NCBI GenBank assembly: GCA_963575745.1
Contig: CAUYUJ010000212.1
Span: 62,001-116,769 of the forward strand
Source of the DNA: Prorocentrum cordatum
Taxonomy: Eukaryota
Length of the DNA: 54,769 bases
Reading direction: 5' to 3'
In this document: one piece after another, positions 1 through 54,769 of the stretch
Layout: each line of letters opens with the position of its first letter
How positions within the stretch are numbered: position 1 is the stretch's first letter
The notes under the pieces: generated by a model
The model's input: the letters and a program-made list of their open reading frames with translations, nothing else
Told to the model about the DNA's origin: nothing
The model's database searches: none
Position numbers and translations under genes: made by a program

Positions 1-1030
1 CTCGCGAGCGCACCCCTCGGCCCCACTCGGAAGCATCCGCGCGCCAAAAACTCGGCCCAGCCACTCCGCCCGGAGGCCAGCATGAGCAAGAGGCACAACG
101 TCCATGGCCAACGACAGCCCCCGGCGAACGCTGGGCCACCACGCCCGCGGAGCCCCCCTAGCCTTCGCGAAGAAGCGATACACGGCGGAGAAGACCGACA
201 AGAGCGGGCGCCCCACTATGAAGAGGACGGCGCAGTGCCCGACGACGCGCGTCAGTTGCTGGGCCGATACCCTCGGCATCGCGAGCAGGGCCCAGGTGGC
301 CAGGGTGAGCCGCCAAGCCCTCCGAGGCGCCGGAGAGACGGCCCCGCGGCGCCCGTCGATCACCCAGCCTAGCAGCTGCGCCTGAAGCGCTACCGGCCCC
401 TCCTCGTGGACCCGCAGTCCACTCGAACGCAGCCCCGCCACAATGTCATCCGTCATCTGCTCTGCGACGGAGGGGCCCAGCGAGAGCGCGCCAAAATTGT
501 CGACCGGCGCCAGCCCAGCGCGGTCGGCGGCCGACTCGGCCACCTGCCGGTAGACCGCGAGCGCGCGGGACCAACCCACGGGCAGGACCGCGAGCCGCGG
601 CCAGACTTTCTGAGCCCGGCCCAGCCCCGCGCCAGCAGCCCGCCCCAGCCGCCACGCATCAAAGGGCGGCAGGGCGAAGCACGGGCGCCGCCCGGGGCGG
701 CTCCAGGTTGTAGAAGGCGCCCGTGATATCGGCCGGAGCCGCCCACAGGTTGTCGCCGCGGGGGAGCTCCAACGCCGCCCGCGCCGCCCCGGCAGCCAAG
801 CTAACGTCCGCGGGCGCGCCGAAACAAAAGTTATCGGACCCGGCATCCACGACAAGCCGCTGCCGCCCAGTCTTCTCGGGCACGCTGCAGAGAGCGACCT
901 CGCGCGCCACGCCCCGAAGGTCGTCGACGAGGTCGATGGCCCGGCGTCGAGCAGCCGCGTCAGCAGGGCTGCGCAGCGCCGGAGGTCGCGCAAGGCCGCG
1001 TCCACGCACGGCTTCTTGAAGCCTGCTCAA
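1..1030 (-). pseudogene. Reverse transcriptase/RNaseH region of the DIRS-like element, frameshifted
   Basis: ORF 659-1030 reads 'CSVPEKTGRQRLVVDAG..NFCFGAP..ADITGAFYNL'. Downstream frames give 'GWSRALAVYRQ' and 'PVDNFG' (degenerate YxDD/YVDN box). Confidence 0.7.
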
Positions 1031-1669
1031 ACTGCCAAACTTCGTTCGATCGTCTGCAAGACCTTGCTCGTGATATCACGATAGACGTGGCGAAAGAACC
1101 CCGGGCTCCAGCGACCGGCCCAGCGCCGCGGAAACATTGCCAGGCGGGGGAAGCGAGAGCCGGGGAACGTCGATCGCCTCCGCCCTGGTCGACAGCGAGC
1201 CGTCGTACGACAGAATAGCTCGGAGCTCCCGGAGGGCTGCCGACGGCTCTAGGTCGCCCGGCGGGGGGCTCAGCTGCGAGACGGACGCCGCAATCCGATC
1301 CAGGCACCGCTGCCGCGCCGCGTTCGCGGCAGGCGGGCGGGCGCCACTGCCCCCAAGGCCGCTGAGGCCGCTGAGAGACTCCACCGCCTGCCTCACGAAC
1401 CACGGCGCCGACGCCGCCCGGCGCGCGCGCCCCCGCGTGCTGCGCGAGCCCCCGCCCCCAGCCAGTCCGCCGGGGTCGGCGGCAGCCGGCGCCGGCAGCG
1501 GAAACATGCCCCGCTGCCGATCTGCGCCCGCCGCGCCGCGCCTGCCATCCACATCCTCGCCGTCGCAAGCGAACGCCGAGGAAGGTCCTGCTGCCGCAGC
1601 ACCCAGAGAGGCAGGGCCACGGAGCCCCTCCGGGATCGAGTCCATCATGACTTCGGGCCCCTGGTTTTA

Positions 1670-2444
1670 GCCCCAGAGGCCCAGAGGCGGCCTCTGCTTC
1701 CTCCCGCAACTTGCGGGCGTTCTTCTTGAAGTGGCTGACGCGCTCGAGCTCCTTGCCGACGACGCCCAGGAGGGCTGGGCAAACCATGCTGCTCGGCCGG
1801 CTGGCCGCGCCGGTGCCACCCAGGAACGCGTTGGCCCCCTCCAGCGGCAGCTTCAACTGGCCGGCGCCCTGCCCCCGCTGCTTCTCGCCCCGGAAATGCT
1901 CGATAAGCTGCAACTTCCTCGCGAGCCGCTCGACCCCGACGAGGTTGGCCACATTGACCTCGTCGATGGCGGCCAAGTCTTCGAGCACCGCGCTGAGAGT
2001 TCGGCGCTTCAAAACGCCGAAGTCGGTCGTGCTAAGCCGCTTTCGAGCCTTCCAGCTCTCATGGCGCTGGATTGGCTCGCCCTCGCGCAGCAGCCAGGTC
2101 ACGCACCACGATGTGGATCGCGGCACCGGCGCGAACTGCGGGTCGGCAACCTCCTTGGCGACCTCTGCGACTGACTGCCAGCTCCGCGGCCCAACCGCGC
2201 CTGGCGCCGGGGCGAGCGTCCGAGCCGCGCCAGCGAACTAGGAAGTCTGCCCGGCGCCAGTCCTCTAGGAGGTAAGCCACGCACCCCATGCCGCCGGCGA
2301 GGGCGAGCACTGCCCGGCGGCCGGTCCGACACGACAGGACGACGCCGCTCATCGGCCCCACCTGGACGACGGATCCGAAGGCGAACGAACAGTCCACGTC
2401 CTCCACGAACACCCAGGCCCAGCCCTGCGGAGCCTCGCCGTTGG
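1670..2444 (-). pseudogene. C-terminal part of the DIRS-like gag/ORF1
   Basis: 'WAWVFVEDVD..GSVVQVG..DAR' (2059-2412 frame) and 'PIQRHESWK..LAAIDEVNVANLVGVERLARKLQLIEH' (960-2126 frame). It continues the 8533-9186 ORF once the insertion is removed. Confidence 0.6.
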
Positions 2445-2460
2445 GGCCATGTGTGAGGGG

Positions 2461-5400
2461 TCGGCCTCCGTTCCCCCTTTCGACGTGCCCTTCGTTGCGC
2501 CGTACTCGCTGCGGTTGCCCGCTGCAATTTCGGCGTCCAGATGGGCAGCACCCCTTATGACATCTGTTATGTAGTCAGACCACGCGCGATCGGCGCTCGG
2601 GAGAGCGACGGCGTCTCTGGTCTCCGGACCGAGAGTGGGCGAATGGAAGCCGAGGCCAGGATCCAGCGAACGATCCGCGTCCGATCGGCGATCGGGGTCC
2701 CAATCGACCGGCTGATCGGGCTGGTCGGCGGTGGCTGAGCTCGCGGCTACCTGCTGTCGAGGGAGGACACAAAAACAACCTGAACGCGAGGGAGGCGTCT
2801 GCCTCTTCAGCACAGGGGGGTCTGAACTAAGAGCCGGGGTCTTGATTTTGACCGTCTGTCGAAAGAACAACGGCTTAGCCAGAGCCAGCGGGCTCCTGCT
2901 TCGGGATTTCTTCAGCCGAATCGGATCCGGAGAGTCCTGGGAGCGGGAAGATTTTCCGTGCCGGGTCGTTCCTGGAGAGTCCCGTGTTCCGCGCCGCGGG
3001 GGCAGGGGAGGTGGGTTTCTCCTCCTGTGTCCAGATCCTCTGGGCGCTCTGGTGTCCAGATGCTCTGATGGAGCAGCAGCCGGGCGTGTCCTTGAAGACG
3101 TAACAGAAGCATGCGGCTTTTGAGCCGGAGCTGAGTCATCCCCTTGCCGTGGCTGGTCCTTCGTGGCGCCGCAGCACGGACAGGGCGCGCTAGTCGGAGC
3201 CAACTCGACCGTGTCGATTTCGCAGGCGTCCGTCGGGACGAAGGTATCGTCGCAGGCATGTGATTGCCATGTGACGGTGCCACAGCAGAGCAATTTGACC
3301 TTGCGCCTCGAATGAGCCTCTGGGCGTCGACGACAGTGCCCCCCCGGATTCGGTGGAGGCGGAAACACTAACTCCATGTTATCGGCGTCAACGTGTGGTA
3401 TGTAGTCGCGAACAGGGGCCCTCCGTGATGGTCCACCATCTGGTGGTGAGAGAACACACCCATCTTTTCTGCTCCAATGGATGGTCCAATCCTCATCCTC
3501 GACGAGACGACCCATGGAAATAACAGACGGACAACCTTTGAGAGCCAAAGAACCTGTGTGCAAGTTAATGGAAGGCACAGAAATATTGATGTGCTCATTA
3601 ACAACTCGATCGCCGTTTGCTGTTTCCAATACGTATTCATGTCCACGACGAATACCACATGTTTCAGCTTGAGTCAAATCGTCCTTGTCCGTGATGTGGT
3701 GCGCAGAACCACTATCCAAGACCCAAGACCGTGCGAGAACCGCGGGGGACTTTGCTGCAGTTTCCTGCTGCATGGTCCCTGCTGCAGTTCCCTGCTGCAC
3801 TAGCCCTGCTGCAATTCCCTGCTGCACTGCCCCGGCTGGGACAAGCGGCATGCAGGTGTCGAGGTCGTCGTCCAGGCGCTTGGTCAAACGGATGGCGTTC
3901 TCGATTGCCTCCTGGAGCGCATCCGCGGAGGTCTGCAGCCAGTGGTCCGGAAGAACATCAGGAACGTGGACCACATATCCCTGGTTAGGGGAAGTACGGT
4001 GTCGACGTATTTTGGTCTGAACAGGGAAGTAGTGAATCTCTGTGGCTGCAAAGTTCCATTGCAAGCCTTTCGGCGTCTGAGTCTTCCTGCCAGGGACTAC
4101 AGCGAGAGCGAAGGATCGTGGACGACAGACGTCAACTTGAGGTCGAAGACAGCCGGGAGGCCGATCACAAGGGCTCGGGTCGTGATCATTGCTTTGGCTG
4201 CTGCGGCGTCGGTCGCGGGAGGGGGAGCGCCGTAGTCGACAGGAGTCGTAACAGCGCGTGCCCCCCGGACTGTTGGACACTCGCGTGCTGTGTCCAAACT
4301 GGGGGCCTGGCGAGGCACCAGGCAGGGCGCCAGGCTCGGCGCCGGATTGGGAGCCGGGCTCGGAGCCGAGAAAGGTGCTGCGCTCAGAACAGCCGGGTTG
4401 GGGACCGGACTCGGAGCGGGACTGGGAGCCGGCAAAGGCGCCGGTCAGGGCGCCGGGCTCGGAGCTGGTCTGGGGGCCGTGCTCGGAGCCGGCCTGGCAG
4501 CCGGCGCGGGTGCCGGTCAGGGCGCCGGGCTCGGAGCTGGTCTGGGAGCCGTGCTCGGAGCCGGGGGGGGCGCCGCCAGGCAGCAGTGCGCCAGGTGGGG
4601 AACCGGGCTGGGAGCCGGCCTGGGAGCCGGCAAAGGCGCCGGTCAGGGCGCCGGGCGGCGAGCCGGGCTGGGGGTTACGCTCGGGGCCGGCCTGGGAGCC
4701 GGCGCGGGTGCCGGTCAGGGCGCCGTGTTTGGAGCGTATGACGTACACTCGGTTCCAGGGAGCGGCAGGTGACCGGGCCCTCGTGCTCGTGCTGCTCCGC
4801 TGGCTGGTACGGTCTGAGTCGCGAGAAGGTCGACGTCCGCGCTGGGAGTCGTCGTGGAGCGTGCCTTCCTGACCCTCATACCCGTCTTGGTTGGGAGCGG
4901 GCTGAGATCGCCAGTTATCCCAGGTCTGAGATTGGGAGGCGTCACGAGGAGGCTGCTGAGATCCCCCCGGACTCCTGGACGAACGGTGGTTTCGACCAGA
5001 TTTCGGTCCACGCGAGGGGCGGCGGCCACGGCTGTCCTGACTCCGCGGGCGGCTGATGCTCTGTGGCGGAGTCGCAGCGTTGGCTGCCAGGTGTGCGTAG
5101 GTGCACGCGTCGCCCTTGGCGCAGTGGCCTGCCTGGAAGTAGCTGCAGGCGGGCACGTGGGGGTAGCGGCAGCGGTCGCCGTACGAACAGGCACCAGTTT
5201 TGGCGAATTTGTGGCAAAAACGCGCGGCGCCGCCGTGAGGCTGCTGCGAGCCGGGTGGCTGGGCAGAACGCTGGGGCTGGCGAGAGTTCTCGCTGTGAGG
5301 GGCGCCAGTGTCAGGGCGGCTGCGGGAGTCCACCATGTGCAGGAGCTTGCACGCGTTTCCCTTGGGGCATTTGCCCTTGCTGAAGGGCACGCAGAAGCCA

Positions 5401-5801
5401 GTCTTCGGAGAGACGATGGCTGCGGTGTCCCTGTTGCCTGTCCTCAGGTGGTACTGGTTGCGCCGCGTTCGGTGTAGCTCAAGAACAGCTGTGACTCGGT
5501 GGTGGAGCCAAGTGTAACAGCGCTCTGGTGCCCCTTTAGGAGCTTTGTTGTACGTGTTCATGTCGTCCTTCATCCAAGGATGCAACTCAATCTGTGTACG
5601 AAACAGTGACTCCATAATGTTCGGCGGAGGAAGCTCCCGGAGCTCCAGGAGCAGTTGGTCCCACTCCGTCACGAACCTTTTGAGGTCATCTCCATGCATA
5701 CGTAGAGTGTTGATCCTTTCGAAATCATGAATCGTATCGTCGGCGTCGGTCACATCGTAATAACGCAAAATCTTCCAGTAGATCTGACGTCCCTTTATCA
5801 T
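2461..5801 (-). pseudogene. gag C-terminus with three CCCH zinc fingers, G/S/P/Q repeats and aspartic protease; truncated by the deletion
   Basis: ORF 2349-5801: 'IKGRQIYWKI..LKRFVTEWDQLL', CVPFSKGKCPKGNACKLLH, CHKFAKTGACSYGDRCRYPH, CSYFQAGHCAKGDACTYAH, and WVLDSGSAHHI..LETANG (~3600-3727). Confidence 0.8.
4320..4725. repeat. Degenerate GC-rich tandem repeats inside gag
   Basis: Recurrent 'gccggtcagggcgccggg' and 'gggagccggc' units encoding GALTG/GSEPG repeats. Confidence 0.8.
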
Positions 5802-8184
5802 GCGACCGTGCTTGTGCTGTGTTCTCCAGCAATTTGATATCCAGTTTCAATTCGCTGCTGAGAATCGCTTGTAAAGCTTCCGCGAACTTCAGATCCAAAC
5901 TTGCGAAATCACCGCTGTCCTGTAGATCTTCCAGTGTCACACCGGGCTGTTCTGCAACACAGAAGAACTTGTATGCAGCATCTGGACGCCCAGAGGCACT
6001 GCAGAAGGCCTTGCGGACTGCGTGCTGCCACTCAAGAACATGTCCGATTCTGGGAAGACCTGGAACACGCACACGCTCGCTCTCCTTCACCGGTGTGATG
6101 GTAGCAACAGGGCTCCCTCCGATGGTGTATTGAGACTGCATGACAGTAGCACCAAGGACGTTGGGCACTGGTGAGTGCGTGCGAAAGCTTGCAGCGTCGA
6201 AGTTTGCCTCCTGTGCAGGTGCTGCGGAAGCGGCCGGGGCCGCGGTCCTGCTGGCAGCTGACGGTGACACACGTCGGGCCTGTGGCTGGTAGCCAGCGGC
6301 TGGGGTTTCCCCCTGCACACCCCCCGCGTTCGAGGCAGGGGCGCCGGGAGAAGTGCGTCTGGAGGTCGGGGCTTGCGGTGGTACAGGTGTGTGCTGTGTA
6401 GCGTCAGCTACGTGGGCCTTGAAGTGGTCTTCGAGAATGATGTTGTCACGTTGCAACTGTTCGATGCAGCCTGAGAAACCATCAACATTCCTCTGGACCT
6501 CGCGGGTCTTGTCTGTAAGCACGGAATACTGTCGTTGAGTAGACTGGGAAAGGTCTGTAAGAAGAGAACGTAGCTGATCCATGTCGGCCTTTACGCGCGA
6601 CAGCTCCTGCTGCGTTTCCGCCAGGCGGGTCTGCACTTCAGATACCCGTGCCTTTCCAGCATCCCTCTCAGAGCGAAGCTCGTGTAACTGCCTTTGCACG
6701 TGGTCCGCCTCCGCACGCACGGTCCGTTGTACGGCTGCCAGTACGGCGGGGTCGTCAACCGAAGAAGGGGGCACCAGCTGGCCAGTCTGGGCCCTTACAA
6801 CGCGCAGCTCAGTCACGGCCTCTTCGAGAGTCAGGACTCTGGCGGTGAGCTTTGGGATCGAATCAACTTGGGAATCAGAGAGACGCTGGTTGACAGCATT
6901 TTCGGCTTGACAGAGTTTGCCGTAGAGATCTTGTTGGACTTGTTGGGTCTCAGCACGAAGATCAGATGTAGCAGACATCGTGGCGTCACGAAGCTCAATA
7001 ATCTGGCCCTGGAGAGCTGAGGGAGCCGCGCCGGCGCTGGCGGCAGCAACTGCTTGGAGTTCATCGTGGAGAAACTTGGCGCGAGTATCATTGTGGTCAC
7101 GCATATGGATAAAACGTGCTTCCAAATGAGAGAACTCGGAGTGCACAGCGGCAAGCTCGGAGCGGTCTTGGCCACGCTGAGCGGCAACAGCATCGACCTT
7201 CGAAACGAGTTGACACATGACGTGACGATCCTCGTACAACCTAGCGTCGACTTCCTGCAAACCTTTAGCGAGATCCGATCGCAAGATCGCAGTCTCAGTG
7301 GCGGTTGCCCGGTGCACGAGAGCAGTCTGATGCTCCACATACGTCTGTACCTGGTCTCTTAGCTCAGCCATATCTGTTAGGGGGACGGCGGCAGGCGCAG
7401 CCACAGGTGAGCTGACAGCGCGTCTTCGTGCCCTCTGGGAGGGACTGCGGCTGTGCAAATCCTGGGCTGCAATCTGGAACTGTTCGGGGCCACGTCTGTC
7501 ACGAGGCGAAGCTGCGCGAGAACGAGAAACAGTGACTTGACGACCGGCGAAGGCTGCGCCGTCGCGGGTCTGAGCACGAAACTCGAGGGCGCGGATGTGC
7601 TCTCGGACTGGCGTCACGGCACGGGTGACTGGGTTCCGTCCTGGCGCGCCGGCGTTCGCGTGACTCCCGCCCCAGCGGCGAGATCCTCCAGAGCCTCTCC
7701 GCACGGGACTTCCCTGTGGAGGCGAAAGAGCCTCCGAGTGGGCCCCCCCAGCAGGGGCCCGAAAAGTCGGGGTCAGATTTTGAGGAGGTTGAGGAGTCTG
7801 GAGCTGAGGATCTCCAGGAGCCACAGGGTGTCTCGCTCTGACAGCATTTCTGGGCGGATCATTCCGTGGCACGAGGACCTCAGCGCTCTGAAAGAGATGC
7901 TGCGCAGCACCCGAGCTGCGGTCTCCCGCTGCATCCGACACGACGGGCGACGCGACGGGATGAACGACTGACGACGAGGAAGGGGCCTGGAACTGAGGAG
8001 TACCAGGAGCGTGTCCTTGTCCAGCGTCAAGACCCTCAGTACCTGGAGAAATGGCCACACGATCAGCTCGCGGGATGCCATGCACGTCCATCAAAACTTC
8101 AATCTCCTGCTCCAAGTTGCGCGCCACGGGGTCCGCCACGCCGTCGCGAAGAGGCGCGGGGCCGAGAGGCGCACCGCCCTCCAT
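5725..8184 (-). pseudogene. gag N-terminus (long coiled coil plus start of the capsid-like domain), frameshifted at ~5810 relative to the downstream ORF
   Basis: 819-aa ORF with heptad-rich middle and 'DSGDFASLDLKFAEAL..KLLENTAQ', which continues as 'HGRMIKGRQI' in the next frame. Confidence 0.75.
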
Positions 8185-8246
8185 CGCGACTGAGTGGGGG
8201 GCTCAGGAAGCGCGGAAGTTGGAGCGATTGCGTTTTGAACAGAGAA

Positions 8247-8257
8247 GGCTGATAACC
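8247..8257 (-). promoter_or_regulatory. Putative primer-binding site, half-tRNA (anticodon-arm) type
   Basis: GGTTATCAGCC directly abuts the 5' LTR end (..CACA|GGTTAT) and resembles the GGTTATGGGCCC PBS of Drosophila copia. Confidence 0.6.
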
Positions 8258-8512
8258 TGTGTGAGGGGGAGGGGGACCGAAGGACCGAACCCACCCCCAA
8301 AGTGTCCGTAGGTAGACGTGATGAGGATGATGGAAGTTGTCCACTTCACCCTCTGAGTACGAGTACCTGCATCCGAGCCGAAAGGGGCGATGGATATGAG
8401 CAAGATAGGAGGAAAGTAGGGGGATTCCCTCTGTGTACGAGTACCTGCATCCGAGCCGAAAGGGGCGATGGATATGAGCAAGATAGGAGGAAAGTAGGGG
8501 GATTCACACACA
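8258..8512 (-). repeat. 5' LTR (255 bp) of the deleted copia element, with an internal 78-bp tandem duplication
   Basis: TG...CA ends; units 8349-8426 and 8427-8504 are nearly identical; abuts the TSD and the PBS. Confidence 0.85.
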
Positions 8513-8532
8513 GGCCAAGGGGCGTCGTCCTT

Positions 8533-9186
8533 CTACCCCGGGCCCGGCGGCGCGCCGTTGGCGGGAAGCGCCCCACCGGCGACGGGCGCGGCCACGGCGC
8601 CGGCCGCCAGAGGGGCGCGAGGCGGCACCGCCGGGGGCAGCGCCGAGGCGGGCACTACGCTGGCCGGAAGGAGCACACCACGTGCGACCACGGCGGCCGC
8701 CACCGCGGGCGGATGCCCTCTTGCGACCAAGGCCCCAGCCGCCAGCGGCGGGGCCGCCCCTGGGAGGAGCCCGCCGTCCATGGGGAGAAGCGCGCCCCCG
8801 GCTGGGATCGCCACGCCTGGATGCCGGCGGGCGAACTGGGCGTCTGCCTCGGCGGTGGCGGCCGCCAGCCAGACGGCCTCGCGCGCGGCCGACGGCACGC
8901 GCACGAAGCGATACGTCGCCTCCGGCGCGAACCCCAGCGGCAGCGGCCAGCGCACCGCTGAGAAGCGGACCGCCGCGATGTCGGGCCCAGCCGCCAGCAG
9001 CCGCTCCGCATGCACCGTGTCGTCGGGCGACACGATCAACATGTCATCCGTGAGTGCCAATCGGCCCACTTCCCTCCTCTGGTGGAACAGCGGCGCGCCG
9101 CCCACGTTGTACAGGACCCACGCCCACGCCTCTGCCATCTCTAGTACCAGGAAGAGCCAGAGAGGCCGAAGGACCCGCTGGCGCAC
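8533..9186 (-). pseudogene. N-terminal part of the DIRS-like gag/ORF1
   Basis: Protein-like stretch 'WVLYNVGGAPLFHQR..IVSPDDTVHAERL..DIAAVRF..LPLG..TYRF', then an Ala/Pro/Gly linker cut by the copia insertion. Confidence 0.6.
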
Positions 9187-9502
9187 CTGGGGACGAGGCC
9201 GAGACGCCGGGCAGCGGACCCGTGGCGTCGGTGGTGAAGCGGAGCGGGCCGTACAGCCGAAGCGCCACCACGGCGGCCAGCGCGCCGATGGAGGCGCCGG
9301 CCAGCGCCGCTCCGGCGCAAGCCAGGGTAACGGTCCCCGGTGTCACACCCACAGTCGCCCCTGGGCACGGCGGACACGCCGGGCACGAAGGGAAGGCAGG
9401 GATGTGCGTCGCTGGGCAGCGGGCGATCCAGGCCTGCAGCGCAGGCACCCCCCAGCGATCTGGCACCCCCAGCAAGCCGTCCGGGAGGACGATCCAAGCC
9501 AT
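9044..9502 (-). CDS. Small 5' ORF of the DIRS-like element: CPACPPCP motif plus a hydrophobic segment
   Basis: ATG at 9502 lies ~27 nt downstream of an SL-like motif; 'SCPACPPCP..LACAGAALAGASIGALAAVVALRLY'. Confidence 0.4.
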   Translation of the reverse strand: MAWIVLPDGLLGVPDRWGVPALQAWIARCPATHIPAFPSCPACPPCPGATVGVTPGTVTLACAGAALAGASIGALAAVVALRLYGPLRFTTDATGPLPGVSASSPGAPAGPSASLALPGTRDGRGVGVGPVQRGRRAAVPPEEGSGPIGTHG

Positions 9503-9528
9503 GCACCGCGGTTCCGCCGCGGCACGAG

Positions 9529-9550
9529 CTCGAGAGCCGAAGGCTACGGA
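9529..9550 (-). other. Relic DinoSL-like motif at the 5' end of the DIRS-like element
   Basis: Minus strand TCCGTAGCCTTCGGCTCTCGAG versus TCCGTAGCCATTTTGGCTCAAG: first 9 nt exact, plus GGCTC. Confidence 0.7.
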
Positions 9551-9609
9551 ATGCAAGCATTCTGCCTCTCAGCCCCCCTCGTAAGGCATTAAACTTCGAA
9601 AGGAAGGAC

Positions 9610-9684
9610 CACCATCATCATCATCATCATCATCATCCTCCTCCTCCTCCTCCTCCTCCTCCTCCTCCTCCTCCTCCTCATCAT

Positions 9685-9715
<31 letters not shown>

Positions 9716-9801
9716 AGCAGCATCATCATCACCACCACCACCACCATCATCAGCACCAGCATCAGCATCAGCATCAGCATCAGCATCAGCATCAGCATCA
9801 G

Positions 9802-9833
<32 letters not shown>

Positions 9834-9840
9834 GCAGCAG

Positions 9841-9906
<66 letters not shown>

Positions 9907-9981
9907 ATTCATCTGCATCATCATCATCATCATCATCATCATCAGCAGCATCAGAAGCAGCATCAGCATTATCATCAGCAG

Positions 9982-10062
<81 letters not shown>

Positions 10063-10159
10063 AATCTTCATCATCAGCATCATCATCAGCATCATCATCA
10101 GCAGCAGCATCAGAAGCAGCATCAGCATTATCATCATCAGCAGCAGCAGCATCAGCATT

Positions 10160-10215
<56 letters not shown>

Positions 10216-10260
10216 GAACAGCATCAACATCATAAGCATCATCATCACAATAGTCATCAA
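9610..10260. repeat. Compound (CAT)n/(CAG)n/(CCT)n microsatellite
   Basis: Directly visible. Confidence 0.97.
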
Positions 10261-10602
10261 AGATGTAGGGAGGTATTGGGCAACAAGCCCGCAGACCAGA
10301 ACAGGCGAAGAAGGGTGCCTTGGTGCATGCTCTGCCTATTCGAAGGCGAGCTTTCCCGAGTCGAGGGGTGCGTGAAGATCCTGAAGAGCATGGCCGGCTA
10401 TATCGGGCAGGCGGGCTTCTAGAGCGACATGGAGCCGAGGGACAGCAGGGGCAAGAAGGAAGCCCAACACAAGGCATGCAGCGGATTTTACCGTAAGGCG
10501 TACCCGCATCAAAGCGACGCATCCAGAGACCTCCAGAGCCCCATAAAAAGACGAAGCGTCCAAGAATCTAGAATCTCGAACCTCGATCCTCAAACATCGA
10601 GC

Positions 10603-10639
<37 letters not shown>

Positions 10640-11759
10640 CTAACAAGACCTCTGGAGGTCTCTGAAGGTCCCCGGAGGCCTGCAGAGGTCCCAGGACGCT
10701 CCAAGAGCCTCTGGAGGCCTCGGGAGACCCCCAAAAAAATCAAATAAACCCTTCCAACAAATACATCGATCCTCGAAATTTCGAGAGCGACACCGACGAC
10801 GACGACGACGACGACGACGACCGAAGCCACCGTGGCGACCCTGGGCCGGCCAAGAAGCAGCCCCCGAATCCGGGCCGGCGCTGTGAGGAGAGGAGGGGGG
10901 AGATGAAGCAGCGGTGGCCGCCTCATCCCAGACGGCATCTCAGAAGACGAGAGTCCCCTCACGGTTGTGCCACTCGCTTCAGCGTCACGCTGGTCGGAGG
11001 GGAGGTCGGCTCCTCCTCTGGCTCCCCGGACTGTGGCGAATTGTTGCGAATTGTTGCGAATTACATTGAAGGGGCCCCAGGACACACAAATAAATACACA
11101 CAAATAAAAATATTCCCCATATTTTTCCATATTTTCTGGGTTTCTGTCTTCCCCCCACTTCCCATATTTTCCCATCTTTTCTGGGGAATCGAGGATTAAT
11201 TGTGTCTGTGTGTTTCTTTTCCTCCTGATACATGTACATCCGTACCCGCAGCCTTTTTGGCCCTGGGCGCTAACAGGCCCCGAGGCCCGCACCTCCGAGC
11301 GGGGTTCGCCTGCACGGTAGTTCCTGCAGGCAGGGCGGAGGCGAGCAGGCCTGGACATCGCACTGCAAAAAACGCGGGTCAGCCAGAGGGGATCAGAGGC
11401 GATTGGCCCACCCCCTGGTTGAGGCTGACTCTCACTGCGGCGGGCTCACCTCACGATTCGGCACTAGCTTCTGACACCGCATAACACCGCGAGCGCCCGC
11501 GGCCCTCCGACCGCGCAGATCGCTCGATTATCTGCCGACTCCAGGCCTCCGGCGGAGCTCAGCCTTGAACTCTCGAGCGGCAGACCTTGCCCACATCCAC
11601 GCCCTCGCGGTCTGAATTTCGAGGCGCGATGTGGTGGATGCGCGGTCGCACGGGCACGTTCCGCGCGGGGCGTCCACGAAGAAGACGCTCCGTGTCCAAG
11701 TGGTCGCGGCCCAGGGGCCCGGCCCGCGAGGCCGACGATACGGATACGTAAATACGTCT

Positions 11760-12075
11760 TCCTATGGGCCTCTCTTGGGGGTCTCGTGGGGCCCTCTTCG
11801 GCCGTCTGGGGGCCCTCTTGGGGGCCTCTTGGGCCGATTGGGGGCGATCTTGGGGGACTCTTGGGCCGTCTTGGGGCGTTGCAGCCCCGAAAAGGCGAGA
11901 ACACTAGAATCCTTCAACAAAGGATGGACGATCGGTGGTTGCGGCGTCTCGGGGACCCTTTGGGGGGGTCTCTTGGGGTCCTCCTGGGGGCCCTCCTGGG
12001 GGCCTCCTGGGCAGTCTGGAAATCATCTCGGGCGCCCGAGAGCCATCTTCGGATGGAGCCATCTCGGGCGTCTGG
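11760..12075. repeat. GGCCTCTTGGGG-rich dispersed repeat (related stretches at 32155-33200, 37450-37550, 39800-40040)
   Basis: Recurrent 'tcttgggg/ggcctc' words with strong strand bias. Confidence 0.6.
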
Positions 12076-12191
12076 AGGCCAGGCCGGGCCTGCCGCCGCG
12101 TCGAGGCGGCGCGAACCTGCCGCACTGCGGGCCCCCGGCCCCCGCGGTGCACTGCGGGCCCCCGGCCCCGCGCGGGCCAGGCCGCGCCGGC

Positions 12192-12266
12192 CTGCACGGG
12201 CCGCTCGGTCACCTGCGGCTGCGCCGCCGCGCCCCCGTTCTGCGGGCCGCGCCGCAGCATGGTCAC
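12192..12266 (-). CDS. Putative downstream exon of the host PDZ-like gene (VTMLRRGPQNGGAAAQPQVTERPVQ)
   Basis: 75 nt, phase 0/0, AG|G acceptor, AG|GC donor; VTMLRR fits the last PDZ beta-strand. A small intervening exon may have been missed. Confidence 0.45.
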
Positions 12267-12438
12267 CTCCGCAGCGGGGCGGCCGCGGGGCCGGCCGAGG
12301 GAGAACCGAACCTGCACAAGAATGTGTCCTGTGCGGTCTGCGGCTGGTTGGGTCCAACAGGCGGCCAAGCAAACGGAGGGCTGCATCCGTGGCGAACTGA
12401 GGCAGCACAATTACAACATCAACCACAGCAACCACAGC

Positions 12439-12495
<57 letters not shown>

Positions 12496-14722
12496 CATTT
12501 TACCCGAACGCTCAGTGTTCTCCCCAGTGCCAGGGTTTTCTTGCGACACCAGCCAATACCCCCACTTCGTGGGGGGGCCGTTCAAGCTCTACCAAATATC
12601 CAAACGACTCTTCGAGACCACCCACACCCAGCTTCCCGCCCTATGACGTTGGGACACTTCACTTCGTGGCGTGCGGACGACCCTGGCTACTACACTGGCG
12701 TGGGGTACACACCCACAGAGGTTGATCACATCTGTTACATATGATGTGGTACACGGTACACGTGAGATGGTACGCAGTGCCAAGATAGTTGGTCACATTT
12801 TTGGGGCAAATTCGTGGGGATGCGATTACAGAAGTACATGTGTTACACTGATGTTATACAGTCCCAAGGATGACGCATGCATTGCTCATAGACTCATGGC
12901 GCTATGATCCTAACTCTCAGTGCCCAACGCGCGTGTTTGGCAGGATTTCGACATGCGCGCGCGGCGGCCGCGCGCATGTGCACTTCGTCTCATTTTTTGC
13001 AAGGGATGGTGGCCCTCGCAGGCGCGCAACCGTTGTTGGAGAAGTTCAAAGCACCTGAAGAAGTTGCTCGCAAAAGCCCGTTTGACAAAATTGTTTAAAA
13101 AGTGTTGGTTTTCCTACGAATCCGCAAGAGCGCGCGGAAGGACATTTTGACAATTTTTTATTAAAAAAACCATTGGGTTTTTGATGTTTTTATGTTAAAA
13201 TGGTTACGAAACCTAAGGTTTTGGAAGGATTTCGTCTTGCGCGCACGAATGTCCACTTTACCTTATTTTTTGCAAGGGATTCTTGCAATTTGATCAAGTA
13301 AGAACAAGAATTTTCATTTTATAGTGTTTTTTGCAAGGGAAAACGGATTACAACAAAACAACCGGATCCGGTACCAATCCACTTTTCTGAAGCTTTCGCG
13401 AAAAAATGATGAAAATGTAGCTGCGGCCTAGGTTTTGGAGGGGGGTCGTGCACCAGGGGTCCCAACAATAATTATTCTTTAGAAGTAATAATGTTCAACA
13501 ACAACAACAACAACAATCACTTTACCCGAACGCTCAGTGTTCTCACCAGTGCCAGGGTTTTCATGCGACGCCAGCCAATACCCCCACTTTGTGGGGGGGC
13601 AGTGCAAGCTCTACCAAATATCCACACGACTCTTCGCCACCACCCACACCCAGCTTCCCGCCCTATGACGTTCGGACACTTCACTTCGTGGCCTGCGGAC
13701 GACCGTGGCTACTACACTGGCGTGGAGTACACACCCACAGAAGTTGTTAAGCCTACGTTCGTACACCCACAGAAGTTGTTAAGCCTTGTTAACCCACAGA
13801 AGTTGTTAAGCCTTCCACAGAACATCTGTTGCATATGATGCATATGGTACATGATACACATGATACACACGATACGTACTCACAAGATAGGGGGACGTTT
13901 TATTCTCGGCGGCCGAGGGCGCAACCTATGGCGCAACCGCAAGGGATTGTGGCCCCTGGCAGGCGCGCGAACCCCGTTGCAAGAGCGTGCGAAAGTAGCT
14001 CGCGCGAGCTCATGTAACATAAATGTTGGAAAACCATTGGTTTTTTTAGGATTCGGACAGCGCGCGCGGGTAGAAATTTTGAAAAGTCGTGCAGGTGTTT
14101 TTCGAGGACCTACGGTGCGATTCGTGTGATTTTATGATGCGCGGTGCTAAAATTCTTAAGAAGCCCAATGGTTTTTGGAGATTTCGGCGTGCGCGCGCGA
14201 AGAAAAAACGAATGTGTCCCGCATGGTATTATTTGACAGGGATGATGGCCCTGGCAGGTGCGCAACCGTTGTCGCAGAAGTTCGAAAAAGTTGCTCGCAA
14301 AAGCCCGTTTGACAGAAATGTTTAAAAAGTGTTGGGTTTCCTACGAATCCGCAAGAGCGCGCGGGATGAGATTTTGACATTTTTTTGTTGAAAAACCATT
14401 GGTTTTTTGATGTTTTTATGTTAAAATCGCTCCGAACACTAAGGTTTTGGAAGGATTTCGTCTTGCGCGCGCGAATGTCCACTTTACCTTATTTTTTGCA
14501 AGGGATTCTTGAAATTTGATTATATTAGAACAAGAAATGTCATTTTCTATTGTTTTTTGCAAGGGAAAGCGGATTACAACAAAACAACCGGATCCTGTAC
14601 ACACCCTCTTTTCTGAGGCTTCCTCACGAAAATGATGAAAATGTAGCTGCGGCCTAGGCGGCGCAGGGGGGGCGCGCACCAGGGGGCCCAACAATAATTA
14701 TTCTTTAGAATAAATAATGTTC

Positions 14723-14760
<38 letters not shown>

Positions 14761-15219
14761 CGACAACAACGACGACGACGACGACGACGAAGACGACGAG
14801 AACACCAACAACCATCATTTTAAGACTGTTCGCCCCTATCTGCTCGAGTGTCCAATAACGCCTATTTCCCAAACCCTCGATACCCGCCCTCTTCGTCTTC
14901 GATCGAACCCCTTTTGGGGGGTATACCTTTCTTCCCTGCAGACCGGGCCCCGGCAAGCGGCGGGGCGGCCGCGGACCGTCGGCCTGGCCAGCGGCAGCGC
15001 TGATCGGCGGGGCGGCCGCGGACCTTCGACCCGACCCCAACAGGGACGGACAGGGTACCGACCGCGACGACGACGACGACGACGACGACGGCGACGGCGA
15101 CGACGACGACGACGGCGACCACGACGACGAGCGAAAGCGAGAGCGAAAGAGAACGACAGCAGGGCCACAAGAACACGAAGTAGGCCACGAAGGGCAACAG
15201 CAGGGACACGAAGGGAATG

Positions 15220-15730
15220 CGTATGGGGCCACGAAGGGCGCGAACGAGCGGGGGCCACGAAGGGCAGATAATGCGGGGCCACAGAAGGCAACGATGGGGC
15301 CACTGAGGGTAGCAACTGGGCCACGTAGGACAGATGCATATGGAGCCACCACGGGCGCGAACGAGCGGGGGCCAGAAAGGGCATACATATATGGGGCCAC
15401 GAAGGGCAGCGAAGGGGGCCACGAAGGGCTGCAACGGGGCCGCGAAGGGCATGCATATGGGGCCACGAAGGGCTGCAACGGGACCACGAAGGGCTGCGAC
15501 GGGGCCACGAAGGGTAGCGAGGGGGCCACGAAGGGCTGCAACGGGGCCACGAAACAAAGCGAGGGGGCCACGAAGGACTGCAACGGGGCCACGAAGGGCA
15601 GCGAGGAGGCCACGAGGGGCTGCAACGGGGCCACAAAAGGCAGCGAGGGGGCCACGAAGGGCTGCAACGGGGACACGAATAAAAGCGAGGGGGCCACGAA
15701 GGGCTGCAACGGGGCCACGAAGGGCAGCGA
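15220..15730. repeat. 21-bp minisatellite (GGGGCCACGAAGGGCTGCAAC / ...GGCAGCGAG)
   Basis: About 20 visible units. Confidence 0.92.
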
Positions 15731-16485
15731 GATCCCGATTCCTATGTAATATGTGAGGGAGTCCTATGCGTGAGCGCGACTCCTGGGTGCCTGGTTGTCC
15801 AGAGCGCGGCGCTTGAGTAAATTGCAGGAAATTCCAACGCAAGGGCGCTATTCTTCAGTAAATTGCAAGCAAGTCTCCAACTAGAGCGCGACTCCAGAGC
15901 GCCGGGAGAATAAATTCTAAGGAAGTCCCAAGCGAGAGCAAAATTCCTGAATAAAACGCAAGGAGGTCTCTGGCGGGAGCGGGGGTCCTGGCTAAATTGT
16001 GAAGAAGTCTCAGGCGGGAGCCGTTGTTGTTGTAAACCGGGGGCCAACGACACATTTTGACCCTCAAGACTTTCCCTGATAAAAAACAAGGTGCGATCCC
16101 CGGGAAGGGCACTCCAATCGAAAAAAACAATGTGCACCGGACGGGGGGGGATCAACAATAATTATTCTTCAAAGCTGCGACAACGACAACAACAATCACT
16201 TTCAGACTGTTCGCTCTTATCTGCTCGAGTGTCCGTTAACGCGTATTTCTGAATAAAATGCGAAGAAGTCTCGGGCGGGAGCGGGGGTCCTGGCTAAATT
16301 GCAAGGAAGTCTCAGGCGGGAGCCGTTGTTGTTGTAACCCGGGGGCCAGGGGCCCAGTTTGAGCAGGAAGACTTCCCCTGTCAAAAAACAGGGTGCGAGC
16401 GTCGAGGGGCACACTATGATTGAGAAAAAACAGTATGCACCGGTGGGAGGGATCAACAATAATTATTCTTCAGAAATGAGAATTC

Positions 16486-16572
<87 letters not shown>

Positions 16573-17299
16573 TACAACTATAACTACAACAACAATCATT
16601 TTAAGACAGGTCGTTCTTATATGCTCGCGTTCCACTTTACACGTACATCCCAAACCCTCGATACCTGCCCTCGTCGTCTTCGACCGCAGCCCCTTCGGGA
16701 TTTACCTTTCTTACCTGCAACATGAATTTCGCGCAGCCCCTGAAGCAGGGGAAGAGAGGACGGATGGAAGGAAGGGACAAGGGGGAGGGAGGAGGATAGA
16801 GGACGAGAGTGACTGGGAGGGGAGCTAGGAGCAGAAAACACGTGGCAGAACCAGACGGGCAGATCGGGCGGGTACACCCTACCAGGTGGGTCGGGAAGGA
16901 GGGCCCAGGCGGCCAGTTCGACCAGGCGGGTTGCTGAAGCGTGCGTCCTGCATGAATCGCGTGGAGGTTTCGAGCGACAGCTCGATTCCCAAATCAATCG
17001 TGAGGAAATCCACAGCGAGAGCATGACTACTGATGTCGAGGGCGCGGCGTCTGAACAAATTGCAAAGAAGTACCACGCGAGAACGCGATTCCTGAATAAA
17101 TCGTAAGGAAGTCCCGCGCGAGAGCGCGATTTGGGTATAAATTGTGAGGAACTATCAGGCGGAAGCCGTTGTTGAAGTTCGGGGGCCAGGGCCGCAATTT
17201 GAAGAGGAAGACTTTAAGTAAGAGGGTGAAGGGCATTTCAATTGAAAAATTGACCCAACCATATGCAGTTGTGGGTACCGCAATTGTGAATACCTTCTT

Positions 17300-18440
17300 C
17301 GGTGAAGCTCCCGATGGGGCCACAAAGCTGCACTGGGTGGGGGGGAACGCATGCGGGCGGTAGCACTGGAGCCGTCGGTGGAGCTCCCCATGGGGCCACA
17401 AAGCGCTTTACTGGGTGAGTGAAAATGCCATAATTGGTGTGTGTGGGACGCATACAGGCGGTCCCACTGAGGGTTTCGGTGAAGCTCCATGGGGCCACGA
17501 AGCGCTGCACTGGGTGGGAGGGAACGCATGCGGGCGGTAGCACTAGGGCCGTCGGTGGAGCTCCCTATGGGGCCACCAAGCGCTGTACTGGGTGAGCGAA
17601 AATGCCAAATTGGGTGTGTGGGACGCATGCGGGCGCTCCCACTCGGGGCGTCGGTGGAGCTCCTCATGGGGCCACGAAACGCTGTACTGGGCAAGGGAAA
17701 ATGCAAAATTGGGTGTGTGGGACGCACGCGGGCGGTCGCACTGGGGGCTTCGGTGGAGCTCCTCATGGGGCCACGAAACGCTATACAAGTCAAAATGCCA
17801 AATTGGGTGTGTGGGACGCATGCGGCCGGTCCACTGCGGGCTTCGGTGGAGCGCCCTATGGGGCCACGAAACGCTGTACTGGGTGTGTGAATATGCAAGA
17901 TTGAATGAAAATGCAAAATCGCGTTTTCGGAACGCAGGCGGACGGTGGCATTGCGGGCTTCGGTGGAGCTCCCTATTGGGCCACGAAACGCTGTACTGGG
18001 TGGGTGGAAATGCCAAATTGGGTGTTCCGGGACGCATGCGGACTGTGGCACTGGGGGCTTCGGTGGAGCTCCCTATGGGGCCACGAAACACTGTACTCGG
18101 TGAGCAAAAATGCCAAATTGTGTGTTCCGGGACGCATGCGGACGGTCCCATTGGGGCCGTCGGTGGGGCTCCCTATGGGGCCATGAAACGCTGTACTGGA
18201 CGTGCGGGACGCATGCGGACAGTAGCACTGGGACCTTCGCTGGGGCTCCCTATGGGGCCACGAAACGCTGTACTGGGTGTGCGGAACGCATGCGGACGGT
18301 AGCACTGGGACCTTCGCTGGGGCTCCCTTTGGGGCCACGAAACGCTGTACTGGGTGTGCGGGACGCATGCGGACGGTAGCATTGGGACCTTCGGTGGGGC
18401 TCCCGATGGGGCCACGAAGCGTGTGAGGGGTGTGCTGAAA
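17300..18440. repeat. ~70-90-bp minisatellite (..GGTGGAGCTCCCTATGGGGCCACGAAACGCTGTACTGGGTG..GGACGCATGCGG)
   Basis: About 13 diverged units. Confidence 0.92.
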
Positions 18441-18445
18441 CGGGT

Positions 18446-18447
18446 GG

Positions 18448-18495
<48 letters not shown>

Positions 18496-18612
18496 CGACG
18501 ATGACGATGATGGTGATGATGATGATGATGGTGATGGAGGAGGGAGGAGGGGGAGGGGGAGGAGGAGGAGGAGGAGGCAGGAGGAGGAGGAGGAGGGAGA
18601 GAGGAGGAGGAG
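18446..18612. repeat. (GAT)n(GGA)n microsatellite
   Basis: Directly visible. Confidence 0.95.
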
Positions 18613-18639
18613 AAGAACGCGGGACCATATATCAAAAAG

Positions 18640-19555
18640 AGCGTGTTTCTACCGCTGCTGGCGGGAAAAACCGGGGGGGGTCACTACCGGTTCGAACCCC
18701 TCCCCCCCCCCCTGGAAAACCGGGGGGGTCACTACCGGTTCGAACCCCTCCCCCCCCCCCCAGTTCATCATGAAAAGGGGGGGGGGTCACTACCGGTTCG
18801 AACCCCTCCCCCCCCCCCCCTCGAACTCGAAAACCGGGGGGGGGTCGGTCACTACGGGTTCGAACCCCCCCCCCCCTCGAAAACCGATGGGTGGTGCGGA
18901 TAGTGGTGGGGACGGTGGTGGTGGGGACAGTGGTGAGGAGACAACGGGACAGTGGTGGGGACAGTGGGACAGTGGTGGGGACGGTAGTGGTGGGGACAAT
19001 GGTGAGGACAATGGTGGAAAAAGTGGGGACAGTGGGACAGTGGAGGGGACGGTGGTGGTGGGGACAGTGGTGTGGGGACAGTGGGAATGTGGTGGAAACA
19101 GTGGGACAGTGGAGGGTACAGTGGTGGTGGGGACAGTGGTGAAGGCGGTGGCGAGGACGGCGGTGGGAAAATGGGACAGAGGTATAGTGGGGACAGTGGT
19201 GGGGACAGTGGGGACAGTGGTGGGAACAGTGGGACAGCTCAGTGGGACAGCGGAGGAGTCAGTGGGACAGTGGGGACAGTGGGGATAGTCGTGGAGAAAG
19301 TTGGGAGAGTGGAACCGTGGTGGGAACAGTGGTGGGGACAGTGGGGGACAGTGCGACAGTGGTGGTGGCACTGGTGTGGACAGTAGGGGCGGTGGTGGAA
19401 CCAGTGGGGACAGTGGTGGTGAGGACAGTGGCGCTGGGAACAACAGTGGGGGATGTGGTGAGGACGGTGGTAGGGACCGGGAGTCGTTTGCTGGAGGTGA
19501 GAGGGGAGGTGGGGAGGGGTTCGAACCGGTACCCCCCCCCCTCCGGTTTTCGAGG
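18640..19555 (+). mobile_element. MITE-like element, copy 1 (runs into the assembly gap)
   Basis: Reverse-complement match to 33590-34445: AGCGTGTT(T)CTACCGCTGCTGGCGG end, TCACTACCGGTTCGAACC sub-repeats and GGGACAGTGGTG core. Confidence 0.8.
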
Positions 19556-19655
19556 NNNNNNNNNNNNNNNNNNNNNNNNNNNNNNNNNNNNNNNNNNNNN
19601 NNNNNNNNNNNNNNNNNNNNNNNNNNNNNNNNNNNNNNNNNNNNNNNNNNNNNNN
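19556..19655. other. Assembly gap (100 N)
   Basis: N run; true length unknown. Confidence 0.99.
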
Positions 19656-21345
19656 TTCTTCTTATTAGTATTATTCTTCTTCTTATTCTTATTATTCTTC
19701 TTATTCTTCTTCTTCTTCTTCTTCTTCTTCTTCGTCTTCTTCTTCTTCTTAGTATTATTATTCTTCTTCTTATTATTATTATTATTATTCTTCTTCTTAT
19801 TATTCTTCTTATTCTTCTTCTTATTCTTATTCTTCTTCTTCTTATTCTTATTATTATTCTTCGTCTTATTATTATTATTATTCGTCTTCTTCTTCTTATT
19901 ATTCTTCTTCTTATTCTTATTATTATGCTTCTTCTTCTTATTATTATTCTTCTTCTTCTTATTCTTCTTCTTATTCGTCTTCTTCTTATTCTTATTATTA
20001 TTATTCTTCTTCTTATTATTCTTCTTATTCTTCTTATTAGTCTTCTTCTTCTTCTTCTTCTTCTTATTATTCTTCTTTTTCTTCTTCTTCGTCTTCTTCT
20101 TCTTCTTATTCTTCTTCTTATTATTATTCTTCTTCTTCTTCTTCTTCTTCTTCGTCTTCTTTTTCTTCTTCTTCTTATTCTTCTTATTCGTCTTCTTATT
20201 ATTCTTCTTCTTATTCTTCTTATTCTTCTTCTTCTTCTTCTTCTTCTTATTATTATTCTTCTTATTTTTCTTCTTCTTCTTCTTATTCTTCTTATTCTTC
20301 TTCTTTTTCTTCTTCTTCTTCTTCTTCTTCTTCTTCTTCTTCTTCTTCTTCTTCTTCTTCTTCTTCTTCTTCTTCTTCTTCTTCTTCTTTTTCTTCTTCT
20401 TCTTCTTATTCTTCTTCTTCTTTCTTCTTCTTCTTCTCTTCTTTTCTTCTTTTCTCTCCTCCTCCTCCTCCTCCTCCTCTCCTCCTCCTCCTCTCCTCCT
20501 CCCTCCTCCTCCTCCTCCTCCTCCTCTCTCCTCCTCCTCCTCATCCTCCTCCTCCTCTCCTCCTCCTCCTCCTTCCTCTCCTCCTTCCTCATCCTCCTCC
20601 TCCTCCTCCTCCTCCTCCTCCTCCTCCTCCTCTCTCCTCCTCCTCCTCCTCTCCTCCTCTCCTCCTCATCCTCCTCCTCTCCTCCTCCTCCTCCTCCTCC
20701 TCCGCCTCTCCTCCTCCTCCTCTCCTCCTCCTCATCCTCCTCCTCCTCCTCATCCTCCTCCTCCTCCTCCTCCTCCTCTCCTCCTTCACCCTCCTCCTCC
20801 TCCTCCTCCTCTCCTTCCCTCCTCTTCCTCCTCTCCTCCTCCTCCTCTCCTTCGCTCCTGTCCTCCTCTACTCCTCCTCCTTCCTCCTCCTCCTCTCCTC
20901 CTCCTCCTCCTCCTCCTCCTCCTCTCCTCCTCCTCCTCCTCCTCCTCCTCCTCCTCCTCCTCCTCCTCCTCTCCTCTCCTCCTCCTCCTCTCCTCTCTCC
21001 TCCTCCTCCTCATCTCCTCCTCTCCTCCTCCTCCTCCTCCTCTCCTCCTCCTCCTCCTCCTCCCCTCCTCCTCCTCTCCTCTCCTCCTCCTCCTCCTCCT
21101 CCCTCCTCCTCCTCCTCCTCCTTCCTCCTTCCTCCTCCTCCTCCTCCTCTCCCCCTCCCTCCCTCCCCCCCCTCCCCTGCCCTCCCTCCCTCCCTCCCTC
21201 CCCGCTCCCCTCCCCCTCCCCCCTCCCCCCCCCTCTCCTCCCTCCCTTACCTCATCCCTCCCTCCCTCCCTCCCCCCCCTCCCTCCTCCCTCCCCTCCTC
21301 CTCCTCCTCCCCCTCCCCCTCTCCTCCTCCCTCCTCCCTCCCCCC
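19656..21345. repeat. (TTC/TTA)n followed by (CCT)n polypyrimidine tract, ~1.7 kb
   Basis: Directly visible. Confidence 0.97.
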
Positions 21346-21396
21346 GCAAATCCGCCTGGCCCTCCAGCCCCGTGCCCTTCGGGAGGCGGTGCGGTC

Positions 21397-21471
21397 CTCC
21401 ATCATTTGGCACGTGTCGCCCATGGTGTCGTTCACGCGGATGATGATATCGCCAGGGCCGACTCTCTGCGC
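21397..21471 (-). CDS. Exon of a host PDZ-like domain gene (AQRVGPGDIIIRVNDTMGDTCQMME)
   Basis: 75 nt, CAG|G acceptor, AG|GA donor; GDxIxxVN is the PDZ hallmark; in phase with exon 41139-41206. Confidence 0.75.
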
Positions 21472-21636
21472 CTGGCGGAAATCACCCCCCCCCTGTCTGA
21501 GAGCGAGACGCGCGTCAGCCGTCGCAGCGGAAAAGCGTCCCGCAACGATTGTTCCGATGCTGTGGAATTTGTACGCAAGCGAGCTCAAGTTTCCAAAGAC
21601 AAGCAAATCGACGTTCCCGCGTGCAGATCGTACTCG

Positions 21637-21681
<45 letters not shown>

Positions 21682-21685
<4 letters not shown>

Positions 21686-21824
21686 GCGGCAGGAGAGGGG
21701 ACAGAATGTTTTCCCTTGAGCCACATGTGGCACGGACACGTACAAGATGGATCTCTGTCCATCGGTCCCCAGAGTGAAACACCAAAAGCTAAACCTACAC
21801 GTGAGATTATGGACCCCTGGAACA
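21682..21824 (-). repeat. 3' LTR (143 bp)
   Basis: Direct repeat of 31687-31829 with 2 substitutions. Confidence 0.97.
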
Positions 21825-21977
21825 TGGGTCCAACTTTCTCTAGGTTTAGCTGTCCCAAAACTCAATTCACCGGTCCGTGGCCACTGCCTGGCAGTGTCAA
21901 AACGACCTGCAAATGTTAAACGTGCGCAGCAGCAGAAAGATAGAGAGAGAGAGAGAGAGGCAGAACTAGAGAGCAGA

Positions 21978-24302
21978 CTATTGGAAAACAGATTCGGAGG
22001 ATGATAAAGGCGGAGGGAGAGAGGAGGAGGACGGGAGGACACTACCACCAGCAACCAGGCCAGGAGGAGCCCTCTGGTCCAGGTAGTCGAGCCATGCTAT
22101 CCAGGCGGGCTCTGACAGCATTCTTCTGGAGGCCGCCTGAGAGCGGTCTTTGCGCTCGGGCATGTCCTTCCGGCGGCCGACCTCTCGGGCCTCGCCCACC
22201 AGACTGAGCTTGCCGTTGGTCATCAAATCAAACAACGCGGCATTACACTTAGTCACGTCGTCCTTGGTCAAAGCGTCCACAGGCATACGGCCATGGGGTA
22301 TCCACCGTATCTTACCTCTGGCTCGTTCCAAGGACTCGCAAATGATGGCGAGGTCTAGAGCAGTACGCCTATCACGGGCCGAAGCGTTGCCTTCCTTCTG
22401 GAAGGTATCATAGATTGACTTGGCGTCCACCACGTGGACCTGTTGTTCCTGGGAACCCAAGCTACAATCGCGTCTTAAGACCGTAGTGAAGGGCCCTGAG
22501 GCCCGCACACAATCAGGCAGATCAACGTCCCTGAACACAACATCACGGTACAACACTTGAAGAAACTCGACTTCCGCCACGGCGGCCGAGAGAGCTTGAG
22601 TCTCCCCGGCTAGCGTCGAAGGCACCTTACGCCGTAGCTTACTGCTACGCCAACCGAGCACGGACGCTCTTACCACCTGATTATCGAGAACAGACTTGTC
22701 GGCAGCCAACACCATCCAGGCTCCCTGGGTGGGGTCGGCTGGGAGGCCATTGTCATCCTGGAGAGACTCTACCGAACCAACACCGCCGGCATCGGAAAAC
22801 GATATGAAAGACATACGCTCAGGGTCTAGCTGCCAGATCGTCAATCCTCGAGAGGCTGTTGCCCTCAGGTGCTTCACCAACTTGTTGGCACAAGACACGT
22901 CCGACACTGTCGGAGCCCGCAAACGACTGGCCAAAATACTTGCTACTCCGGCCGCTTCTGGCCGTGACTCTCGGCCGACCCAATTAAACTTGTAGACCAG
23001 AGAACGCAAAGCTTTGAACTCGGACGGCTCGAGAGGGGAATTCTTGACAGACAAGCGGCCCCGGGCCAGGGTCAGAAGACGGATTTCTTCCAGGATGTAC
23101 TTTTCCTGGTCGACAACGGCCTTACCGGGAAAAAAGGAAACACGCCTACCCGCAAAATCCACTGAGCCGGCATGACAGTCTCGATACTTCCCGAAACGGA
23201 AGCGGTCCTCTAGGATACCGCGAATCCACGCTCGGGCATCCGCATCCGCACTCCCGATAAAGAAATCGTCGACTTCCAGCAACATCATGTTCTGGATGGC
23301 CCCATCTGCTCGATACTTCAGCCACCAGCAGGGCTCCAGCAAACTTCTTTCGAACCCATGCTTTTCCAGATGGCCAACCACGGTGCGACGCCACGCTACT
23401 GGAGCATCGTCCAGCCCGTAAACGCTCACCAGCAATAGGATAAGGGATCCAGGCTCAACGTCGATACCCTCGCAAGGTTCAACATATATTTGGCCCTGGG
23501 ACCGCGTCATCGGATCTGACTGGGTGAAAGCGTTCTTGACATCCGCGATGTCTCCGAGCATCCTGAAATTGACCAGTACCTGAATGAACATCATAATAGA
23601 CGAGGTCTGGGGGGTGGGCGCATATACGGCGAGGGAGCCAGAGTCGGGATCCTTATGACCGTGCACGCACCACCTGGACTTCGCTTCGGGTTCCACGAAA
23701 GCCCCCTCAACTGGCTTCCATCGGCGCACCATTCGGCTGGATATGATCCTGCCCGGACAACGTTGCCGGATCTTCGCCGCCTGATTCGGAGGGATGACTC
23801 GGACACCCCCGGATTGCAGCATGGCTTTCCATTCTTTGTTGTCTGAAGCCTGAAACTTCTGACGCTCCTGAGGGGTGAGCCTCTTGAGGGTCACTTCTCC
23901 CCCGCGGCTAGCCGCAAAGGTGCCCCCGTCCTGAATGCTGTCGCCCACGGCCCCGGCAAACCCTTCGACGTTCCCAGGGACGACGGAGAGCCCGTCAATC
24001 GGCCCCGGGACCACGAAAAACTCGCTGGTGGCCTCTGCCTCGACTGTTCCCTCGGCTCCTCTGTTGCGATTTGGCGACCGTGACCTGGCTCGGGCTTCGA
24101 TGGCCTGAACACGCTCCTGGACAGACTGCTTCGGCTCGTCGCCGGCCCTGACAGGCCCCCGAGTCTCCGGCCCAGGTCCAGGGCCCCCAACACCGGAGGA
24201 GGAGGAGGCAATTCCACCGACGGGGTAAGGAGGGTAGGGGCCCGAGGAGGGTTCGGTCCTGGCTCTCTTTATCTCAGGAGGGGCGCTCCCGGCCCTCGCA
24301 GC
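21978..24302 (-). CDS. pol: pol C-terminus: reverse transcriptase plus RNase H (in frame with the upstream polyprotein after a single TGA)
   Basis: KSRWCVHGHKDPD, ADVKNAFTQ, YGLDDAPVAW, LEVDDF, FSDAG, AGETQA, VDAKS, VDALTK. I translated 24302-24012 and found no further stop. Confidence 0.93.
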   Translation of the reverse strand, partial: AARAGSAPPEIKRARTEPSSGPYPPYPVGGIASSSSGVGGPGPGPETRGPVRAGDEPKQSVQERVQAIEARARSRSPNRNRGAEGTVEAEATSEFFVVPGPIDGLSVVPGNVEGFAGAVGDSIQDGGTFAASRGGEVTLKRLTPQERQKFQASDNKEWKAMLQSGGVRVIPPNQAAKIRQRCPGRIISSRMVRRWKPVEGAFVEPEAKSRWCVHGHKDPDSGSLAVYAPTPQTSSIMMFIQVLVNFRMLGDIADVKNAFTQSDPMTRSQGQIYVEPCEGIDVEPGSLILLLVSVYGLDDAPVAWRRTVVGHLEKHGFERSLLEPCWWLKYRADGAIQNMMLLEVDDFFIGSADADARAWIRGILEDRFRFGKYRDCHAGSVDFAGRRVSFFPGKAVVDQEKYILEEIRLLTLARGRLSVKNSPLEPSEFKALRSLVYKFNWVGRESRPEAAGVASILASRLRAPTVSDVSCANKLVKHLRATASRGLTIWQLDPERMSFISFSDAGGVGSVESLQDDNGLPADPTQGAWMVLAADKSVLDNQVVRASVLGWRSSKLRRKVPSTLAGETQALSAAVAEVEFLQVLYRDVVFRDVDLPDCVRASGPFTTVLRRDCSLGSQEQQVHVVDAKSIYDTFQKEGNASARDRRTALDLAIICESLERARGKIRWIPHGRMPVDALTKDDVTKCNAALFDLMTNGKLSLVGEAREVGRRKDMPERKDRSQAASRRMLSEPAWIAWLDYLDQRAPPGLVAGGSVLPSSSSLPPPLSSSESVFQ

Positions 24303-27300
24303 TCAAATGCAAGCTGGGACGTCCTCAGGCTGGGTGAGGCGCCCCCTCGTCTTAGGTCTCGCCCCCTCTGGTGAAGACGGGGTGACAGGGGAAAGAGAAC
24401 TGGGAGACGCAGGCAAAGGAGGAGGAGCAGGAGCAGGTAAGGAAACAGGACGAGGAGAGGACGGAGGAGGGAGGAGTTCTGGACTCTCTTGATCCCCTGG
24501 CTCGACCTCGGCGGATCCTGAGCTAACTCCTCGAGACAACTGCCGACTGAGAGACGGCGTTGCCGACTCTTCTCTGTCTGAAGGAGCCAGCTCGGAAATA
24601 GAGGGCAGCCCGGTCCTGTCCGAGCCTGGTTGAGCTACAACCGATCCGGCACGAGAGAGAGACCCCCTGGGGGGCCTCCGAGGAAGCCCAAGAGTCCCGC
24701 CCACTGACGGGGGAGAGGGTCGATTCTCCGGTCCTTGCTCCTCGGCTGGCACTGGCCCAGCTCCGGGGACCCTTGGTTCTGAGTCGAGCTCGGCCTGTGC
24801 CGCCTCGTCCCAGGCACTCTCGGGAGGGGGGCCCTCGCGCTGAACGTCCACAGCGGTCACCCGCCTCGCCTGAGCCGAACGAAGCAGCTCCTGCCATCTA
24901 GGGTCTTCGGCCAATTGAAGGCCGTACTCTTCCTCAGGGCTAGCAAGCCTGACTTGCTCGGCTGAACATTTCCAGAGACGGGCCCGGACCGCCACCCACA
25001 CCGTGCCGCCCTCGGCAAGCACCACGACCCCGGGACCCGTCCAGCCGGCACGACGGCGCCCTAGGGCGTCGGCCCTGGACGATATTCTGGTGAAATGCCT
25101 CCAGACGAAGACCCACTGGCCGGGGGTAAATCTCTTGGTCCCAGGGGTCCTCGCCCGGGCTGCTCGGGACAGCTTGTCTCGGGCCGTGGCTTCCATGGCA
25201 AGCCTACGGGCCGCCGCTCGGATAGCGTGGGCCCTGGCAAACTCGGCTCCCGCCTCGTCCTGCTCTGAGGAGGGGCTCGCGACATCCTGCCACCCGGGCA
25301 AAGCCCGTCGATCGTCGGACAAGAGCTCATGCGGAAGGCGCGGGATTTCTCCAAAAACCAACTGGAGAGGTGAAAAGCCACCTCGATGCCAAAATCGGTT
25401 CTTATGCGCCACCAGCTCAAACACCAGATCATCCAGCTCCTGGAGTGATGAGGGAAAGGACGTCCCGGACTCTAGCTCAATACGGACTCGGTCCTTGACC
25501 CAGCCACCGTGTCTCTCCACTCGTCCGTTCTGCCAGGGACTGTCCGCGTCGCAGACATGATGACAAACTCCCCACTGTTCCAAGCCTCGGGCGAACCGAG
25601 CTCCAAACTCCGAGCCCCCATCCGAGATGATCAGATGTGGCGCGCCCAACGGTCGGACCCAGGACCTCAGAAACTCGGACCAGACAGCGGCCGACGTCGC
25701 GGCCTCGACCCGGGTGACGACCTGCAGGTTCGACCCGTGGTCGACGATGTTGAGATAGGGATACGTCGTACCTTGAAAGTCGAGGTAGAAGAGATCAACC
25801 CCCACGATGTGATTAAAACGAAAGGTCCTGGGCAGAGCAACCCGACGATGGGCCCCCGACTGCGATCGTTCCGCACATTCCGAACAAACAAAATGCTGAC
25901 GCACCCATCTCACCAAGTGCTGTTTGGTGCCGCCAGCTCGAAGAACCCGAAGAAATTTTCGTTTGTCGGGATGGCCCATGTTGCAGTGCAACTTGTATAT
26001 TAACCGTTTCTCGTCCTCATTGGGCTGAGGATCGGGCTTCCCAGACACATCTCCCCTCGTTCTGTTCTGAAAGGGTGGTCGGGTCTCGGGCTCGTCGTCG
26101 CTTTCGTCCGAACCTTCGGGCTCGCCTTCGCCGCCAATTGCTTCCCCGGCCTCCGCAGCCTCGCCGGGGACTCCTTCCGCCAACTCCGCCCAGGAAGACT
26201 GCCTGGCCCTGGGGGCTCCGGACCAATGTTCGGCGACAGCCCTGGCGACAGTGCGCACGAACAAAGGGGGGTAACATGCCGCTTTGGTAGTAACCGAGCC
26301 TCCCTCCAGAACAGCGTGCTTGTGTTCCCCCGTGCAGAGGTGACCGTCTAAGAGCCGCAACACCTCGGGGTGGTTGGACAAAATTCCCGTGGGTTTCTTA
26401 TTAGGCCCCCTGTCGTCCACCCTCATTCCAAACTGGCACATGTCGAGCCGGATTCGTCGAACTCCCGGGAGGTCCCACACGCACTTGACAACATGCGTTC
26501 CCCAGGAGGAAGCGTAAAGAGAGTGTTCGAACGCAAAGAACCGTCCGTGTCGGACCTGATAGTCAGCTATCCTCATGCAAAGGAAAAGGTCTCGGAGGCC
26601 GTCCCGCACTAGTGACCTCCAGTCCCCAGGGTCCATCCGATCCCGATTCAACCTATTGATCGCGGAAAAGGCCCGACACTCGGAACACAGCCAGATCATT
26701 TCGGGTCGATCGGTCCTGATCGTCTCCCAGAGGCGATCGACTTCCGTTCTTTGAGCGGCGCCCCAACCGACCTTGAGGTCCCACGAGGCCTCCTCTCCCA
26801 CAGGGGCCCCAATTTTCTTAACGGCAGGAGCAATCCTAGGAGGGGAGAACACTTCCATGAAAGCCACCTTGGATCGTCCCGGAGTGACCGACGCGTCGAC
26901 AGGAAAGGTCCCTGGGAGGGCTCCAGTTGCCCTGGCTGCTGCCTCGCCGAGAGCCTTTCTCACTTGAGATCCGCAAGCGACCTCATGGTCGTCGTTCATC
27001 CAATCTCCGTCGAGCCACTCGGGCCCGACCAGGAGTCTCTGCACAGTGGGAGGGTAGGTAGGAGAATGGGCTGTCGACGGGCTCTCTGGTGAGCCCCTGT
27101 CGGAGACGGCAGCGCAGGCGCAGTCCAAACGACTGCACCTTGAACTCTGCTGCTGCTGGCCCGAAGCCCCTCGGCTCGGGCCGGCGACTGAAGAACGAGG
27201 AGTGACGTCCAAAGACGACGCTACATCTCGTCGTCCTTGTCGCTCTCGTACAGAATCTCCCAAGGCGTTGTCACTGCCGTGGCCCAGACCTGCCGCGTGC

Positions 27301-30300
27301 CCTCGGGCTCCGGCGAGGAAGCACCCGCCTGTGAGCTGTCCGGTTCCTGCAACGGAAGCTCTTGGTTCGCTCCGACAGCGTTGGCCACCTGCACGAGCCC
27401 CATCACCGCCGTCCCAATCTCCACGGTCATCTGCGCCATCTGACCCATTGACTCCTCGATGTTGCCGACCGACAGCGACAGGGTGCTCATCTGCTCCGTC
27501 AGGTAGTCGAGGGACTCCCCCATCGGCTCCAGTGCCTCCAGGGTACGACGGAGCCGAATGAGCGCTTGATGGATCTGCTGCAGGCCCTCCTCCAGCTGAC
27601 TGCTGGTCTGAAACTGTGCTTGACTGGCATATTGTGCAATCTGCTCGACCACCTCTTGCACCTTTCCGAGGGATCGAATCCCCTCGGGGATCTGGTGCAG
27701 CTGCCACTGTAGTGCGTTGAGGTATCCGTTCAGGTCGTTGGCCGTCTGCAGTGCTGCCGCCCCTGTCTGAAACACAGGATTCTCCTGCATGATCTGGACC
27801 GTCCGCTCGGCAGCAGCTGCCGCTCGTCTGGCCGCCTCTGCTGCGGACTCCGGCCTCGCTGCCGGCCCGCCGTCCTGCTCGCCACCGCTGCCGCGTGGCA
27901 CCCATGTGAGCTTGTAGCCGCAGAACTTGCACTTCGTGCCCGAGCCGTACTGATTGCCGTACGATGTGGCCTGCGAGTGGTTGCAGTTGTTCACCAGCTT
28001 GGGCGGGGGCGGCTTGACTGCGATCGATCTCGGCTTCAGCGGTGCCGCCACCCGCCGGGCTGGGATGGCTGCTGCTGCTGCCGCCGAAATCGGAGCTGCA
28101 GCTGCTGCTGCAGTTGTCATTTCTCCGTCGTCGCTCTGGTTCGTGACCAGCTGCATCGATGCCTGATCCTCGTCGCGGCCGTGGTGGATCCCCGGCGCTG
28201 CCCCCGAGGCACCTGCACTCGGCGTCCCTCCGTGGCCCAGCAGTCGTGCCGACCTCGCCTTCGGTGGACCTGGAAACTGCCCCTGGACTCCGGCCATCCA
28301 TGGCATCGGCGACGCTGCTGGCTGAACGCTGGAGGCTGCTGCTGGATTCGGCCCCGGCGGAGGGTCCGACGGCGGAGGGGGCGCCTGAAGCAGGTACTGC
28401 TGGTACTCCATCGTCAGGATGGGCGCCCCGTCCATCAGGTAGCCGGCCACTCCTCGGTCGGGCACTCCATCGGGTCCGGCGGCCGCCATCGCCCGGGCCC
28501 AAGTCATCAGCTGGGCGGGCAGCTGGTTGGGCACTCCAGGATGGGAAGGCGGTCCGCTCGGCGTCGTAGTGGCCTCCGCCAGCGCCTCCACCGGCGTCTC
28601 GACCGCCTGGCTCAGCACCGCCCTGGCAGCATCTCCTCGACCGTCGCTGCCGTCGCCTCTGCTGTTGCCGCCTCCGGGCGGCTGAGTGGTGGACCCGCGG
28701 AACTGGGGAGCTCCCTGCACTGAGAGGATCCCCCTCAGGATAAACATGGAAATCGTTATGAACTTCATCATTGCGCCGGACGATGCCGGCAGGACGCTGC
28801 GATCGTCGGCTCAACTGTCGATGCCGGGAAAGCCACGAGCAAAGACTCGAGCCAAAAGAGGCCACGGACAACACATACACGAGAGCCCTTGGGCCCCAGC
28901 TGCCGATGAGGTCGAGAGCTCCCTTGCCGATGGGCTCGAGAGCCCTGCCCCGCCCTCCGTTGCTGTTGTCCAAGACCTTAGTGCGCCCCAAAGATCCTGA
29001 GCCCGTGACCTGTTCGAAGCGGGCCCGCTGAGCCCAACACACGATGAATAGGCAGACCACGACTGCGACGATTGAGACGACCGAGTAGCCCAGGCACGGC
29101 GATCCCCTCGGATCCCTGCTTGGCGTTCTGCTCGAAAACCCCCTTGGTCTAGACCCCGCACGACTTGACCCGGACCCTGCTCGCCTCGACTTAGCTCTAA
29201 ACCGAAGGATGGAGATGATGAGGTGAGGGATGTACTGCGTCACAGTTCCATCTGCCAGCATCTTCGGAGGCTTCTCATTGCCAAGGGTGAATGACCCCTC
29301 CGTCAGAAAAGGATAGCGCTGGAGGGCCGACGCTGGGACTGTCGGCGGCTCCTCCAGGGAACGCACGATCTCTACCATCCTGTGCCCGGAACCCAGGCGT
29401 GTCATGGCCACGGTCGTGCGCAGGGTGCCGGAGCGAAGCCTGTTCCTCGGTAAATCAATCACGCTCTCTAGAAAGTCCAGAAGATTGACGCTCAAAATGT
29501 GAGGGACAGCCTCTCCGAGCACAGTGGTGTCTACGATGCCAAAGACGCCACCTAAACACAACGGAAAAAGTATAGCGCTCACGACCTTGGCCTGGCCTCC
29601 AACTCCGTGGGCCCCACGAAGGTGCGTCCGATGTTCAGCAGGAATCTCGACGCACCTGAGGCCGTGGGTCGCGAGCGCCTCGGACTCCCTGTTGAGAGCC
29701 TCCACGCCTACCAGATCAGTCCCCGCCCCGGGGTCGACCAGGCCCTGGGTCGACGAGGCCGCCAGAAAGATCGACCCTGACGCGATCTCCTCCTCGATCC
29801 CGCGCCACGCCGGCGCTGCCCACATGTCGTCACTGCCGAACGCCACCCCGTCGAACATGTAGGACGAGGCCTTCCTGATGGGAGTCTTCTTGACGGAGAC
29901 CTCCCGCTTGACAGCGTCCTTCTTGGTGCTGCTGACGTTGGGGCACTCACGCCCCCAATGGCCCTTCTCGTGGCACAGCTTGCACTTGGTGACCTTCATC
30001 AGCTGCTCCTGAGTGAGGAAGCGTCGCCTGCCCTGAGGAGGCCGGTGTCCTGCTCCTCCAGCTCCGCCTCCACGCTCGTCACGTTCTCGTCGCTGGCGAC
30101 CTCCTCCTCGCCCGGCTGGCCGAGAAGGATGAGAGGCCCTGCCACTGCCTCGACCTCGGGAGCCAAAATATTCTCGATCGCGTCGAGCTGCGCGCTTGAG
30201 GTCCTTGTTCTGCTTCCAGGACCTGTTGTTCGTCAGCTCGGCCAGCACCAGCTCGGCGTCGTCCTCCTCGACGTCCATGTCATCGATCTCCGCGAGGAGG

Positions 30301-31547
30301 GCCGCCACGTCCTCTTCCTCGAGCTCGTCCGACTCGTCGGCTCCCTCGTCGTAGTCATCCTCTTCGTCCTCGACCACCTGGTAGTTGGCATCCTCCGACC
30401 TACCTTCACACCGACCGAGGTTAGGAGGGGAGGAGGAAGGCTGAAAAGCACCAGCGTCCGAGCGAGCGCTCGGCCCTAGGTCTTCAGACGCTGCCGCTAG
30501 CATGCTGCCTGTCCCGGCTTTGCCGGGAAGCAGGCGCTCAGTGCCGGCTGATGAATCAAGCTGGCGCAGTGCCCACTTCACGCTGCTGTAGGTCAGGTCT
30601 CCGCGAGTGAGCGTGCGCAAGTTCTGCACGCCCTGCTGAGTGAGATTGGCCCCTTCCTCTAGGAAGAGACCCTTGAGCTTGTCGGACATCCACAAGTCGT
30701 GGCCCTCCGCGTCGATGAACTCTGCTCCACGACGACTCACGTACTGGGTGAGCGTCTCCTTGGAGTCGCGGACGGCCTCGTATAATGCTTTTCGTCCTGC
30801 CCGTCGTAGCTCGTCTCCTTCGCGCTCCCCGATCATCAAGTCCATGCGACTGAGGAGCGTCTGCAACCATGAGGATGCGGTGAGCTCCTTGTCCGGGATG
30901 TCCTCGAATTTGGCCTGCATCGTCCAGTCGAAGAGCCGCATGAACTTCTCCGACCTCCTCCAGACCGCTACGTCGGTGTTGTCGTTCCAGCGCCGAATGG
31001 CTCGGCGCCATTGTCTATAGTGGGCCCAGCCGGGCCACGCTGGAGGGTCCGAAAAATCACCTCGGCCCCCAGTCCATTGGCCTGGCCACCAGTTGCTGTT
31101 CCAGCTCGAGCCCCAGTCCTGGTGCTCGTCCCACTTCTGGTCCTCCTTCACGTCGTCCTTGTCGCCGGGCGGGCGCCGCTGTCCTGAATCTCCTGCTGCT
31201 TCTCCGCTGCCCACCTCGGCGGCTGGTCTGGTTCTGCTGCTGCTCCACGGGTCGGCCCCCGTGCCGTACCATGGGTCGGCCACCGTCGGTGCTGTCTCTG
31301 GCGGTGGCCGCTGCTGCTGTTGGCCAAAATGGCCGAGCGCCCGCACGGTTTCCTGGACCGCGGACTGTATTGCCCGAGTGAGCGTCTCCTGATCAATCGT
31401 CGTCGCCGCCGCGACCGTAGAGCCTGATGCTGCTGCTCCCGCCGTCGACCCCTCAGCTCCTCGGGCTGCCAGGACGGCGAAGGTCTCCTCTCGTCCATCG
31501 CCTCCTGGGGCGATTGGCGGCGGCTGCCGCTCACCATCTGCGGGCAT
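24303..31547 (-). CDS. gag-pol: gag-PR-spacer-DNMT-integrase polyprotein (likely ATG at 31547, first in-frame ATG downstream of the PBS)
   Basis: Zinc knuckle CKLCHEKGHWGREC (~29943-29985), protease GLVDPGAG (~29720-29750), integrase HHCC (LHCNMGHP..CSEC) and D,D,E (GVDLF, SDGGSEF, NGRVER). Confidence 0.92.
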   Translation of the reverse strand: MPADGERQPPPIAPGGDGREETFAVLAARGAEGSTAGAAASGSTVAAATTIDQETLTRAIQSAVQETVRALGHFGQQQQRPPPETAPTVADPWYGTGADPWSSSRTRPAAEVGSGEAAGDSGQRRPPGDKDDVKEDQKWDEHQDWGSSWNSNWWPGQWTGGRGDFSDPPAWPGWAHYRQWRRAIRRWNDNTDVAVWRRSEKFMRLFDWTMQAKFEDIPDKELTASSWLQTLLSRMDLMIGEREGDELRRAGRKALYEAVRDSKETLTQYVSRRGAEFIDAEGHDLWMSDKLKGLFLEEGANLTQQGVQNLRTLTRGDLTYSSVKWALRQLDSSAGTERLLPGKAGTGSMLAAASEDLGPSARSDAGAFQPSSSPPNLGRCEGRSEDANYQVVEDEEDDYDEGADESDELEEEDVAALLAEIDDMDVEEDDAELVLAELTNNRSWKQNKDLKRAARRDREYFGSRGRGSGRASHPSRPAGRGGGRQRRERDERGGGAGGAGHRPPQGRRRFLTQEQLMKVTKCKLCHEKGHWGRECPNVSSTKKDAVKREVSVKKTPIRKASSYMFDGVAFGSDDMWAAPAWRGIEEEIASGSIFLAASSTQGLVDPGAGTDLVGVEALNRESEALATHGLRCVEIPAEHRTHLRGAHGVGGQAKVVSAILFPLCLGGVFGIVDTTVLGEAVPHILSVNLLDFLESVIDLPRNRLRSGTLRTTVAMTRLGSGHRMVEIVRSLEEPPTVPASALQRYPFLTEGSFTLGNEKPPKMLADGTVTQYIPHLIISILRFRAKSRRAGSGSSRAGSRPRGFSSRTPSRDPRGSPCLGYSVVSIVAVVVCLFIVCWAQRARFEQVTGSGSLGRTKVLDNSNGGRGRALEPIGKGALDLIGSWGPRALVYVLSVASFGSSLCSWLSRHRQLSRRSQRPAGIVRRNDEVHNDFHVYPEGDPLSAGSSPVPRVHHSAARRRQQQRRRQRRSRRCCQGGAEPGGRDAGGGAGGGHYDAERTAFPSWSAQPAARPADDLGPGDGGRRTRWSARPRSGRLPDGRGAHPDDGVPAVPASGAPSAVGPSAGAESSSSLQRSASSVADAMDGRSPGAVSRSTEGEVGTTAGPRRDAECRCLGGSAGDPPRPRRGSGIDAAGHEPERRRRNDNCSSSCSSDFGGSSSSHPSPAGGGTAEAEIDRSQAAPAQAGEQLQPLAGHIVRQSVRLGHEVQVLRLQAHMGATRQRWRAGRRAGSEAGVRSRGGQTSGSCCRADGPDHAGESCVSDRGGSTADGQRPERIPQRTTVAAAPDPRGDSIPRKGARGGRADCTICQSSTVSDQQSAGGGPAADPSSAHSAPSYPGGTGADGGVPRLPDGADEHPVAVGRQHRGVNGSDGADDRGDWDGGDGARAGGQRCRSEPRASVAGTGQLTGGCFLAGARGHAAGLGHGSDNALGDSVRERQGRRDVASSLDVTPRSSVAGPSRGASGQQQQSSRCSRLDCACAAVSDRGSPESPSTAHSPTYPPTVQRLLVGPEWLDGDWMNDDHEVACGSQVRKALGEAAARATGALPGTFPVDASVTPGRSKVAFMEVFSPPRIAPAVKKIGAPVGEEASWDLKVGWGAAQRTEVDRLWETIRTDRPEMIWLCSECRAFSAINRLNRDRMDPGDWRSLVRDGLRDLFLCMRIADYQVRHGRFFAFEHSLYASSWGTHVVKCVWDLPGVRRIRLDMCQFGMRVDDRGPNKKPTGILSNHPEVLRLLDGHLCTGEHKHAVLEGGSVTTKAACYPPLFVRTVARAVAEHWSGAPRARQSSWAELAEGVPGEAAEAGEAIGGEGEPEGSDESDDEPETRPPFQNRTRGDVSGKPDPQPNEDEKRLIYKLHCNMGHPDKRKFLRVLRAGGTKQHLVRWVRQHFVCSECAERSQSGAHRRVALPRTFRFNHIVGVDLFYLDFQGTTYPYLNIVDHGSNLQVVTRVEAATSAAVWSEFLRSWVRPLGAPHLIISDGGSEFGARFARGLEQWGVCHHVCDADSPWQNGRVERHGGWVKDRVRIELESGTSFPSSLQELDDLVFELVAHKNRFWHRGGFSPLQLVFGEIPRLPHELLSDDRRALPGWQDVASPSSEQDEAGAEFARAHAIRAAARRLAMEATARDKLSRAARARTPGTKRFTPGQWVFVWRHFTRISSRADALGRRRAGWTGPGVVVLAEGGTVWVAVRARLWKCSAEQVRLASPEEEYGLQLAEDPRWQELLRSAQARRVTAVDVQREGPPPESAWDEAAQAELDSEPRVPGAGPVPAEEQGPENRPSPPSVGGTLGLPRRPPRGSLSRAGSVVAQPGSDRTGLPSISELAPSDREESATPSLSRQLSRGVSSGSAEVEPGDQESPELLPPPSSPRPVSLPAPAPPPLPASPSSLSPVTPSSPEGARPKTRGRLTQPEDVPACI
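25350..26000 (-). other. Integrase domain (HHCC plus DDE core)
   Basis: KLHCNMGHP, CSEC, VGVDLF, IISDGGSEF, PWQNGRVERHGG, GFSPLQLVFG. Confidence 0.92.
26240..26870 (-). other. C5 cytosine DNA methyltransferase-like domain within the polyprotein
   Basis: FMEVFSPPR (motif I position), WDLKVGW, WLCSECRAFS (motif IV position), FAFEHS..SSW (VI), DMCQFG, KKPT (VIII), AACYPP. The layout matches DNMT domains of dinoflagellate retrotransposons as I recall them. Confidence 0.8.
27221..28771 (-). CDS. Nested 516-aa ORF in the +1 frame of the polyprotein: signal-peptide-like N-terminus, CxH...CxxC motif, long heptad coiled coil; function unknown
   Basis: ATG start, protein-like composition while the polyprotein frame here is R/G/S/A-rich filler; first ATG after an SL-like motif; NCNHSQATSYGNQYGSGTKCKFCG. 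Confidence 0.8.
   Translation of the reverse strand: MMKFITISMFILRGILSVQGAPQFRGSTTQPPGGGNSRGDGSDGRGDAARAVLSQAVETPVEALAEATTTPSGPPSHPGVPNQLPAQLMTWARAMAAAGPDGVPDRGVAGYLMDGAPILTMEYQQYLLQAPPPPSDPPPGPNPAAASSVQPAASPMPWMAGVQGQFPGPPKARSARLLGHGGTPSAGASGAAPGIHHGRDEDQASMQLVTNQSDDGEMTTAAAAAAPISAAAAAAIPARRVAAPLKPRSIAVKPPPPKLVNNCNHSQATSYGNQYGSGTKCKFCGYKLTWVPRGSGGEQDGGPAARPESAAEAARRAAAAAERTVQIMQENPVFQTGAAALQTANDLNGYLNALQWQLHQIPEGIRSLGKVQEVVEQIAQYASQAQFQTSSQLEEGLQQIHQALIRLRRTLEALEPMGESLDYLTEQMSTLSLSVGNIEESMGQMAQMTVEIGTAVMGLVQVANAVGANQELPLQEPDSSQAGASSPEPEGTRQVWATAVTTPWEILYESDKDDEM
28846..28868 (-). other. Internal DinoSL-like motif upstream of the nested ORF
   Basis: TCCGTGGCCTCTTTTGGCTCGAG versus TCCGTAGCCATTTTGGCTCAAG: 19 of 22 SL bases match with a 1-nt insertion. 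Confidence 0.85.
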
Positions 31548-31673
31548 CTCTCTGCCGTGGATCCCACGCTGCTCAGTGGTCAGAGCGAAGCCTGGCTCCG
31601 GGGCGCGCAAGCGCAGAGCGGCCTGGCCGTCACAGCCAGCCTCTCGCGCCCATGGCCTCCGGGCCGGACCCCG

Positions 31674-31684
31674 CTCCGCTACCA
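31674..31684 (-). promoter_or_regulatory. Primer-binding site, probably for the tRNA-iMet 3' end
   Basis: TGGTAGCGGAG begins 2 nt after the 5' LTR; similar to the TGGTAGCAGAG complement of eukaryotic initiator tRNA. Confidence 0.8.
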
Positions 31685-31686
31685 AC

Positions 31687-31829
31687 TGTGGCAGCAGGAG
31701 AGGGGACAGAATGTTTTCCCTTGAGCCACATGTGGCACGGACACGTACAAGATGGATCTCTGTCCATCGGTCCCCAGAGTGAAACACCAAAAGCTAAACC
31801 TATACGTGAGATTATGGACCCCTGGAACA
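31687..31829 (-). repeat. 5' LTR (143 bp)
   Basis: TGTTCC...GCCACA on the minus strand; followed by the PBS. Confidence 0.97.
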
Positions 31830-32006
31830 CTCTCTTTCTCTCCCCCTCTCACGTCACCCTACGCACGTTCCTGACACATTGCTTTCCTGTGTGTGCAGAT
31901 GCACGCTAACGACACATGCAATGAGTTCAGCTCTGGCCGATCCACGCCCCCGAGAGAAACATGTTGTGGCTTGCAATGCGTATGCGTGTGCGTACGTGTG
32001 TATATG

Positions 32007-32039
<33 letters not shown>

Positions 32040-32154
32040 GCTGAAACTACTAGAACCATCGCGAGCGCTTCACGCGCGCTCAACTTCTAGCCCAGGCCGG
32101 GGGGGCGCTGGAAGATCTTGGACAGCGCTATCAATCACATGCGCGTGACATAGT

Positions 32155-33315
32155 CGTGCCTCCTGAGGGCCTCTCGGGGACCTCTTGGGTCTTTGTGGGG
32201 GCATCTGAAGGGCTTCTGGGGGGGTTCTCCATGCTTCCTCAATTTGCTGTTGGAGGCACCTCTTGGGTGCTTCTTGGGGGGGCGTCTTGGGGTTTCTTGG
32301 GGTCCCTTGGGAGCATCGTCGGGGTTCTCTGGGCAGTCGGAAGGTGATGTTCTGCAATCTGCAGCCGTCATTGGCCGTCTTGGCTGCGTAGAGGCCCGAC
32401 TTGATGGCGCCTGGGGCCACACAGAGGCAATCCGGAAGCCTCCCAGGGGCCTCCTGCAGACAGTTTTGATGCATCGAGGGCACTGTTGAGCAATCCCGTG
32501 TGCGTCTCCTTGAAGCCTTTGCGGGCCCCTTGGGGGCCTCGTGGGGGTGGGGGCCTCTTGGGCTCTCTTGGGGGGCCTCTTGGGGCCTCCTCGGAGCATC
32601 CTGGACTGCTTCTTGAAGTCGTCATGGGACCTTCTTGGCATGTCTTCGGGGGCCTCTTAGAGAGAGTTTTGAAGCCTTTTGGGTGCCGTCTTGGGGCCTC
32701 TTGCAGCCTCTGTTGGGCTTCTTGGGGGCCTCTTGGGACCTCTTGGGGCCTCTTGGGAGCTTCCTGGGGGCCTCTCGGGGCCTCTCGGAGGCATCTTGGG
32801 GCGGAGAGCTTGATTTTTCAGCTCGCGTTCCCTCTCTTGGGCCCCTCCTGGGGCCTTCTTGGGGCACTCTTGCGCCGTCTTGGGCGGCTCTTGAGCCGTC
32901 TCGGGGCTCTCTTGGGCCGTCTTGGGGCCTTCTTGGGGGCCTCTCGGGCCGTCTTGGAGCGGTTTGGGGAGCCTCTTGGGCGGTGCTTTAACGCTGGAAA
33001 CACGAAACAGCGAGAATGCAAAAAATAATGGAAAAAACAAATGAAAATCAACGATTTTGCCGTCTCGGGGCGCTCTTGGGCGGCATCTTGAAGGCCTCTT
33101 GGGGCGTCTTGGGTGCCTCCGGGGCAGTTTAAAACGCATCGTGCGTCGCCAAAGACCCCTAGAGAGCGTCTTGGGGGTGTCTCGAGACCGTCTGGGGCCG
33201 CCGGGATTGCTGCCCGGGGCGATTTCAGGCCTCCCAAAGGCGGGCCTGGGCCCCGGTCCCCACATTTGTGGTCGAGGCTCCAGCCCTCGGCCCCCGGGCC
33301 CAGTGCACCGCTGTA
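32155..33315. repeat. GGCCTCTTGGGG-rich dispersed repeat element, followed by (TA)n
   Basis: Dense degenerate 11-12-mer repeats; similar to 11760-12075. Confidence 0.65.
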
Positions 33316-33339
33316 TGTGTATATCGATATCCATACAAA

Positions 33340-33410
<71 letters not shown>

Positions 33411-33525
33411 CGAATATTCGAGGTGGACATATGTAGATACATCTGCATGTAGACATACATGTCGATGTCAAGTTGTAAATGAATATACATGTGTACGAAA
33501 TGGTACACGTACATATGTCTGTATG

Positions 33526-33589
<64 letters not shown>

Positions 33590-33593
<4 letters not shown>

Positions 33594-34445
33594 TGATCCA
33601 CCGCCGCTTTACTGTGGAAAATTGCCGCCCTTTTCCTCCGGAACCCGGGGGTCCCCCCCCCCCTCCGAAAATCCCCCCCCCTGCTGGACCCCCCCCCCCT
33701 TCCCCCCCGGCAACCCCCCCCCTTCCCCTAACCCCCCCCCCTCGAACTCGAAAACCGGGGGGGGTCACTACCAGTTCGAACCCCCCCACCCCGTCGAAAA
33801 CCGGAGGGGGGGGTCACTACTGGTTCGAACCACTGAGCTGTCCCACTGCTCCCACCACTGTCCCCACTGTCCCCACTGTCCCCACCACTGTCCCCACTGT
33901 ACCTCTGTCCCATTGTCACACCGCCGTCCTCGCCACCGCCTTCACTACTGTCCCCACCACCAATGTATCCTCCACTGTCCTACTGTTTCCACCACATTCC
34001 CACTGTCCCCACACCACTGTCTCCACCACCACCGTCCCCACCACTGTCCCACTGTCCCCAAAGTTCCCACCATTGTCCTCACCATTGTCCCCACCACTAC
34101 CGTCCCCACCACCGTCCCACTGTCCCCACCACTGTCCCGCTGTCCCCGCACCACTGTCCCCACCACCACCGTCCCCACCACTGTCCGCACCCCCCCTCGC
34201 TTTTCGAGGGGGGGGTGGGGGGGGGCGGGGGGGTTCGAACCGGTAGTGACCCCCCCTGGTTTTCGAGTTCGAAGGGGGGGGGGGTTCGAACCGGTAGTGA
34301 CCCCCCCCCTTTTCATGATGAACTGGGGGGGGGGGAAGGGGTTCGAACTGGTAGTGCCCCCCCCTGGTTTCCTGGACGGGGGGGGAAGGGTTCGAACCGG
34401 TAGTAACTCCCCCCGGGATTTCCGCCAGCAGCGGTAGAACACGCT
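33590..34445 (-). mobile_element. MITE-like element, copy 2, with imperfect ~19-bp terminal inverted repeats, inserted in (TA)n/(GA)n
   Basis: Left AGCGTGATCCACCGCCGCT versus right-end reverse complement AGCGTGTTCTACCGCTGCT; no credible coding content. Confidence 0.8.
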
Positions 34446-34446
34446 T

Positions 34447-34527
<81 letters not shown>

Positions 34528-34779
34528 GATGTGTATATGTGTACACGTCCTGTGCGTGTGCAGACGTAAGCGTATGAGAGAGTCCGCATTTGCATCAATA
34601 TGCGGTTCTAGCTGAGGCGAATATGAGAAATTCCGTTGAATTCAGCTGCAATTAACATTACTGCTGCATCACCAGCCTGCTGAACGCTCAACGGCTGGCA
34701 AACGAACCCAGCGCGGCCCAAATGCCTTTCGTCCACAGAACCTCAAAGCAGCTCTGAACAGTACCAAGCAATGTAATAG

Positions 34780-35390
34780 AAAGCAATTGATGGCATCGCT
34801 TCGCATTGCGTGGCCTTGCTTGACACTGCTTGAAGGCATTGCTTAGCATTGCTGGGAATCGTTGCTTGACATTGCTGAGCATTGTTTGCTTGACATTGCG
34901 CGACATTGCTTGACATTGCGTGGCACTGCTTGGTATTTCTTGACAGTTGGTATTGCTTGGCACTCGCTTGGCAGTGTTTGGAATTGATGGGCGTTGCTTA
35001 GCAATGCTTGACATGGCTTGTCATTGCTTGGCATTGCTTAGCATTTCTTCGCAATTCTTGGCATTGCTCGACATTGCTCGGCATTGCTTAACCTGCTTGG
35101 CAATTGGTAGCGCTTGGCATTGGCATGGCATTGTTTGGCATTGCTTGGCATTGCTTGGCATTGCTCGGCATTGCTTGACAGTGATTCGCACTGTTTGGCA
35201 TTTCTTGGCGAGTATTGGTTTTGCTTGGCATTGGCATGGCATTCCTTGGCATTGATTGGCGTTGTTTTGTCTAGAAATGCGTGGCATTGCTTGGCATTGC
35301 TTGGCATGTCTTCGCATTGATTGGCATGCATTGCTTGGTGTTGCTTGGCATTGATTTGCTTTGTTTGGCATTGACTGGCAATGCTTGGCA
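34780..35390. repeat. 10-bp minisatellite (GGCATTGCTT)n, degenerate
   Basis: Directly visible. Confidence 0.92.
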
Positions 35391-36964
35391 GCGATCGCCG
35401 TTGCAACGGCTGGGGAACCCAAGGAGCAAGACCAGGAAACCCGAGCAAGAAAGGAGATGAACAAGACAGGGGAACCGACAAGGGACCAGGGAACGCAAGG
35501 AACAAGAACAGGGAATCCGAACAGCGCCTAAAAAAAAACAAGACGAAGACAAAAACAACGCCGGGGGCCGCCTCTGAATTGGGACCCCGCACCCACCGGT
35601 TACTTCCGCAAACAAAAAAGAAACTAGGCAAATCCGAATTTGGGAATCCCACAAGCCCTTTAGGGCGTGAGTGGTTTAGAAGGTTTCTTCGTCCAACCCC
35701 CCCTTTTCCCCTCGTCCTCGTCCTCGTCCTCTGGGTTGACGGCCGCGAACGGCCCCCGGGCCGGCAGGGAAAAACCTCCGAGACGGCGCATTGGACCCCA
35801 CACGAAAAACAGAGAATGATGGCCCCCGGTGGGAGTGGAAGAAGCGGAGTCACAAACCCGATCGATACCCCAAACAACGACAAAAACACTGAAACCCACC
35901 CCAGAAAGACAACCAAACATCCGTTATTTAGGGTATATGCTACTCCACTTCCGCCCACCCCCCCGCGACCAGGCCAGCCCGCTGCCCCACCCCCCTTCTG
36001 CGTTCCAGCAACAACCCCCGCCGCGAAGGGGTTTGGGGGGAGCAGGCGACCAGAGGAATCCGGCGCCGGACGCAGTGAGTTTGCTCCCCCCAGATGGTCC
36101 TTAAAGAAGGCCATCGGCGCTGGGGCCATCGGCCCGGAAGCGCGGCAAAACGAACGCCCAAGCCGGGCTGTCCGTAACGCTGGAACCAAGGACCGTGGAC
36201 GCGGGACTAGCGCAGGCCGCGACACCGTTGTGCCCCAACTCTCTTCTTTGCGTGTCGTCGATGCGCAGGGGCCAGACTAATCTATTAAGACGCGCAACCA
36301 CACACTAACTCACAAAATCATATGTTGGGTGCTTCGTTGTCGGGTTTCCAGTGCGCACGTCGAAGATCGCACCTGATTCACCGAAGTGCTTCAACCGGCT
36401 ACTTAGGGTCCACTACGAGCACCACATCAGAAGCACACGAACACTTAGACAGGATAAGCCGGGTCGCCTGGACCATGAGCACCCCCGGTCATGTTCCCCT
36501 TCGGAAAAGAATCAATCATTGTTCCCTATCAACGAACACTCCCTCCCCCAGGCGACCGGCAGCCAACCAGGACCAATGAGAACACACACACATCGCAATC
36601 CCTTTCAAAAAACACCACGAAGCACACTTTGGGACAAAATCTTGGGTCAAGCTCGCGGACCCCGCGAGCACTTTGTATTGTTGCTTAACTGGGACGGCAG
36701 GGGTGCCCTCATATTGCCTGCTCTGCGCAAAGCCGCCATCCTTGATCAAAACAATCAATACAACATGCAATTCGCGGCTAAATCTGGATCATGCGCAGCC
36801 AGCTCGCGATCACTGTCCGTTGGCGTTTGACACGGGCCGCGGCGGTGGTGGCATATTGCCTGCTGCGCGCAGGCCCACCAGACACCATGATGGCCTCCCC
36901 GCCGCGATTGTGCACTGGCTTTCGACAAGGATGGTGGGGGCCGACATGTCTCTCGATGTGCTGT

Positions 36965-37175
36965 CACGTGCGCGGGCGCGCCTGGCACACTCTGCGCGTG
37001 CCCTGGACTTGGCGCACCTGGCGCGGCTGGACCATGCGGCACACATGGCATACGTGGAGCACATGGCGCACTGGCGCGCGAGGCGTGCCTGGCACGCTTG
37101 GGCACCAGGGGTGCCTGGCGCACCTGGGGCGCCTGGCGCGCGTGGCGCACCTCGCCCCATCGCGCACATGGGGTT
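36965..37175. repeat. 9-bp degenerate repeat (GGCGCACCT/GGCACACAT)
   Basis: Directly visible. Confidence 0.75.
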
Positions 37176-39159
37176 GCCCATCCATTAGTGGCCGATGAAC
37201 ATGCTGAGGCCCGGCGTTTGCTATGTGTTGGGAGGGCGGGTGGGAGTGAGCGAGACAGCTTGCGGGGGGGGAGGGTGTCTTGACTCCTCCACCTACCCCT
37301 CACCCCTGGACCTGGAGGGGGTTTTGCGAGGTGCCAGAGGGTCTTTCTAGGCTTCGGCGACCAGGCCGAAATCACTGATTGCACTTATGCGTTGGCCACA
37401 TGTTGGCCTCGGGGGGGACCTGGCATGGGAGCTTCCCTCCTTTGATCGATCTCCTCCAAGATGGCCCAGAGAAGGTACCCAAGGCTCCTAAGACGCCCCA
37501 AGAGGGCCCCCCAGAGGCACCCAAGACGGCCCAAGAGGCCTCGGCGAGAATGCCAAGCGCGCGGGCAATCAGAAGCGGGGTCCCATTGGATCATGGGCCA
37601 ACCAGGCGCGGGTGGCGGATGAGAGAGTGCGACAGCGCCCGAGGGCGGAGACGAGCAGCACAGCGACGTGGCCACAGGACGCCGACAGACAGCAAGACGG
37701 GAGAACGACTGCTCAGGAGCACAAGACGCGCAGAGGTGGCGGAGGACACAGCCGACGCCGCAGGACGCCGCCGAGGCGGCGGCCGAAAGGCCGAAAGCGG
37801 AAACAGGGGCCAGAGCGCGACCAAAGCGTCAGAGGTGCGCGCGATGCATTCACCGGGGACGAAAAGTCGCAGAGAGCCGCACAGCCAGCAGCTAGCCGAG
37901 GCGAGAGGGCGCGAAGGAGGGCGGCGTGACAGAGCTGGCGACGGTCAGCGCTCGGGACGAAGGCGGGGGCGGGGGGGCCACGGCAGGTCTCCAGAAGGAC
38001 CACGCTTCTGACAGCTAGGCTCCTCGGCCAGTGCCACCCGCCGAACCTCCCGCGTTAACCGGGCGGGGGCGGCGATGCGAAAGCTGCTGAGCTGGTCGGG
38101 AGGCAGCGCAGCACTCGGGGCACAGCTCGGGTTCCGCGTCCTCGCCCACGTCAGCGCCGCGAAGAAGGACCCAGTTACGCCAAAGTTGTGTCGCCTGCAC
38201 AGCGGAAGGGGCACCATCGGCGAGCAAGGACAGTACGCGGCTGACGAGGCTCATCCGAAAGATCTCATCCTCGGCCCGCTGGGGGCAGGGCGAAGCGGCA
38301 CCGATGGCGCTATCCGCGCCTGAAGATCCACGGCGCTGGGAGCCGGCGATGGCGGCGGAGGCGAGTTGACAGGGAGCGCGCCAGGCAAGGGGGTAGCAGC
38401 CGCTCGAGGCAGACCCCGAGCCCGAGCGGCCTGGTCGGGGGCGGCGGCGACCTGGGGCAGCGGAAGCGCCCAGGCTAGAGCCAGCGCCCAGCTAGAGCCA
38501 GCGCCAGGTAGATCCACCGGGCAGAAGGGATCCACTGGGGAGGCAGGGCGCAGGCCATGGCGTCGCCCAAGTGCAGCAGGGGCGACAGCCTGTGTAGGGG
38601 CCGCGCAACCACTGGCTCTGGGCTGCGGCCGCCACGGCGGCCTCAGAGCCCGAGGAGGGGGCGGGGCGGAGGGCGCAGGAGGCGGCGGCGGCAGGGGGGG
38701 CGAGCTCGGAGCCGGGCTTGGGCCGAACACGCCGGCGGATGGCACAGACCTCCTCCGGGGAGGAGGCGGCAGATGCCGCCCTGGCCAGGACTGGCGCCCC
38801 GCCTCAAAATGAAGCTGCACAGGTGGGAGTTGGATAGCGGCGAGACGCGGGGGCGGTCGGCGGGGCCTTGGGCGCAGGAGGCTGGTCAGCCCAAAGCACA
38901 CGCCGCGCAGGGGCGGAGGGGCTGCCCCTGGTCTCTGACCTGGCCAGGGCAGGGGACGCAGGTGCCGAACTGGGCGGGGCGGCGCCCACATGGCTTTCAA
39001 GCGGCCCTCCCTAGGCTGCTGTTTCACAAGTGGTTTGGCAAGCTCGCGCTGCTGAGTGAGCGCGAGAGACCGCCAGTCGCCCAAGCGGTGCGCGCTCCAA
39101 CCGCCAACGACCGCGCCCGCATTCTCAGGGTGGCTGGGCCTGGGGTCGTGGCGCGGGGC

Positions 39160-40250
39160 GATTCGCGTCCCCGAGGCCAGCCACGATCACTAGTAATTTA
39201 CGCGATGTTCGCGTCTCCTAGGCCAGAATCCCCCGTACGTCATACAAGATTCGCGTCCCCGAGGCCACGATTCCTTGCGAATCACACCGTATTCGCGTAC
39301 CCGACGCCACGATCACTAGTAAAGTATACCATATTCGCGTCCCCGAGGCCACGATCACTAATAACTTACGCGATGCTCGCGTCCCCGAGGCCACGATCCC
39401 TTGCGAATCACACCGTATTCGCATACCCGAGGCCAAGAGCACTTGTGAAATATACCAGATTCGTGTCCCCGAGGCCACGATCACTAGTAACTTACGTGAT
39501 GCTCGCGTGCCCGAGGCCACGATCACTGCTAAAGTATTCAATGTTCGCGTCTCCAAAACCACGATCCTTAGTAAAATATGCTATGCTCGCGTCCTCGAGG
39601 GCTCCCTACACAAGTCTAAACAAAAATTGAACAACGTCGTCCTTCAGTCGAAGGGAAACCCCTTCCCTTGATCCCTTCCCCGCCGAGGGGGGGGGGGGTC
39701 CCGGGGCAATTCCCAGGGGGGTCCCAGGGCAACTCCCAGGGGGGGGTCCCCCCTCGGATACGCAGCCCCCCGCCTCTCATCCTCCTGCGTCCTCGGGCTC
39801 CGTTGGCCCTCCGGGGCCGTCTGCGGGCCCTTTCAGCCTATCTTAAGGCTCCTTGGAGACATTTCGCAATTTTTTTACTCTCTTGGCAGCCTCTGGCGGC
39901 ACTCTTGACAGCCTCTGCGGGCGCTTTTAGACCTCGCTTGACGCCGTCTTGGAACCCTCTCGGGCCACTTGAGTGCGCGCTTTGCCTATCTTGGCACTCT
40001 CTGGAGCCGTTCCCGAACCCTGGAGGAGGCCTCTTGAGCGCAAATTACACCGTATTCGGGTTCCCGAAGCCATGATCCATCACAAATCAAGCTGTATGTG
40101 CGTCCCCGAGGCCACGATCACTCGCAAAGTATAAACTTTTCGCGTCGATACCACGATCTTTTATGAATTACGCCGTGTTCGAACCCCCGAGGCCACGACC
40201 CCTAATAAGAAGTTACCCTATACTCGCGTCCCCGAAGCCACTCTCCCTGG
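39160..40250. repeat. 42-bp minisatellite (TTCGCGTCCCCGAGGCCACGATCACTAGTAA...), interrupted at ~39600-40040 by other sequence
   Basis: About 11 units at 39160-39600 and about 5 more at 40040-40250. Confidence 0.88.
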
Positions 40251-41138
40251 TAAAACAGTCCAAAGAACCCAAAGACCATCCAAGACGCGCGATCCAACGT
40301 AGCCTCAAGCAGCCCCCAGTCGTTCCACGAGGGTCCCCAATTCACAGCGTGAGGGGAAGTTCCAACAAAAAACAGAGTTCAACAACATCGTCTGGATTTC
40401 AATGTGTCTTGAAGATTACCAACCACCCTCGCATGAGGTTTCGATATTGCTTCACGACGGCGCCCAAAGCATCCCACCAGAATTCCTGCATCATGATAGA
40501 GAGGGGGCCGGCGGCAGAGGGCCAAGCCCTTACGGATATTTGTTCGAACAAAGTCCAAAGGAGTAATACGAGGAGGGCAAAGAGAATGGGGAAGGGAAGG
40601 GGGGTCTCAGTCTCACGGGGGCCCCGAAGCTTCCCAGGAGTCCTTGGAGGCCTCCGGGGGCTTCTAGAGGCATCCAGAAGCCCTTGAAGGACACAAGCGT
40701 CCAAAACCTCGATCCTCGATCCTCGAGGAGGAGAGGGAGGGAGAAGCCGTGCCTCTCCTTAAACCCGATCCTGCATTTTCGGTCCTGGATCCTCTCTCGA
40801 CCCTCAAACCTCCCTGGATCCTCCTGGCCCCGAGCCTCTCGTCGGACACGATCCCCTTCTCAACACCGATCCCCGATCCTTGACCCGCATGCCTTGCATA
40901 TCCCGTCCCCTCGATCTCGACCATCATCCGATCAAGATCGGCCCTCGGGCCCATCCCGAGGTCCATCCGAGCCCTTTTCCGTTTCGGATCATGCCTGACG
41001 GTCCGGGGACCCGAAGACGGCTTCCAGGGCTCAGAACAGCAGCAAATCCCGATCCTCGATCCGCGGCGTCCTCCACGTCGCCAGGCTCCGCGCCTCTCCC
41101 CAGGCCCAGCGAGTGAGGAGGGGCGGAGGCGAGCGCGC

Positions 41139-41206
41139 CTCGACGACGGAGCGGTGATTCCACGCGTCCACCTCGCCCCCGGCGAAGACCGCGAGGACGG
41201 AGAGGC
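41139..41206 (-). CDS. Exon of the host PDZ-like gene ((G)LSVLAVFAGGEVDAWNHRSVVE)
   Basis: CAG|G acceptor in phase 1, AG|GC donor in phase 0; joins exons 42726-42887 and 21397-21471 in frame. Confidence 0.75.
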
Positions 41207-42725
41207 CTGCCGCCGAGAGACTCTCTGAGAGTCGTCGCGAGATAAAAAAAGAAAGCAGCACAGCAGAAGCAACAGCAACAAACAAACGAAAACAAGCATC
41301 AAACAACACAAGACCCGAAGAAAAAACGCCACGGCCAGAGGTTCGCCGTTTCGGGCCTCTGGAGGATGTCTTTCGAGGCCTGGAGGGGCCCGCCACCGAG
41401 AGACCCTCGCATCTGCCGTGCCGCTAGAGTCATGAAGGCAAATACTGCTGCCGATTCGGGCCTCTGGGGGGCGTTTTCTGGGGCCCGGGACCGGCAAAAA
41501 TGGCCCCGAGGCTCCCGAGAGAGGCCCCAGGCCCCAGATAGGCCCCGTAAAAAGAATGCGAGAGGCCCGCATCCCAGGACGCCGTGGAATTCCCGACGAG
41601 GTCCCCAGAGCACCTCGCGTCCACAACCCAGGAGCAGTGGCGGCATGGGCCCAGGGCCACTAGATACTGCCCACACATGCACATGTCGTGACGTCACTCG
41701 CAGGGACAGCCTGTGCAATCGTGTACGATTGTGTCTGACTTTGCACGGGAGGACGACGAGGAGGGGGGCCCGTACGGTGGTCAGATAGGCAGTGCGGCAA
41801 GAACGTTACGACGACGAATATGGCGTAGCGTCTGCTTGAGCTGCCGCGGGCCATCCACGATGCTGTGTGAGCGGCATGTGTTGAATGGGAGTGTGAGATT
41901 CAAAGGGTAGGGGCAGAGTGTTCGCGATACGGCTTGGGGTTAGCGTCGTTGTGGAATATCAGGGTTGGGGTATGGATTCGGGCTCGCATTGCGTTAAAGT
42001 ACAGAAGCATGGGGTGCGGAGTTCCAGGAAGACCATTACAATTGACCCCTTGATTCCTCCTCATCCTCCTCCTCCTTCTGCTCCTCCTCCTCCTCCTCCT
42101 CCTCCGCCTCCTCCTTCTCCGTCTCCTCCGCTTCCGCCACAGAAGTCAACGAGTCAGTCGGGAAGACGCTACTGCACTGCGTACTCTCTCCCCTCCCCTC
42201 GATTTTTTCTCGCACTCAAGGCTTGACCGACAGCTTTGGAGGTCAGGTCCGCCAGCGTGGCCCGACCGATCAATGTTGGGCACGAGGAGTACCAGGACAG
42301 AGTGAGGAGAGGCGGGACTCTCTATATTGGCGGCTTCGTCGTCGAGGCATGGCTGAACACGTCTCGAAGAGATGCCATAGCGAAGCACGGTGACCAAAAA
42401 GCATGCTACGATCACAGTGCCGAAAAAGGTCTCAAGCACGGTGATAAACAAATGTTCGAGGAAGTCATGTAGACGCACGCGAGCGGGCGTCCCCGACATT
42501 GACTCCACTCCGCCACACAGAAACGTACAAGACATCCGTCTGATCACCCTCCTCCTCCAACTCCTCGCTCTCCTCCTCCTCCCCATCCTCCTCCTCCTCC
42601 TCCTCCTCCTCCTCCTCCTCCTCCTCCTTCTCATCCTCCTCCTCCTCCTCCTCCTCCTTCTCCTGGCCCCTCCTCCCGCTCACCCTCACCCTTGCCAGGC
42701 TCCTCCCCGTCTCCTGCGCGGCGGC

Positions 42726-42887
42726 CTGCAAAACTGCCCACGGACACTGGCAGCACGTCGATCCCAAGGCGCACCCCCTCGCGCCTCGCAGAGAGGAGAA
42801 CACTGAGGGTCGTTCCCTCCCTCCCCCTTCTCGCCGAGAACTCAACGAGGCTCGGGCCGTCGGAATTCTCGTAGGCACGAAAGTGTA
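42726..42887 (-). CDS. Exon of the host PDZ-like gene (..TLSVLLSARREGVRLGIDVLPVSVGSFA); 5' boundary uncertain
   Basis: RLGIDV is the PDZ carboxylate-loop (GLGF-like) motif; AG|GC donor in phase 1 matches the next exon. Confidence 0.7.
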
Positions 42888-43619
42888 CTGGGATGATAAC
42901 GCAGAGGATGAGGATCATGGGGGACTGGAAGGATGTGCGACGAGGAGGCCGGGGAGAAACGATGAAAAAGAAGGGCGGGGCGAGGGAGGGGGAGGGAAGA
43001 AAACACAAACGGAGGTGGGGAGGGGCGCCGAAGGGGGGGTCGATGAGGTGCCATCCTCACACCCACCCATCCTCCTCATCCTCCTCCTGCATCCTCCTCC
43101 TCCTCCTCCTCCTCCTCCTCCTCCTGCATCCTCCCACCTGCATCCTCCCACCTCCTCCTGCATCCTCCCACCTCCTCCTCATCACCCTCATCATCCCCTA
43201 CCTCCTGCCTCCCCCCACCACCACCACCATCACACCAACTCAAACTTCTCGCCGTCGCGGCCATGCGCGCAGCGGCGCGGCGGAGCCAGTCGGAGGAGGA
43301 CCTGGAACTGCCTCCGAGGCCACGGAAGCGGCCGGAGGCTACACACACATGCTGTCCTCCAGCGGCAAGGTGGCGGCACAGCTGCGAGTACTGAGGCGGG
43401 GCACGCTCAGGCACGCTCGCGCACAAGACACACACACACACACACTTTTCGGGCGGTGCGGGTGGGCAACTCGCCACTCCGTTGGGCACACGGCCGGCGG
43501 CCGAGCGCGCAGTAGTTAGGAGAAGCGAGAACAAAGAGGAGCTATGGAGTAATGGCTGGGAGCGGCGCCGGAGCGCCAGGGCAGCGGGCAGGGTAGCAGC
43601 GGGGGCGAGCGAGCATACA

Positions 43620-43735
43620 CCAACACACACACATATTTATAGATATACATACACATATACACATACATACATACATACATACATACATACATACATACAT
43701 ACAGACAGACAGACAGACAGACCGACCGACCGACC

Positions 43736-43775
<40 letters not shown>

Positions 43776-44022
43776 TCCATACATACACAAGCATCCATAC
43801 ATACATAAATGCATGCATGCATGCATGCATGCATGCATGCATACACACATACATACATACATACATACATACATACATACATACACATATATACATACAT
43901 ACATACATACATACATACATACATACATACATACATACATACATACATACATACATACATGCGTACGTACATACATACATACAGACAGACAGACAGACAG
44001 GCAGACAGACAGACATACGCTC

Positions 44023-44053
<31 letters not shown>

Positions 44054-44170
44054 CATACATACATACATACATACATGCATGCATGCATGAATGCATGCAT
44101 GCATACATACATGCATACATACATACATACAGTTACATTCATACGACACACATACACACACACACATTGC
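43620..44170. repeat. (ACAT)n/(AGAC)n/(GCAT)n microsatellites
   Basis: Directly visible. Confidence 0.97.
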
Positions 44171-45119
44171 TCCTCCCCCTCCTCCGCCTCCTCCTCCTCC
44201 GCCTGCTGCGCTTCCTCTTCCTCTACCCCCCCCTTATCTTCCGTTTCCACCTCCTCATCCTCATCCTCTTCCGCACCCTCGTCGTCCTCCTCCTCCTCCA
44301 CCTCCTCCTCCTTCCCTCCTCCTCCTACTTCTCTCTCCTTCCTCCGCCTCCTCCTCCTCCTCCTCCTCCTCCTCTCCCTTCTCCTCCTCCTCCTCCTCCT
44401 CCTCCTCCTCCTCCTCCTCCCCTTCCTACTCCATTCCTTTTTTTCAGGACTATATTCGTGTCCCACCCCGAGGCCAGCCGAAAGGGCGGGCCGGGCGTTT
44501 TGCCTGAGACGTCCTCACCGTCTATGATCCGACAGCTTAAAAATTGCAGCAGCTTCACAGATTGAGGGCGGGTCGCTTTCACAATGTGGCTCTCGCCTTC
44601 GCGCCGCGAACATTCGTCTGAAGAGTTCGCAGCAGTTTCAAGGATTATGCATGGTTGACGTCGAAGAACGGTGTTTAGGCACTACGTTAGAATGTCAGGG
44701 CGCAGCAGTCACCTTGATTCGCGGTGTTGAGGGCCCAGGGACGCCGTTCTGGCGCCATTTAAGATCGTCAAGACGCAACAGTAGCAGTGATTCCCGGCGT
44801 TGAGGTCCCAGGAATGGTGTTCTGGCACAGTTCCGGATGTTCAAACGGTTGTCTTCCAACGGGGCACTTCCTTCAATGACCATGAATCCTTGTAGGGGCT
44901 AATGAAGAAGGAACTTGGAGGGAAGGTTTATTGCAATATCGTGAATGAGTCTTGGGTTTACACTGGTCTTCCTTATCATCCTCCATCTCCTCCTCCTCTT
45001 CCTCCTCCTCATCCTCCTTCCTCGTCCTCCCATCCCCCCTCCTCGACCTTCCACTTGACCACGTCATGATCTTCCCTCCCTCACCTCCATCTGTTCCCCC
45101 TCCTGTTCACCGTCGCGGT

Positions 45120-45150
45120 CCCATCATCACAATCAGCATCATCATCGTCG

Positions 45151-45198
<48 letters not shown>

Positions 45199-45199
45199 G

Positions 45200-45234
<35 letters not shown>

Positions 45235-45315
45235 CCATCACCATCACCATCACCATCAACATCACCATCATCATCACCATCATCATCCTAGTCCTCCTTC
45301 TCTTCCTCCTCATCA

Positions 45316-45347
<32 letters not shown>

Positions 45348-46200
45348 GTCGCCATCGCCGTCATCATCATCATCACCATCATCACCATCATCATCAGCAG
45401 CAGCAGCATCAGCATCAGCATCAGCATCACCATCATCTGCATAATCACCATCATCACCACCAACACCATCATCAGCAAAGCCTCATCATCATCGGCACGA
45501 TAATCATTATGAAAATCATCGTCATCATCAACATTATCATCACAATCACCGACATCACCGTCATACACATAATCGTCGTCATATTCATTGTGGTCGACCA
45601 TCGACCGTTATCGTCGTCATTGTCATTACCATTGCCATCGACCCAATCATCATGAACACAATCCTCGTCGTCATCATCAGCATCATCACCATCACCACCG
45701 TCACTATCAACATCACCAGCCTCGTCATCATCATGGTCATCATCAACGTCAGCACCAGCATCAGCATCAGCATGTGCGTTGTCGTCATCGTCGCCGGTGT
45801 CATCGTCATCGTCATCATCGCCATCGTAATCGGAATCGCCTTCGTCATCCTCATCGACGTCATCGTCACTGACATCGACATCACCAACCTCAGCATCATC
45901 AACACCAACCTGATCGTCATACGAATATACGTATCTGTCTTCGTTTAAATAATACACACCGCTGTATCCATCAGCACTACTACAGTGTTCGTCATCGCCG
46001 TGATCATCAATATTACCATCGTCAGCATGATCATCATCAAAATCATCAACAGCAGCAACATCGTCACCACCATCATCAACAACCTCATCATCATCAACAG
46101 TATCATCACCATCATCAGCATCATCATCGCCCTCGTCATCCTCATCATTATCAGCATCGTCAGCATCGTCATCATCATGATAATCATCATCGTCGACGAC
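45120..46200. repeat. Degenerate (CAT)n microsatellite
   Basis: Directly visible. Confidence 0.93.
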
Positions 46201-46959
46201 AACCTTCTCCCCCATCACACTCACACAATCTCCCCCTTGCCCCTCGCCTCCCCTTTTCATCAACCTCGTGGACGCGCCCCTCCCGCAGCCTCCCCTTTTC
46301 CACATCCACTTATCCTCCACTCTCCATCCGTTTGCCCCTCCCCCGCCTCCCCAACTTCTCCTCTCTCTTCCCCATTTCCCCTAATAATTCCATCCGTCCG
46401 ATTTCCTACTCCACGCATCCCTTTCCCTCACTATCCTTCCTCCACCCTCCTTCAGCGTCATTCCTACACTCTCTCATACTATCACCCGCCAACTTGCACC
46501 TTCCAGTTGCTCCTCCTCCTCCTCCTCCTACTCTTATTGTTCCCTTATCATGTGTATCTTTACCGAATCATCTTCCTCGCTAGCATCATCCGCATCCTGT
46601 TGCCTGCCTCCCTCTTCCACATACCCATCCCTCGCCCATCCTCTCTCATCCTTCCTCTTCCTCGGGGCAAGGCAAGGTCCCGTACGAGCACGAAGCATGT
46701 TACGATACAAGAAGCGGAAGCAAACAAAAAAAATTGCACGTACTACATCTCCTTTGCTGCAACATGTCCACTGATGCTGGCGCGTGCATGGCTGTGCGTC
46801 GAAAAACGGGAAGGGACAGGGCGCGCGGCGAAAAAAAAGGGGGCGCACGACGGGCACGGACGAGAGGCGAGGCGAGGGGAGAGGGGGGGAGGGACAACGG
46901 ACAGGAGGGGGAAACGACGGGGGAAACGCGAGCGGGAATCAGACGCCGCTGCGCCACGT

Positions 46960-49900
46960 CGTTCGCGGCCTGCGTCTGCAGCACTTCGGCCGGGCAGGCA
47001 GTTTTGCGTCGGCAGCGCCGCTTGGGTTCCAAGCCACGACTAAACTTAACAGCGCGTTCTGGCTCAAACGAACGAGTTTATCCTGCAACCAGGCTTTGCT
47101 CTTGATGACTTCCGTGACCACTTGCCAGATGGGTTTACGAGCTTGTGTTGCTTCGAGTATTGTCTTCAGCCTTCTGTACATGTCTGACCAGTCGTCTGTG
47201 CCCAGCTTGACATATCCCATCATGCAGCGTAACAGCTGCCGCCGTGCATTTGCATGCGACGTCGACGCACAAACCTGTCAGTGCGACGATGCCATCGAAC
47301 TGCCGGGCACGGAGGTCGAAGTCGACGCGTCTGGGCCGAACTGAACGCATTAAACTTGCCCCGTGCACAACGAAGCCGATTTGCAAGCATAGTCCTGCCT
47401 CGAATCTTGAGGTCGCTGGGGAAGCGGCTTCCCAAGTACGCGCGGCAATTAGAAGACCCCACTACTTTGATGAAGTCCCCAGCTGCGCCGACTAAGACCT
47501 CAAATTCGTCATCGTACAAGTGCTGGTCCAAGGTAAAGATCTGGCTCTTCTTGGCGCCCAGCTCCAGGCCGACTCGCTGCCGCTCTTCGTTCAGCGCGTC
47601 GAGCATTCAGCGAGCCCCCCCAGACTGCTTGCATAGATAATCAGGTCGTCAGCGAAACGCACGTGCGACAGGCGTCTGCTGCGACACCCGGGCTCGAGCT
47701 TCAGGCCGCGGTCGCGCCAGCGGGTTTGCCAGCGCCGCATCGCCCTGTCCAGTCCGGCATTAAACAGCAGCGGGCTGAAAACGTCACCTCGCCCCTTTTG
47801 ATGCCGAGCATGTTTCCACCTCCAAGTCGCCCAATCTGCTTCCTGCATATCGCCGACAATATACTCAGATAGGGGCGGGGAACTCCCTGCGCCCCCAAGT
47901 TTAAAACAACTGCGGCCAAAAGATACGATCAAATGCCTTCTTCAGGTCTAGCCTCGCGAAGACGAAGGGCGCGCGATAGTCGATCGCCATGCTGATCACC
48001 GTCTCCAGGACCCGCAAGGCATCTTCTGCGCCGCGAGCCGGCACGAAGCCCATCTGCTCGTCAGACTGTCCATGGTAGAGCTGGCGCTCGAGGCGGCCGC
48101 GGAGAACGCGAGCGAAGATTTCGCGCGTCACTTTCAGGGTTGCTATCGGGCGCCAGTTGGACGGACCTGACAAATCTCCTGCGTTCGGAAGCATAGCGAA
48201 ATAAGTCCCACGCCAACCTTCGTCAACGCGTCCCTGTCGCAATAGATCATTCAGCGCTTCAGCGAGGAACCGTGGAATCTGCGGGCCGCCATTGGACATC
48301 ATCTCTCGAGCAATTCCAGATTAATCCCGGCACCTCAATTCTGCCATCTGCCTAACGGCACGCCTCAGTTCCCCAGGCGTGATCGATGGGATTGCGCTCA
48401 TGTCGACGTCGTCGAACGTTGGACAGCACGTGTCGCTCGCGAAGATGTCGCCAATGAACTCTGCCATGCTGCCCAGCGGCCCGCCGGGGCTGGCGTCGCG
48501 CTGGACCGGGAACCGATGCGCAGAAGACAGTGCAGATATGTCGCGGAAGTCGCCGAGGATCTCAACAATCTTCGGGCTTTTGATTATGCGTAGCGTAGGT
48601 TGTTGCGCACTGCCCTTTGGATTTCCTTCGACGGGTCTTCGCGTCTCGCTTTGTCCGCTCTCCTTCAGCCCACTACCGTCAGCGAGACCAGCGGCGCGCA
48701 AGGGGTCATCGTCGCGGTCTGCCTCCGCGACAGAGACTAACACCGCCCTAATGCCCGTCAGAATTGTGGACCGCTCGGCCGTTAAAGCCGCTGCCAGATT
48801 ACAAGTGCAATTGTCTGGCCCTTTCTGGGCGAATTTCCGCCTCGATCGCGAGTTCCGGTCTACGTCACGGCCCTTCAGGACACGCACTGCCTCGACTGCT
48901 CCGCGGTCCGAGCCCAAGTCAAGGCTGTCCACGGCAGCCGCGTGGACAACGTGAAAGCCAGGCCCGTGCAAAACAAAATCGACCTGCCGCTTCACACCCA
49001 AGCTGCCTGTGAATGCGCACGCCTCTGCCAGAGAGCAACCCCCGCGTTCGTTGGCGATGCGCACATTGAAGCAGCCAATGAATATCCAGAGCTTCTCTGC
49101 GCGTGCGCCTGAATTGAACTGCGCGTTGAAATTCCCACCGATTGTGCAACAAGAACTACACGACGAAGCCAATTTCGCCGCTGTGGTCAAGCATTCGCAC
49201 GCGTCGCCCAAAACATCCGCAGGGCATCCCGCACGCGGCACACAGCAAGATATGACCTTAATTGCACACCTCCTTTGCGAAGACGCACAGTAAGAACTCG
49301 ATATCCAAAGCATATTTTCACTACAACGTGATCTGCCCAACGTGAACGAATTAAAACTGACACTCCACCGTAACCCTCGCCACGGTGGCATATCAGCTCG
49401 CGGTCGCCGTGGACCTCGCACTCTGCCGCAGCGCCCTTATCTCACTGAAGCAAACAAAGTCCCACGTCACGTCGAGCAGCTCGGATAGCATGTCTGCCAA
49501 CCTCTGCGCTGTGCACACGTGCATTTTACAATAAACCGTCACCGGCAGCGGCGGGTGAAACAATGTGCTCGCCGGGTGCTGCCCCTAGTTGGGACCTTTC
49601 TTCCCCCTGCCATTTCCCTCTTTCTGTTCCTTTCCCAGCTGTTCCCCGCTGGAGCCAGCCACCGTGCTTAGCAAAGAGATCCTTACACTCTCCGTCCTCC
49701 TTCAAATACTCTTCCCAGCCCTGCCCATACTTCATCAGCAGCTCCCCATGCACAACCGTCGCCTCCACTACCGTCTCCCCCCCTAGCTTCAAGACGTTCG
49801 TGTCCATGTCGACCCACAAGGAATTATTGTCGAAACACCATTGGACGAACAAACCCTTCGCCCCATCAAGCATGGCCTGCGGGACGCGCTAGTGGACTGG

Positions 49901-50903
49901 CAGGTCCAGTTTCGCCCAAACTACTTTGTCTCCACACGCGAGACGTGCCGCCTGGATTTTCGACGCAGCCCAGTCCCCGGCTGACGAAAAAGTGAAGGCA
50001 CCGAACAGCATGTTGGAGAATTCGCCATTTCAGTACACCTCGCATGCGCACGGGGCGCTGCACCACCACAGCTGGTCCGTCAGCCATATCCCAGCCTCGT
50101 CCTTCCATTCGAAACCGACGAGGTTCCCGAACACCGCTGTCACCTGGTTGGCGTTGTCGGCGGCCGTCACGGAGAAAGCGTTTATCTCGAGCTCAAGCTG
50201 TCGAAACCTCGATTTAAGTCCAGCGTCGTCTCCGAAACTGGAAGCCACAGACGATACACGCGACCCTACCTTTTCTGAACTTCGCCTCCAAATATTTCGA
50301 ATATGCCTGCTGTCGGACAGTTCCTTCTCGAGCACTGCGAACTTGTAACCGATGTTACCGTTAATCGTGTTACTAATAATGTCGATGCGGTCGATGTCTG
50401 CCTAAACGGAGCACATTATGTTGAGGACCAGGGTGAACTTCCTGTCGAACAGTGGAGGTAGCCTCTAAAGTGAGGGGTTCTGCATGTGCAACCGCACTGT
50501 CAAAGCTGAGATGACGGGCAGTGCTCCCAAGACTCTCGGGCTCGATGGACGCACCATCCCACTGACTCAATGGACTGATCAGTCGGGAACGTTTCTCTTC
50601 ATTCCCGACTGGCGTTGAAATGGAGCGGACCTCTGCTGAGCTACTGGAGCCCCTCTCGCCTCCAAGCGGAGTTCCGGGAACCCTCGTGCTCTTCCAAGAA
50701 AACCGAATCAGGGAGCAGCTTGGCAAGCCCACTCTCAAGGTCAATTGTCGACATTTGCACGCAATCGCAGGAGAACGAAGGAGAAGAGAGAGGTGGGCAC
50801 GATAGCCGAGTACGCTGTCGAGTATGCTTCCGCTTCCTCATCCTCCCTCTATTCCCAAATCCGCCGATCCGGCGTGTGAGCTTCTGAGACCGTGGACTTG
50901 AGC
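46960..50903 (-). mobile_element. Decayed non-LTR retrotransposon (LINE with APE endonuclease and RT); boundaries approximate
   Basis: Endonuclease relics IGGNFNA, RQVDFVL, LGSDRGAV (48321-49421); RT motifs NWRPIA, EQMGF, LDLKKAFDRI (47901-48302), GDVFSPLLFN and RFADDL (47591-47932); many frameshifts; ORF1-like fragments at 49526-50744. Confidence 0.88.
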
Positions 50904-50912
50904 TCGCTCAAG

Positions 50913-51545
50913 CTTCGCTCTGCAAGGGGGGGGACGCCATTCCCGACGCCATTCAGTGCTCGGGAGCAGGGGGGGGGGGGGGTGTTCCAAAGAGGGGGAC
51001 GCCATTCCCGTCGCCATTCAGCGCTCGGACCGGTGAGCCGGGGGGGGGGGGGTTCGCTCTTGCAGAGGGGGGGGGGGGACGCCATTCCCGACGCCATTCA
51101 GCGCTCGGGAGCCGGGGGGGGGGGGTTCGCTCTGCCCAGGGAGGGGGGGGGGGGGAAGAGTCGGGAGAGCCAGGGTGGGTTCGCTCTGCAAGGGGGGGGG
51201 GGGGGACGCCATTCCCGACGCCATTCAGTGCTCGGGAACTGGGGGGTGGGGGGTTCGCTCTGCGAATTCCCGACCCATTCAATGCTCGGGAGCAGAAGGG
51301 GGTTCGCTCTGCAAGGGGGGGGAGGGGGGGACGCCATTCCCGACGCAATTCAGTGCTCGCGAGCTGGAGGGGGGGAGGGTTCGCTCTGCAAGAGGGGGGG
51401 TGGACGAGTGCTCGGGAGCCAGGGGGGGGTTCGCTGTGCGACGCCATTCAGTGCTCGGGAACCGGAGGGGGAAGGTTCGCTCTGCAAGGAGGGGGGGGAC
51501 GCCATTCCCGGTGCCATGCAGTGCTCCAGGGCGAGGGGGCTTCGC
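50913..51545. repeat. ~60-bp G-run minisatellite (TTCGCTCTGCAAG(G)nACGCCATTCCCGACGCCATTCAGTGCTCGGGAGC)
   Basis: About 10 units. Confidence 0.9.
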
Positions 51546-51631
51546 TTCCGACGGTCCCAGAGGCCCCCGAGATCGCGTCAAGACGGCTCAAGAGGCTCCA
51601 AAGACAACCCCAAAATGGCCCAAGAGGGCGC

Positions 51632-51960
51632 CCTCCTCCTCCTCCTCCTCCTCCTCCTCCTCCTCCTCCTCCTCCTCTCTCCTCCTCCTCCTCCTCTCCT
51701 CATCCTCATCCTCCTCATACTCCTCCTCCTCCTCCTCTCCTCCACCTCCTCCTCCTCCTCCTCCTCATGCTCCTGCTCCCCTCTCTGCTCCTCCTCTTCC
51801 TTCACCTCTCCCTCCTCCCTCATCCCTCCCTCCCTCCCTCCCTCCCCTCCTCCCCTCCTCCTTTCTCCCTCCTCCCTCCTTCCTCCCCCCTACCTCTTGC
51901 CTCCTCCTTCATCCCTCCTCCCTCGTCCTCCCTCCTCCATCCTCTTCCCCCCTCCTCACA
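51632..51960. repeat. (CCT)n tract
   Basis: Directly visible; similar tracts at 42055-42125, 42550-42690, 43070-43200 and 44170-44430. Confidence 0.95.
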
Positions 51961-52114
51961 AAAGCCAAAAACAGTCTCAGGACGGCCCCTTATGAGCTCC
52001 ACAATATGTGGAGACGGAAGACGTAGCATATGATGGCCTACCTCTTCCTCTTCATCATAGTCATCGTAACCGTCGTCGACAACATCCCCACCGTGCACCA
52101 CCATCGCCATGGTC

Positions 52115-53465
<1,351 letters not shown>

Positions 53466-53467
53466 TA

Positions 53468-53489
53468 TACGTAGCCATTTGGGCTCAAG
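53468..53489 (+). other. Relic dinoflagellate spliced leader
   Basis: TACGTAGCCATTTGGGCTCAAG versus TCCGTAGCCATTTTGGCTCAAG: 20 of 22 match. Confidence 0.93.
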
Positions 53490-53499
53490 CTGTTTCTCC

Positions 53500-54769
53500 A
53501 TGTCTCTCGCAGGCGCCCACGCGCAGCGGTCAGCGGCACGCGATTGGGAGATGAGCAATGGCGACGGGGGGCTGCACGCTGGCGCGAGGGCGGGGCGGCC
53601 CATCAGGCGTGGCAGTGCGCTGCGCAGGAAGGAGGAGGACGAGGTTGGCGCTTCGGCGGCCCATCGACGGGCGCGGGCACGGCGCCTCCTTGCTGCCGTG
53701 GCGGCGGCTGGCAAGGCGGCCAGCGCCGGTCCAGGTTCCTGGCAGGACCGTGAGGCTGCTGCGCGCCCTGCCTTGCGCCTGGCCGCCTCGGGATGCCGCG
53801 TCCCAGGCGCGACGCGGCGGCGGCGGCATGCCGCGTGGCACGCGCTGCTGGCCCCTGCGGGCGGATTCGCGCGCGCGTCCGCAGAGGGCATCTCGCGGGC
53901 CGCGGCAGGCCCCCGCCTGGGACGCCAGCCCGCGCCCCCCGTGGTGCTCGACGAGGCGCCCGGCCACGCGAAGGACGGGATCGATGAGGAGCACGTCTAC
54001 GATGAAGAGCCGGCCGACCCCCTCCAGGCGAGGATGGCCACTGCGCGCACGGCTCGCTTGGCGGTGGGGCTCCTTGCGCAGCTGCAGGCCCTGCGCGAGC
54101 AGTCGCGCTCGCGGCGGCGCGCCGCCTGTCCACCACCCTTCACCCCCACGCTGGAGGTCATCAGCGAGGGTGTCGGTGAGACCGTGGACAAGGAGTTCGG
54201 GTCCGAGGAGGAGGAGGATGTGCTGTACGATGCGTTCCCTGGCGGCGATGCGCACGTCGACACGGGCCCAGAGCGGGCAGGTGGGCCCCTGCCAGCAGCC
54301 GCCAGCCGCGACGACCCCGCTCGCCGAGGCCGCGACGGAGCTTGTGACGCACGAGGCCGAGGGCACTTGGGCAGAGGACGTGGTGGCTTACAGGACGTGG
54401 ATCAGCCTCCCCATGGACGCTTCAGGGACCTGTGCAAGGCGCGGGCGGTCTTCGGAAGGTCGCCGACGCCGTTTGCGCGGCGGCGAGCTCAGATCACGAC
54501 CGTCGGCCACGACGAGTTCGACGTCGAGGTGCTGCTGGCGGGGCTGGGCTTCGTCGTGGAAGGGCGCGTGGAGACCGGCCCCTGCTTGGAGCCGAGTGCG
54601 GCGAGCCCTGCGGCGCCGCGCGGCCCAGCGGTGTCGTTCTGTTCACCAGGTGGGTCCGAGGATCAAGAATGCCTGCGGCGAGCGTGCTGGCCCTCTCTTG
54701 GGCTCGGCACGGCACTCTGTCTTGATGAAGCTGTGGCACCTTGCGGCTCGGGACCCCAGGTCTGCCGAG
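53500..54769 (+). CDS. Intronless ORF (>=423 codons, open to the window edge) after the relic SL; retrocopy or ORF1 of a retroelement
   Basis: ATG 10 nt after the SL relic; I read the frame with no stop to the end (MSLAGAHAQR..WQDREAAARPALRLAASG..). Absent from the ORF track, probably because it has no stop in the window. Confidence 0.6.
   Translation, partial: MSLAGAHAQRSAARDWEMSNGDGGLHAGARAGRPIRRGSALRRKEEDEVGASAAHRRARARRLLAAVAAAGKAASAGPGSWQDREAAARPALRLAASGCRVPGATRRRRHAAWHALLAPAGGFARASAEGISRAAAGPRLGRQPAPPVVLDEAPGHAKDGIDEEHVYDEEPADPLQARMATARTARLAVGLLAQLQALREQSRSRRRAACPPPFTPTLEVISEGVGETVDKEFGSEEEEDVLYDAFPGGDAHVDTGPERAGGPLPAAASRDDPARRGRDGACDARGRGHLGRGRGGLQDVDQPPHGRFRDLCKARAVFGRSPTPFARRRAQITTVGHDEFDVEVLLAGLGFVVEGRVETGPCLEPSAASPAAPRGPAVSFCSPGGSEDQECLRRACWPSLGLGTALCLDEAVAPCGSGPQVCR

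Follow-up and report, generated by a model that had tools for sequence, protein, structure and literature searches.

A second gene appears to be nested in the polyprotein frame of an LTR retrotransposon within the window, the whole 54,769-nt stretch of dinoflagellate DNA analysed here. With a probability of about 60%, this nested frame, termed B, is a true dual-coding accessory gene of ~1.55 kb with a spliced leader (SL)-linked subgenomic mRNA of its own. A gene nested in a polyprotein frame is, by analogy, best known from hepatitis B virus.

The retrotransposon and its architecture

Judged from its sequence, the LTR retrotransposon in the window is of Ty1/copia type, young and essentially intact. 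The host is a Prorocentrum-like dinoflagellate, and the best protein matches of the element carry Prorocentrum cordatum annotation. Its features are:

31687..31829 (-), 5' LTR, 143 nt, TG...CA; direct repeat with 21682-21824, ends read directly
31669..31684 (-), primer-binding-site-like TGGTAGCGGAGCGGGG, 2 nt past the 5' LTR; read directly
24303..31790 (-), polyprotein frame A, 2495 codons open; ORF list
29943..29984 (-), Gag zinc knuckle CKLCHEKGHWGREC; Pfam zf-CCHC_2
29310..30035 (-), zinc-knuckle-to-protease region, A residues 586-827; D-P-G-A-G at 29721-29735
29016..29105 (-), transmembrane-like segment of frame A (..CLGYSVVSIVAVVVCLFIVCWA..), strongly hydrophobic; Kyte-Doolittle
26874..29309 (-), spacer or insertion in frame A, A residues 828-1639, ~810 aa; alignment with P0031-P0034
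25989..26873 (-), X domain (E-V-F-S-P-P-R ... F-A-F-E-H-S ...), weakly DNMT-like; conserved in P0031-P0034
24666..25988 (-), integrase region (HCNMGH...); aligns with the integrase part of P0031-P0034
21978..24302 (-), RT-RNase H part, in the frame of A, after a single in-frame TGA; Pfam RVT_2
21682..21824 (-), 3' LTR; direct repeat with the 5' LTR, ends read directly

The two LTRs agree at 141 of 143 bases (2 differences, a 98.6-99% direct repeat), so this copy is recent and near its active parent. A primer-binding site with a TGG start is normally found at such a position in LTR elements. Frame A, whose first Met is at 31547, is ended by the in-frame TGA at 24303-24305. The Gag zinc knuckle matches Pfam zf-CCHC_2 at E=4.6e-4 and 20.4 bits, under the cut-off of 27, and the region between knuckle and protease shares 21-23% identity with the Symbiodiniaceae copia-like polyproteins P0031-P0034. 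Pfam gives weak matches alone for the integrase region (rve_3, E=0.095; DDE_Tnp_IS240, E=0.049), and RVT_2 matches the RT-RNase H part, which also aligns with P0031-P0034, at 48.7 bits vs a cut-off of 31.6. The transmembrane-like segment (Kyte-Doolittle 19-residue mean up to 2.75) lies upstream of the SL-like 23-mer described below. This organization is like that of the Symbiodiniaceae Ty1-copia-like SmTCL, which is LTR-flanked with integrase followed by RT and RNase H in the cited part of its description (PMC5776459). Identity of the polyprotein with Breviolum-cluster copia polyproteins is ~28%.

The X domain shares 27-32% identity with P0031-P0034 in the alignment. The initial annotation had called the element DNMT-carrying, which claims too much: Pfam and PDB sequence searches with the X domain returned no match, and the likeness comes from weak structure matches. 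In a Foldseek comparison based on a low-confidence structure model, DNMT1/3/3L or Dnmt2-type chains made up 41 of the 42 matches listed (ranks 1-48), with E from 1.2e-3 to 3.7e-2 and all of the first 39 among them; the nearest named Atlas cluster is PF00145 (0.84). On this modelling, the candidate DNMT identity of the X domain is only weakly supported. In the cited part of PMC5890265, dinoflagellate DNMT domains are placed in LINE and DIRS elements (SymbioLINE/SymbioDIRS), and Symbiodinium Copia is described without DNMT; unlike in the DNMT-bearing SymbioLINE/SymbioDIRS, the X domain is missed by Pfam and weakly DNMT-like by structure.

A nested frame with a coding signature

27221..28771 (-), nested ORF B, 516 aa + TAG, frame A+1; ORF list

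As initially annotated, B is a 516-aa same-strand ORF in the +1 frame of the polyprotein, and it lies wholly inside the 2495-codon ORF. It begins MMKFITISMFILRGILSVQG, opening with ATG ATG, and the P/A-rich stretch, the CNH..YGNQYGSGTKCKFCG motif and, past a helical C-terminal part, the acidic tail ..WEILYESDKDDEM can all be read in its translation. The B region is the G/A/R/S-rich part of the spacer between the protease and the X domain, and the polyprotein frame across it is the filler that had been described (G 17%, A 13%, R 13%, S 11%). Recognisable domains on either side of the spacer share frame A. In P0032, P0033 and P0034 the protease match stops ~40-75 aa ahead of the X-domain match; the ~810-aa insertion is absent from three of the four distant Symbiodiniaceae relatives, and P0031 has an unrelated spacer of its own (~590 aa) at the same place.

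The openness of both frames is non-random, as had been proposed. Synonymous shuffling of B introduced a mean of 8.81 stops into A, vs 0 observed, and left A stop-free in 0 of 5000 shuffles (analytic estimate for A stop-free given B, P(0) ~3e-5), and shuffling of A introduced a mean of 6.07 stops into B, again vs 0 observed (P(0)=0.0002); because the locus was chosen for its two open frames, these P values bear a look-elsewhere penalty. The third sense frame, serving as control, has 18 stops vs 17.2 expected. When eight windows are slid along the polyprotein, the seven not centred on B show 5-18 stops per 517 codons in the two alternative frames.

GC content is highest at the third and lowest at the second codon position of B (28790-27291). 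Codon frequencies correlate with those of the rest of the element at r=0.59 for B and 0.38 for A, and RSCU values at 0.61 and 0.16. In the C-terminal half the codon-usage correlation is 0.62 for B and 0.27 for A, which by the criterion given in the cited part of PMC3744397 marks B as the older frame; the N-terminal half (0.45 and 0.42) gives B no advantage. Frame A over B appears to be constrained mainly to stay stop-free.

Homologues and other copies

The nested frame belongs to a conserved protein family, in keeping with the protein-like character first ascribed to it: 24 representative proteins, each standing for a homologue cluster, match B at E<=1e-3, 12 of them reaching E<=1e-10, with 31-96% identity and motifs in common. 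E values are as low as 3.5e-66, and several homologues are gene models of P. cordatum. P0001, a close gene model, starts at B's Met and is without B residues ~120-192, 217-258 and 403-417, and P0002 is missing part of helix 2 as well as the latter half of the zinc motif. These gaps are either real deletions or 'introns' drawn round frame breaks, so B is perhaps not intact in every copy.

For the element family, 213 contigs at 80-100% identity were aligned in sequencing run X1; the runs behind the contigs of other copies are probably DNA. Relative to these contigs, 11 of 19 substitutions in the overlap are silent in B (P=0.009 against an expected fraction of 0.295) and 4 of 19 in A (expected 0.30), the 19 being the sites listed as best supported, beside 345 further ones. 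In one contig, diverged by 47 differences over 264 nt, the four indels form two compensating pairs, 28719/28723 and 28836/28845, so that the frames are kept.

It is extremely improbable that GC-rich sequence leaves one of the frames open by mere chance and without meaning. Regional GC of 63-68% lowers stop frequency generally and the locus was selected for looking odd, but both shuffle tests and the stops of the third frame are contrary to coincidence, as are the homologues of B, its confident fold and the fact that frame A is exactly the one in which the protease and X-integrase domains on either side are read. This reading is already largely refuted.

SL-like motifs and proposed expression of B

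28846..28868 (-), DinoSL-like 23-mer TCCGTGGCCTCTTTTGGCTCGAG; 3 substitutions and 1 insertion vs DCCGTAGCCATTTTGGCTCAAG
28772..28845 (-), 5'UTR-like stretch, 74 nt, without ATG; direct reading
31720..31741 (-), SL-like 22-mer TCCGTGCCACATGTGGCTCAAG in the 5' LTR; edit distance 4 to DinoSL, sense strand
21715..21736 (-), SL-like 22-mer TCCGTGCCACATGTGGCTCAAG, copy in the 3' LTR; same motif as in the 5' LTR

The DinoSL-like 23-mer lies 74 nt upstream of B, and B's ATG is the first after it, as originally noted. The motif is 4 edits from the consensus as printed in the cited part of PMC12014239, has lost the internal TAG acceptor, which reads TGG, and was not recovered by an ungapped 3-mismatch DinoSL search. 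Over the whole window and both strands, four DinoSL matches at edit distance <=4 were found vs 0.105 expected, three on the element's sense strand (both LTR copies counted) and one elsewhere. In the same passages, DinoSL relics are marks of reverse-transcribed, trans-spliced mRNAs, and the TTTT box of a relic may promote transcription (PMC12014239). B is like DinoSL-relic retrogenes in having an intronless ORF and a short 5'UTR immediately preceded by SL-like DNA. Unlike in these retrogenes, the relic is full-length but degenerate, is known here from DNA alone, and sits inside a retrotransposon polyprotein ORF, being itself part of frame A.

To judge from these motifs, B probably has a subgenomic mRNA of its own, linked to an SL, from which it is expressed. 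In frame A, a ribosome would read a disordered G/A/R/S-rich spacer joining Gag-protease to X-integrase-RT. In frame A+1, the same DNA would encode B as an accessory protein belonging to the element family. Translation of B would begin at its own ATG, on a subgenomic mRNA whose 5' end would fall at ~28846, through spliced-leader trans-splicing or SL-relic-driven initiation. The 23-mer could be what remains of a B mRNA that carried an SL cap, was reverse-transcribed and then entered the element by recombination, perhaps when the gene was first captured or perhaps during later recycling. From these data we infer translation of the two frames, a subgenomic mRNA, cDNA capture or recycling as the origin, and the function of B.

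Retroelements often set protein ratios by frameshifting, with +1 shifts in Ty1 and Ty3. B could then have no mRNA of its own: ribosomes shifting +1 between the B-frame stop TGA (28811-28813) and the conserved part would make a Gag-PR-B protein ending at B's TAG, and others, staying in frame A, would make integrase and RT, serving as a gag/pol-ratio device. This is quite unlikely, for although the geometry permits it (A to B is +1, and B is open from 28810) and the N-terminus of B is weakly signal-like, the shift window is just ~40 nt, B begins ATG ATG at the first ATG past the SL-like motif, P0001 starts at the same Met, and the B homologue P0013 has an N-terminus more clearly hydrophobic than B's.

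It is very unlikely that B is a passenger, that is, an SL-bearing host mRNA retroposed into the element, in a region spliced from the polyprotein mRNA so that A is untranslated there and its openness is leftover or chance. Zero stops in A vs ~9 expected (0 of 5000 shuffles) would be unexplained without translation in A, many copies at 80-100% identity keep the B-synonymous bias, and no region-skipping splice was seen among the joints listed (27336 to 27681; 26950 to 27079), in runs that are probably DNA; these points weigh against the SL-like relic on the 5' side, the coding-like codon usage of B and the status of the region as an insertion that three of four relatives lack, all of which fit a retrogene.

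Origin of the overlap

A fresh captured cDNA would bring ~9 stops into frame A, so one-step capture is hard to survive. These stops are avoided if B was overprinted de novo, hepatitis B virus being the model: the disordered spacer would have come first, B would have arisen and grown inside it, and the SL-like motif would be a later B-mRNA recycling footprint or a coincidence. This alternative concerns origin only, leaving dual coding unchanged, and it is conceivable though unlikely. The G/A/R/S/P-rich spacer has few +1 stops (~6 per 517 codons), so an ORF could grow there; the P0031 spacer indicates that spacers arise at this place; the N-terminal half of B is disordered, with codon usage no better than that of A; and in the cited part of PMC5604429 the hepatitis B envelope ORF is fully nested within the replicase ORF. 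However, the structured C-terminal half of B is nearer the element's other genes in codon usage than A is, the B family is well folded and extends to members of only 31-34% identity, and the SL-like motif, placed exactly on B's 5' side, fits an mRNA-derived piece.

As in the hepadnavirus P/S overlap, a reverse-transcribing element has a complete gene, here B, lying out of frame within its replicase or polyprotein ORF. In hepadnaviruses the envelope ORF overlies the replicase spacer domain, long regarded as a dispensable tether according to the cited part of PMC9093120; here B overlies a compositionally simple spacer and is the conserved frame. Unlike a hepadnavirus, the element is a dinoflagellate LTR retrotransposon of Ty1/copia type, in which codon usage points to the nested frame rather than the polyprotein as the older one, an SL-like relic marks the 5' side of B, and B has neither a transmembrane segment nor envelope-protein resemblance. 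The initial statement that the arrangement is undescribed was too strong in view of the hepatitis B envelope ORF in the replicase ORF (PMC5604429) and CERV of Cer1 (PMC10309623), as presented in the passages cited. Those cited for SmTCL and SymbioLINE/SymbioDIRS make no mention of a nested gene (PMC5776459, PMC5890265).

Predicted structure and role of B

27896..27985 (-), zinc-ribbon-like three-stranded hairpin, B residues 263-292; homologue motif and model
27368..27844 (-), four-helix bundle, B residues 310-468; AlphaFold

The predicted layout of B would comprise a hydrophobic N-terminus, a long P/A-rich disordered arm, the zinc-ribbon-like hairpin, the four-helix bundle and an acidic tail. 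The N-terminal half is disordered in the model. The N-terminus had been called signal-peptide-like; it is moderately hydrophobic (best Kyte-Doolittle 19-residue mean 1.39), which makes it weakly signal-like and nothing stronger. The hairpin motif, C-x-H ... YGNQYGSGTKC-x2-C ... LTWVP, is common to homologues and may bind metal; its strands lie at 268-292, and the 10-residue blocks across 271-290 have mean pLDDT of 92 and 91 (AlphaFold). The supposed heptad-repeat region is helical, but is modelled as four helices (residues 310-468) in a bundle, with pLDDT of 73-88 for the helices from residue 311 onward. Structure matches of the bundle are generic or designed four-helix bundles only (Z <=14.8), and structure comparison gave no resemblance of B to envelope proteins. 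The env-like product first envisaged is not supported, given the generic fold and a hydropathy below 1.6 in every 19-residue window of the whole protein, which leaves no transmembrane segment.

Like other extra ORFs of LTR retrotransposons, B is lineage-specific, additional and of unknown function, as such ORFs are characterized in the cited part of PMC10309623. Unlike env-like ORFs placed after pol in that account, it lies between protease and integrase and is fully overlapped. The same passages describe CERV, a 517-aa accessory protein of the C. elegans LTR retrotransposon Cer1 (Ty3/gypsy), as the product of a spliced mRNA in which one exon is out of the gag frame (PMC10309623). Unlike CERV, with five exons and cis-splicing, B is one uninterrupted 516-codon ORF for which SL trans-splicing is proposed. 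Likened by description, CERV would be the closest functional analogy for B, in regulating element RNA or assembly. Altogether, the most likely role of B is intracellular, in regulation or assembly of the element rather than in an envelope, and would resemble that of CERV or of retroviral accessory proteins.

A copia element with an enlarged polyprotein

The minus-strand element at 21682-31829 shows the LTR pair, the reverse transcriptase family and the domain order of Ty1/copia LTR retrotransposons. Its two LTRs, of 143 nt each, have TG..CA ends and are equal at 141 of 143 bases, a PBS-like site that begins with TGG lies 2 bases past the 5' LTR, and the reverse transcriptase (RT) is of the copia type (Pfam RVT_2, PF07727, 48.7 bits vs a cut-off of 31.6). 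Four polyprotein relatives were found, all of them copia polyproteins of the Symbiodiniaceae type (P0031-P0034; 28-29% identity), and BLASTP against them gives the block order protease, integrase, RT and RNase H. The polyprotein frame, here called frame A, also holds a CCHC knuckle scoring below the Pfam cut-off and a D-P-G-A-G protease motif, followed by a spacer, a conserved part termed the X domain and an integrase region with a weak Pfam match (rve_3, E=0.095); RT and RNase H continue in the same frame past one in-frame TGA. The closest public proteins are annotated as Prorocentrum cordatum. The main features are the following.

31687-31829 and 21682-21824, minus strand: the two LTRs
29016-29105, minus strand: transmembrane-like stretch in frame A
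28846-28868, minus strand: motif resembling the dinoflagellate spliced leader (DinoSL)
27221-28771, minus strand: ORF B, 516 aa, nested in frame A
25989-26873, minus strand: X domain, between spacer and integrase
24303-24305, minus strand: in-frame TGA (ATT TGA GCT)

The TGA is the sole break in a polyprotein frame of ~3270 codons, where it separates integrase from RT-RNase H, and it may be a copy-specific lesion or a read-through stop. The GC content of the window, ~0.6, is in line with the 59.7% given for the P. cordatum genome in the available portion of PMC11453091, and a second copy of the element is absent elsewhere within the window. The element sits inside a (GA)n tract, and its flanks agree over 4 or 6 nt and not 5, which makes the target-site duplication ambiguous. 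It appears to be embedded in a larger repeat landscape: G/C-homopolymer-flanked units with GGTCACTACCGGTTCGAACCCC, some of them inverted, lie on either side of it at 18648-18876 and 33732-34419 (repeat families D11 and D13), and long arrays with a 9-12-nt period occupy 19587-21291.

Compared with its relatives, the polyprotein is enlarged at one place. From the protease match to the X-domain match the gap is ~40-75 residues in three of the four relatives and 812 residues here (frame A residues 828-1639), and P0031 has an unrelated spacer of ~590 residues in the same place. Judged against these sequences, the 812-residue spacer is an insertion. It consists, in order, of ~148 codons with a hydrophobic segment, the SL-like motif, a 74-nt leader, ORF B and ~116 codons with a coding-like codon usage in frame A (r=0.59). 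The transmembrane-like stretch ..CLGYSVVSIVAVVVCLFIVCWA.. directly upstream of the SL-like motif, with hydropathy up to 2.75, is unusual for a Gag-Pol polyprotein.

Two frames open over the same codons

The initial annotation had proposed that a 516-aa ORF is nested in the polyprotein frame, and the ORF is found exactly as claimed. It starts with MMKFITISMFILRGILSVQG, lies in phase A+1 and is enclosed by 2495 codons of frame A (24303-31790, minus strand), and the first stop of its own frame upstream of the ATG is a TGA at 28811-28813. Both frames are open beyond chance, in each direction. When the synonymous codons of B were permuted, a check suggested with the original claim, frame A acquired a mean of 8.81 stops vs 0 observed, and 0 of 5000 permutations were stop-free. 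In the reciprocal shuffle, with the frame-A peptide kept, B acquired a mean of 6.07 stops vs 0 observed. The analytic P(0) for frame A given B is ~3e-5 and P(0) in the reciprocal shuffle is 0.0002, values to be read in the light of the locus having been chosen for looking odd. Pure chance is essentially excluded as an explanation of the double opening.

The third sense frame, used as a control, has 18 stops vs 17.2 expected. Alternative frames in other coding parts of the element have 5-18 stops per 517 codons, so avoidance of stop-like trinucleotides is not the cause. A general avoidance of codon junctions joining T to A or T to GA was also considered and rejected, as the same relative frame elsewhere in the element has 10-18 stops per 517 codons.

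The open frame A is precisely the one that links the protease to the X-integrase part. Two other readings are less likely: a fusion made by +1 frameshifting, and a passenger that is spliced out. B-fused forms are absent among the longer proteins of 904-2580 aa, which is weak evidence.

Information carried by frame B

In the overlap, the information is carried by frame B. Over 28790-27291, GC by codon position follows the coding pattern (third position highest, second lowest) in the B reading alone. Measured against the non-overlapping coding parts of the element, codon frequencies correlate at r=0.59 for B and 0.38 for A, and relative synonymous codon usage (RSCU) at 0.61 and 0.16. The codon correlation is 0.62 for B vs 0.27 for A across residues 251-516, and is alike for the two frames across residues 1-250 (0.45 vs 0.42). 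In the frame-A peptide across the overlap, G accounts for 17% of residues, A and R for 13% each and S for 11%.

Copies of the family point to the same frame. Contigs from four coded sequencing runs were compared with the element over 26500-29500, and run X1 alone provided 213 contigs at 80-100% likeness, hence many copies. The substitution test used a list of the 40 best-supported substitutions (345 more lie outside this list), with 19 in the overlap. In B, eleven of these 19 are synonymous, each at a third codon position (expected fraction 0.295, P=0.009), whereas 4 of the 19 are synonymous in A, with no excess over the expected fraction of 0.30. In a single diverged contig, four indels offset one another as two nearby pairs. 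For frame A, these paired indels and the avoidance of stops are the only signs of constraint among the copies.

In run X5 (coded organism B), two short contigs are identical to 27561-27758 and 27762-27912 of ORF B, which has no bearing on expression, and the remaining matches are unrelated low-complexity sequence. Searches of metagenome contigs returned 237 pattern matches with B as query and 196 with alignment A3, and a search of viral contigs with A3 returned 92; none of these was confirmed by tblastn.

Family and predicted fold of protein B

A HMMER search of 1.84 billion representatives detected 24 homologues of B at E<=1e-3, of which 12 reach <=1e-10 and 5 reach <=1e-30, with identities of 31-96%. 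They come from P. cordatum gene models, from EukProt EP00959 and from a few unnamed short contigs (NCBI, ENA, JGI/IMG). The family members have in common KPPPP, C-x-H...YGNQ(H/Y)GSG-x-KC-x2-CG...L-x-W-(I/V)-P, a helix of the pattern AA-x-AAR-x-AA, the motifs LQWQL...PEG-x-RALG and EGLQQI, and W-E-I/V-L/V within an acidic tail. Parts of B are missing from the gene models P0001 and P0002, which may mean that some copies are broken. EP00959 is labelled Pyramimonas sp. CCMP1952 and holds peptides 89-96% identical to B (P0003, P0005 and others) together with many distant members; these similarities suggest that this data set with a green-alga label contains dinoflagellate sequences.

The AlphaFold model of B, built with the family alignment, has a mean pLDDT of 55.8, which is low owing to disorder in residues 12-84, 97-119 and 142-252. 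Confidence is higher for a three-stranded hairpin, where mean pLDDT is 92 and 91 over residues 271-290, and for four helices in residues 310-468, at 73-88. In a fold search (VIA-align wide), the helical domain matched nothing more specific than generic or designed four-helix bundles; Z went up to 14.8, a range common for helical models. Among viral structures (BFVD) no match was found at E<=1e-3 and TM did not exceed 0.19, Pfam yielded only sub-threshold coiled-coil families, and the ESM Atlas gave no usable match. The Baculovirus PEP C-terminal domain (PF04513) reached 23.6 bits on B against a gathering cut-off of 38, and it appears sub-threshold in 6 of 26 family members, beside assorted coiled-coil families. 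The label 'BLOC-1-related complex subunit 7', given to the UniRef cluster, was rejected for lack of Pfam support, as BLOC1_2 scores below threshold and in just 2 of 26 members. By these searches, B is a member of no described family.

It had also been suggested that the product could be env-like. The N-terminal helix of B (residues 3-16) has a hydropathy of 1.39, and no 19-residue window in the protein reaches a mean hydropathy of 1.6 (maximum 1.51), so that the C-terminal membrane anchor of class I fusion-type envelopes is not seen. With no membrane-like window and no viral structure match, and with structural matches limited to generic helical bundles, an envelope role is not supported. The acidic C-terminal tail (27224-27262, residues ~504-516) contains W-E-I-L, and W-E-I-L or W-E-V-V is found in the homologues P0001, P0006 and P0014; we take W-E-I-L to resemble the Atg8-interacting LIR/AIM motif W-x-x-L.

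Spliced-leader-like motifs

According to the available text of PMC12014239, the consensus DinoSL is DCCGTAGCCATTTTGGCTCAAG, and genomic relics of it come from SL-capped mRNAs that were reverse-transcribed and then re-integrated. A relic is defined there by a transcript in which a fresh DinoSL is followed by the relic; the fresh SL replaces the first seven relic bases through an internal AG, and the TTTT box of the relic might promote transcription (PMC12014239, same portion). Matches to DinoSL at an edit distance of <=4 number four in the window, three of them on the sense strand of the element, vs a chance level of 0.105 matches per window, with 19 of 200 first-order Markov simulations containing any. 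Besides the motif upstream of B, these are the following.

31720-31741 and 21715-21736, minus strand: SL-like 22-mer TCCGTGCCACATGTGGCTCAAG, one per LTR, edit distance 4 from DinoSL
53468-53489, plus strand: near-canonical relic TACGTAGCCATTTGGGCTCAAG, 2 substitutions from DinoSL

The initial annotation had placed a DinoSL-like 23-mer, TCCGTGGCCTCTTTTGGCTCGAG, upstream of the nested ORF. Its position and general likeness hold, with 19 of 22 matches, a distance of 74 nt to the ORF and no ATG between, but it is a loose match that includes one inserted base. It differs from the consensus by 3 substitutions and this insertion, the 15-nt relic core CCATTTTGGCTCAAG is present in it with 3 edits, and an ungapped search at <=3 mismatches misses it. 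Its internal TAG is now TGG, and its terminal AG is retained.

In LTR coordinates the 22-mer spans 89-110, which leaves 33 nt to the LTR end. It could mark the start of R, in which case the LTR would once have received a copy of an SL-capped genomic RNA. The plus-strand relic probably tags a retrogene close to the window end.

The X domain and the DNMT label

The element had been described as DNMT-carrying, a label for which a weak structural likeness was found but no sequence-level match: no Pfam family was detected at E<=0.1 over 25902-27101 and no PDB chain at E<=1. The X domain is conserved in the Symbiodiniaceae polyproteins, with invariant residues that include E-x-F/Y-S-P-P-R and F-x-F-E-H. 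Its model is of low confidence (pLDDT 48.6, pTM 0.53) and has a beta-alpha-beta core. Foldseek with this model gave DNMT1/3A/3B/3L or Dnmt2-type structures in 41 of the 42 rows listed, including all of the first 39, at E values of 1.2e-3 to 3.7e-2 and TM of 0.26-0.33. The nearest named cluster in the Atlas is PF00145, at 0.84, rated as a lead.

Hallmarks of C5 methyltransferases are a SAM loop rich in glycine (motif I), a Pro-Cys pair (motif IV) and E-N-V (motif VI). Compared by eye with these motifs, the X columns contain no glycine loop, a conserved C81 with no preceding Pro in this copy, and F-x-F-E-H. The DNMT label for the X domain is a lead and not a finding. In dinoflagellates, DNMT domains are described in LINE and DIRS elements and Copia elements are described without them, as far as the available part of PMC5890265 goes; a DNMT-like X domain, if real, would qualify this published claim.

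Possible origin and expression of the nested gene

The favored explanation, held to be more likely than not, is true dual coding: frame A would be translated across the insertion as a disordered tether whose sole need is to stay open, and frame B would encode a functional accessory protein. The simplest expression route would be a subgenomic RNA with its 5' end at the SL-like motif, on which translation of B begins at the ATG of B itself, and this motif may be a trace left when an SL-capped mRNA of B was reverse-copied into the element. The chief difficulty for capture in one step is that foreign cDNA would bring ~9 stops into frame A, so a serious rival is that B arose inside a spacer that already existed, in the manner of hepatitis B virus.

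A bolder reading, to which we assign a probability of roughly 30%, is that the SL system of the host is built into the life cycle of this retroelement. The SL-derived sequence in the LTR would mark the 5' end of the genomic RNA, at the start of R, the internal one would mark the 5' end of a trans-spliced subgenomic B mRNA, and B would represent a retroelement accessory protein family new to the literature, with all 516 codons overprinted on a polyprotein spacer.

Implications for dinoflagellate retroelements

Long same-strand gene overlaps are textbook features of compact viruses. To our knowledge, they are hardly documented in eukaryotic transposons, which face no obvious size limit. The open-access papers searched do not describe any complete gene nested in a Ty1/copia polyprotein, or in that of a dinoflagellate LTR element, nor SL relics inside dinoflagellate LTR elements. 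The nearest parallels are the hepadnaviruses, in which the replicase ORF encloses the envelope ORF (available portions of PMC5604429 and PMC9093120), and CERV of Cer1 (available portion of PMC10309623).

The overlap described here extends over 516 codons, with statistical support in both directions, a conserved and foldable nested protein and many copies in which selection could be followed per frame. Its biology could show, in a natural setting, how a polyprotein copes with a second gene running through its coding sequence. The B homologues among the gene models of a published dinoflagellate annotation mean that accessory genes of transposons have passed through repeat masking into that annotation, and the X domain is flagged as a possibly DNMT-like, unrecognized domain common to dinoflagellate copia elements. 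Retrogenes make up >20% of dinoflagellate genes according to the available portion of PMC11453091, and the SL-like motifs bear on how dinoflagellate retroelements interplay with SL trans-splicing, which is relevant to this very large retrogene load. If the SL system is indeed built into the life cycle of the element, the element would be the first retroelement with an SL-dependent strategy of subgenomic expression, and the overlap would be among the longest dual-coding stretches known in eukaryotic mobile elements.

Follow-up and report, generated by a model that had tools for sequence, protein, structure and literature searches.

The locus analyzed here raises the question of why both LTRs of a dinoflagellate retrotransposon contain a block that resembles the spliced leader (SL) of dinoflagellates. 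The question matters because dinoflagellate genomes are full of retrogenes that carry relic leaders. In the relevant passages of two papers, retrotransposons are put forward as the source of the reverse transcriptase behind these retrogenes at the level of a suggestion (PMC12014239, PMC3942190). A copia element with two leader relics, one in the LTR and one before an embedded reading frame (ORF-X), would testify directly, at the sequence level, to the passage of leader-capped RNAs through copia replication. In addition, dinoflagellate promoters and terminators are barely known. If the block is R, the element would provide a testable map of a dinoflagellate LTR, with the start and the poly(A) site within 28 nt of each other.

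We analyzed a window of 54,769 nt from a contig of Prorocentrum cordatum. We suggest that the block probably has SL ancestry. More tentatively, we favor a specific form of this reading, which falls somewhat short of being probable. It holds that the block is a decayed, DNA-encoded descendant of the SL and now forms the first 22 nt of R. The block, its place and its identity in both LTRs, its SL-like score, a second relic in the element and an adjacent AAAAC are direct observations; from these we infer the SL ancestry, the boundaries of R, the transcription start and the poly(A) site.

The element and its class

The element is a 10,148-bp Ty1/copia-type LTR retrotransposon that lies on the minus strand inside a (GA)n tract (Table 1). 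The class assignment is based on the direct LTRs with TG..CA ends and on an RVT_2-type reverse transcriptase (RT) with the integrase upstream. The integrase was recognized by motifs in the translation, and its Pfam matches are weak (E 0.12-0.18). The LTRs are in direct orientation and are identical at 141 of 143 positions, the differences being A/G at position 27 and T/C at position 137. As for a target-site duplication, the flanks of the element agree over 4 or 6 nt, not 5. The open frames between the LTRs comprise 2,496 and 774 codons and are split by one TGA, at which there may be readthrough or which may have arisen by nonsense mutation in this copy. A coding-like GC pattern by codon position is seen in the gag-protease region. 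The PBS is presumably of the initiator tRNA-Met (tRNAiMet) type; there are no tRNA genes in the window. Outside the element, Pfam detected no other RT or integrase in the 28 ORFs scanned out of 87 of at least 180 aa.

Two features near the 3' LTR can be recorded here. At its junction with the internal region a nested hairpin is predicted (21783-21852, minus strand; -30.7 kcal/mol, z -3.4), in which GCTAAACCT pairs with AGGTTTAGC and TGGACCC with GGGTCCA. The purine tract AGAGAAAG lies 10 nt ahead of the 3' LTR and does not adjoin it.

Table 1. Features of the element and a leader relic outside it, in window coordinates
Feature	Position	Strand	Remarks
5' LTR	31687..31829	-	143 bp, TG..CA; direct repeat family D6
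SL-like 22-mer TCCGTGCCACATGTGGCTCAAG, 5' LTR	31720..31741	-	LTR positions 89-110; proposed R start
AAAAC, candidate poly(A)-site motif	31713..31717	-	2 nt past SL-like block; proposed R end
PBS TGGTAGCGGAGCGGGG	31669..31684	-	starts 2 nt past 5' LTR
gag-protease part of main frame	28900..31547	-	first in-frame ATG 31547; from translation
Zinc knuckle in gag-protease	29937-29987	-	zf-CCHC matches below Pfam cut-offs
Internal SL relic TCCGTGGCCTCTTTTGGCTCGAG (putative)	28846..28868	-	score 14, attained in 1% of simulations; chance peaks 0.01 per window
Embedded ORF-X	27221..28771	-	516 codons from first ATG; frame +1 relative to gag-pol
Integrase core (DDE)	25464..25802	-	HHCC and D..D..E motifs in translation; upstream of RT
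Single in-frame TGA	24303..24305	-	between integrase and RT frames
Reverse transcriptase, Pfam RVT_2 (Ty1/copia type)	23193..23705	-	E 1.2e-12, 48.4 bits, cut-off 31.6
3' LTR	21682..21824	-	143 bp; direct repeat with 5' LTR
SL-like 22-mer TCCGTGCCACATGTGGCTCAAG, 3' LTR	21715..21736	-	same sequence as 5' LTR block
AAAAC, 3' LTR copy, candidate acting poly(A) site	21708-21712	-	counterpart of 31713..31717
Near-canonical DinoSL relic, retrogene type	53468..53489	+	20/22, score 18; outside element

Spliced-leader ancestry versus chance

The first-pass annotation described the block as an SL mimic that is built into both LTRs and retains a large part of the leader. Its account of the location stands. 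CCGTGCCACATGTGGCTCAAG occurs exactly twice in the window, at 21715-21735 and 31720-31740, on the minus strand in both cases and with 0 mismatches, and at least two matches were found in 0 of 100 shuffles. It occupies LTR positions 90-110, with 33 nt remaining to the LTR end, and it lies in sense with gag-pol, 35 nt upstream of the PBS. The account of the likeness has to be modified, since the canonical A between CCGT and GCCA is lost and a C is inserted.

The canonical DinoSL is given as DCCGTAGCCATTTTGGCTCAAG in passages of two reports (PMC7245778; bioRxiv 10.1101/783902). When the T that precedes the block is included, the resulting 22-mer TCCGTGCCACATGTGGCTCAAG agrees with DinoSL at 19 of 22 positions in a gapped alignment (score 13). 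The changes are the deletion of the A at position 6, the insertion of a C after GCCA and two substitutions. Among 300 first-order Markov simulations of the window, 2.7% attained a score of 13; the chance expectation is 0.027 peaks per window. Without gaps, the match is 15/21. The centre of the block is not SL-like. ATTTTGG, the part of the leader with the Sm site, is replaced by ACATGTGG. After the terminal CTCAAG the sequence reads GG, not a GT donor. The block was picked post hoc, since an earlier reader had scanned the whole window. Taken alone, its SL likeness is borderline.

The palindrome to which the changed loop was said to give rise does exist, and GCCACATGTGGC is perfect over 12 nt. 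However, such palindromes are common by chance. The number expected per window is about 15.7, compared with an observed 41 that are non-dinucleotide; moreover, DinoSL itself supplies 8 of the 12 palindromic positions, GCCA/TGGC being already present in the leader. We therefore rejected the palindrome as a significant feature.

It is somewhat unlikely, though far from negligible, that the likeness arose by chance. The block would then be ordinary LTR sequence, perhaps a palindromic site for protein binding or RNA pairing, and would have CCGT and TGGCTCAAG in common with the SL by coincidence. An ungapped match of 15/21 is indeed expected about 1.1 times per window (200 dinucleotide shuffles), and two unrelated loci in the window, 11246 and 2910, reach 15-16/21. 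The simulated frequency of the gapped score, the abundance of 12-nt palindromes and the post hoc choice of the block also fit with chance. The changes relative to the SL cluster in the loop, which would be rare under neutral decay and argues against SL ancestry, as do the modest ungapped match and the centre of the block.

Against chance, and for SL ancestry, is the number of comparable loci. Three independent loci in the window score at least 13, compared with 0.027 expected, and two of them lie within this single 10-kb element, both in its sense orientation. The block also has the SL's length of 22 nt, a junction that is not GT, and AAAAC adjacent to it. The GG after the block points to a mature SL junction, not to an SL RNA gene. 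The near-canonical relic at 53468-53489 shows that this genome carries SL relics and, like the Prorocentrum cordatum homologues of ORF-X, marks it as dinoflagellate-like. A long (CAT)n tract immediately precedes this relic, and an ATG-initiated GC-rich ORF follows at a distance of about 70 nt; judged by its sequence, the relic is a typical retrogene 5' end.

The two SL-like blocks of the element have a further property in common. In both, the internal AG (SL positions 6-7) is destroyed and the terminal AG is kept, while the retrogene-type relic at 53469 keeps AG at SL positions 6-7. According to passages of PMC3229502, this internal AG is the acceptor that is re-used in relic SLs. The shared loss (n=2) is suggestive, and it is one of the reasons for favoring a decayed SL in R. 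Relic SLs often include a truncated leader, beginning at SL position 8, in tandem right after a full one. A tandem truncated SL was not found beside the LTR block, and a scan of the window for truncated SLs at a score of at least 10 returned only 53489 and 31319. No Rfam family matched anywhere in the window. A stretch at 11240-11266 (plus strand), TCCGTACCCGCAGCCTTTTTGGCCCTGG, is weakly SL-like, with 16/21 ungapped and a gapped score of 11, a level expected about 0.3 times per window by chance.

Relatives of the element also bear on the ancestry of the block. Among the 22 public sequencing runs listed, the matches were of DNA type only, and the best run contained 0.39 of the words. Four runs were aligned to the element at 85% likeness, and their contigs are known from 30-letter end summaries. 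Since 817 contigs with graded similarity to the element came from run X1, the element belongs to a multi-copy family. One contig of run X2 departs from the element at 31696. In sense, it reads CTCAAG-CCC-AAAAAC-GTTCATCC.., followed by the shared TGCTGCCACA, and we read it as a diverged U5 in which CTCAAG and the A-run are retained. In four X1 contigs the agreement with the element extends over U5 and TGGCTCAAG and breaks off at 31728. Before TGGCTCAAG their consensus, which is noisy (agreement 0.51), has ..TTCCTACTTTTTT. This stretch agrees with the leader at 7 of 13 positions, the T-run lost here among them; this is a weak result (hand-calculated binomial about 0.02). Indels among the X1 copies fall in 31699-31716, which is U5. 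SL ancestry is favored by the X2 variant, since CTCAAG..AAAAAC is kept there while the remaining U5 differs. It is also favored by the four X1 contigs, since their agreement with the element covers U5 and the end of the block and is then lost. Retention of CTCAAG in a diverged LTR variant also speaks against a chance match. The conservation is seen in a few contig ends, which limits its weight.

A metagenome scan with the 18-nt PBS returned 33 loci, 31 of which look bacterial or unrelated. The marine metagenome contig L016 has the identical 18-nt PBS with an ATG-initiated ORF after it, and it looks like a retroelement 5' end. At 154-170 (plus strand), 51 nt before the PBS, it carries ACATTTGGGCTCACGAG, which is like a truncated SL and whose score of 9 is the best of 37 loci. 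The ORF of L016 has no detectable relation to the gag of our element and no Pfam family, and another locus, L019, has no SL-like stretch. We treat the stretch in L016 as an anecdote only. L016 is the sole other retroelement-like locus with this PBS that was found outside the window, and its weak score and unrelated protein count against the reading of the block as a decayed SL in R. In viral contigs, a scan with the RT protein found no relative, and a 20-mer made of the LTR end plus the PBS had 0 matches there and 0 in prokaryote genome contigs. A motif-gap-PBS pattern gave four matches in viral contigs; these contigs are phage-like and we judged the matches to be chance.

A candidate R region and its possible origin

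In the standard scheme of reverse transcription, the 5' end of the RNA is copied into minus-strand strong-stop DNA, which ends up in both LTRs. We hypothesize that reverse transcription once acted on an ancestral element RNA that had acquired an SL at its 5' end by trans-splicing. Strong-stop DNA would then have written the SL into both LTRs, where it would have become the first 22 nt of R. U3 would correspond to LTR positions 1-88, and R would extend from position 89 to about 116. The sequence suggests a minimal R of about 28 nt, made up of the SL-like 22-mer, GG and AAAA, with AAAAC as the putative poly(A) site in the 3' copy. U5 would cover positions 117-143, to be followed by 2 nt and then the tRNAiMet-type PBS. 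With a transcription start at the block or close to it, the block itself would be transcribed from DNA. It would provide most of the approximately 28-nt homology for first strand transfer and would be inherited as the variant. The element RNA would then begin with an SL look-alike.

The variant block was presumably present in the template at the last transposition, because both young LTRs (2/143 differences) carry the identical version. The simplest reading of this is that R starts with the variant and that the variant is transcribed from DNA. The first-pass annotation had also considered that the mimic provides the homology for first strand transfer to a genomic RNA that starts with a true SL. 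We disfavor this idea, since every new copy would then receive the canonical SL in both LTRs by way of strong-stop DNA, and both young LTRs share a non-canonical version. The accompanying proposal that R starts at the block is plausible. It gains indirect support from the closeness of the block to the PBS (35 nt) and from the AAAAC that lies 2 nt downstream, though the RNA start itself is a point that we infer. As to the further suggestion that the RNA might look trans-spliced although no SL is added, the sequence speaks neither for nor against it; the Sm-site part of the leader is lost. A function of the LTR block as an SL mimic, be it in capping, translation or packaging, is unsupported.

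The candidate poly(A) site deserves separate comment. In dinoflagellates the exact poly(A) site is described, in passages of PMC2488372, as a "miniature poly(A)" in the genome, in which G or C comes after 3-5 A. AAAAC is of this type, and its location 2 nt after the block favors the preferred explanation of a decayed SL in R. It is the sole A-run of at least 3 in the LTR. In the 10,148-nt sense strand of the element there are five AAAA[CG] sites, two of which are the LTR copies. The motif was spotted post hoc, and we treat it as a hypothesis. Run X16, which is guessed to be RNA, has 6 short pieces, and its 240-nt contig spans the whole 3' LTR. If X16 is RNA, reading through the whole 3' LTR would be a poor fit with a poly(A) site at AAAAC.

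Alternatively, the element could undergo live trans-splicing at the block, though we consider this quite improbable. Transcription would start farther upstream, within U3, and the SL acceptor would be the terminal AG of the block (CTCAAG/G). The mature RNA would consist of the true SL followed by GGAAAAC, and the block would be strand-transfer homology or the end of the outron. That both element blocks have kept the terminal AG and lost the internal one would fit with such use. Relic SLs are known as re-used acceptors (PMC3229502, in part of its text). In the retrotransposon Cer1 an SL1 acceptor lies close to the 5' end; it is used only for a subgenomic mRNA, and the full-length RNA must skip it, as described in passages of PMC3315495. 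However, strong-stop DNA made on a true SL would overwrite the variant in a single cycle, and the young LTRs have kept it. Furthermore, no polypyrimidine tract is available for the putative acceptor.

Just as improbable, in our view, is that the present function of the block lies in RNA structure, whatever its ancestry. The 5' half of the block with its CAUG centre would pair with GCCAUGGGCGCG past the PBS, and this leader stem would close around a U5-PBS hairpin. Retroviruses have U5:AUG pairing and dimerisation palindromes, and we offer this as a resemblance. The predicted leader fold from 31741 has an energy of -54.4 kcal/mol (z -4.0), and none of 200 shuffles was as stable. In this predicted fold the PBS is paired with the final 14 nt of U5. 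The long-range stem recurs in 3 of the 3 folding windows that hold both arms, and the pairing would account for the clustering of changes in the SL loop. However, the U5-PBS hairpin alone already has a z of -2.65, and some X1 copies skip the partner region 31588-31659. The hairpin of the block itself is unstable (z -0.05), and we rejected a stable local hairpin for this reason.

Finally, it is very improbable that U3 captured part of an SL RNA gene, or the intragenic promoter of such a gene, for precise Pol II initiation: an intragenic promoter within the SL exon is an idea from nematode work and both ends of the SL exon are retained, but the block is not followed by a GT donor or by intron-like sequence, it lacks the Sm-site part, and there is no Rfam match in the window. 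A functional SL RNA gene would have a GT donor after the SL exon and an intact Sm-binding AUUUUGG, and the GG in place of GT, together with the replacement of ATTTTGG by ACATGTGG, does not agree with this.

ORF-X, related systems and the surrounding window

The second SL relic of the element is internal, and the start codon of ORF-X lies 74 nt past it. Codon-position GC places the coding signature from about 28793 to 27300 in frame +1, not in the main frame. The gag-pol frame remains open across ORF-X and has no codon signature of its own there. Only two homologues of ORF-X were found, both Prorocentrum cordatum proteins, with 71% and 46% identity; the former (P0004) has the same start (MKFI..) and the same end (..DKDDE). 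The product has a signal-peptide-like N-terminus and a coiled-coil C-terminal half, and its Pfam matches are weak and of coiled-coil type. No Atlas match was obtained for ORF-X and no poly(A) remnant was seen after its stop. A longer, fused homologue was not found either, which is weak evidence. Because the putative SL relic precedes this conserved ORF, the element would have taken in cDNA of a leader-capped RNA at least once.

Potentially, the implications extend further, though we regard the full scenario as unlikely. The copia family would have built the SL trans-splicing of its host into its life cycle, with R as an SL derivative and with the relics in the LTR, ahead of gag, and before ORF-X as marks of where separately trans-spliced mRNAs of a polycistronic retrotransposon begin. 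The RT and capsids would have handled SL-capped RNAs, and such elements would be the retrogene engine of dinoflagellates.

A close parallel comes from the relic DinoSLs of dinoflagellate retrogenes, for which passages of two papers set out the model of Slamovits and Keeling (PMC3229502, PMC7245778). As described there, the relics are mutated, DNA-encoded 22-nt leaders in sense orientation that are explained by reverse transcription of trans-spliced RNA, and the LTR block would be of the same kind. Unlike these relics, the block lies in an LTR, is duplicated at both ends and would be copied at each transposition, and it is not upstream of a cellular gene. It also differs in having no tandem truncated relic and in having lost the internal AG acceptor. 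In the gene for the peridinin-chlorophyll a-protein of Amphidinium carterae, a genomic SL-like sequence lies at the exact trans-splice site, as reported in part of PMC2488372. The same text already floats the possibility that a DNA-encoded SL yields a leader-bearing message without trans-splicing, which equals the mimic idea of the first-pass annotation. The Amphidinium carterae case concerns a cellular gene with a close SL copy, whereas the present one concerns a retrotransposon LTR with a diverged copy.

Among retrotransposons, the Ty1-copia-like SmTCL elements of Symbiodinium microadriaticum are about 10 kb long with near-identical recent copies (PMC5776459). They share with our element the copia type, the length of about 10 kb, the integrase upstream of the RT, the LTRs and a dinoflagellate host. 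The likeness is one of description, and the main text of that paper has no mention of an SL-like LTR motif or of an embedded ORF preceded by an SL. The C. elegans element Cer1 is, like ours, an LTR retrotransposon in a host with SL trans-splicing. It differs in being of gypsy type, and no SL copy in its LTR is reported in the corresponding passages of PMC3315495. Trans-splicing of Cer1 was shown there by RT-PCR, whereas the present element is known from sequence alone. Full-text searches of the literature yielded no account of an SL-like motif inside an LTR.

Across the window as a whole, repeats of the types (CAT)n, (CAA)n, (CTT)n, (CCT)n and (GA)n are abundant. An assembly gap of 100 N, at 19556-19655, lies within trinucleotide repeats. 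On the minus strand, a long ORF at 2352-5846 encodes CCCH zinc fingers and a Torus domain, with Pfam E values down to 2.4e-12. Of the 28 scanned ORFs that lie outside the element, it alone received a non-TE Pfam assignment.
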